Shown here: in pieces, positions 1 to 4,835 of the stretch
Layout: every line of letters begins with the position of its first letter
Position numbering within the stretch: the first letter of the stretch is position 1
Made by a program: the position numbers and the translations under genes
DNA from: a virus
Taxonomy: Duplodnaviria; Heunggongvirae; Uroviricota; Caudoviricetes
Reading direction: 5' to 3' (one strand)
Virus record (IMG/VR): IMGVR_UViG_2693429508_000011
Length of the DNA stretch: 4,835 bases
Notes under the pieces: model-generated
Database searches by the model: none
The model's input: only the letters and a program-made list of their open reading frames with translations
Told to the model about the DNA's origin: nothing

Positions 1-30
1 ACACTAAATCAGTAAGTTGGCAGCATCACC
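1..30 (-). mobile_element. IS1 terminal fragment: left inverted-repeat end of an IS1 copy that extends leftwards out of the window
   Basis: Positions 1-30 (acactaaatcagtaagttggcagcatcacc) are the exact reverse complement of the recalled IS1 left end GGTGATGCTGCCAACTTACTGATTTAGTGT. The element is therefore in minus orientation and its boundary is at position 30. Confidence 0.85.
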
Positions 31-137
31 GAAGTGGTAAAGAAGATAATAAAGAATAATATTTAGGGTTATAGGTCTTAGCCCATTTTAAATGGAAGGC
101 AGACATGCAGCCATGCATACTTCGCATGGCAACATAA

Positions 138-566
138 TTATTTAGACAAACTATCTAATTTTTGCGTCGCTTTTTGTGTTAGGTCGCTGTAACTGATAAA
201 CCCTACGTTAGCACCTACAATTAACACTAAGAACACTAAGCTGCATATGGATAGAGTGGCAGATTTATGCTTATGGAAAACAAAATATGCTACTATTGCA
301 CTTAATATGAAGGAAATGAATAGAAATATAGATGTTGATGTTTTTAGATATTTTTCAGGAAATAATGGGTGAGCAATAATGTATACAAGATTAAGTAGTA
401 TATAAATTGCTACCGGAATGAAAATCATGCTCCAGTGTGTATCTTTTTTGGGAGGGATTGGCTGCAAATAATCAGACACCGTTTTTCCATCAGTTTCAAG
501 AAGAATTACTAGATCTCTTACTTCACCACTGACTTGAGTGCCATCCTTAGTAGTAATGTTAATCAT
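138..566 (-). CDS. Hypothetical small membrane protein, 142 aa: about 45-aa N-terminal soluble domain followed by three predicted transmembrane helices
   Basis: ORF 138..623 trimmed to the internal ATG at 564-566, which is preceded by a strong Shine-Dalgarno GGAGGG with a 5-nt spacer (minus strand reads tttGGAGGGaaaaaATG). Three hydrophobic stretches (IFIPVAIYILLNLVYIIAHPLF, IFLFISFILSAIVAYFVF, LSICSLVFLVLIVGANVGFI). Its ATG overlaps the upstream gene's TGA as ATGA. AT-rich, unlike the neighbouring phage genes. No family recognised. Confidence 0.6.
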   Translation of the reverse strand: MINITTKDGTQVSGEVRDLVILLETDGKTVSDYLQPIPPKKDTHWSMIFIPVAIYILLNLVYIIAHPLFPEKYLKTSTSIFLFISFILSAIVAYFVFHKHKSATLSICSLVFLVLIVGANVGFISYSDLTQKATQKLDSLSK

Positions 567-940
567 TTTTTCCCTCCAAATACGATGCCCTCTACGTCTT
601 TGGAAGCTTTTTGTGATGACCACTCCTCTGAATCAGGTGATTTAATTAAAAATATTGTATCTCCATCAAAAATCGTATTTGTTCCGTAAAAATTCACATT
701 TGATAGATCACCACCAAAAACCCTCTGCCCACTCGAGGTAATTGCCTCACCTAATTTAGTAAAATTACCAGCAATAGATGATTTTCTTTTTCCACTTCTA
801 TTCAAAGTGGCTTTAATTACACCACCACCATCCTTAGAGTTAAATAATTGAATGTCCACTCCAGCAGTTGGTTGTATATATTTTGAAAGCTCTTTCTTGA
901 ACTTGTTAATATATTTATCTTTGTTTTCTTTGTTGGTCAT
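563..940 (-). CDS. Hypothetical soluble protein, 125 aa, Gly/Ser/Lys-rich; first gene of a two-gene operon
   Basis: Uninterrupted 125-codon ORF in AT-rich DNA with a single Met start at 940. Its stop (TGA, 563-565) overlaps the start of the downstream membrane-protein gene. Upstream Shine-Dalgarno is weak (GGAT). No recognisable family from sequence alone. Confidence 0.5.
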   Translation of the reverse strand: MTNKENKDKYINKFKKELSKYIQPTAGVDIQLFNSKDGGGVIKATLNRSGKRKSSIAGNFTKLGEAITSSGQRVFGGDLSNVNFYGTNTIFDGDTIFLIKSPDSEEWSSQKASKDVEGIVFGGKK

Positions 941-1027
941 TGGTTAGATCCATAGTTCTGGCTGTGATTAGGTGAAAGTATACAAGGTTTTTAAAGCGAA
1001 GATCACTGTTTTGGCTTCAAGATAGTT

Positions 1028-1056
1028 TTGATTTATCGTAATCAATCCGCCATAAT
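1028..1056 (+). promoter_or_regulatory. Candidate sigma70 promoter upstream of the nin operon (-35 TTGATT, 17-bp spacer, -10 CATAAT)
   Basis: TTGATT at 1028-1033, 17-bp spacer, CATAAT at 1051-1056, about 150 bp upstream of the ybcN start and oriented towards it. Hexamer match only, no experimental support. Confidence 0.3.
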
Positions 1057-1204
1057 CCTCTCATCGGAGCCTGAACAACTCCGGTGACTTCTGCGCATTT
1101 AAGGGGACTTAAATGCGACCACAATCTGAACTCATCACCTTGTCACAGATGCAGAAATGCACCTGCGATTTTCTGCATTCTGCGGTTTCCGTTAGGGAGG
1201 CCGT

Positions 1205-1660
1205 ATGACTCTGCCAGTAGACGGCATCAAACTCCATCGCGGTAACTTCGCGGCCATCGGCCAGCAGATTCAGCCATTGCTGGATGCCGGGCAATGCTTA
1301 CGCCTGCAGGTTAAGCCGTGGCGCGAGAAGCGCAGCCTGTCGCAGAACGCGCTCAGCCACATGTGGTACACGGAGATCAGCGAATATCTCATCGCCCGCG
1401 GCAAGACCTTCGCTACGCCTGAGTGGGTCAAAGACGCGATGAAGCACACCTATCTCGGCTACGAAAGCAAAGACCGTGTAGATGTCGTGTCCGGCGAGGT
1501 CACCACCGTCCAATCCCTCCGCCATACGTCAGAGCTGGAAACCGGCGAGATGTACATCTTCCTGTGCAAAGTCGAAGCCTGGGCGATGAATATCGGCTGC
1601 CACCTGACAATTCCGCAGAGCTGTGAATACCAGCAGCTGCGCGATAAGCAGGAGGCGTAA
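1205..1660 (+). CDS. ybcN: NinB/YbcN-family phage protein (nin region recombination / DNA-binding protein), 151 aa
   Basis: 151-aa ORF with Shine-Dalgarno GGGAGG 5 nt upstream of the ATG. Length and position (first gene of a ninE-ybcO-rusA cluster) match DLP12 ybcN as recalled. Sequence identity is recalled, not searched. Confidence 0.8.
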   Translation: MTLPVDGIKLHRGNFAAIGQQIQPLLDAGQCLRLQVKPWREKRSLSQNALSHMWYTEISEYLIARGKTFATPEWVKDAMKHTYLGYESKDRVDVVSGEVTTVQSLRHTSELETGEMYIFLCKVEAWAMNIGCHLTIPQSCEYQQLRDKQEA

Positions 1661-1830
1661 TGGCTACACCGCTTATTCGTGTCATGAACGGGCACATCTA
1701 CAGAGTATCAAATCGTCGTAAGCGTAAGCCTGAGCTGAAGCCATCCGAAATACCAACACTGCTCGGATATACCGCTAGCCTGGTTGATAAAAAATGGTTG
1801 CGACTGGCAGCAAGGAGGAATCATGGCTGA
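1660..1830 (+). CDS. ninE: NinE-family small phage protein, 56 aa
   Basis: Hand-translated ORF missing from the supplied track (below its size cutoff): [56 protein letters not shown]. Its start overlaps the ybcN stop (TAATG). The basic RKRKP motif and 56-aa length fit NinE. Confidence 0.75.
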   Translation: MATPLIRVMNGHIYRVSNRRKRKPELKPSEIPTLLGYTASLVDKKWLRLAARRNHG

Positions 1831-2113
1831 TTTGAGAAAAGCAGCGCGTGGTCGGGAATGCCAGGTAAGAATCCCTGGCGTATGTAATGGCAATCCTGAA
1901 ACGTCAGTACTGGCACATATCCGGCTGGCTGGATTGTGCGGTACCGGTATCAAACCGCCAGACCTGATTGCCACCATTGCATGTTCTGCCTGTCACGACG
2001 AAATCGACCGCCGCACATATTTTGTCGATGCTGAGTATGCAAAAGAATGCGCGCTGGAAGGTATGGCGAGAACGCAGGTTATCTGGCTGAAAGAGGGGGT
2101 TATTAAGGCGTGA
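1823..2113 (+). CDS. ybcO: YbcO-family (DUF1364-like) putative phage nuclease, 96 aa, Cys-rich
   Basis: ORF 1784..2113 trimmed to the ATG at 1823, which is preceded by AGGAGG (1812-1817). Begins [14 protein letters not shown]; 96 aa matches DLP12 YbcO. Overlaps the ninE 3' end by 8 nt. Confidence 0.8.
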
Positions 2114-2472
2114 ATACCTACAGCATCACATTACCCTGGCCTCCGAGCAATAACCGCTATTACCGCCATAATCGCGGGCGCACACACATCAGCGCAGAAG
2201 GGCAGGCATACCGCGATAACGTCACCCGAATCATTAAAAACGCAATGCTGGATATCGGCCTGGCTATGCCAGTGAAAATCCGTATTGAGTGCCACATGCC
2301 GGATCGCCGTCGCCGTGACCTGGATAATCTGCAAAAAGCCGCTTTTGACGCACTCACCAAAGCAGGTTTCTGGCTGGATGATGCTCAGGTCGTTGATTAC
2401 CGCGTTGTGAAGATGCCTGTTACCAAAGGTGGGAGGCTGGAACTGACCATCACCGAAATGGGGAATGAATGA
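2110..2472 (+). CDS. rusA: RusA Holliday-junction resolvase (endodeoxyribonuclease RusA), 120 aa
   Basis: 120-aa ORF beginning [24 protein letters not shown], recognised as RusA. GTG start at 2110 overlaps the ybcO stop (GTGA). Confidence 0.9.
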
Positions 2473-2609
2473 TGTTTGAGTTTTATATGGCAGAACTTCT
2501 TCGCCACCGCTGGGGGCATCTGCGCTTATATCGTTTCCCCGGTTCTGTTTTGACCGATTACCGAATACTGAAGAATTACGCCAAAACCCTGACAGGAGCA
2601 GGAGTATGA
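2469..2609 (+). CDS. ylcG: YlcG-family small phage protein, 46 aa
   Basis: Hand-translated ORF: [46 protein letters not shown]. Its ATG overlaps the rusA stop; size and position match DLP12 ylcG. Confidence 0.65.
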
Positions 2610-2694
2610 AGTCAGAGATAACAATCAACTAATACTGTTTTGTTGATTTTTGCTTGTAATTGGCGTTCTGGTCTGATTTTTGTGGAGTAAGTTG

Positions 2695-3078
2695 ATGCGT
2701 GATATTCAGATGGTTCTTGAGCGTTGGGGAGCGTGGGCGGCTAATAATCATGAAGATGTGACCTGGTCGTCCATTGCCGCCGGTTTTAAGGGATTAATTA
2801 CTTCAAAAGTAAAATCTCGCCCGCAATGTTGTGACGATGACGCGATGATTATTTGCGGGTGCATGGCCCGTCTGAAAAAGAACAACAGCGATTTGCACGA
2901 TTTATTAGTAGATTATTATGTAGTCGGTATGACATTCATGTCACTGGCAGGTAAGCATTGCTGCTCTGATGGTTATATCGGGAAAAGGTTACAGAAGGCT
3001 GAGGGCATAATTGAAGGGATGTTAATGGCATTAGATATCCGGTTAGAGATGGATATCGTTGTTAATAACTCTAATTAA
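2695..3078 (+). CDS. quuD: Phage late-gene antiterminator Q (phage 82 / DLP12 QuuD type), 127 aa
   Basis: ORF 2680..3078 trimmed to the ATG at 2695, preceded by GGAG (2684-2687) with a 7-nt spacer. The Cys-rich 127-aa product ([24 protein letters not shown]...) and its position after rusA-ylcG match the phage-82-type Q of DLP12. Confidence 0.8.
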
Positions 3079-3102
3079 TATGCCAATTGTTTACTAAAAA
3101 TT

Positions 3103-3128
3103 ATTAAAAATGGGGCGTTGCAACGCCC
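3103..3128 (-). terminator. Candidate rho-independent terminator for the minus-strand porin transcript
   Basis: Perfect 18-bp palindrome GGGGCGTTGCAACGCCCC (3111-3128), followed on the minus strand by a T-rich tract (ATTTTTAATAATTTTTAG), about 140 bp downstream of the porin stop. Confidence 0.4.
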
Positions 3129-3216
3129 CCAAAAATAAAGGGTAATATATAACAGAAGGTTTATATAGTTAGAAGCAAGGTTGTGCTCCTAAAGGAAGTG
3201 GCTTGAGGGAGCCACT

Positions 3217-3257
3217 TATATGTTGGGGAGGCAAAGCCTCCCGCAACATATCTTTTA
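3217..3257 (+). terminator. Candidate tR'-like intrinsic terminator downstream of Q
   Basis: Long imperfect hairpin (atatgttggggaggc / aaa / gcctcccgcaacatat, one bulged G) followed by CTTTTAG on the plus strand. Position is analogous to lambda tR' after the late promoter. A second 8-bp hairpin lies just upstream (3195-3216). Confidence 0.35.
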
Positions 3258-3266
3258 GTAATCAAA

Positions 3267-4349
3267 TTAGAACTGGTAAACCATACCTACAGCAACGATA
3301 TCATCGGTAGCAACGCCAGATGCTTTCGTGAAATCGCTCTTATCAATCAGGTTGATTTTGTAATCAACAAAAGTGGACATATTTTTGTTGAAGTAATAGG
3401 TTGCACCTACATCAATATATTCAACCAGGTCCTGATCACCCCACGCACCCAAGTCTTTTCCTTTAGATTGCAGGTAAGCAACGGACGGACGCAGACCGAA
3501 GTCGAACTGATATTGTGCAACTACTTCGAAGTTTTGTGCTTTGTTGGCAATATGGTTATTACCAAAAACAGTCATGTTCTGGGTTTCAGAATAGGTGGTA
3601 GCCAGATAGATGTTGTTCGCATCATATTTCAGACCAGCTGCCCATACTTCAGCATTTTGACCAGATGCATTCAGGCTGTTGTTACCGTAGATAACCTGAT
3701 TATTAGTGCGGTCAGATTTAGCATAGGTTGCACCTACACCGAATCCTTCATACTCATAAGTAGTGGAGAAACCGAAACCATCACCATTAGCTTCAGTTAC
3801 GTCAGTGCGGTCATTTTTACCCTGATACTGAGCAGCAAAGTTCAGACCATCAACCAGACCAAAGAAGTCGTTGTTACGATAAGTTGCAACACCAGTGGTG
3901 CGACCAGTCATGAACACATCTGTTTGAGTCCAAGTGTCACCACCGAATTCTGGCAGGACGTCAGTCCACGCACCGATGTCGTATGCTACACCGTAGTTAC
4001 GGCCGTAATCGATGGAGCCGTAGTCACCGAATTTCAGGCCAGCGAAGGCAAGACGGGTTTTATCTTTGGAGGAACCTTGAGATTCAGCGCGGTTGCCTTT
4101 GAATTCATATTCCCACTGACCGAAACCAGTCAGTTGATCGTTGATTTGGGTTTCACCTTTGAAGCCAAGACGGGCATAAGTAGTATCACCATCATCTGCA
4201 TCATTAGAGGAGAAGTAGTGCTTAGCATTAACTTTCCCGTACAGATCCAGCTTGTTACTGTCTTTATTATAAATTTCAGCTGCCTGAGCAGACATCGCCA
4301 TCAGTACTGATGCAGCTACAGCAGAAATTGCCACTGTTAATTTTTTCAT
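3267..4349 (-). CDS. nmpC: Outer-membrane general porin, OmpC/OmpF/PhoE family (prophage converting porin, NmpC/Lc-like), 360-aa precursor
   Basis: ORF 3267..4409 trimmed to the ATG at 4347-4349 ([23 protein letters not shown] signal peptide, AAGGG Shine-Dalgarno upstream). Mature N-terminus [17 protein letters not shown]...LGFKGETQ...[12 protein letters not shown] closely resembles OmpC. C-terminus ...VGMVYQF ends in the Phe typical of beta-barrel porins. Location after Q on the opposite strand matches DLP12 nmpC. Confidence 0.9.
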
Positions 4350-4456
4350 CGTGAGCCCTTTTTTTGAACTATTATTAAAAAATGATGTCACTGCGCGATA
4401 AATATTCATCTAATCAATGTGATTATTTCAAGATGTAAGTTTTGGTTTCTCGTTTG

Positions 4457-4782
4457 NNNNNNNNNNNNNNNNNNNNNNNNNNNNNNNNNNNNNNNNNNNN
4501 NNNNNNNNNNNNNNNNNNNNNNNNNNNNNNNNNNNNNNNNNNNNNNNNNNNNNNNNNNNNNNNNNNNNNNNNNNNNNNNNNNNNNNNNNNNNNNNNNNNN
4601 NNNNNNNNNNNNNNNNNNNNNNNNNNNNNNNNNNNNNNNNNNNNNNNNNNNNNNNNNNNNNNNNNNNNNNNNNNNNNNNNNNNNNNNNNNNNNNNNNNNN
4701 NNNNNNNNNNNNNNNNNNNNNNNNNNNNNNNNNNNNNNNNNNNNNNNNNNNNNNNNNNNNNNNNNNNNNNNNNNNNNNNNNN
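4457..4782. other. Run of 326 N (assembly gap or masked sequence); content unknown
   Basis: Continuous n characters. The two ORFs in the track spanning it (4419..4796 and 4423..4818) are artefacts of translating N. Confidence 0.95.
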
Positions 4783-4804
4783 GTTTACGTACGTAAAAAA
4801 TTGG

Positions 4805-4835
4805 GGTAATGACTCCAACTTATTGATAGTGTTTT
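4805..4835 (-). mobile_element. IS1 terminal fragment: right inverted-repeat end of an IS1 copy that extends rightwards out of the window
   Basis: Positions 4805-4835 (ggtaatgactccaacttattgatagtgtttt) are the exact reverse complement of the recalled IS1 right end AAAACACTATCAATAAGTTGGAGTCATTACC. Same minus orientation as the IS1 end at 1-30. Confidence 0.85.

Follow-up and report, generated by a model that had tools for sequence, protein, structure and literature searches.

Gene content of the window and its IS1 ends

The window, i.e., the whole stretch of 4,835 nucleotides that was analysed, begins and ends within IS1. Positions 1-30 are the exact reverse complement of IS1 nt 1-30 (IRL terminus, minus strand, nt 30 to 1; 30/30 identities to IS1A), and positions 4805-4835 that of the last 31 nt of the element (IRR terminus, minus strand, nt 768 to 738; 31/31 identities). 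The IS1A reference was taken from L002 (6776-7543), where it measures 768 bp and has a 9-bp duplication, TTCTATTCA. Each terminus occurred once in the window with no mismatch, while none of 200 shuffles gave any match, and the terminal inverted repeats of IS1 type (GGTGATGCTGCCAACTTACTGAT... and ...AAGTTGGAGTCATTACC) were found at the window ends. As both ends are in minus orientation, the two copies, the left one termed IS1b and the right one IS1c, are direct repeats of which the window holds the inner ends. The exact matches bear out the first-pass annotation, which had read the window ends as IS1 termini in minus orientation.

The DNA between these ends is part of a lambdoid prophage. Immediately next to IS1b lie the last 29 nt of gene P including its stop codon (31-59, plus strand; colinear with the end of the P coding sequence at L001 6002-6030). 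The remainder of this lambdoid replication gene is missing; the intact sequence GGGATGGTGC|GAAGTGGTA is broken at the left junction. An AT-rich operon of two genes on the minus strand follows. The first gene (563-940) encodes a 125-aa protein of PHROG 18061, of unknown function, for which searches of Pfam, PADLOC, NCBIfam and PDB returned no match, and of which an identical copy is present in 12,488 assembly blocks; in strain CV839-06 an unrelated IS1 with a 9-bp duplication is located inside this gene. The second gene (138-566) encodes a predicted membrane protein of 142 aa (PHROG 16940, unknown function), annotated as hypothetical in L001 (WP_000608370.1). Its Pfam matches were sub-threshold only, no PADLOC or NCBIfam family was assigned, and the one match among PDB sequences had an E-value of 0.71, which is above any meaningful level.

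On the plus strand, the cassette is followed by ybcN (NinB/Orf-like; 1205-1660; Pfam NinB, PHROG 72, NCBIfam PRK09741), ninE (1660-1830; NCBIfam NinE family and L001 annotation), ybcO (DUF1364/HNH-like nuclease; 1823-2113; PHROG 131 and L001 annotation), the Holliday-junction resolvase gene rusA (2110-2472; NCBIfam PRK09786, 278.7 bits), ylcG (2469-2609; NCBIfam YlcG_phage_expr) and quuD, encoding a Q-type late antiterminator (2695-3078; Pfam Phage_antitermQ, E = 3.5e-53). An intact prophage porin gene of the OmpC family (nmpC/ompD-like; 3267-4349, minus strand; NCBIfam OmpC subfamily, 518 bits) is convergent to this series, and its identical protein product occurs in 17,488 assembly blocks. 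With essD following beyond the window, this is the nin-Q-porin module of DLP12 type, and the assigned gene families agree with the earlier description of a partial lambdoid prophage (nin region, Q and porin) with an AT-rich cassette. A search of the window and of L013 at Rfam gathering thresholds yielded no RNA family.

Upstream of the porin gene the window has a run of 326 N (4457-4782; a scaffold gap or mask), which corresponds to an AT-rich spacer of 261 nt in every relative (e.g., L013rc 5862-6122 and L020rc 13895-14155). As 326 N stand for 261 nt, the true distance between the two IS1 copies is 4,709 bp and not 4,774 bp; the earlier figure of roughly 4.8 kb was thus somewhat too long. The N run and the IS1 stubs of about 30 nt look like features of short-read assembly, and both would be explained by the inability of short-read assemblers to cross a multi-copy repeat of 768 bp. 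The longest contig carrying the identical 125-aa protein is 2-5 kb in 6,298 of the 12,488 assembly blocks, in line with contig breaks at the two IS1 copies in thousands of short-read assemblies.

The two IS1 copies in related assemblies

Positions 1-4456 and 4783-4835 of the window are 100% identical to L020 (CP029794.1, GCA_002073875.2). This assembly is the published Shigella sonnei 4303 and the single junction-bearing record for which a paper gives the name of the organism. The pair of IS1 junctions recurs in five records besides the window, namely L004/L017 (CP049179.1), L013 (an IMG/VR provirus), L015, L020 and L024. Neither junction was found in 5,426 complete E. coli genomes, 46 of which contain the uninterrupted prophage segment, and scans for the exact junctions gave 0 matches in GTDB representative genomes and 0 in JGI metagenomes, leaving IMG/VR as the only one of these three collections with an exact junction. 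The flanks outside the window were deduced from the near-identical records.

The window alone cannot show whether its terminal IS1 sequences belong to complete elements; in the related long assemblies two full copies of 768 bp were identified, as the first-pass annotation had proposed to check. IS1c is complete (L017rc 14178-14945 and L013rc 6145-6912) and, as read in these relatives, 99.5% identical to IS1A. All 768 bp of IS1b are present as well, but split into IS1 nt 1-231, an IS21 and IS1 nt 228-768, an arrangement observed in L004, L013, L015, L017 and L024. The two copies differ by 1 nt in 768. IS1 encodes InsA and InsAB', and the corresponding Pfam domains (Zn-ribbon InsA, HTH_Tnp_IS1 and DDE_Tnp_IS1) are recorded on a 232-aa product in L015. 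The S. sonnei 4303 assembly had been taken for a variant without IS21; this was dropped, as its scaffold contains the terminal 124 nt of IS21, after which a gap of 100 N begins.

A target duplication of 8 bp, AAAATTGG, brackets IS1c by itself, with its left copy inside the window (4797-4804, plus strand) and the other at L017rc 14946-14953; the uninterrupted site, GTAAAAAATTGGTTATGCTG, is present in L001. Target duplications of 8 bp are rarer for IS1 than those of 9 bp, although they are documented. The insertion is located in the spacer between the porin gene and essD, upstream of both, at 390 nt from the porin start and 182 nt from essD, and beyond it the prophage runs on colinearly with essD, lysozyme, Rz, terminase, portal and other late genes. 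IS1c is therefore a simple insertion into this spacer, which generated the duplication AAAATTGG. Such an insertion would separate the lysis cassette of the prophage from its Q side; the parting of pR' from the lysis genes is suggested by the position of the element and a terminator-like hairpin. A simple sigma-70 scan of the porin-essD spacer detected no promoter-like site.

These data bear directly on the proposal that the IS1 pair mobilises the intervening segment as a composite transposon similar to Tn9, i.e., that two direct IS1 copies and 4.7 kb of DNA have moved, or still move, as a unit. The layout is suggestive: two direct copies, differing by a single nucleotide, lie 4,709 bp apart, and the outer ends of the pair are intact (IRR of IS1b at L017rc 6567, IRL of IS1c at 14945). 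However, no common duplication of 8-9 bp brackets the pair, the outer flanks being CTGCAAGCG and AAAATTGG; IS1c has a duplication of its own, and past this element the prophage carries on colinearly from the passenger DNA. In addition, the unit was found in no other context among the 5,426 E. coli genomes, 72,556 plasmids and 50,697 phage records, and insA of the left copy is broken by IS21. A composite transposon is therefore very improbable, and the check for target duplications that had been recommended gave AAAATTGG at IS1c alone and none around the pair. It is just as doubtful that the 8.4-kb unit IS1::IS21 - 4.7 kb - IS1, whose outer IS1 ends are intact, still functions in S. sonnei as a Tn9-like element or IS1 translocatable unit. 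If it did, the unit could excise as a circle or move the intact porin gene along with the two uncharacterised genes of the AT-rich operon, and the numerous other IS1 copies would provide transposase in trans. The direct, near-identical IS1 copies are a possible substrate for RecA-dependent deletion.

Both stubs could also derive from one and the same IS1, carried either on a circle of 5.5 kb, formed by excision or as an IS1 translocatable unit, or at a mis-join, an artefact of which the first-pass annotation had warned. In a short-read graph, a segment between two direct repeat copies is indistinguishable from a circle with one copy, and the window ends in the repeat and has an N run of the wrong length. 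The complete chromosomes CP049179.1 and CP104423.1 and other long contigs, however, contain the segment in linear form between two IS1 loci whose outer neighbours differ, being cscK at one locus and essD at the other. With two distinct loci in complete chromosomes, the self-joined IS1 is excluded for this lineage, and an origin of the window itself from a single IS1 appears highly unlikely.

Rearrangements at the left IS1 copy

The flanks of IS1b do not match each other. On its outer side, cscK is present with its 3' end and cscB comes next, both of the sucrose (csc) locus, and IS1b itself has no target duplication, as expected at a rearrangement joint. The 9-bp duplication generated by an IS1 insertion in cscK, CGCTTGCAG, is split, with one copy at IS1b and the other at a third, inverted IS1 (IS1a) at a distance of 3.57 kb. 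Comparison with an E. coli csc locus confirmed the split and the inversion, as L025 16874-16882 is common to both arms in opposite orientation. This distribution shows that recombination between inverted IS1 copies flipped the 3.57-kb segment. The element nested in IS1b measures 2,131 bp, is 99.9% identical to IS21 and is located within insA, with a 4-bp duplication corresponding to IS1 nt 228-231; IS21 landed in IS1b at a later step, disrupting insA. H68 had been considered as a further case of this cscK insertion of IS1; its insertion is a different one near cscB, and the apparent match arose from the joining of BLAST pieces.

Before the inversion, IS1b would have joined the 3' end of P to a site located 62 nt beyond a TraR-like gene, and this gene would lie in the left arm of a lambdoid prophage adjoining csc. 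From such a joint between P, IS1b and the left arm we infer that an adjacent deletion promoted by IS1, or recombination between two IS1 copies, eliminated the genes for recombination, immunity and replication. What is left of the prophage would then no longer be able to replicate.

Alternatively, the left junction may have arisen by IS1-mediated recombination between different prophages or distant loci, as a large inversion or translocation, so that the half from int to P survives elsewhere. Intact prophages bearing the cassette sit at icd, whereas the left flank in S. sonnei is a prophage remnant adjacent to csc/argW, and rearrangements mediated by IS elements abound in Shigella genomes (PMC7373316). 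On the other hand, the reciprocal junction P-GAAGTGG...-IS1 had 0 matches in the IMG/VR scan, which is a weak test, and the csc-adjacent remnant and the intact relatives have in common a 71-aa protein (WP_000188870.1) and a gene of the TraR/DksA family. These common genes make a single mosaic prophage with an internal deletion the more economical explanation, and exchange between distant loci is regarded as possible but rather unlikely. Walking along the 34.9-kb IMG/VR provirus did not reach its far end or attachment site: a conserved Nu1/terminase pattern matched more than 120 unrelated proviruses, and an IS2-junction pattern led back to the same locus and to L150, a record that stops within tail genes.

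Taken together, the window very probably represents the 4.7-kb middle part of a decayed lambdoid prophage of DLP12 type in the chromosome of Shigella sonnei, positioned between two resident IS1 copies that were independently acquired or recombined. This corresponds to the alternative already offered in the first-pass annotation, truncation of the prophage in place by IS1, extended by a rearrangement, or a deletion, at IS1b, the 3.57-kb inversion with a third IS1 and the nested IS21.

Comparison with related prophages, Tn9 and IS expansion in Shigella

The gene order ybcN-ninE-ybcO-rusA-ylcG-quuD-nmpC-essD is common to the window prophage and DLP12, the cryptic prophage of E. coli K-12. Across ybcN-quuD and the porin gene their nucleotide sequences are about 92% identical, and DLP12 is likewise an IS-ridden remnant (IS3 in renD, IS5 in nmpC). 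The two differ in the types and insertion sites of their IS elements, in the porin gene, which is intact in the window, and in their chromosomal neighbourhood, which is argU in K-12 and csc for the window prophage. They also differ in the slot upstream of ybcN, which is occupied by emrE-ybcK-ybcL-ybcM-ylcH in K-12 and by the two-gene AT-rich operon in the window. The absence of these K-12 genes had been noted correctly, but their replacement by the cassette together with IS1 was not upheld: in the intact prophages of the 46 complete E. coli genomes the cassette lies between P and ybcN with no IS1 nearby, indicating that it did not enter with IS1.

Functional phages such as PhiR68_2 and Perceval have the same gene order as the window at 90-95% identity. 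Closer still are the icd-integrated lambdoid prophages of E. coli ETEC1747, CV839-06 and NDM1, which are 99.0-99.6% identical over window positions 30-4456, cassette included. These prophages have a complete gene set (int, xis, exo, bet, gam, cI, cro, O, P plus the late genes), lack IS1 at both window junction sites and, with the order gam-kil-cI-cro-ydaT-O-P-cassette-ybcN and onward in the intact relatives, provide the best model of the ancestral state.

The locus resembles Tn9 in having two direct, nearly identical IS1 copies around a passenger of a few kb. Unlike Tn9, the unit has no bracketing duplication, its right IS1 has a separate target duplication and its left IS1 is broken by IS21; the passenger is prophage DNA still in place, which continues past IS1, and the unit is not known from a second location. 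When a short contig stops some 30 nt inside the same IS at either end, it looks like a composite transposon and should be viewed with caution. Such contigs are normal short-read output wherever two copies of a multi-copy IS sit a few kb apart, and it is the target-site duplications read from long assemblies that decide between a composite transposon and separate IS elements.

In Shigella reference chromosomes, 229-348 IS insertions each have been counted, with IS1 as the largest contributor (PMC7373316). The IS expansion described for Shigella, in which IS1 dominates with hundreds of copies per chromosome and genes are lost through insertion and recombination between copies (Hawkey et al., 2020; PMC7373316), has one of its instances in the window locus. 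The locus thus represents ordinary, already known IS-driven genome decay and not a mobile Tn9-like transposon. It carries little biological weight of its own, as the expansion of IS1, the decay of prophages and the inversions and deletions mediated by IS elements are well documented in Shigella, and the IS copies at this locus are already present in public S. sonnei genomes. It does provide a clear worked example of this process, with an inversion that a split target duplication reveals and an IS21 nested inside IS1.

Window termini, gene content and cassette

The opening bases of the window, ACACTAAATCAGTAAGTTGGCAGCATCACC, match IS1 nt 1-30 exactly when reverse-complemented, and its closing bases, GGTAATGACTCCAACTTATTGATAGTGTTTT, match the last 31 nt of IS1 in the same way. 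The complete 768-bp IS1A with its 9-bp duplication in E. coli CV839-06 (locus L002, 6776-7543) served as reference, and none of 200 shuffles matched either IS1 terminus. As both stubs are in minus orientation, the two IS1 copies are direct repeats, in agreement with the first-pass annotation. ORF and family searches also confirmed the nin region, Q, porin and AT-rich cassette it had placed between the ends: the last 29 nt of the lambdoid replication gene P (31-59), the two minus-strand cassette genes for proteins of 142 aa (138-566) and 125 aa (563-940), then ybcN, ninE, ybcO, rusA, ylcG and quuD, and an intact OmpC-family porin gene (3267-4349, minus strand).

Of 5,426 complete E. coli genomes, 46 carry a lambdoid prophage that runs colinear with window positions 30-4456 without interruption, at a best identity of 99.6%. 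The genes of these prophages are arranged as gam-kil-...-cI-cro-ydaT-O-P-[two hypothetical genes]-ybcN-ninE-ybcO-rusA-ylcG-quuD-porin-essD-rrrD-rzpD-bor-...-terminase. The cassette between P and ybcN is therefore native cargo of this prophage family. Its arrival together with IS1 was rejected, as the intact prophages already carry it. Earlier, the genes upstream of ybcN in DLP12 had been thought to be replaced by the cassette and IS1; the cassette does fill this slot, which in K-12 DLP12 holds emrE-ybcK-ybcL-ybcM-ylcH instead, but it was not brought by IS1.

The cassette (138-940, minus strand) is a two-gene operon with a G+C content of about 33% and a 4-nt start/stop overlap between its genes. 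The 125-aa protein is soluble, whereas the 142-aa protein has a hydrophobic C-terminal region that, judged by eye from the translation, resembles several membrane-spanning segments. The proteins were assigned to PHROG 18061 and 16940, both families of unknown function; Pfam matches of the 142-aa protein were sub-threshold only, and NCBIfam, PADLOC and PDB searches gave nothing useful for either. The P-ybcN interval is a typical moron or defence slot, and the cassette could represent an uncharacterised exclusion or abortive-infection module. In E. coli CV839-06, whose prophage is 99.6% identical, an independent IS1A with a 9-bp duplication (TTCTATTCA) lies in the 125-aa gene (L002 6767-7552), which shows that IS1 targets the AT-rich region recurrently.

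Source and assembly of the window

IS1 was found at neither window junction among the 5,426 complete E. coli genomes, in which the best matches of junction-spanning queries ended at the IS1 boundary. An exact 35-nt left-junction pattern had no match in GTDB representative genomes or JGI metagenomes and was found in one IMG/VR provirus (L013). Further junction-bearing contigs were reached through records of the porin and the 125-aa protein that the window encodes. Both junctions occur in L004/L017 (CP049179.1), L015 (CP104423.1), L020 (CP029794.1) and L024; in the other loci compared that contain these sites, the sites are uninterrupted. On both sides of the window's N run, L020 matches the window at 100% identity. 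The corresponding assembly, GCA_002073875.2, was reported under the name Shigella sonnei 4303; it was built with SPAdes from Ion Torrent reads and scaffolded on strain 53G. Judged from this identity and the published name, the window is S. sonnei chromosome, or indistinguishable from such.

At window position 541, one nucleotide is deleted in L013, L015, L017 and L024 (GCCATCC to GCATCC). This shifts the frame at codon 9 of the 142-aa gene, which is intact in the window, in S. sonnei 4303 (L020) and in all E. coli relatives checked. The frameshift is a sublineage-specific pseudogenisation among S. sonnei-type records and may be usable as a marker.

The N run (4457-4782) has 326 N in place of the 261 nt seen in all relatives; it is therefore either a scaffold gap of estimated size or masking that did not preserve length. 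The stretch behind it is the spacer upstream of the porin gene, with about 27% G+C in the relatives. In de Bruijn assemblies, contigs end at multi-copy repeats and gap sizes are estimated; the 30- and 31-nt IS1 stubs together with the N run would fit a scaffolded short-read assembly of this type with k near 31. A short-read break at IS1 is supported by the longest contig carrying the identical 125-aa protein, which is only 2-5 kb in 6,298 of 12,488 assembly blocks, and by the 229-348 IS insertions in Shigella chromosomes, to which IS1 is the largest contributor (PMC7373316).

With respect to the closest E. coli relative (ETEC1747), 16 of 18 differences are concentrated in a stretch of about 315 nt within the porin gene (3927-4242), and the encoded protein has the same sequence as an allele that is very widespread, being listed in 17,488 assembly blocks. 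This pattern suggests that the allele is mosaic or that porin paralogues have undergone gene conversion.

Flanking IS1 copies and the csc inversion

In L017, read in window orientation (L017rc), the 5' part of cscK (1939-2229, plus) is followed by a 768-bp IS1 in plus orientation (IS1a, 2230-2997), a 3.57-kb segment with a 200-aa gene, a 114-aa gene, torI, cscB and the cscK 3' end (2998-6566), the left IS1 (IS1b, 6567-9469, minus), the unique DNA of the window (9470-14177) and the right IS1 (IS1c, 14178-14945, minus). Beyond it, from 14946, come AAAATTGGTTATGCTG... and a terminator-like hairpin, then essD and the lysozyme, Rz and late genes. The sequences of IS1b and IS1c are the same except for a single nucleotide. 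When the flanks were extended in this way, IS1c proved to be a complete 768-bp copy, whereas IS1b (IS1 nt 768-228 and 231-1) is interrupted within insA by a complete 2,131-bp element (7108-9238), 99.9% identical to IS21, with a 4-bp duplication of IS1 nt 228-231. In the S. sonnei 4303 scaffold, too, the IS21 end abuts IS1 nt 231, and a 100-N gap comes next. The nested IS21 is thus present in all five junction-bearing records.

The IS1 copies differ in their target sites. The intact IS1c site reads ...GTAAAAAATTGGTTATGCTG... and the occupied one ...GTAAAAAATTGG[IS1]AAAATTGGTTATG..., and this 8-bp direct duplication identifies IS1c as a simple insertion in place. IS1b has no duplication (outer flank CTGCAAGCG, inner flank GAAGTGGTA). 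The 9 nt left of IS1a, CGCTTGCAG, recur left of IS1b as their reverse complement. In the ordinary E. coli csc locus L025, the 5' arm of cscK ends at 16874 and the 3' arm at 16882, in opposite orientations, and the sequence common to both arms (16874-16882) is the 9-mer found beside IS1a and IS1b. The split cscK duplication and the opposite arms show that an IS1 inserted in cscK and then recombined with an inverted IS1, flipping the 3.57-kb segment in between.

The sucrose (csc) operon is wrecked (L017rc 1939-6566): IS1 splits cscK with the 9-bp duplication, an IS3-family element further breaks the cscK 5' part, and the orientation of the cscK3'-cscB-torI segment is reversed.

With the inversion undone, IS1b falls between L025 12000/12001, a position 62 nt beyond a TraR/DksA gene within the left arm of a csc-adjacent lambdoid remnant, and the 3' end of P. 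This left joint probably arose by an IS1-promoted adjacent deletion or by recombination of two IS1 copies, with loss of roughly the TraR-to-P interval, i.e., the recombination, immunity and replication genes. The 71-aa protein WP_000188870.1 is common to the csc-adjacent remnant and the intact relatives. Alternatively, a large rearrangement may have joined two different prophages, as the intact cassette-bearing relatives are integrated at icd and the S. sonnei left flank is csc-adjacent. Under either account, deletion at the left joint or fusion, the prophage is a defective remnant.

Composite transposon or truncated prophage

The first-pass annotation had raised, as one of its readings, that the IS1 pair can mobilise the intervening DNA as a composite transposon. 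As in Tn9, two direct IS1 copies surround passenger DNA, and with the outer IS1 ends intact mobilisation is possible in principle. However, every test that was run came out against this reading. The outer flanks of the pair, CTGCAAGCG and AAAATTGG, differ, so that, unlike in Tn9, no duplication brackets the unit, and within the pair only IS1c has a target duplication of its own. In addition, the passenger DNA is contiguous with prophage beyond IS1c, IS21 breaks insA of the left copy, no plasmid or phage record contained at least 80% of the segment, and the junctions are absent from the complete E. coli genomes. A Tn9-like element is thus not supported. The direct repeats are a plausible substrate for RecA-dependent deletion of 4.7 kb.

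The other reading offered at first, simple truncation of the prophage by IS1, is supported and can be extended: the evidence shows an independent insertion (IS1c) on the right, a recombinant, duplication-less IS1b on the left, the IS1 x IS1 inversion and the IS21 nested in IS1b. The late region extends at least 20 kb beyond IS1c (L004, L150). IS1c precedes the hairpin by 37 nt and essD by 182 nt. In comparison locus L001 the hairpin (AAACCCGC...GCGGGTTT and a T run, 10748-10769) is located 37 nt beyond the counterpart of window position 4804 and about 125 nt upstream of essD, the place expected for a tR'-like terminator. A simple promoter scan of the porin-essD region detected no promoter-like site. 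From its position just upstream of hairpin and essD, we conjecture that IS1c cuts the lysis cassette off from Q-dependent transcription. Events of this kind are known, as is the organism, and public complete genomes already contain the locus.

Follow-up and report, generated by a model that had tools for sequence, protein, structure and literature searches.

The lambda rexA–rexB operon is a demonstrated defence in which a soluble protein is paired with a small membrane protein, RexB, which has four transmembrane (TM) helices. Prophage-expressed pairs of a soluble and a small membrane protein have also been described from CarolAnn (gp44/gp43), a Gordonia phage, and from the mycobacteriophage Sbash (gp30/gp31), the soluble partner being a protein of ~370 aa with a weak match to DUF4747 and the membrane partner containing four TM segments (PMC6426606). 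Both proteins of these pairs are required for defence, and a Rex-like ion channel that is activated by a phage protein has been proposed (PMC6426606). According to this proposal, in RexA/RexB as in CarolAnn gp44/gp43 the infecting phage activates the soluble partner, which opens the small membrane protein so that the infection is aborted (PMC6426606). The inner-membrane protein SieA of phage P22 (162–164 aa, three predicted TM helices) is sufficient on its own (PMC10883804). Here, we analysed a window of 4,835 nucleotides, this being the whole stretch of DNA under study, which contains a two-gene operon of comparable design. The combination of a soluble with a small membrane protein as prophage cargo is already known, but the two products, designated A and B, constitute two undescribed protein families.

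The window covers part of a lambdoid prophage, and its features are listed in Table 1. From base 30 onward it aligns with the corresponding locus of Escherichia coli A7 (L002) from position 5901, P ending there at 5930. Intact prophages (E. coli A7, 536 and EC36) display the gene order replication protein, P, B and A on the opposite strand, followed by ybcN, ninE, ybcO, rusA, ylcG and quuD. At the equivalent place, lambda carries P, ren and ninB. Hence, the A–B pair occupies the ren slot and is oriented antiparallel to the early rightward operon. P is complete in these prophages, and the IS1 seen in the window was inserted into the gene at a later time. The initial annotation had located the pair between IS1 and the nin region; an IS1 end is indeed present, however, as a secondary insertion into P its proximity to the pair is incidental.

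Table 1. Features of the window (positions are counted from its first base)
Feature	Position	Strand	Remarks
IS1 end	1–30	.	IS1 sequence; secondary insertion, outside the module
3' codons of gene P	31–59	+	cut off by IS1; left edge of the slot
Stem-loop	105–135	-	directly after the B stop codon; T-run absent
Gene B	138–566	-	142 aa; WP_000608370.1; phrog_16940; dN/dS 0.08–0.14
Coupling junction	563–577	-	GGAGGG at 572–577, 5-nt spacer, ATGA
Gene A	563–940	-	125 aa, ATG start; WP_000182282.1; phrog_18061; dN/dS 0.07–0.12
Cassette-specific 5' region	941–1026	-	presumed to contain the A–B promoter
Lambdoid module junction upstream of ybcN	1027–1204	+	right edge of the slot
orf33-like small ORF	1113–1208		within the lambdoid junction
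ybcN, ninE, ybcO, rusA, ylcG, quuD	1205–3078	+	
Porin gene	3267 to ~4349	-	
N run	4457–4782		masked
Second IS1 end	~4800–4835		window bounded by IS1 ends on both sides

The open reading frame of gene B spans positions 138–623, and an internal ATG at 564–566 gives rise to the 142-aa protein. This start codon and the stop codon of gene A (TGA, 563–565) share the tetranucleotide ATGA, the minus strand reading TTTGGAGGGAAAAAATGATTAAC at this site. Two coupled minus-strand genes and a GGAGGG ribosome-binding site in front of the second one had been recognised in the initial annotation, and the junction agrees with this description in every detail. The same holds true for the view that the pair is an AT-rich, separately acquired cassette: the G+C content of both genes is 0.34, compared with 0.50 in the nin genes, and the G+C content at third codon positions (GC3) is 0.26–0.28 for the pair and 0.76 for ybcN. 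Comparison with diverged copies (dS of at least 0.9 or saturated) yielded dN/dS values of about 0.1 for both genes. Purifying selection thus acts on A and B. The low dN/dS, together with conservation of the proteins across phyla, establishes that both are real genes rather than chance reading frames.

A consensus scan of the region upstream of gene A (941–1026) did not find a strong sigma-70 site, and the promoter is therefore assigned to this region presumptively. The best candidate for a -10 element is TATACT at 977–982, which is preceded by TTG but lacks a good -35 element; the Klebsiella and Enterobacter copies carry TGATATAGT at an equivalent distance from the start codon. At the 3' end of the operon, the stem-loop following gene B has a z-score of -3.2 in the window (-6.9 in locus L006 and -5.2 in locus L005) and is retained in diverged cassettes as a longer, perfect hairpin. 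It may serve as a terminator or as a transcript-stabilising element. An Rfam search of positions 1–1300 gave no match.

The borders of the cassette could be delimited by comparison with other lambdoid phages. The junction DNA upstream of ybcN, starting at ~1027, is common to HK639, phage 82 and ~2100 E. coli genomes (84–94% identity); similarity to other lambdoids covers ~1026–1100 and extends to 1187. In the phage 82 record, a putative promoter and a regulator-binding repeat are annotated within this junction. Diverged cassettes are similar to each other at the DNA level from ~123 to ~949. Since lambdoid similarity begins only at 1027 and similarity among diverged cassettes at ~123, the mobile unit corresponds roughly to positions 123–1026. 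This cassette-specific DNA (~123 to ~1026) includes the 3' hairpin and the 86-nt upstream region. Upstream of the same junction, other E. coli prophages carry different genes: a phosphoribosyltransferase-like gene together with a gene for a 'NADAR family anti-phage protein' in one strain, an alpha/beta hydrolase gene in another, and elsewhere ren, emrE and ybcK, or ren, ead/Ea22 and hypothetical genes. Locus L005 has DndB-like, HNH and colicin-like genes in the slot. The varying cargo next to one shared junction identifies the slot as a variable cargo site.

Among 5426 complete E. coli genomes, 46 contain the pair, always as a single chromosomal copy and with at least 99% identity. At least 1000 contigs, the majority of them from Shigella sonnei or E. 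coli, encode proteins identical to A and B, which are named 'hypothetical protein' throughout; S. sonnei is therefore the probable source of the window. A word-indexed protein search retrieved relatives from Enterobacteriaceae only, down to 63–67% identity. Diverged copies (63–92% identity) are found in prophages of Enterobacter and Klebsiella and also in gut metagenomes. In all these Enterobacter, Klebsiella and gut metagenome loci the 125-aa and 142-aa genes are adjacent and located between the replication and nin modules of lambdoid prophages, while the modules themselves vary: the enterobacterial host prophages possess replication genes of the O/P, DnaB or DnaC/IstB type and, on the nin side, YbcN/NinB or DUF1367. 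When A and B were compared with 50,697 phage records (INPHARED) by tblastn, no match was obtained among sequenced free phages.

More distant relatives were retrieved by profile search. At E <= 1e-3, a profile of A detected 111 proteins among 1.84 billion cluster representatives; together with the 46 E. coli genomes, this shows the family to be sparse and patchily distributed. Nearly all of these remote relatives have 120–135 aa and align end to end with 25–42% identity; they occur in Bacteroidota, Acidobacteriota, Myxococcota and Proteobacteria. When a narrow alignment of the A family was used to search genomes, each species being represented once, 15 loci emerged, derived from Flavobacteriia (Cellulophaga, Algibacter, Robertkochia, Mariniflexile and Flavobacterium), Bacteroides, Lentimicrobium, Acidobacteriota, Myxococcota, and delta- and beta-proteobacteria. 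A B-like partner follows downstream in 14 of the 14 scanned loci with enough downstream sequence, with a 4-bp overlap in most of them. In five metagenomic or MAG loci (L018–L020, L022 and L023), a gene for a protein of 122–138 aa starts 3–6 bp after A, and its product begins with ~35 soluble residues, after which come three hydrophobic segments. The B-family proteins can be aligned with each other. Taking together 11/11 enterobacterial loci, these five and the 14/14 loci from other phyla, A is followed by B in ~30 loci. The initial annotation had raised the question whether homologues co-occur as a pair; they do so as a conserved unit from E. coli to Bacteroidota. Over 19 loci, the pairwise identities of A correlate with those of B (r = 0.89 overall, 0.67 for distant pairs), and this covariation argues that the two genes diverged together without swapping of partners.

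Outside the ren slot, the pair is encountered in different surroundings. Some unrelated prophages carry it between the integrase gene and the lysis cassette, antiparallel to the phage operons, and another copy has transposase genes (rve and DDE) on its two sides. Low G+C content (34% versus 50%), opposite orientation, varied host modules and the transposase-flanked copy all count as cargo behaviour. A–B is thus a self-contained, horizontally mobile two-gene operon, carried as prophage cargo (a 'moron') in the P/ren–nin slot.

Protein A was initially annotated as Gly/Ser/Lys-rich and soluble, in accordance with its composition (13.6% K, 12.0% G, 10.4% S) and the lack of any hydrophobic stretch. 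Neither a signal peptide nor a TM segment was detected, and the protein is predicted to be cytoplasmic. Across the family, F84, G86, T87, K100, W107 and D115 are invariant, while Y10, G39, Q72, N88 and I99 are nearly so. The AlphaFold2 model, which was built from a shallow alignment and is of low confidence (pLDDT 58.5, pTM 0.61), displays an alpha-beta-beta-alpha-beta-beta-alpha arrangement. In one relative of 447 aa (P0104), the A domain is joined to an HNH nuclease domain (Pfam, E = 1.3e-12) and to another beta-rich domain. This fusion is a single case and originates from 1.6-kb contigs only; it suggests that A is a module able to couple with different effectors.

For protein B, the three TM helices after a short soluble N-terminal domain that had been noted initially were recovered both by hydropathy analysis, with hydrophobic segments at residues 43–70, 74–100 and 100–129, and in the AlphaFold model. 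The latter, again of low confidence and based on a shallow alignment (pLDDT 67.7), places helices at residues 44–68, 71–100 and 103–141 after an N-terminal part of ~40 residues. B is thus predicted to be an inner-membrane protein consisting of a soluble N-domain of ~36 aa, three TM helices and a short charged C-terminal helix. Basic residues are present ahead of TM1 (KK) and between TM2 and TM3 (HKHK), and loop 1 is more acidic in relatives. Judged by this charge distribution, the topology would be N-in/C-out, with a cytoplasmic N-domain and a periplasmic C-terminal helix. In the family alignment the N-terminal domain is the best conserved part, with G14 present in all members and G27 and Y33 in almost all.

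The initial annotation could not assign either protein to a family, and systematic searches led to the same outcome. Both proteins are matched end to end by PHROGs (phrog_18061 for A, E = 9e-85; phrog_16940 for B, E = 2e-96); these families are automatically built clusters of prophage proteins and are annotated as 'unknown function'. Pfam and NCBIfam contained no matching family, and neither protein matched PADLOC-DB v2.0.0, with its 5027 protein models including candidate systems, at E <= 1. Extending the Pfam, NCBIfam and PADLOC searches to 36 A-family and 18 B-family proteins yielded only sub-threshold TM noise, for example 7TMR-DISM with 21 bits versus a cut-off of 29. Profile searches of PDB sequences produced no match below E = 0.09, and Foldseek comparison of the low-confidence models with BFVD gave none at E <= 1e-3. 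Homology to phage structural or lysis proteins was not found either. A literature search using accessions, PHROG identifiers, peptide strings and keywords did not retrieve a description of either protein. Two large defence screens in E. coli do not mention either protein in their supplementary files; as these files are incomplete, the absence is weak evidence.

Several specific identities were considered and rejected. Alignment of the families by hhalign returned a probability of 0.1% for A with lambda RexA and of 0.6% for B with lambda RexB. A class I holin was dismissed for B, as a separate lysis cassette (essD/rrrD/rzpD) is present at a different site of the prophage, in the opposite orientation, and no holin family of Pfam is matched. 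A class II microcin with its immunity protein was also rejected: when inspected by eye, A does not start with a sequence that conforms to the double-glycine leader consensus, and exporter genes are lacking in the E. coli and enterobacterial loci.

The genetic organisation invites the explanation that B is a membrane-damaging toxin and A its neutraliser, forming a toxin–antitoxin-like addiction module that stabilises the prophage or other mobile DNA and may, in addition, have a secondary effect on phages. Two small overlapping genes (ATGA; 125 and 142 aa), arranged as a soluble protein upstream of a membrane protein, represent typical toxin–antitoxin geometry, and the small overlapping operon is also a trait of type II systems. 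Moreover, the pair is patchily distributed on mobile DNA (prophages, the IS-flanked copy and isolated islets), and A and B co-diverge. However, A lacks a recognisable DNA-binding or antitoxin domain, and antitoxin or toxin domains and families were not matched in Pfam, NCBIfam or PADLOC. Strain CV839-06 carries IS1A at a different site, where it interrupts gene A while B is intact; that this is tolerated speaks against a toxic B, although the insertion may also separate B from its promoter. The fusion of A to an HNH nuclease is likewise better suited to a sensor than to an antitoxin. We consider an addiction module unlikely.

Alternatively, B could exclude superinfecting phages by obstructing the conduit of the incoming DNA, with A acting as a chaperone or regulator of B. 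Three TM helices, a size in the class of SieA (PMC10883804), the opposite-strand position in prophages and the predicted periplasmic location of the C-terminal helix would all suit a block of injection. Against this stands the strict conservation of the soluble partner, which was never lost in ~30 loci, whereas SieA works alone. The best-conserved part of B is the predicted cytoplasmic N-domain and not the periplasmic parts, and copies also exist outside prophages, across phyla with very different phages. B was rejected as a homologue of P22-type SieA (hhalign probability 0.5%). We regard injection blocking as improbable.

The genomic neighbourhood of the pair was further analysed for hints of its function. 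Thirteen non-prophage loci with 104 neighbour proteins were inspected. Whether homologues reside in known defence islands had been proposed as a check in the initial annotation; most of these loci instead lie among ordinary genes, for example those for a tRNA synthetase, EPSP synthase, MscL, a CLC channel, and RecQ-like and other helicases, and no partner recurs. A type III restriction-modification (R-M) system of one Bacteroides MAG harbours the pair between its Mod and Res genes, all on the same strand, with an HKD+Snf2 helicase gene lying upstream of the pair; this arrangement is one case. In Robertkochia, a HEC-04/ATPase-Toprim-like gene is located ~1.6 kb upstream of the pair.

The mostly housekeeping character of the non-prophage neighbours would fit a role unrelated to conflict, with A–B being, for example, a membrane-stress, transport-regulating or lysis-timing module of benefit to the lysogen or the phage. 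The position next to the lysis cassette in some prophages and the holin-like size of B point in the same direction. On the other hand, in lambdoid prophages the pair is antiparallel to, and far from, the lysis genes; holin and transporter families were not matched above threshold, and rarity, AT-richness and mobility oppose a core physiological function. A purely physiological role has little probability in our view.

Taken together, the best explanation overall is that A–B is a mobile cargo operon for phage exclusion from a prophage, in which A would act as sensor or regulator and B as membrane effector; we hold this explanation tentatively, its chances being somewhat below even. In its favour we count the strict pairing, the purifying selection, the cargo behaviour, the patchy distribution and the defence context, as well as the architecture shared with the demonstrated defences rexA–rexB and CarolAnn gp44/gp43. 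The initial annotation had guessed at an abortive-infection, superinfection-exclusion or toxin/immunity module. Circumstantial evidence for a defensive function in general comes from the cargo positions in unrelated prophages, the NADAR anti-phage gene as well as the DndB-like, HNH and colicin-like genes in the same slot, the insertion into a type III R-M system, the HEC-04/ATPase-Toprim-like gene near the Robertkochia pair and the A–HNH fusion. Counting against it are the PADLOC result, the housekeeping neighbours, the single-case nature of the R-M and HNH associations, the lack of a promoter match and the non-homology to Rex and SieA; further, the models are of low confidence and have no informative fold match, and the pair is absent from the free phages in INPHARED. 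An anti-phage role of any kind appears evenly balanced on this evidence. The broader proposal that the family is a new cross-phylum anti-phage system, A being a sensor or adaptor coupled to a three-TM effector via the N-domain and occasionally to an HNH nuclease, is possible and, on balance, doubtful.

Lysogen expression, interaction between A and B, anti-phage function and its mechanism are what we infer in the following scheme. Translational coupling would fix the proportion of A to B, and the operon would be expressed in the lysogen. If a second phage infected the cell, B would be acted upon by A, probably via the N-terminal domain of B, and would then compromise the membrane, so that the infection would be aborted. 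A less likely variant is that B blocks DNA entry. Since A–B is antiparallel to the early rightward operon, entry of the prophage itself into the lytic cycle would cause antisense transcription through the pair and could switch it off.

If A–B is a defence or exclusion module, it would represent a compact two-protein system of ~800 bp with two folds absent from databases, and the P/ren–nin junction of lambdoid phages would be a place to seek more such cargo. The pair is carried by uropathogenic E. coli 536, Shigella sonnei, and prophages of Klebsiella and Enterobacter. Given its presence in clinically relevant strains, such a defence module could affect the host range in phage therapy. Should it turn out to be an addiction or physiology module instead, A–B would still be a well-defined, conserved pair. 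Small prophage modules are now being reported in large number; A–B adds one more candidate to them and does not challenge current ideas.

Comparison with the known systems places A–B between different designs. SieA and B are alike in being prophage-encoded, in their three predicted TM helices, in size class and in their orientation antiparallel to neighbouring phage genes; however, SieA acts without a partner, whereas B is always preceded by A (~30/30 loci). From the CarolAnn and Sbash pairs, as described, A–B is set apart by its small soluble protein without Pfam match (125 aa) and by the three TM helices of B. The likeness to RexA/RexB concerns the overall organisation: both are two-gene operons of lambdoid prophages, non-essential cargo, and encode a soluble protein followed by a small polytopic inner-membrane protein. 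The membrane proteins are almost equal in size (144 aa for RexB, 142 aa for B), while RexA, with 279 aa, is much larger than A, and B is predicted to have one TM helix less than RexB. The operons also differ in position, rexAB being located next to cI, whereas P and ybcN flank A–B in the ren slot. RexAB is characterised by lysogenic expression and by exclusion through membrane depolarisation; by analogy, both would apply to A–B as well. RexA/RexB served as the model from which the proposed mechanism of A–B was borrowed; a specifically Rex-like action of B as membrane effector is, by this analogy, conceivable, though we consider it rather unlikely.

The cassette formed by gene A (soluble protein) and gene B (three-TM membrane protein) carries a GC-rich hairpin on its 3' side, which was also found in other cassettes (see the table). 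The hairpin sequence (CCATGCCATGCG...CGCATGGCATGG) is kept between cassettes that share only about 70% overall identity, and neither strand has a T-run after it. In E. coli CV839-06 (L001 15039-16618) an IS1A copy lies inside gene A, while gene B is intact. This strain thus tolerates the loss of A, although the insertion may have silenced B too.

Features of the window and hairpins of related cassettes
Feature	Coordinates	Strand	Remark
IS1 terminal sequence	window 1-30		left end
GC-rich hairpin	window 105-135	minus	immediately 3' of B stop codon
Same post-B hairpin	L006 8804-8839; L005 8800-8829		other cassettes
Small orf33-like ORF	window 1113-1208		overlaps ybcN start
GC-rich inverted repeat GGGGCGTTGCAACGCCCC	window 3100-3135		between quuD and porin gene; flanked by A-runs and T-runs
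Porin gene, full-length, with signal peptide	window 3267-4349	minus	downstream of quuD, opposite strand
Masked N run	window 4457-4782		326 bases, near right end
IS1 terminal sequence	window 4795-4835		right end

The slot between the replication and nin genes also carries other cargo. In L005 (GCA_030132385.1; 5665-7348 and 9118-10971) a single slot holds the A–B pair together with a 377-aa protein that weakly matches a colicin pore domain and, adjoining it, a 174-aa protein whose weak match is to colicin immunity. A DndB-like gene lies there too, as does an HNH gene. In E. coli 23CRST001 (L043 1978-3424), a phosphoribosyltransferase-like gene and a gene annotated as 'NADAR family anti-phage protein' occupy the position of A–B, adjoining an ISVsa5 transposase.

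Remote relatives of A were found in other settings. In uncultured Bacteroides sp. UMGS1534 (L033 1356-11919) the A–B pair separates the Mod gene of a type III restriction system from the Res gene. An HKD+Snf2 helicase lies upstream of the pair, as do two small genes, and the whole set is on one strand. A further A-family representative, P0104 (L039 246-1589), is a 447-aa protein in which an A domain at the N-terminus is joined to an HNH nuclease domain and, at the C-terminus, a beta-rich domain. It has been seen only in three related samples, on contigs about 1.6 kb long.

Upstream of ybcN, the module junction (window 1027-1204) is common to HK639, phage 82 and about 2100 E. coli genomes, with 84-94% identity. 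At the equivalent position, the phage 82 record carries an annotated putative promoter and a repeat described as 'possible regulator-binding site'. On the right side of the window the porin gene, whose counterpart in related E. coli prophages is annotated 'porin OmpC', is a further cargo gene of this prophage type. The inverted repeat between quuD and this gene resembles a bidirectional terminator. Since IS1 termini were found at both window ends, the prophage fragment extending from the truncated replication gene P to the porin gene is bracketed by IS1 copies. The same arrangement is seen in IS-rich Shigella genomes.

Follow-up and report, generated by a model that had tools for sequence, protein, structure and literature searches.

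A conserved promoter and a candidate four-hairpin RNA leader with a small overlapping ORF upstream of ybcN in the nin region of lambdoid phages

Organization of the ybcN upstream region

The stretch of viral DNA analysed here (the window; 4,835 nucleotides of IMG/VR record IMGVR_UViG_2693429508_000011, Caudoviricetes) carries, at positions 941–1204, the boundary between a minus-strand two-gene cargo cassette and ybcN, which is the first long gene of a leader-controlled nin operon. The features of this region are the following.

941–1026, minus strand: AT-rich upstream region of the two-gene cargo cassette, outside the conserved leader
1028–1056, plus strand: very probable sigma-70 promoter of the ylcH-ybcN (nin) operon; −35 TTGATT (1028–1033), 17-bp spacer, −10 CATAAT (1051–1056)
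1061–1087, plus strand: RNA hairpin H1; 9-bp stem with one U.G pair and a conserved 9-nt loop, CCUGAACAA (1070–1078)
1086–1096, plus strand: conserved linker GACUUCUGCGC between H1 and H2, columns more than 90% conserved
1094–1117, plus strand: hairpin H2 (IR-1), a perfect repeat with 10 bp and loop GGGA; ‘IR4’ in phi80
1113–1208, plus strand: homologue of K-12 ylcH (b4588) and phage 82 orf33, 31 codons, MRPQSELITLSQMQKCTCDFLHSAVSVREAV
1142–1169, plus strand: hairpin H3 inside ylcH, GUCACAGAUGCA-GAAA-UGCACCUGCGAU, with a GNRA tetraloop at 1154–1157
1149–1178, plus strand: IR-2, ATGCAGAAA-12 nt-TTTCTGCAT, a perfect repeat in the window's lineage only
1179–1208, plus strand: hairpin H4, the 3′ end of ylcH (UCUGCGGUUUCC) with the ybcN initiation region; 1179–1190 pair with 1196–1208
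1205–1660, plus strand: ybcN, NinB/Orf-family recombination mediator (NCBIfam PRK09741, 261 bits; Pfam NinB; E. coli annotation)

An initial annotation had described the interval as separating a minus-strand AT-rich operon from the nin operon, and had reported in it a promoter and two perfect inverted repeats (IR-1 and IR-2), while overlooking H1, an inverted repeat with one G.T wobble, together with H3, H4 and the ylcH-like ORF (1113–1208). The junction itself is borne out, the AT-rich cargo cassette on one side being variable and the nin module on the other conserved: GC content is 0.31–0.36 in windows up to 951–1050, 0.43–0.48 across 1001–1200 and 0.53–0.64 beyond, and by comparison with relatives phage homology begins at 1026–1027, directly to the left of the −35 hexamer. 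The compositional switch is thus present, but homology and composition together place it at about 1026/1027 rather than at the 1040–1100 first proposed. Comparison with relatives finds IR-1 kept and IR-2 not kept.

To the left of this edge, positions 941–1026 are identical across all cassette-bearing genomes compared. A possible −10 element for the cassette, TATACT, does occur on the minus strand (983–978), where its sole possible −35 elements are TGATCT or GTGATC and no TGn extension precedes it; it thus lacks an acceptable −35 or extended −10, and the promoter scan reported none in 941–1026. All cassette copies found are identical at this hexamer, so that comparison is uninformative there. 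The cassette proteins belong to no Pfam, NCBIfam or PADLOC family, and their matches are limited to PHROGs of unknown function.

To the right, 1027–1204 is a sharply bounded module that precedes genes of the NinB/Orf family; hundreds of lambdoid phages and prophages carry it, K-12 DLP12 among them. It is present in 98 of the 121 loci examined, and 200 module-bearing loci show 84 unrelated upstream contexts. In 51 of these 200 loci an intrinsic terminator lies 8–14 nt upstream of the promoter (locus L020 is one example), as against none in controls. A mosaic crossover maps inside the module, within an invariant block at 1143–1168. In another locus (L115), duplicated leaders occur on both sides of inserted genes. 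A scan of the whole window with the Rfam 15 covariance models, at E values up to 1, returned no match.

A very probable promoter, kept at fixed spacing in several hexamer versions

The promoter facing ybcN, TTGATT and CATAAT separated by 17 bp, is found on the plus strand at 1028–1056 as earlier stated, with 9 of 12 consensus positions matched. A match of this quality is by itself not above chance (9 in the window against 9.7 expected), and the support for the promoter comes from its conservation in relatives and not from the match. Among 80 distinct leaders, TTG at the 17-bp spacing occurs in 73 and a −10 hexamer in 79; the promoter exists in at least six hexamer versions, among them an extended −10 (TGTTATAAT), with the spacing always about 17 bp, while the flanks and the middle of the spacer vary. 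The phage 82 record (X92588) annotates the same hexamers as a putative −35 and −10. Given the fixed spacing of these alternative versions, the terminator placed before them in 51 of 200 loci and the phage 82 annotation, we consider the promoter very probably genuine, with a predicted transcription start at about 1062–1064.

Four hairpins maintained by compensatory change

Both repeats reported earlier are exact: the arms of IR-1, CGCATTTAAG and CTTAAATGCG (1094–1103 and 1108–1117), are complementary over all 10 nt around a 4-nt loop, and those of IR-2, ATGCAGAAA and TTTCTGCAT (1149–1157 and 1170–1178), over all 9 nt around a 12-nt loop. Among 3000 dinucleotide-preserving shuffles of 941–1204, 1.9% contained one or more perfect inverted repeats (9 nt or longer, loop 3–20 nt) and none contained two or more, and together IR-1 and IR-2 exceed chance. 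Their suggested nature as RNA hairpins holds for IR-1, a genuine conserved hairpin (H2), and fails for IR-2, which is unconserved.

Pair counting depended on the alignment used. A MAFFT alignment (A2) was dropped for this purpose because it put stems of unequal length out of register, and a first model-based alignment (A4) was discarded because weak and minus-strand matches had been included; an Infernal alignment and loop-anchored gapless alignments replaced them, with shuffled and slid alignments as covariation controls. For H1 and H2 combined, 98.1% of cells are paired and 17 of 20 pairs show double changes, counts that derive partly from an alignment fitted to the model, a dependence mitigated by single folds and by the gapless alignments of H1, H3 and H4. 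None of 500 shuffles matched the observed values, and the slid controls scored 0.02–0.04 against 0.451. RNAalifold returned the same H1 and H2 structure, and about 45 variants fold alike singly. Covariation supports all four hairpins, H1–H4, as conserved structures of the plus-strand RNA.

H1 folds with −12.5 kcal/mol (z = −4.0). In the model-fitted alignment 9 of its 10 pairs carry double changes, and there are many wobble pairs that are possible on the plus strand only, such that about 50 G.U or U.G cells would be A.C mismatches if read on the other strand; in the gapless loop-anchored alignment 94.4% of cells are paired (58.5% in shuffles), with double changes in 7 of 8 pairs. Across relatives the stem ranges from 7 to 13 bp and is freely swapped around a 9-nt loop, while the loop motif YYUGARCA and the linker are invariant; in some phages the hairpin is triplicated. 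Within 862 kb of phage DNA H1 is confined to the leader, and we therefore rejected the idea that it is a dispersed, multi-target motif. A search within the window for a partner complementary to the loop gave none beyond chance, and to our knowledge its likenesses to the tRNA-Phe anticodon loop or to rrn boxA do not amount to a good fit.

H2 folds with −13.3 kcal/mol (z = −6.7) and is 99.5% paired with double changes in 8 of 10 pairs (model-fitted alignment, RNAalifold). Its loop and upper stem carry a Shine-Dalgarno-like AAGGGGA (1101–1107) and its 3′ arm the ylcH AUG (1113–1115); in the approximately 45 variants in which it folds independently, the G-rich loop and an AUG or GUG in the 3′ arm are always present. 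The initial annotation had offered operator, attenuator and terminator remnant as alternative roles for this repeat. Its stem is replaced by compensatory changes and by G.U pairs, which points to selection at the RNA level, on the plus strand, and tells against an operator; it is followed by ACCACAAU rather than a U tract, and it encloses a Shine-Dalgarno and a start codon, which argues against an attenuator or the remnant of a terminator.

H3 was recovered by RNAalifold from 22 diverse leaders. In a gapless alignment (A8) it is 98.6% paired, with a covariation score of 0.235, where shuffles give 0.052 (none of 500 reaching the observed score) and slid controls 0.012 or less; it folds at −10.4 kcal/mol in the window, and every variant lies between −6 and −10.2 kcal/mol. 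IR-2 and H3 are mutually exclusive, the left arm of IR-2 being part of the covarying H3. When aligned without gaps, IR-2 is 83.0% paired as compared with 83.3% in shuffles (412 of 500 reach its value), with one double change; among variants its energy spans −9.7 to +3.9 kcal/mol, and about 12 of them carry a different left arm beside an unaltered right arm. Pair counts and energies across variants thus rule out IR-2 as a conserved hairpin, and it is a coincidental alternative pairing, specific to this lineage and with no conserved role. Nor does it sit immediately before the ybcN ribosome-binding site, as had been thought: it ends 17 nt before GGAGG, inside the conserved small ORF, where it spans ylcH codons 13–22 (MQK...FLH). 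Being unconserved coding sequence argues against its use as an operator, and being coding sequence followed by UCUGCGGU, which is no U tract, against a terminator or attenuator; the terminator scan gave two weak matches here (1150–1167 and 1173–1185), neither of which fits the conserved pairings.

H4 (−16.1 kcal/mol, z = −4.3) encloses the ybcN Shine-Dalgarno GGAGG (1196–1200) and start codon (1205–1207). In the gapless alignment it is 99.2% paired, as against 35–50% in slid controls, with double changes in four pairs and a covariation score that none of 500 shuffles reached; leaders of the phage 82/K-12 type form an analogous H4 from different sequence.

The leader ORF ylcH

The stop codon of ylcH (TGA, 1206–1208) overlaps the ybcN ATG (1205–1207) as ATGA. 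An in-frame ORF of 29–33 codons, running from the 3′ arm of H2 to an ATGA or GTGA overlap, is found in all 84 distinct relatives, where the frame is kept despite indels and a diverged N-terminus and the start is AUG or GUG. The overlap is likewise kept in 111 of 120 further loci, which have at least four NinB types downstream that are only about 25% identical. PGAP calls ylcH in strain BH100N; no model for it exists in Pfam, NCBIfam or PHROG, and our search of the literature found no ribosome-profiling or tagging report of the protein. The ylcH RNA rises two-fold in microaerobic growth (PMC8910356).

Comparison with known systems

The closest known counterparts are phage 82 orf33-orf151 (X92588; Mahdi et al. 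1996, J Mol Biol 257:561) and ylcH-ybcN of K-12 DLP12, with about 75–79% identity over window positions 1026–1260. As in the window, orf33 overlaps orf151 and ylcH (b4588) overlaps ybcN. The H2 and H4 stems of phage 82 and K-12 differ in sequence from those of the window and keep their pairing; the existing annotations treat a repeat as possible protein-binding DNA (H1 matches the one called a ‘possible regulator-binding site’ in the phage 82 record), leaving H2–H4, the covariation and coupling undescribed. In phi80, IR4 (JX871397, 38786–38795/38800–38809), upstream of a PRK09741-family gene, is the same hairpin as H2, with 10 bp and a 4-nt loop; the record lists it simply as an inverted repeat and names no function.

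Lambda differs at the same position. Its ren-ninB junction (40596–40627) has AGGCCTGC-N8-GCAGGCCT followed by TTTTATTT, a hairpin that we take to be tR2, and it lacks the promoter, H1–H4 and ylcH; with no match to the leader model, the idea that lambda carries the same leader was rejected. Other phage stem-loops in early transcripts, the put RNAs of HK022 and HK639 and the nut sites of lambda, likewise involve recognition specific to loop or sequence. Both put and nut sites directly follow PL and PR, the put RNA being a two-hairpin structure that renders RNA polymerase resistant to termination. HK639, a put-RNA phage that is not known to have N, carries the leader before ninB, at least 4 kb from the immunity region, and this comparison of location led us to reject identity of the leader with the HK639/HK022 put RNA. 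A nut site consists of boxA followed by a boxB hairpin, with a 5-bp stem and a 5-nt GNRA-like loop, that is read by the phage's own N. With its 7–13-bp stem, 9-nt loop and no boxA upstream, H1 was rejected as a lambda-type nut, and this hairpin is shared by phages that differ in immunity type and by HK639.

Control by leaders and hairpins is textbook biology in the operator hairpin and coupled genes of the RNA phage MS2 and in the ermC leader peptide. The present leader resembles such systems in its hairpinned Shine-Dalgarno and start codons (H2, H4), the pairing of its downstream initiation region with the tail of the preceding ORF and its AUGA overlap; unlike them, it has no known trans-acting repressor or stalling signal, and H1, with its conserved loop, and H3 have no counterpart in them.

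A model of translational coupling

We propose, with reasonable though not full confidence, that the promoter drives a four-hairpin leader in which translation of ylcH couples to, and gates, that of ybcN. The sigma-70 promoter would start a transcript of which the first 145 nt or so fold into four hairpins, with H1 and its conserved loop at or near the 5′ end. In H2 the loop would contain the ylcH Shine-Dalgarno and the stem the ylcH start codon, so that H2 would limit ylcH initiation, while H3 would sit within ylcH and H4 would pair the ybcN Shine-Dalgarno and AUG with the last ylcH codons. A ribosome on ylcH would melt H3 and H4 and terminate on the AUGA overlap, as a consequence of which ybcN translation would be coupled to that of ylcH. 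The features of a coupled leader ORF, namely a sequestered downstream Shine-Dalgarno and AUG and overlapping stop and start codons, are all found here, and we regard such coupling as the most likely mechanism; that H2 and H4 inhibit initiation, and that ybcN is coupled to ylcH, we infer from these arrangements. The strong Shine-Dalgarno of ybcN might permit independent initiation whenever H4 breathes, and a promoter that is always active ahead of Q would be hazardous in a lysogen.

The K-12 leader is transcribed and has a stable 3′ end past H1: Term-seq RNA 3′ ends at 572349 and 572350 (plus strand), seen in two growth conditions (PMC7815308), map by alignment to window positions 1093/1094, which is 5–6 nt past H1. 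The outer pairs of H1 lie 4–6 nt past the −10 hexamer, and a start about 7 nt downstream of it would lose them; since these pairs covary, some functional RNA would have to start further upstream, as in read-through from PR. A model of pure translational coupling does not account for the conserved H1 loop and linker, and our preferred reading is that H1 acts near the 5′ end in stability or attenuation, its loop being the part that is recognised.

Alternative explanations

Two further regulatory layers could be added to coupling without replacing it, one at the promoter and one at H1. At the promoter, a palindrome (TTGATT-N6-AATCAA, 1028–1045) overlaps the −35 and spacer, and its core, TTGAT-N8-ATCAA, might tentatively be viewed as the operator of a candidate repressor that silences the nin promoter in lysogens. 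The palindrome occurs in 67 of 80 distinct leaders; the spacer motif AATCAAC is conserved at 70–99% as compared with about 40% in the middle of the spacer, phi80 preserves the symmetry as TTGATA/TATCAA, and the alternative promoter type has a different, imperfect palindrome (TCATTTTTCAAAAGTGA) in the same place. However, the left half-site is the −35 itself, which accounts for half of this ‘conservation’, and five diverged leaders (L011, L012, L018, L066, L119) keep the promoter hexamers and lose the palindrome. No candidate regulator was found for it: the FNR site is TTGAT-N4-ATCAA, to which the N8 spacing is mismatched, we know of no Fur, FNR, IHF or LexA-like reading that fits well, and HusR (YnfL) was rejected as regulator of the leader, its site lying upstream of rusA, within ybcO. 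Silencing of this kind would agree with the poor expression reported for the K-12 operon: for rusA, which lies downstream in K-12, adequate expression reportedly depends on a promoter being inserted (PMC4118853), from which it follows that the promoter is weak, repressed or attenuated in the K-12 prophage.

At H1, the hairpin and linker might form a promoter-proximal attenuator or weak intrinsic terminator, with most transcripts ending 5–6 nt past the stem and nin/Q expression arising by read-through, perhaps with the aid of a loop-binding factor; the logic would be analogous to that of the short terminated RNA from lambda PR′. We hold this to be rather unlikely. In its favour are the K-12 3′ ends at just this distance in two growth conditions, near which no Rho-termination region is listed, the stable and GC-rich stem, a conservation of linker and loop sequence that exceeds what pairing needs, the intrinsic terminator at the equivalent position in lambda, and the biological expectation of a safeguard upstream of Q. 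Yet the tail of H1, UUCUGCGC, has 3 U in 8, the tails of diverged leaders and triple-hairpin versions are not U-rich at all, the terminator scan gave no report of H1, and intrinsic terminators do not typically conserve loops; the Term-seq reads are low (about 1.6–1.9 thousand), and an exonuclease stall or endonuclease product could equally have generated the end. H1 alone among the hairpins stays a weak terminator candidate because the 3′ end maps there in K-12. A bolder extension, which we think unlikely, is that a specific factor, from host or phage, binds H1 and chooses between stopping and reading on, and that the leader is an undescribed cis-regulatory RNA family forming an N-independent nin/Q checkpoint that works by attenuation or antitermination.

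Explanations at the level of DNA fare much worse. That IR-1 and IR-2 are operators for a dimeric regulator would suit two perfect palindromic repeats beyond chance, beside an H1 repeat that the phage 82 record already regards as a possible regulator site. An operator is expected to conserve base identity; half-site identity is, however, kept in none of IR-1/H2, H1 and IR-2. In the IR-1 stem AU changes to UA, CG or GC preserve complementarity only, G.U pairs occur, and the loop always contains a Shine-Dalgarno and the arm a start codon; IR-2 is unconserved and coding, and the roughly 50 wobble cells of H1 are compatible with the plus strand only, making the operator reading most improbable. It is also very unlikely, if marginally conceivable, that the hairpins act as single-stranded DNA, for instance as a loading or priming signal in phage replication or recombination. 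The module does always adjoin replication genes and the gene for ssDNA-binding NinB/Orf, DNA hairpins tolerate G.T pairs, and a mosaic crossover falls inside the module; against this, H2 and H4 are built round translation signals in fixed positions, the hairpins lie at a fixed distance downstream of a conserved promoter and stay constant while the NinB type changes, and an RNA 3′ end past H1 exists in vivo. Finally, the repeats might be by-products of mosaic recombination, an exchange-promoting ‘linker’ with no regulatory function, as the hotspot at the module edge with its 84 different neighbours, the crossover within the invariant 1143–1168 block and the L115 leader duplications flanking inserted genes could suggest. 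Recombination linkers need identity and not compensatory changes, though, and here four helices covary, the ylcH frame survives indels and the promoter is re-created in different hexamer versions, so that this explanation too is barely credible.

Implications for lambdoid phages

The nin region leads to Q, the switch to late genes (lysis, and toxin in Stx phages), and under the lambda paradigm only N-antiterminated transcription from PR, passing through tR2, gets there. A large lambdoid group (K-12 DLP12, phage 82, phi80, HK639 and Enterobacterales relatives) instead carries an insulated junction unit composed of a terminator (in the 51 of 200 loci), a promoter and a structured leader, in which a four-hairpin RNA and a leader ORF are under clear purifying selection. 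The principle is not new, as leader ORFs and hairpins that sequester initiation signals are classical. Through coupling, the orphan small gene ylcH gains a concrete, testable role, and the leader would explain a K-12 Term-seq 3′ end that had no earlier assignment. Cargo insertion has a hotspot here, with no fewer than 84 different neighbours, and the exact definition of its left edge (about 1027) may help to find defence or moron cassettes, and the covariance model and alignment could seed a new RNA family. If the H1 checkpoint were true, then a dedicated internal promoter and the decision made at H1 would set late-gene timing in many lambdoid phages.

A conserved structured leader upstream of ybcN

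The segment directly upstream of ybcN (window 1027–1204) is a new, well-defined structured leader with a probably coupled leader open reading frame, itself an arrangement of a classical kind. The initial annotation had pointed to a promoter match, two perfect inverted repeats and a rise in GC content in the interval 941–1204, and this observation as a whole is confirmed. Both repeats, IR-1 (1094–1117) and IR-2 (1149–1178), are present as described; among 3000 dinucleotide-preserving shuffles of 941–1204, at least one perfect repeat of at least 9 nt arose in 1.9%, and two or more in none. For comparison, ybcN relatives were drawn from viral contigs and from genomes sampled at one per species, with the leader module present in 98 of 121 loci (84 distinct leader sequences), and an exact 32-mer search added 120 further loci. 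A three-way alignment revealed that IR-1 and a third, previously overlooked repeat both carry compensatory changes, and ~45 distinct variants of the segment following the −10 element, folded singly, all gave the same two hairpins, H1 and H2, the latter being IR-1. The leader RNA contains four hairpins:

1061–1087, plus strand: H1; loop kept (consensus YYUGARCA; CCUGAACAA in the window), linker GACUUCUGCGC kept, stem free to change
1094–1117, plus strand: H2; loop always G-rich and Shine-Dalgarno-like (GGGA or GGGGA), 3′ arm always with AUG or GUG
1142–1169, plus strand: H3; GAAA loop, found by consensus folding of 22 diverse full-length leaders
1179–1208, plus strand: H4; −16.1 kcal/mol, last codons of the leader ORF (ylcH) paired with the ybcN Shine-Dalgarno sequence and AUG

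For H1 and H2 together, an Infernal alignment of 40 sequences had 98.1% of cells paired and both-side changes in 17 of 20 pairs; the observed values were reached by none of 500 shuffles, and sliding the partners by 1–3 columns lowered the covariation score from 0.451 to 0.02–0.04. RNAalifold agrees with this structure. As the Infernal alignment is model-fitted, H1 was retested on a gapless, loop-anchored alignment, where 94.4% of cells were paired (58.5% in shuffles) and double changes occurred in seven of eight pairs. The structure belongs to the plus-strand transcript, since ~50 G·U or U·G cells in H1 would be A·C mismatches on the other strand.

The second repeat fared differently. IR-2 is a perfect repeat in this DNA, but one that arose by coincidence in this lineage; the hairpin truly conserved here is H3, which it overlaps. 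In a gapless alignment of 32 variants H3 was 98.6% paired; its covariation of 0.235 compares with 0.052 in shuffles, none of 500 attaining it, and with values near zero in slid controls. In the same alignment IR-2 was paired no better than its shuffles (83.0% versus 83.3%; 412 of 500 shuffles reached the observed value). Substitutions in the ‘left arm’ of IR-2 are compensated in its ‘loop’, that is, within H3. The two folds are near-isoenergetic in the window lineage (H3, −10.4 kcal/mol; IR-2, −9.7, or −13.4 if inner pairs are counted); over the set of variants, energies are −6 to −10.2 kcal/mol for H3 and −9.7 to +3.9 for IR-2. H4 was 99.2% paired in a gapless alignment, as against 35–50% in slid controls, and the phage 82/K-12 type forms it from a different sequence.

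The leader ORF and proposed translational coupling

All 84 distinct relatives carry an in-frame ORF of 29–33 codons (ylcH in K-12) that runs from the start codon in the 3′ arm of H2 to a TGA overlapping the ybcN start, and the frame is kept despite indels and a diverged N-terminal half. The same stop/start overlap occurs in 111 of the 120 further loci, before NinB/Orf-family genes of at least four types, so that the leader with ylcH is a general partner of ninB/orf genes; some of these downstream genes are only ~25% identical to YbcN, and in HK639 the module precedes a lambda-type NinB. The ylcH peptide matched no protein family model in Pfam, NCBIfam or PHROG. IR-1, proposed earlier as an operator or terminator remnant, is real and conserved, with compensatory changes, but neither of these: as an RNA hairpin it encloses the ylcH initiation region.

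This anatomy is that of translational coupling, from which we infer the mechanism. Initiation on ylcH would be limited by H2; a ribosome translating ylcH would unwind H3 and H4 and stop on AUGA, whereupon the ybcN initiation region would be exposed or handed over. H1 is not accounted for by such coupling, and its loop is the one unexplained feature of the element. Across 862 kb of phage DNA, H1-type hairpins are confined to this leader, and in three diverged leaders (Pseudescherichia, L014 1320–1385; Escherichia sp., L020 1320–1385; Franconibacter, L026 985–1050) the single H1 is replaced by three in tandem, each with a CYGAACA loop. Judged by its conservation, the loop suggests a specific partner.

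In K-12, Term-seq detected RNA 3′ ends at 572349 and 572350 (plus strand) under two growth conditions, with no Rho-termination region listed nearby (PMC7815308). These positions correspond to window 1093/1094, 5–6 nt past the H1 stem, which shows transcription of the leader in K-12 and the accumulation of an RNA with its 3′ end just past H1; weak termination, exonuclease stalling or cleavage in the linker could each be its source.

BH100N (E. coli) is identical to the window from the cassette to ~1168, beyond which it carries the K-12/phage 82 version; the site of this mosaic crossover is therefore within ylcH, where the block ~1143–1168 has almost invariant synonymous sites. One locus (L115) has a degenerate leader copy (81–256, with a premature ylcH stop), an inserted 177-aa ORF, and then an intact leader (1323–1500) with ybcN, and L071/L179 has two ninB-type genes in tandem with an H1 each. 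The leader seems to be duplicated upon gene insertion.

The probable promoter and the same junction in lambda

The proposed promoter (TTGATT, 17 bp, CATAAT) is indeed found in the window. The match alone is not significant (nine matches in the window, 9.7 expected), and its support comes from comparison. Of the 80 distinct leaders compared, 79 have a −10 hexamer and 73 have the −35 TTG at a spacing of 17 bp; the flanks and mid-spacer are variable. There are at least six versions (TTGATT/CATAAT, TTGATA/CATAAT, TTGATA/GATAAT, TTGCAA/CATAAT, TTGCTT/GATAAT and TTGATT/CATACT), and a further one lacking the −35 has an extended −10, TGTTATAAT; the distance from −10 to the first hairpin loop is 11–14 nt in every case. 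A canonical intrinsic terminator (GGCCTCTTCGGAGGCC, then a T run) precedes the promoter region by 8–14 nt in 51 of 200 loci, and two control segments taken from further upstream contain none; a promoter coming straight after a terminator is the mark of a transcription-unit boundary. Examples are L020 (1262–1285) and the upstream ends of L047, L051 and L064; the window has no such terminator. We regard the leader promoter as well supported and very probably real. The outer pairs of H1 begin so near the −10 that a transcript starting ~7 nt downstream would lack them; RNA reading through from further upstream is probably of importance as well. In 67 of 80 leaders a palindrome, TTGAT-N8-ATCAA, extends over the −35 and spacer. 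Though a possible operator, it is absent from the most diverged leaders. The TATACT suggested for the minus strand is present, but without a usable −35 or TGn extension.

Parts of the leader had been annotated before. In the phage 82 record (X92588) these −35 and −10 hexamers are already given as putative, the label ‘possible regulator-binding site’ is attached to an inverted repeat that follows directly downstream, and a 33-codon orf33 overlaps orf151; a phi80 record labels IR-1 ‘IR4’; and the K-12 annotation has the small ORF as ylcH (b4588), overlapping ybcN. Lambda lacks the module, and its ninB has no leader ORF. Exactly where ybcN-type phages have promoter and leader, lambda has a strong intrinsic terminator between ren and ninB (L244 40596–40627), known as tR2. 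At this junction the ybcN-type leader represents an alternative solution.

Genome surroundings and cargo insertion

The gene content is that of a DLP12-like lambdoid nin region (ybcN, ninE, ybcO, rusA, ylcG, quuD, with a porin gene on the opposite strand). Three further features of the window:

66–84, plus strand: terminator-like hairpin, GGGTTATAGGTCTTAGCCC then ATTTTAAA, directly after the truncated P gene
138–940, minus strand: two-gene AT-rich cassette, encoding proteins of 125 aa (soluble) and 142 aa (C-terminal half predicted to be membrane); 4-nt gene overlap
3112–3129, minus strand: strong terminator hairpin, GGGGCGTTGCAACGCCCC then a T run, between quuD and the porin gene

One IS1 terminus lies at the start (1–30) and the other at the end (4803–4835), in the same orientation, so that two IS1 copies enclose the 4.77-kb nin segment much as in a composite transposon. 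Replication gene P is cut at its 3′ end by the left IS1, leaving a remnant that reaches to ~59, and a masked N run occupies 4457–4782, upstream of the porin gene. The hairpin at 66–84 may stop rightward early transcription ahead of the oppositely oriented cassette. The hairpin at 3112–3129 is consistent with a porin-gene terminator, as is a K-12 minus-strand Term-seq end at 574366, whose printed flank has a very similar hairpin, GGGGGCGTCTCAACGCCCC, and a T run (PMC7815308). Within ybcO, 1862–1877 conserves CAGGTAAGAATCCCTG, which in K-12 is one of two HusR (YnfL) boxes reported for the peak upstream of rusA, the strongest in genomic SELEX (PMC12844172).

The cassette, 264 bp from ybcN, fills a variable position, bounded by P and the ninB leader, that often holds exclusion or defence cargo. 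Matches to its proteins are confined to PHROGs of unknown function (phrog_18061 and phrog_16940); Pfam, NCBIfam and PADLOC gave no family, and no defence family matched. An intact relative, E. coli A7, has the order O and P (replication), minus-strand two-gene AT-rich cassette, ybcN and other nin genes, Q, porin gene and lysis genes.

The GC rise noted earlier holds, but the junction is more abrupt and lies to the left of where it had been placed: phage homology starts at 1026–1027, directly left of the −35. At this edge of the module (~1027), 84 unrelated sequences adjoin the leader among 200 leader-bearing loci, which makes it a cargo-insertion hotspot. The left edge of the promoter is thus a precise insertion hotspot, and could serve to harvest accessory genes.

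Follow-up and report, generated by a model that had tools for sequence, protein, structure and literature searches.

The interval between quuD and a convergent porin gene in DLP12/PA-2-type prophages as a probable junction of transcript ends, with the conserved late promoter cassette located beyond the porin gene

The textbook layout of a lambdoid late promoter region is that of phage lambda, PR'-qut-6S RNA-tR', and this layout lay behind an earlier note in which the DNA directly following an antiterminator Q gene was read as such a region. Lambdoid phages may also carry morons, extra genes that have a promoter and a terminator of their own and are inserted among the conserved phage genes, such as lc of PA-2, nmpC of DLP12, and bor and lom of lambda. 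A further arrangement of relevance is that of convergent genes of Escherichia coli, between which Ju et al. reportedly described, in 2019, overlapping bidirectional terminators.

The Q proteins of these phages are not all of one kind. According to a preprint from the Ebright laboratory, Q21 and Q933W belong to one family, and Q-lambda and Q82 to two others (10.1101/651190). Late promoter regions of the first family are known from 933W and phage 21. In the Stx phage 933W the PR' start was placed, by dRNA-seq and Term-seq, 258 nt before the 3' end of tR' (PMC7547250). In phage 21 (Yin et al. 2019; OL657228) the record shows, in the first 90 nt downstream of Q, the -35 hexamer, a two-part Q-binding element, the -10 hexamer, the start, a pause element and a terminator.

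The DNA analysed in this study (4,835 nt, referred to as the window) contains part of a lambdoid prophage, with the following genes and boundaries:

Plus strand: a NinB-like gene (ybcN in K-12), ninE, ybcO, rusA, ylcG and the antiterminator Q gene
2695..3078, plus strand: the antiterminator Q gene (QuuD type, 127 aa; TAA stop codon at 3076-3078; PF06530, E 3.5e-53)
3267..4349, minus strand: an outer-membrane porin gene (NmpC/Lc/OmpD type), convergent to Q (PF00267, E 3e-153)
4805..4835, minus strand: an IS1 end, GGTAATGACTCCAAC..., assigned from matches to thousands of places annotated as IS1-like transposase; a second IS1 end is at 1-30

The orientation of the two IS1 ends follows from the IS1 sequence. 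The prophage homology begins at position 30, and positions 4457-4782 are masked (N). The interval of interest, 3079-3266, begins 1 nt past the Q stop codon and comprises the 188 nt between the two convergent genes. DNA of this type is widespread: of 5426 complete E. coli genomes, 3665 have matches to the sequence, and in 2388 of these at least 80% of the query was covered. Identical or nearly identical DNA is also present in prophage DLP12 of K-12, in phage PA-2 (where the porin gene is lc) and in some 35 temperate phages of known sequence, e.g. mEp332. RefSeq labels the Q gene on identical DNA quuD, and the porin gene is labelled porin, ompC, OmpD, nmpC or lc in phage and RefSeq records. The latter gene has its own promoter, as its start site has been mapped in K-12 (PMC11677980), and CRP sites are annotated for it in the PA-2 record. 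A search of the whole window against Rfam, at a permissive threshold, matched no family.

The Q protein of the window is, like Q21, a PF06530 protein; it is 78% identical to the Q of 933W and 29% identical to Q21. This placement makes 933W and, more distantly, phage 21 the proper comparators. Phage 82 was considered for this purpose and rejected, since the Q of the window goes with Q21 and Q933W, and Q82 is in a separate family (10.1101/651190).

The DNA following the Q stop codon was read in 64 loci with relatives of this Q (40-100% identical, one genome per species). In about 40 of the 64, one and the same cassette begins between -12 and +47 nt from the Q stop codon; these loci represent the genera Escherichia, Shigella, Citrobacter, Trabulsiella, Pantoea, Erwinia, Proteus, Providencia, Xenorhabdus, Photorhabdus and Yersinia. 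The cassette starts with an A-rich run, which is followed by the palindrome TTTACG(TA/AT)CGTAAAA and a -10 hexamer (TATTGT, TATCAT or TATGCT), and then by G(A/T)TAAGAGTG, a small inverted repeat and AGCTTA; the next element is a GC hairpin that has a T-run. Put briefly, it consists of the palindrome, the -10 hexamer, GATAAGAGTG, the small inverted repeat and the terminator. Alignment of 34 distinct cassettes revealed 22 invariant columns, those of TTTACG..CGTAAAA included. We showed by this comparison that the predicted late promoter, a probable Q-binding palindrome, the transcribed leader and the terminator are joined in a single conserved cassette, in which the palindrome TTTACGTACGTAAA is the probable Q-binding element of the Q933W/QuuD family. 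In 933W the cassette coincides exactly with the annotated pR' (AF125520, 20666-20693), and by our own mapping the published start would be located 7 nt past the cassette -10 hexamer.

Some members of the family carry insertions between Q and the cassette (at +140, +819, +855 and +1413 nt). In the ev087-type phages a strong plus-strand terminator directly follows Q, a convergent Blc lipocalin gene comes after Q, and a variant of the cassette is found approximately 1.9 kb downstream. The junction between Q and its promoter therefore repeatedly takes up extra genes, and the porin gene is one such insert.

The earlier note had placed the late promoter, the Q-utilisation site and tR' within 3079-3266. 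The cassette is not there: an nhmmer profile built from 33 Q-adjacent cassettes gave zero matches in this interval even at E<=10, and the palindrome pattern TTTACGWWCGTAAA is absent from it at up to 3 mismatches. In the QuuD-porin phages the cassette lies beyond the porin gene, where the same profile matches with E ~1e-16 (mEp332, L002:5053-5114; PA-2, L003:1694-1755; 4C10, L005:4157-4219). Of the IMG/VR loci that have an identical Q and extend far enough downstream (75 loci), 74 have the cassette +1638 to +1658 nt after the Q stop codon, and in DLP12 of K-12 it is likewise located beyond the porin gene. In mEp332 and K-12 it reads GGTTTACGTACGTAAAAAATTGGTTATGCTGTTAAGAGTGGTTACTTCGTCACACAGCTTAAACCCGCCGTCGAGCGGGTTTTT, and the holin gene (S/essD) follows some 190 bp downstream. 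This position beside the holin gene agrees with those passages of PMC7918800 (citing Rueggeberg 2013, 2015) that concern the DLP12 lysis operon, in which the regulatory region was cloned from upstream of essD and control by the prophage Q is stated. Directly after the interval, the next gene is the convergent porin gene and not a late gene on the same strand. The displaced cassette is annotated in none of the public records inspected, and the carefully annotated lambdoid genome 434B, which has the DLP12 Q-porin-lysis region, has the late promoter marked at neither place.

In the window, the profile matches at 4782-4804 alone (E 8e-4, profile positions 7-29 only), and the one exact occurrence of the TTTACGWWCGTAAA pattern is at 4784-4797. 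Both mark a remnant of the cassette:

4783..4804, plus strand: GTTTACGTACGTAAAAAATTGG, i.e. the -35 hexamer, palindrome and spacer of the late promoter cassette, identical to the first 22 nt of the K-12/mEp332/PA-2 cassette

This remnant runs directly into the IS1 end GGTAATGACTCC..., and just 22 nt of the cassette are left because IS1 was inserted between the -35/palindrome part and the -10 hexamer; the -10, the start site, the leader and the terminator were thereby removed from the cassette of the window. The same IS1 junction occurs in another IMG/VR locus, L042; of the 1756 positions that can be compared between this locus and the window, 1 differs. Since IS1 splits the late promoter in this genome, Q cannot bring about late gene expression from the prophage remnant.

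The interval itself contains the following features, HP1, HP2 and HP3 being its three hairpins:

3089..3102, plus strand: GTTTACTAAAAATT, possible decayed copy of the cassette -35 region (GTTTAC[GTACG]TAAAAAATT), read by eye
3095..3129, minus strand: HP1 and the tail that follows it on this strand, ATTTTTAATAATTTTTA (3111 down to 3095), resembling an intrinsic terminator of the porin transcript, with a 3' end predicted at ~3105-3110
3143..3169, plus strand: AT-rich segment with the -10-like hexamers TAATAT (3143-3148), TATATA (3146-3151) and TATAGT (3164-3169)
3196..3217, assigned to neither strand: HP2, which may stabilise, pause, or form a tandem structure with HP3
3218..3256, plus strand: HP3 followed by CTTTT, terminator-like for transcription leaving Q, predicted 3' end ~3254-3258

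All three hairpins reported in the earlier note are present, each shifted by 1 nt to the right (3112-3129, 3196-3217 and 3218-3251). Their stability was compared with that of dinucleotide shuffles (n=200). HP1 (arms GGGGCGTTG/CAACGCCCC, 3112-3129) is flanked on the plus strand by A-runs at 3096-3100, 3106-3110 and 3131-3135; in the folded RNA a 7-bp stem closes a 4-nt loop (-13.3 kcal/mol), and the z-score in its AT-rich 46-nt context is modest (-1.6 for the plus and -2.1 for the minus strand). HP2 (arms AAGTGGCT/AGCCACTT, 3196-3217) has 8-9 bp and reaches -13.5 kcal/mol on the plus strand, with z-scores of -5.3 (plus) and -6.1 (minus) and 0 of 200 shuffles equally stable. The most extensive structure is HP3, ATATGTTGGGGAGGC-AAA-GCCTCCC(G)CAACATAT at 3218-3251, in which 15 bp are interrupted by a single bulged G at 3243 (-22.7 kcal/mol; z -6.5; 0/200 shuffles equally stable). 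CTTTT follows directly 3' of HP3 (3252-3256) and is extended to CTTTTT in the K-12 and PA-2 alleles.

The 18-nt perfect palindrome with flanking A/T runs, to which the earlier note had drawn attention, indeed exists at 3112-3129 in the allele of the window. Other natural alleles have GGGGCGT-TGAG-ACGCCCC at this place, or a -TGAA- or -GGAA- centre, so that the constant unit is reduced to the 7-bp stem with its 4-nt loop; the perfect palindrome is an accident of the allele of the window. Covariation analysis of the hairpins was dropped, since the 27 distinct alleles are all at least 91% identical to one another and several singletons resemble homopolymer sequencing errors. Because the alleles are too alike for covariation, the placement of variable sites was used as the test instead. 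There were 14 variable columns among 11 recurrent variants, with 0 in the 62 stem nt and 4 in the 12 loop or bulge nt; under uniform placement the chance of seeing zero stem changes would be ~0.006. Both the loop and the bulge of HP3 are variable, and in one allele the bulge is lost. In the more distant 4C10 allele the HP3 bulge is shifted, with the number of pairs kept, and two inner stem positions of HP2 are changed. The placement of the variants and the bulge changes point to the hairpins mattering as structures.

We found that the flanks of the hairpins are asymmetric with respect to strand. The A-runs on both sides of HP1 on the plus strand correspond to T-runs on both sides on the minus strand. 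Past HP1 the minus strand reads ATTTTTAATAATTTTT and the plus strand CAAAAATAAAG; past HP3 the sequence is CTTTTAG on the plus strand (in the alleles of K-12 and PA-2, CTTTTTCG) and AAGTGGC on the minus strand; HP2 has a T-run on neither strand. A hairpin acting in both directions is expected to have an A-tract 5' and a T-tract 3', an arrangement that fits neither HP1 nor HP3. The proposal that single hairpins may act both ways therefore receives no support from the flanks, each T-run being present on one strand only. As regards the features of intrinsic terminators, HP1, HP2 and HP3 are all GC-rich and stable; the U-tract fits in the case of HP1 (minus strand), consists of just C and 4-5 T in HP3 (plus strand), and is lacking in HP2, which is without explanation in a pure intrinsic-terminator model.

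A terminator consensus scan passed a single site in the interval, HP1 on the minus strand, HP3 having been missed because of its bulge. Terminator-like sites are not more numerous in the region than chance would give (2 vs 1.3 expected from shuffles). With our own implementation of scoring of the d'Aubenton-Carafa type, HP1 received -5 on the minus strand vs -49 on the plus strand, HP3 -17 to -15 (plus) vs -50 (minus), and HP2 -42 and -55. Three reference terminators scored in the same way (933W tR', the phage 21 terminator and the ev087 post-Q terminator) reached +19 to +35. Since HP1 (minus strand) and HP3 (plus strand) both score below these references, the efficiency of the two hairpins is uncertain, above all that of HP3 with its 4-5 T after C. 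The predicted strand assignment of the hairpins is thus clear and their predicted strength modest, especially in the case of HP3. The K-12 Term-seq supplements (eLife) contain no mention of quuD, nmpC, essD or ylcG, and the Cappable-seq supplements contain no coordinates falling in the range of the K-12 locus.

Taken together, these data make it probable that the interval 3079-3266 is the 3' junction between the nin-Q operon and an oppositely oriented porin cassette, inserted between Q and the late promoter, with the promoter itself located elsewhere. The view of the interval as a shared termination region holds as far as the convergent genes and the terminator-like hairpins for each direction are concerned, and is not supported as regards the late promoter, Q-utilisation site and tR'. 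The most likely role of the hairpins, as predicted from their flanks, is to form the transcript ends of Q and porin in a crossed, strand-specific arrangement. Transcripts of the porin gene (minus strand) would run past HP3 and HP2, neither of which has a U-tract on that strand, and would stop at HP1 with its downstream AUUUUUAAUAAUUUUU, some 30 nt before antisense entry into Q. Transcripts leaving Q (plus strand) would pass HP1, which has no U-tract on that strand, and would stop, probably inefficiently, at HP3 with CUUUU(U), some 10 nt before the porin stop codon and thus before antisense entry into the porin gene. The Q and porin RNAs would then overlap by a structured 3' UTR of approximately 150 nt. 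In a lysogen such an arrangement would insulate the expressed porin gene from the phage genes, and during lytic growth N-modified polymerase from pR would be expected to read through. It is conceivable, though very unlikely in our opinion, that the shared ~150 nt of complementary 3' UTR couples the two units by antisense pairing, RNase III or collision, or releases a 3'-UTR small RNA; if this were true, the threshold at which phage transcription leaks in the lysogen would depend on porin expression, or the other way round.

One alternative is that put forward in the earlier note, in which the interval holds a Q-dependent late promoter, the Q-utilisation site and tR'. The place directly after Q fits the layouts of lambda, phage 21 and 933W, -10-like hexamers lie ~18 nt apart (TATAGT follows 18 nt after TATATA) with a terminator-like hairpin downstream on the plus strand, and in common alleles the HP1 loop contains TTGAGA or TTGAAA, a 5/6 match to a -35 hexamer. 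The earlier note had found no clean -35/-10 pair, and our sigma-70 consensus scan also finds none in the interval. A relaxed scan gave, as its best pairing, TTGCAA(3118)-19 nt-TAATAT(3143), with 8 of 12 matches, and the 19-nt spacer of this single pairing counts against a promoter; the relaxed scan was, however, rejected as a discriminator, because the genuine cassette also reaches 8/12 and so scores no better than the look-alikes. A weak consensus match leaves a promoter possible in the interval, and a weak Q-independent one is possible on consensus grounds, so that the case against the late promoter rests on homology and position. The cassette with which this Q family is associated in different genera has no similar sequence in the interval, a complete conserved cassette adjoins the lysis genes downstream in the functional phages, and what follows the interval is a convergent gene rather than late genes. 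The segment 3143-3169 is the sole place in the interval where a late promoter look-alike can be drawn, and its interpretation as pR' is not supported by these comparisons. We therefore regard a Q-dependent late promoter within the interval as highly improbable. The same very low probability applies to the details (a start near 3155, TATAGT at 3164-3169 as a sigma-dependent pause, HP3 as tR' and a leader of ~100 nt), and we hardly expect Q-modified polymerase to cross the porin gene in the antisense direction and so reach the lysis genes, as this model would require. Two other observations concern the same DNA. The sequence ATATAACAG is common to the interval and the post-Q region of the ev087-type phages, and GTTTACTAAAAATT (3089-3102) gave no match to TTTACGWWCGTAAA at up to 3 mismatches; that 3089-3102 and TAATAT represent an old promoter split by the insertion of HP1 is speculation.

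The main alternative for the mechanism of termination is of the collision type, which has been described between convergent E. coli genes (10.1101/2022.10.23.513370). The interval would then be an overlapping bidirectional termination zone, in which hairpins lacking canonical U-tracts pause the polymerases coming from either side and head-on and trailing collisions release them, HP2 and HP3 acting on porin transcripts too, and HP1 on Q transcripts. Three stable hairpins between convergent genes 188 nt apart are consistent with such a zone, as are the weak U-tracts and HP2, which has no T-run on either strand, and collisions would account for the sub-threshold terminator scores. Against this, the T-runs of HP1 and HP3 are confined to one strand each, as in strand-specific intrinsic terminators, and the two units would have to be active together, although transcription of the Q operon is repressed in a lysogen. 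Termination by collision is therefore judged unlikely. The hairpins might also serve mainly as 3'-end stabilisers or processing sites of the porin 3' UTR, possibly as a source of an sRNA, with release effected by Rho or elsewhere. The minus-strand RNA 3270-3130 is predicted to fold at -47.1 kcal/mol (z -7.9), its stems are conserved, and stable short RNAs beside phage Q genes are documented, e.g. StxS (PMC7547250). We consider such a role distinctly unlikely, given that no Rfam family was matched and that HP1 with its U-tract would suffice as a conventional end. The reading of the interval as a 3' junction with strand-specific transcript ends is thus preferred.

On this reading the hairpins would be ordinary transcript ends in a very well known type of prophage, and the main value of the analysis lies in annotation. 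Prophages of the DLP12/PA-2 type, in which quuD is followed by a porin gene, are very common, and in them the textbook rule of a late promoter directly after Q fails; their Q-responsive cassette should be sought past the porin gene, beside the lysis genes. A useful by-product is the definition of the Q933W/QuuD cassette and the recognition of its displacement in the porin-carrying phages. The family-wide definition can be used for locating the late promoters of Q933W/QuuD phages, including those driving the Shiga toxin genes.

Among the known systems with which the locus was compared is the pR'-StxS-tR' region of 933W/Sp5 (Q933W), with which it shares the Q family (78% identity). The cassette of 933W, TTTACG(AT/TA)CGTAAAA followed by the -10 hexamer and GATAAGAGTGG, is that of the QuuD phages, a truncated copy being present in the window at 4783-4804, and has nothing in common with the interval 3079-3266. 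In 933W it overlaps the 3' end of Q, whereas here a 1.7-kb porin insert lies between the two and the cassette is cut by IS1. The region of phage 21 is similar in having a PF06530 Q and, after Q, a promoter with a Q-binding element by the -35 hexamer, a pause element and a terminator. It differs in that Q21 is just 29% identical; the Q-binding element, ATTGAGCA AATGAGCA, was tried as a comparator and rejected, as no similarity was found, and the phage 21 unit is absent from 3079-3266. The lambda PR' unit differs in the family of its Q (PF03589; 10.1101/651190) and has no sequence relation to the window; judging from where the cassettes lie, the rule that places the late promoter immediately after Q fails in the QuuD-porin phage group. 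As in the bidirectional terminators of E. coli, there is a convergent pair of genes with hairpins in a short intergenic overlap and predicted overlapping 3' ends; the difference is that here two hairpins have conventional one-sided T-runs and the collision mechanism is not needed. Finally, the porin gene resembles a moron in having a mapped promoter, CRP sites and a terminator-like hairpin, and in separating two elements that lie side by side in relatives: Q and the cassette are neighbours in the ~40 loci mentioned above, whereas here the porin gene comes between them. It differs from the moron pattern in being inserted antiparallel to the surrounding operon, and it is this orientation that creates the need for a terminator for each direction at the junction.

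At the right end of the window (4783-4835), an IS1 end adjoins GTTTACGTACGTAAAAAATTGG, the first 22 nt of the late-promoter cassette of the Q933W/QuuD family, and an IMG/VR locus near-identical to the window (L042) has an identical cassette/IS1 junction. The IS1 insertion point is located between the -35/palindrome and the -10 of the cassette, and the late promoter of the prophage is therefore split.

The palindrome TTTACG(TA/AT)CGTAAA, which overlaps the -35 (window 4784-4797; columns 9-23 of the cassette alignment), showed no variation across genera. Such invariance goes well beyond the needs of a -35 hexamer, and we regard the palindrome as a candidate Q-binding element of the Q933W/QuuD family, for which, as far as we could find, there is no earlier definition. 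A 5-bp inverted repeat is also kept in the initially transcribed region of the cassette (alignment columns 44-48 / 55-59), in the forms GTGGT..GCCAC, GTGAT..GTCAC or TGAC..GTCA.

L152:4731-4746, leader inverted repeat in an example locus; absent from the window

This repeat was 92% paired in the alignment, compared with 14-66% when the partner was slid, and an A-U to G-C switch was observed at one position (n=5 sequences). It could form a nascent-RNA hairpin or be part of the Q-loading site.

In phage Lambda_ev087 (L004), whose Q protein is 85% identical to that of the window over the aligned length, Q is followed by a tR'-like hairpin, a convergent Blc lipocalin gene and a variant of the cassette. 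The hairpin, GCCAGCCTCCCC..GGCTGG plus T8, is homologous to tR' of 933W, and the post-Q stretch of this phage (L004:2893-3050) has ATATAACAG in common with window 3147-3155.

L004:4771-4800, variant cassette GTTTACAATCGTAAAAAC..TATGAT of Lambda_ev087, approximately 1.9 kb downstream
L007:1227-1249, strong terminator-like hairpin CCCGCCGATGCGCGGG plus T7 of 933W

The 933W hairpin is placed only about 27-49 nt past the PR' start, yet the 3' end of the full-length StxS RNA lies 258 nt downstream of that start (PMC7547250). In the leaders of K-12 and mEp332, the counterpart of this hairpin is the sole terminator.

Shortly after the Q stop codon, window 3089-3102 (GTTTACTAAAAATT) resembles the cassette sequence GTTTAC[GTACG]TAAAAAATT minus its central 5 nt, and may be a relic of an ancestral Q-to-promoter junction. 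Q genes of the ev087 type, and several on chromosomes, are 84-88% identical to the Q gene of the window at the DNA level, but this homology ends about 25 nt before the stop (window ~3054), which places a recombination breakpoint within the C-terminal Q codons, not 3' of the gene.

Two further regions of the window were distinguished. One is located between the replication and nin regions.

Window 138-940, minus strand (opposite to the phage genes), two overlapping AT-rich ORFs of 125 and 161 aa

These ORFs match phrog_18061 and phrog_16940, both of unknown function, and membrane segments are predicted in the 161-aa product. PADLOC returned no match for either ORF, and Pfam none for the 125-aa ORF and a single sub-threshold match for the 161-aa ORF. 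The pair looks like another inserted gene cassette. The other region, within the upstream regulatory region of the porin gene, is a run of 326 N (window 4457-4782), the equivalent of which is 262 nt in L042 and mEp332 and 261 nt in K-12; either the mask is not of matching length, or the genome of the window contains about 64 extra nt.

IS1 ends are present at both termini of the window (1-30 and 4805-4835). On the left side, homology to intact prophages begins at position 30, and in relatives a replication-protein-P gene adjoins the matching point. We take the two ends to be in the same orientation; the 4.8-kb prophage fragment would therefore be flanked by two direct copies of IS1, an arrangement that resembles a composite transposon.

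Follow-up and report, generated by a model that had tools for sequence, protein, structure and literature searches.

A porin gene on the strand opposite to the late antiterminator gene of a lambdoid prophage raises two questions: which porin does it encode, and do the Q-dependent late transcripts of the prophage run across it in antisense? Both were addressed in a single 4,835-nucleotide stretch of DNA, referred to here as the window (Table 1). Positions 3267 to 4349, on the minus strand, hold an uninterrupted gene for NmpC (Lc/OmpD group), a general porin long known from phages. It is, in our judgment, very probable that this NmpC-type porin forms a moron placed between quuD and the late promoter pR', that late transcription does not cross it, and that the prophage carrying it is marked by IS1.

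Table 1. Coordinates of the features discussed in the text (position 1 is the first nucleotide of the window)
Feature	Position	Strand	Basis
Second IS1, terminal 30 nt (IRL end), same orientation as the IS1 at 4805..4835	1..30	-	Sequence; IS1 self-match in relative L014
quuD, Q21-family late antiterminator, 127 aa	2695..3078	+	Phage_antitermQ PF06530, E 4e-53; convergent with porin
Reverse-oriented cargo cassette (moron): porin, terminator, upstream region	3055..4782		Left, loss of homology to PhiR40_1 / 933W Q; right, start of pR' homology
Structured spacer, Q stop to porin stop, 188 nt, five hairpins	3079..3266		RNA folding
Intrinsic-terminator-like site of the porin transcript, GGGGCGTTGCAACGCCCC then T-rich ATTTTTAATA	3102..3129	-	Terminator scan; same site in relative L003
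Porin CDS, NmpC/Lc/OmpD-type general diffusion porin, 360 aa + stop	3267..4349	-	ORF listing, Pfam, PDB, identity matches
Equivalent of the IS5B insertion / target duplication, TTCG here vs TTAG in K-12	3325..3328		K-12 annotation, BLAST coordinates, junction sequences
Porin signal peptide, residues 1-23, cleaved before AEIYNK	4281..4349	-	Mature solved OmpC/OmpF/PhoE chains begin at porin residue 24; N terminus conserved in alignment
Visible porin leader/upstream region	4350..4456	-	AT-rich; Shine-Dalgarno-like AAGGG at 4356-4360
Masked run, 326 N, most of the porin upstream/promoter region	4457..4782		N-run coordinates; 261 nt in relatives
Upstream half of putative late promoter pR', -35 TTTACG at 4784-4789 plus 15 nt of spacer	4783..4804	+	Alignment with annotated 933W and VT1-Sakai pR' and DLP12-type relatives
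IS1 terminal 31 nt (IRR end), in the pR' spacer	4805..4835	- (transposase)	Exact match to IS1 end in L003; matched features annotated IS1 family

The porin gene is intact

The minus-strand open reading frame closes with a TAA at 3267-3269 and can be opened at an ATG at 4409, giving 380 amino acids, or at an ATG at 4349, giving 360. The shorter form was chosen: RefSeq WP_000737275.1, an identical 360-residue protein, is annotated from the ATG at 4349, and inspection of the sequence places a Shine-Dalgarno-like GGG/AAGGG 6 nt before it. The open reading frame listing and the full-length alignments gave no frameshift and no truncation. A preliminary description of this DNA had called the frame complete and proposed alignment against NmpC and OmpC; that alignment is now complete and maps the differences to loops, and the completeness of the frame is borne out by the uninterrupted reading frame, by a full-length match to Porin_1 (PF00267; porin residues 29-360 aligned with all 337 profile positions, E = 3.1e-153) and by 100% identity to phage porins.

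Solved chains of OmpK37, OmpC, and OmpF align with the porin from their first mature residue, at porin residue 23/24, through to the last residue (PDB; E = 1e-137 to 1e-120). Because the mature N termini of solved porins align there, the signal peptide is set at 23 residues, with cleavage between AQA and AE. The protein ends in ...VGMVYQF, which supplies the terminal aromatic Phe associated with outer-membrane assembly. The signal peptide and C-terminal Phe of the preliminary description are thus both present. The end-to-end alignment with solved 16-strand porins supports a 16-stranded beta-barrel, and an AlphaFold2 model likewise has 16 strands, at moderate confidence (mean pLDDT of 71, with L3 below 50). 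Residues K16, R42, R82, R132, D113, and E117 (OmpF numbering), those of the eyelet in OmpF, are all conserved in the alignment, together with the PEFGGD motif.

In the scheme suggested by these features, the 23-residue Sec signal peptide would be removed from the precursor, and the mature chain would form a beta-barrel of 16 strands that has the usual L3 eyelet, its insertion proceeding through the BAM pathway by means of the C-terminal ...YQF. Judged by homology, the product would be a channel for non-specific diffusion, supplementing OmpC/OmpF in the outer membrane or taking their place.

Relatives of the porin and the IS5 site of K-12

The closest of the named E. coli porins was K-12 NmpC joined across IS5 (91.4% identity), followed by OmpN (68%), PhoE (64.7%), OmpC (64.0%), and OmpF (62.2%). 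OmpD proteins of Salmonella and Citrobacter were about 77 to 82% identical over the full length (about 80% for Salmonella OmpD), and proteins labeled "porin protein LC" were 89 to 90% identical, these names being transferred annotations. On sequence comparison, the porin falls in the NmpC/Lc/OmpD group, with OmpC, OmpF, and PhoE more distant from it than NmpC/OmpD. The term "OmpC-like" used in the preliminary description is therefore right as to the general porin family but loose, given 64% identity to OmpC versus 91% to NmpC and about 80% to OmpD. The porin passes the NCBIfam "porin OmpC" subfamily model and fails the PhoE and OmpF equivalog cutoffs; the former result explains its RefSeq name. 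The chromosomal OmpC, OmpF, PhoE, and OmpN of E. coli share its fold family, type of signal peptide, eyelet residues, and C-terminal motif but are only 62 to 68% identical to it, and the window porin is encoded in prophage DNA, not at the ompC locus. An orthologue of chromosomal OmpC was ruled out by the 64.0% identity and the prophage location.

Identical porins (100%) were found in the ECOR-derived phages PhiR34_1 and PhiR68_2 and in E. coli strains 15A and CV839-06, and porin matches occurred in 3736/5426 complete E. coli genomes. PhiR34_1 and PhiR68_2, as well as ev099, ev243, 4A7, and Perceval, whose porins are 94 to 98% identical, have the same Q / porin / holin arrangement as the window. 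The identical protein in sequenced ECOR-derived phages agrees with the earlier view that this is a prophage-borne porin of a group that is established phage cargo. OmpD of Salmonella and Citrobacter shares the short L4 form with the window porin, and phage records call the porin gene OmpD. In Salmonella, by contrast, OmpD is a chromosomal porin and not prophage cargo.

The K-12 counterpart is NmpC of the cryptic prophage DLP12 (qsr'), which occupies the same location: ybcN-ninE-ybcO-rusA-ylcG-quuD, then the opposite-strand porin, then essD-rrrD-rzpD. Residues 1-148 of K-12 NmpC are identical to the window porin, which is 5 residues shorter overall and differs in loops L4, L5, L6, and L8. Most of the differing alignment columns (28/36) fall in predicted loops L3-L8. 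The differences cluster in predicted surface loops, as would be expected with exposure to phages and host immunity.

The statement in the preliminary description that K-12 nmpC is disrupted by IS5 near its 3' end was correct. The K-12 annotation treats the gene as a pseudogene that IS5B interrupts 58 nt ahead of the stop, leaving a distal fragment of 58 nt, whereas the window copy is intact. When read into IS5, K-12 NmpC loses its last strand and terminal Phe. BLAST and junction comparison showed the window to align across the K-12 insertion point with no IS5. The absence of IS5 at the 3' end of the porin was thus noted correctly, but its site was misplaced, the equivalent position being 3325-3328 rather than 3267.

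A probable reverse-oriented cargo cassette holding the porin

To the left of the cassette, the quuD product belongs to the Q21 family, which PF06530 represents (PMC9388147), and it matches the Q21 entries 6JNX/6P18 in the PDB (E = 8e-7). Assignment as a Q82-type protein was ruled out by the same family definition and the agreeing PDB match. The product is 78% identical to 933W Q, with homology ending at RLEMD. Homology to the Q proteins of both 933W and PhiR40_1, the latter a porin-less phage, stops about 8 codons before the quuD stop, and DNA homology to PhiR40_1 ends at window position 3054. The final ~8 codons of quuD would thus be part of the cassette itself.

Between Q and the lysis genes, the porin stands on the opposite strand in the window, K-12 DLP12, CV839-06, PhiR34_1, and L014, a relative that departs from the window at a single base and a single indel (99.96% identity). 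In the window, the genes ybcN-ninE-ybcO-rusA-ylcG-quuD adjoin the porin on one side, and the late promoter and lysis region lie on its other side. The slot between Q and pR' is empty in 933W, VT1-Sakai, and 1720a-02, a presence/absence pattern of the kind used to recognize morons, and it is filled by other reverse-oriented genes in PhiR40_1, SfII, phi467, and Stx1_499. The porin strand also has, at 3129-3112, a terminator of its own, GGGGCGTTGCAACGCCCC followed by a T-rich tract. The porin would accordingly be a self-contained reverse-oriented moron that brings along this terminator and presumably also a promoter (masked here), inserted between quuD and the Q-responsive pR' of a DLP12/phage-21-like lambdoid prophage.

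Pfam and PADLOC assigned no function to the alternative slot cargo genes or to the open reading frames at the left end of the window, with one exception, SfII_50, which matched the PADLOC candidate system PDC-M53A. The proposed contents of the slot are thus a porin here and uncharacterized genes elsewhere, one of them a PADLOC defense candidate.

Position and direction of the late promoter

The elements that make up a Q cassette are Q, pR', a sigma-dependent pause element, and a terminator (10.1101/651190), and in Stx phages pR' lies directly downstream of Q (PMC7547250). The window and its relatives share with the canonical Q-pR'-terminator cassette (phage 21, 933W, and H-19B type) a Q21-family Q and a homologous pR'/qut/terminator block, but their arrangement differs. 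In the canonical cassette, Q and pR' overlap; in the window, about 1.7 kb of reverse-oriented cargo stands between them, and pR' is split by IS1. The pR'/qut/terminator block that directly follows Q in 933W and VT1-Sakai aligns here to the far side of the porin, from 4783, so that pR' homology begins 1.7 kb past the Q stop instead of directly after Q. This block faces away from the porin, toward the holin, and in relatives it is followed by a terminator-like hairpin and a P21-type holin. The pR' assignment is based on homology, the reference features of 933W and VT1-Sakai being themselves annotated as putative, and the native hexamers match the consensus at only 8/12 positions.

With pR' located past the porin and directed the other way, toward holin, lysozyme, and Rz, Q-dependent late transcripts should not cross the porin. 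The porin and the late operon are most likely divergent, both starting from one AT-rich intergenic region. Antisense transcription of the porin could arise only from early transcription that reads through Q.

Transcription across and of the porin

Such read-through would involve early, pR-derived transcripts under N-type antitermination that pass Q and then the porin before reaching pR', and we regard it as possible, though falling short of likely. The terminator scan found no canonical plus-strand terminator in the spacer from the Q stop to the porin stop; the hairpin at about 3220-3253 is followed only by CTTTT. In lambda, early transcripts are known to read through past Q. Against this, the spacer is unusually structured on the plus strand (fold z-score of -6.42, compared with -8.85 on the porin strand; zero shuffles folded as well) and might halt unmodified polymerase or make it pause. 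The early regulatory region of the prophage, including any N-type antiterminator, lies beyond the window.

The porin might also be intact but silent, with nucleoid proteins bound to its AT-rich upstream region, and contribute nothing in this strain. The upstream region is about 30% G+C, and a simple sigma-70 scan of the visible window sequence and of the relatives L003 and L014, which are unmasked, identified no promoter upstream of the porin; the stretch corresponding to masked positions 4457-4782 is 261 nt in L001-L004 and L014. The literature describes nmpC as a quiescent or dormant porin in laboratory strains, there owing to IS insertions. The known silent copies, however, carry IS5 or IS1 in the gene, and neither is present in the window porin. 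Moreover, NmpC protein was detected in the STEC strain PMK5 (PMC9731836), and nmpC mRNA in Shigella is anaerobically induced and partly FNR dependent (PMC4229854), so expression has been seen in wild STEC and Shigella. The strict conservation of barrel and eyelet alongside variable loops is the pattern of a gene under selection. We consider a silent porin unlikely.

Two further aspects of regulation were considered. Control by MicC, as for Salmonella ompD, was rejected: the best predicted duplex (-17.1 kcal/mol) was set against -14.4 ± 2.4 kcal/mol for shuffled targets, and 13% of the shuffles were as good. A scan of the window and relative L003 at Rfam gathering thresholds retrieved zero known RNA families.

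Far less probable is the model that follows from the preliminary description, in which a late promoter right after Q yields Q-antiterminated transcripts that run antisense through the porin and shut it off during lytic growth. That description correctly reported Q and the porin as convergent (quuD on the plus strand, porin on the minus strand), the canonical cassette does have pR' immediately past Q, and a short remnant similar to the -35 region of pR' (GTTTAC..TAAAAATT) lies 12 nt past the Q stop. This remnant, however, has no -10 at usable spacing, and the promoter scan found no sigma-70-like promoter on the plus strand from 2900 to 4456, including the interval between Q and the porin stop. 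The pR'/qut/terminator homologue instead occupies the far side of the porin and is directed away from it, and in porin-less relatives the pR' block stays beside the late genes whatever occupies the slot. The claim that antiterminated late transcripts cross the porin is thus not upheld, and the divergent arrangement, with pR' on the far side of the porin, is preferred.

IS1 copies

The IS1 at 4805-4835 separates the -35 element of pR' from its -10 element. In L014, this right-hand IS1 is complete (768 bp) and flanked by an 8-bp target duplication, AAAATTGG; the left-hand IS1 is a 231-bp remnant, and the lysis genes continue past the right-hand copy. The ECOR-derived lambdoid phages are complete genome records without IS1, whereas the prophage in the window is interrupted by IS1 copies, one of them inside pR'. 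The exact pR'/IS1 junction was not found in 5426 complete E. coli genomes and was present in two IMG/VR contigs, L014 being one of the two.

The right-hand IS1 represents a simple insertion, because it has its own 8-bp target duplication in L014. That the two IS1 ends of the window, which share an orientation, instead delimit a Tn9-like composite transposon mobilizing the nin-Q-porin segment is extremely improbable and was rejected in view of this duplication, the left-hand remnant, and the normal prophage order of the segment, with lysis genes beyond IS1. The insertion is also a different event from the nmpC lesion of E. coli B type, in which IS1 is reported inside nmpC; in the B lineage, excision of IS1 from nmpC has been reported to activate the gene.

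The IS1 end may have created a hybrid late promoter, in which it contributes a better -35 (TTGGCA) placed 17 nt from the native TATGCT. As a joint proposal that we advance tentatively, and hold to be rather less than even in likelihood, the junction of the Q21 gene and the late promoter is a general exchange slot for reverse-oriented cargo, and IS1 rebuilt pR' as a hybrid instead of simply killing it. Such a slot may have fixed recombination anchors, one at Q codon ~120 and one at the -35 element of pR'.

Significance

An intact phage porin of the NmpC type is already known and ordinary. Intact nmpC-type genes occur in the majority of E. coli genomes as well as in temperate phages that have been sequenced, so the locus adds little that is new about the porin itself. 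Likely effects of NmpC on permeability, antibiotic entry, and the phage-receptor landscape have already been studied; for instance, NmpC activation alters cefotaxime resistance (bioRxiv 10.64898/2026.08.19.745717). If the hybrid promoter is real, it could change the response of the lysis operon to Q while leaving the porin untouched. For this family of prophages, the finding amounts to a correction of annotation: DLP12/phage-21-like prophages have their late promoter beyond the reverse-oriented cargo cassette and not adjoining Q. Models of interference between late transcripts and such cargo consequently need to take account of where pR' actually lies.

A complete porin gene of the NmpC type

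The open frame of the porin ends in TAA (3267-3269); in the mechanical ORF list it starts at ATG 4409 (380 aa). Starting at ATG 4349 gives a 360-aa porin with the mature N terminus AEIYNK and the C terminus VGMVYQF. This is the RefSeq start for the identical protein WP_000737275.1 (strains 15A and CV839-06), and an AAGGG motif lies 6 nt 5' of it. The preliminary description had the frame as complete, with a signal peptide and a C-terminal Phe, and this was borne out. Porin_1 (Pfam) matched the whole length of the protein (E = 3e-153), the terminal Phe is present, and the 360-aa frame is free of frameshifts and truncation. The solved mature chains of OmpK37, OmpC, PhoE, and OmpF align through to the last residue and begin at query residue 23/24; thus, the signal peptide comprises 23 residues. 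The protein keeps the eyelet residues K16, R42, R82, R132, D113, and E117 (OmpF numbering) and the PEFGGD motif. An AlphaFold2 model built with 24 homologues contains 16 strands (mean pLDDT of 71), with the L3 region poorly modeled.

The earlier label "OmpC-like" holds for the porin family but not for closeness to OmpC, to which identity is 64.0%, versus 91.4% for K-12 NmpC joined across IS5. Identity to OmpN, PhoE, and OmpF is 68%, 64.7%, and 62.2%, respectively, and to Salmonella and Citrobacter OmpD about 77-82%. The sole NCBIfam cutoff that the protein passes is that of "porin OmpC," a subfamily model, which accounts for its OmpC-type name in RefSeq. On sequence identity, the porin is of the NmpC/Lc/OmpD type and is not an OmpC orthologue. 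Alignment with NmpC and OmpC confirmed its completeness and mapped the differences to loops: residues 1-148 match K-12 NmpC exactly, and of the 36 alignment columns that differ, 28 lie in loops L3-L8, predicted to be at the surface (mostly L4, L5, L6, and L8). Over the 24 homologues, conservation is 0.8-1.0 in strands and periplasmic turns (save T2, at 0.51) and 0.36-0.70 in loops L1, L2, and L4-L8. A conserved barrel with variable loops is the usual pattern of a surface-exposed porin.

At 90% identity, 2741 member sequences form a cluster headed by the exact window protein, and a match occurs in 3736/5426 complete E. coli genomes. A 100% identical porin is encoded in the complete genomes of phages PhiR34_1 and PhiR68_2, in the same position relative to Q and holin, and further sequenced lambdoid phages encode one at 94-98% identity. 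The gene is intact and of an ordinary, very common kind; it was annotated before, and sequenced temperate phages are known to carry it.

The porin is flanked by the plus-strand genes ybcN (NinB-like), ninE, ybcO, rusA, ylcG, and the Q antiterminator gene, an order shared with the K-12 cryptic prophage DLP12; DNA identity to DLP12 is 90-92% on either side of IS5B. K-12 nmpC is an annotated pseudogene in two fragments (the distal one of 58 nt), with IS5B between duplicated TTAG. The earlier statement that IS5 disrupts it is correct, but the site had been placed at 3267 and in fact lies 58 nt inside the gene. IS5 is not present at the equivalent site in the window. There TTAG reads TTCG, a synonymous change (ACT to ACG) in a Thr codon; thus, this allele is without the K-12 IS5 insertion site.

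Coordinates of features in the window
Feature	Position	Strand	Remark
IRL end of left IS1	1-30		same orientation as right IS1
Left-end ORF	138-566	-	low G+C (about 32-39%, both ORFs); between replication region and ybcN
Left-end ORF	563-940	-	overlaps preceding ORF
Q (quuD)	2695-3078	+	127 aa
Q-porin spacer	3079-3266		188 nt between two stop codons
pR'-like repeat	3089-3107		12 nt past Q stop
Porin	3267-4349	-	NmpC type
Equivalent of K-12 IS5 target	3325-3328		TTCG
N run	4457-4782		326 nt
Start of pR' block	4783	+	
IRR end of right IS1	4805-4835		last 31 nt

Position of the late promoter

Q belongs to PF06530, the Q21 family (PMC9388147), and matches solved Q21 structures. The canonical late cassette runs from Q through pR', a sigma-dependent pause element, and a terminator to the late genes (10.1101/651190). 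When the sequence 5' of the holin in E. coli CV839-06 was queried against phage genomes, an 83-nt block (9467-9549 of that locus, L003) matched several hundred lambdoid phages, Stx phages among them. In 933W and VT1-Sakai this block overlaps the Q 3' end and is annotated as a putative pR', qut site, and rho-independent terminator. The alignment contains a -35 element (TTTACG), a 16-nt spacer, a -10 element (TATGCT), an ~30-nt transcript, and then AAACCCGCCG...CGGGTTT, a hairpin with a T run after it.

Phages of the window's family have the block beyond the porin and facing away from it, followed by a P21-type holin, lysozyme, and Rz. A promoter scan found no promoter-like site on the plus strand from Q to the porin stop; therefore, Q-modified late transcripts most likely begin beyond the porin and head away. 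The earlier proposal that antiterminated late transcripts run antisense across the gene is not supported. As judged from the sequence, the late operon most likely diverges from the porin rather than converging on it.

Some antisense transcription may persist. The spacer between Q and the porin contains five hairpins and folds far more stably than shuffled sequence (porin strand, z = -8.9; plus strand, z = -6.4), with no Rfam match. Its porin strand bears a canonical terminator (GGGGCGTTGCAACGCCCC then ATTTTTAATA). None was detected in the spacer on the plus strand; thus, early rightward transcription past Q might extend antisense into the porin, the early region itself lying outside the window.

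Porin expression

The region upstream of the porin is AT-rich and partly masked, and two unmasked relatives have no consensus sigma-70 promoter there. MicC is a known control of Salmonella ompD; a pairing test of MicC with the porin was negative. According to published work, an intact nmpC gene can be expressed. In STEC strain PMK5 the NmpC protein was detected (PMC9731836), and Shigella flexneri nmpC mRNA is induced anaerobically, partly via FNR (PMC4229854). In an E. coli B derivative, nmpC transcription was regained upon excision of IS1 from the gene, with a change in permeability to cefotaxime (bioRxiv 10.64898/2026.08.19.745717).

A cargo slot between Q and pR'

933W Q shares 78% identity with QuuD as far as ...RLEMD, after which the two diverge, and DNA homology to Q of the porin-less phage PhiR40_1 ends at 3054. 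Because Q homology stops here and the pR' block begins at 4783, the porin, its terminator, and the upstream region (about 3055-4782) constitute a reverse-oriented insert between Q and pR'.

Related phages (including loci L011, L012, L016, L017, and L018) have the same slot, bounded by Q codon ~120 and the pR' -35 element (window ~3055 and 4783). Its cargo is nothing, a porin, or one to three uncharacterized reverse-oriented genes: the slot is empty in 933W, VT1-Sakai, and 1720a-02 and holds one such gene in PhiR40_1, two in SfII and phi467, and three in Stx1_499. The cargo gene SfII_50 matches the PADLOC candidate defense family PDC-M53A (E = 2e-32). We note an imperfect short repeat of the pR' -35 region (GTTTAC..TAAAAATT; 3089-3107 versus 4783-4802), with no usable -10 element after it, that may be a scar of cassette-inserting recombination.

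The two left-end ORFs look like another cargo cassette. Their products are 142 aa (a predicted membrane protein) and 125 aa long; both match PHROGs of unknown function over their full length (phrog_16940 and phrog_18061), and neither has a significant match in Pfam or PADLOC. In CV839-06, IS1 is located between their counterparts.

IS1 copies and the masked stretch

The right-hand IS1 sits inside the pR' spacer, one base ahead of the -10 element, and parts TTTACG from TATGCT (4783-4835; 5432-6236 in L014, an IMG/VR contig 99.96% identical to window 1-4456). This junction occurs in two IMG/VR contigs, L014 being one, but in 0/5426 complete E. coli genomes and none of the species-representative genome set. 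The right IS1 of L014, 768 bp long, is a simple insertion with an 8-bp duplication (AAAATTGG), past which the -10 element, terminator, holin, lysozyme, and Rz are intact. At the far junction, TTGGCA from the IS1 end lies 17 nt from TATGCT, giving a predicted hybrid promoter that scores 9/12 in the scan; native pR' is an 8/12 consensus match, under the scan threshold. The left IS1 of L014 adjoins the counterpart of the replication gene P 3' end in L003 and is only a 231-bp remnant; thus, the two copies form no composite transposon.

The N run ends exactly where pR' homology starts, and exactly 261 nt separate the same flanks in five relatives, including L014. Either the mask is not length-preserving, or 65 nt are inserted 5' of the porin in the source. 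The useful by-products here are where pR' truly lies, a slot for cargo that recurs between this promoter and Q, the IS1 that interrupts pR', and a masked stretch of 326 rather than 261 nt.

Follow-up and report, generated by a model that had tools for sequence, protein, structure and literature searches.

The window, as we call the whole 4,835-nt stretch of DNA that was analysed, covers part of a DLP12-like lambdoid prophage, in which the genes ybcN, ninE, ybcO, rusA, ylcG and quuD (Q family, PF06530) are followed by an nmpC/lc-type porin gene on the opposite strand (Table 1). The porin gene is intact, and its protein has an identical copy in 17,488 blocks of the collection searched. In intact relatives, the DNA to the right of the porin gene consists of a non-coding spacer of ∼587 bp and then the lysis genes essD (holin), rrrD and rzpD. 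In the window, this region is readable up to a single run of Ns, and resumes for a short native segment that abuts the end of an IS1 element. Reading the sequence and counting by script both gave exactly 326 Ns, so the gap described in an earlier, sequence-only reading of the window is as it was reported, and so are the ∼107 bp of readable DNA upstream of the porin gene (whose start is at 4349) and the 22 bp that separate the gap from IS1.

Table 1. Features of the porin/lysis control region and its surroundings, in window coordinates.
Feature	Position	Strand	Remarks
IS1, second copy, IRL end (last 30 nt)	1-30	minus	same orientation as the right-hand copy; L005 matches from base 1 through the junction
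nmpC/lc-type prophage porin, intact	3267-4349	minus	360 aa, MKKLTVAIS...; Pfam Porin_1/Porin_4
Readable half of the divergent control region	4350-4456		107 bases upstream of the porin start codon
Sigma-E-like motif	GAACTA 4366-4371, N16, TCACT 4388-4392	plus	just upstream of the start at ∼4397; 8/12 consensus matches, counted by hand
Candidate porin core promoter	TTGAAA 4426-4431, N18, GAATAT 4402-4407; start ∼4394	minus	weak; hexamers read by hand
OmpR-box-like sequence CTTACATCTTGAAATAATCA	4420-4439	minus	motif match only, 14/20
N run	4457-4782	none	data gap or mask; by homology, the 261-nt porin-essD intergenic stretch
Native prophage bases GTTTACGTACGTAAAAAATTGG	4783-4804		22 nt between the gap and IS1
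IS1 target AAAATTGG	4797-4804		8 nt, the last 8 of the 22 native bases
IS1 IRR end (first 31 nt), GGTAATGACTCCAACTTATTGATAGTGTTTT	4805-4835	minus (transposase reading)	L011 has the full 768-bp IS1 at this junction

The sequence-only reading held that nothing could be inferred about the masked bases. This proved too cautious, because two relatives that carry the same IS1 junction share an identical sequence at this place. We searched for exact copies of the right-hand junction (native DNA joined to IS1), which returned two IMG/VR contigs, and a look-up of the porin protein led to the complete genome CP049179.1 (L011), which has the same junction. The IMG/VR contig L005 is 99.955% identical to the window over positions 1-4456 and 100% identical over 4783-4835, both IS1 junctions included; the two sequences differ at only two positions, 541 and 4391. 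In both L005 and L011, the interval between ...GGTTTCTCGTTTG and GTTTACGTACG... is filled by the same 261 nt, which are non-coding and have a GC content of 29.5%. Read from these relatives, the hidden stretch would begin with ATTTGTGAAGTAGATCTCTAT and end with ...ATCATTTAGTG.

The same stretch was found in 2398 of the 5426 complete E. coli genomes and is present in 36 phage records. The copy in the DLP12 prophage of K-12 MG1655 differs from that of L005 and L011 at few positions, and the copy in phage PA-2 is 94.6% identical to it. The readable flanks (4350-4456 and 4783-4804) are themselves identical or nearly so to K-12, EcN and PA-2, and the 22 native bases on the right are contiguous with the spacer in all relatives compared. 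A further contig, L006 (IMGVR_UViG_2630968682_000002), has the same IS1 junction and ends 120 nt into the stretch that is hidden in the window; this end could be a cut at the provirus boundary, or a second assembly may have broken in this AT-rich place.

Why, then, does the window hold 326 Ns, 65 more than the 261 nt expected from its relatives? Across 127 relatives, the length of the stretch varies only from 259 to 264 nt, and it is exactly 261 nt in 118 of them. With the exact flanks used as anchors, 114 IMG/VR contigs have 246-276 nt between the flanks and none has 311-341 nt; no metagenome contig has 311-341 nt between the flanks either. When 40 E. coli records were sampled evenly down the ranking, 39 matched across the region, at identities from 99% to 76%, and in all 39 the subject span was within ∼6 nt of the query span, with no allele of ∼326 nt among them. 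Since 326 matches none of the lengths found in the relatives, the N count is probably an estimate of gap size and not a true length. The most likely origin of the Ns, we infer, is a scaffold gap of estimated length, or possibly a mask that did not keep the length; a counterpoint to the scaffold gap is that the right-hand readable piece, at only 53 nt, is short for a scaffolded contig. We put at about 0.85 the probability that the N run is a data hole, not a biological feature, and that it hides the ordinary AT-rich, non-coding middle (∼261 nt) of the porin/lysis control region.

Three other accounts of the gap were weighed against this one. The first, which we regard as unlikely but deserving of some weight, is that a multi-copy repeat was collapsed in short-read assembly. 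Both ends of the window lie within IS1, 30-31 nt from its edge; de Bruijn contigs stop in this way at repeats, and such ends would be expected if the window were an entire short-read contig that broke where a repeat had collapsed. Moreover, the porin gene and its upstream region occur at several sites per genome (median 2, up to 14). The 261-nt stretch itself, however, is single-copy in nearly every E. coli genome in which it occurs (median 1, maximum 2). For E. coli at least, this gives no support to a repeat-induced break, a cause that the sequence-only reading had proposed to check through repeat content.

The second account takes the Ns base for base: the strain would carry 326 nt, composed of the 261 nt and a 65-nt insertion, duplication or small mobile element, or else a different allele altogether. 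The count is indeed 326, with flanks that meet the two ends of the 261-nt stretch exactly, and some sequence collections do contain deliberately masked stretches; yet no such length occurs in the 127 loci, in the scans of IMG/VR and metagenome contigs or in the sampled E. coli records that match, and both L005 and L011, with the very same IS1 insertion, have 261 nt. We therefore hold this account to be quite improbable; if it were true, the porin/lysis control region would contain ∼65 extra nucleotides seen in no relative examined.

The third, that the gap hides the lysis genes or the point where they meet IS1, was suggested by the sequence-only reading from the prophage gene order. In the lambdoid order Q - porin - S R Rz, the lysis genes do come next to the right, but we give this account almost no credence: the right flank consists of spacer sequence, found in the relatives 198-219 bp before essD, the IS1 junction itself is readable at 4804/4805, 326 nt is too short to hold both the remaining spacer and the 216-bp essD, and essD-rrrD-rzpD stands intact on the far side of IS1 in L011.

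The preferred reading, a data hole over ordinary spacer, agrees with what the relatives contain on either side of this point. An intact relative has its essD start codon 198 bp past the IS1 insertion point, and L005 and L011 both have the holin gene beyond IS1. Within the 261-nt stretch, we found no open reading frame conserved across alleles, an Rfam search of the intact relative returned nothing significant, and a tRNA scan found no tRNA. Several candidates within the stretch were considered and set aside. A hydrophobic 35-aa reading frame present in some alleles has a TTG start, has no clear ribosome-binding site and is interrupted by stop codons in other alleles. A structured leader RNA is not supported by the predicted fold, which is not significant (z = -1.4), and an apparent covariation in a hairpin (CCAGC/GCTGG) is inconsistent across alleles. 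Closure of the gap onto a short, featureless spacer was the outcome that the sequence-only reading had set against itself; judged by homology, the hidden DNA is indeed short and non-coding, but it is not featureless.

The features are those of a control region lying between an nmpC/lc-type porin gene and essD, downstream of a Q-family gene, with the holin side known from L005 and L011. On the porin side, two CAP/CRP sites upstream of lc are annotated in the record of PA-2 (J02580.1). The 21 bases with which the hidden stretch begins coincide exactly with site 1 (ATTTGTGAAGTAGATCTCTAT), which agrees with the CRP core in 8 of 10 positions; site 2 (AGTGGTTACTTCGTCACACAG) is found beyond the IS1 insertion point, at 14-34 nt from it. 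According to the supplement of PMC5438342, nmpC is repressed by OmpR in K-12 and is a previously characterized OmpR target, which the ChIP-exo data confirm with a peak at 576106-576166 in U00096.2; the supplement also names CRP and IHF as further regulators of nmpC. The OmpR peak given in that supplement maps to ∼4407-4467 of the window, straddling the edge of the gap. In addition, the nmpC(-)/essD(+) region (576129_354 in U00096.2) is one of 78 promoter islands that are bound by H-NS in all data sets (PMC3661553; Panyukov and Ozoline 2013). Counted from the porin start codon, this K-12 island extends from +81 to +434 and the hidden stretch from +108 to +368, so that the hidden stretch falls wholly inside the island. 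The placement of the island uses an offset between K-12 genome versions that we take to be 777 nt. Carried over from K-12 and PA-2, the assignments of CRP, OmpR, IHF and H-NS would apply to the window as well, and the hidden stretch would then supply the porin gene with upstream regulatory DNA, the CRP site occupying its first 21 nt.

The position of the porin promoter itself is less direct. Sigma-70 consensus scans, of the intact spacer and of the readable flank, gave 0 sites where shuffled sequences gave more, and thus no strong promoter. The OmpR table of PMC5438342 gives a "distance to TSS" of 43, and because the sign of this value is ambiguous, two porin starts are possible, at ∼4394 or at ∼4480. 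We prefer the start at ∼4394, 45 nt upstream of the start codon: it fits the arrangement TTGAAA-N18-GAATAT, it puts CRP site 1 at approximately -72.5 or -73.5, near the standard class I spacing, and it puts the OmpR box over the -35 element. The alternative start, 131 nt upstream of the start codon, would lie ∼24 nt inside the gap, where plausible hexamers were not seen. The core promoter of the porin gene is thus probably contained in the readable 107 bp. The suspicion that regulator sites lie in the gap is borne out by CRP site 1, by the OmpR peak at the gap edge and by the H-NS island, while the part of the suspicion that concerns the core promoter probably does not hold.

On the lysis side, the essD regulatory region was cloned from -121 to +650 in PMC7918800, which cites Rueggeberg et al. 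2015. The forward primer given in PMC7918800 matches the window from position 4276, which would place the +1 of essDp near 4397, just downstream of the sigma-E-like motif of Table 1; the same paper lists RpoE and the Q antiterminator among the regulators of the operon, and a study that it cites is reported to have found essDp dependent on both. From this start, the hidden stretch would correspond to approximately +60 to +320 of an untranslated leader of ∼540 nt preceding essD-rrrD-rzpD, and IS1 sits near +342 of the leader. A single terminator-like hairpin, AAACCCGCCGTCGAGCGGGTTT with a T run after it, is present in the relatives, 33-64 nt past the IS1 point. A perfect TATAAT in the hidden stretch (the h124-133 region) was considered as a late promoter and rejected, as it has no -35 element and reads TGTAAT or TATGAT in many alleles. 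One of the two positions at which the window differs from L005, position 4391, falls within the -10-like TCACT of the sigma-E-type essD promoter: the window and K-12 have C at this position, and L005 and L011 have T.

The window also records an event in the history of this control region. The terminal inverted repeats of IS1 are present at its two ends (GGTAATGACTCC... for IRR and GGTGATGCTGCC... for IRL) and match the ends of the 768-bp IS1 in L011. A second AAAATTGG follows the element on its other side in L011, and the two form an 8-bp direct duplication, as in a simple insertion; the window stops inside the right-hand IS1, and the far side is known from the relatives only. In this lineage, then, IS1 would have entered at a point 22 bp beyond the right end of the hidden stretch and duplicated the 8 bp of AAAATTGG. 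As a consequence of its position, IS1 would separate the porin gene from CRP site 2, and it would also come between essDp with its leader on one side and the intrinsic terminator and lysis genes downstream on the other. Two direct copies of IS1, each cut ∼30 nt in, bracket the prophage fragment from ybcN to the porin gene.

The insertion at exactly this site was found in one complete GenBank genome of 4.88 Mb (CP049179.1) and in two isolate-derived contigs of IMG/VR. None of the 5426 complete RefSeq E. coli genomes has the IS1 junction; the right-hand junction sequence was not found in genome contigs or metagenome contigs, nor the left-hand junction in genome contigs. Our guess is that the carrier is an IS1-rich lineage such as Shigella.

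It is instructive to compare this region with systems that have already been described. The nmpC-essD region of DLP12 in K-12 MG1655 (NC_000913.3, ∼576826-577397) has the same gene order (ybcN, ninE, ybcO, rusA, ylcG, quuD, porin, essD), identical readable flanks and a stretch of equal length that is nearly identical to the inferred hidden one; the reports of an H-NS-bound promoter island, of an OmpR target and of essDp all concern this K-12 region itself. Two differences stand out: nmpC is broken by IS5 in K-12, whereas the porin gene in the window is intact, and the window has IS1 in the spacer, 198 bp before essD, with the middle of the spacer unreadable. The lc upstream region of PA-2 (J02580.1) shares the two annotated CAP/CRP sites along with its 94.6% identity over the 261 nt, but PA-2 is a functional phage without IS1, and its CAP sites are a sequence-based annotation of the original record. 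The likeness to a simple IS1 insertion lies in the IRR and IRL ends and, in L011, in the 768-bp element and the 8-bp duplication; of the right-hand element, the window itself holds 31 nt. Finally, the lysis side resembles a lambda-type late leader (pR' - short RNA - tR' - S): its promoter is far from the holin gene, on the upstream side, the leader that follows is long and untranslated, an intrinsic terminator precedes the holin gene, and a Q-family gene (PF06530) is nearby. Unlike the lambda-type leader, it has a porin gene between Q and essDp, and RpoE is also listed as a regulator in PMC7918800.

These comparisons, which rest on homology, lead us to conclude with good confidence that the hidden DNA would be the control region already described in K-12 DLP12 and in phage PA-2, and that it is ordinary. 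The gap should accordingly not be taken as concealing genes or anything unusual, and near-identical relatives can supply the missing sequence. For the annotation of the window, the porin gene should be recorded as intact, with its gene-proximal control region readable and its core promoter probably located there, and IS1 as having cut the lysis operon and one CRP site off the shared control region.

Three further observations concern the rest of the window. The other difference from L005, at position 541, is an extra C in the window, inside a low-GC region with two hypothetical minus-strand reading frames (138-623 and 563-940); the extra C extends a mechanically called reading frame from 113 to 161 aa. 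On the minus strand between 3096 and 3266, ∼170 nt run from the porin stop codon to a terminator (GGGGCGTTGCAACGCCCC and a T run, 3112-3129), and this segment is predicted to fold into five hairpins (-63.2 kcal/mol, z = -8.35). An Rfam search of the window gave no family matching this segment, and nothing significant. IpeX is a 167-nt sRNA of DLP12 that is made within the porin transcript (PMC12197685), and the position and size of the structured segment would fit IpeX. On the plus strand between 3079 and 3266, just downstream of quuD, -10-like repeats and a long hairpin (ATATGTTGGGGAGGC...GCCTCCCGCAACATAT) followed by CTTTT can be read by eye; these elements could be a classical Q-dependent pR'/tR' pair located before the porin gene, as opposed to the essDp of the literature.
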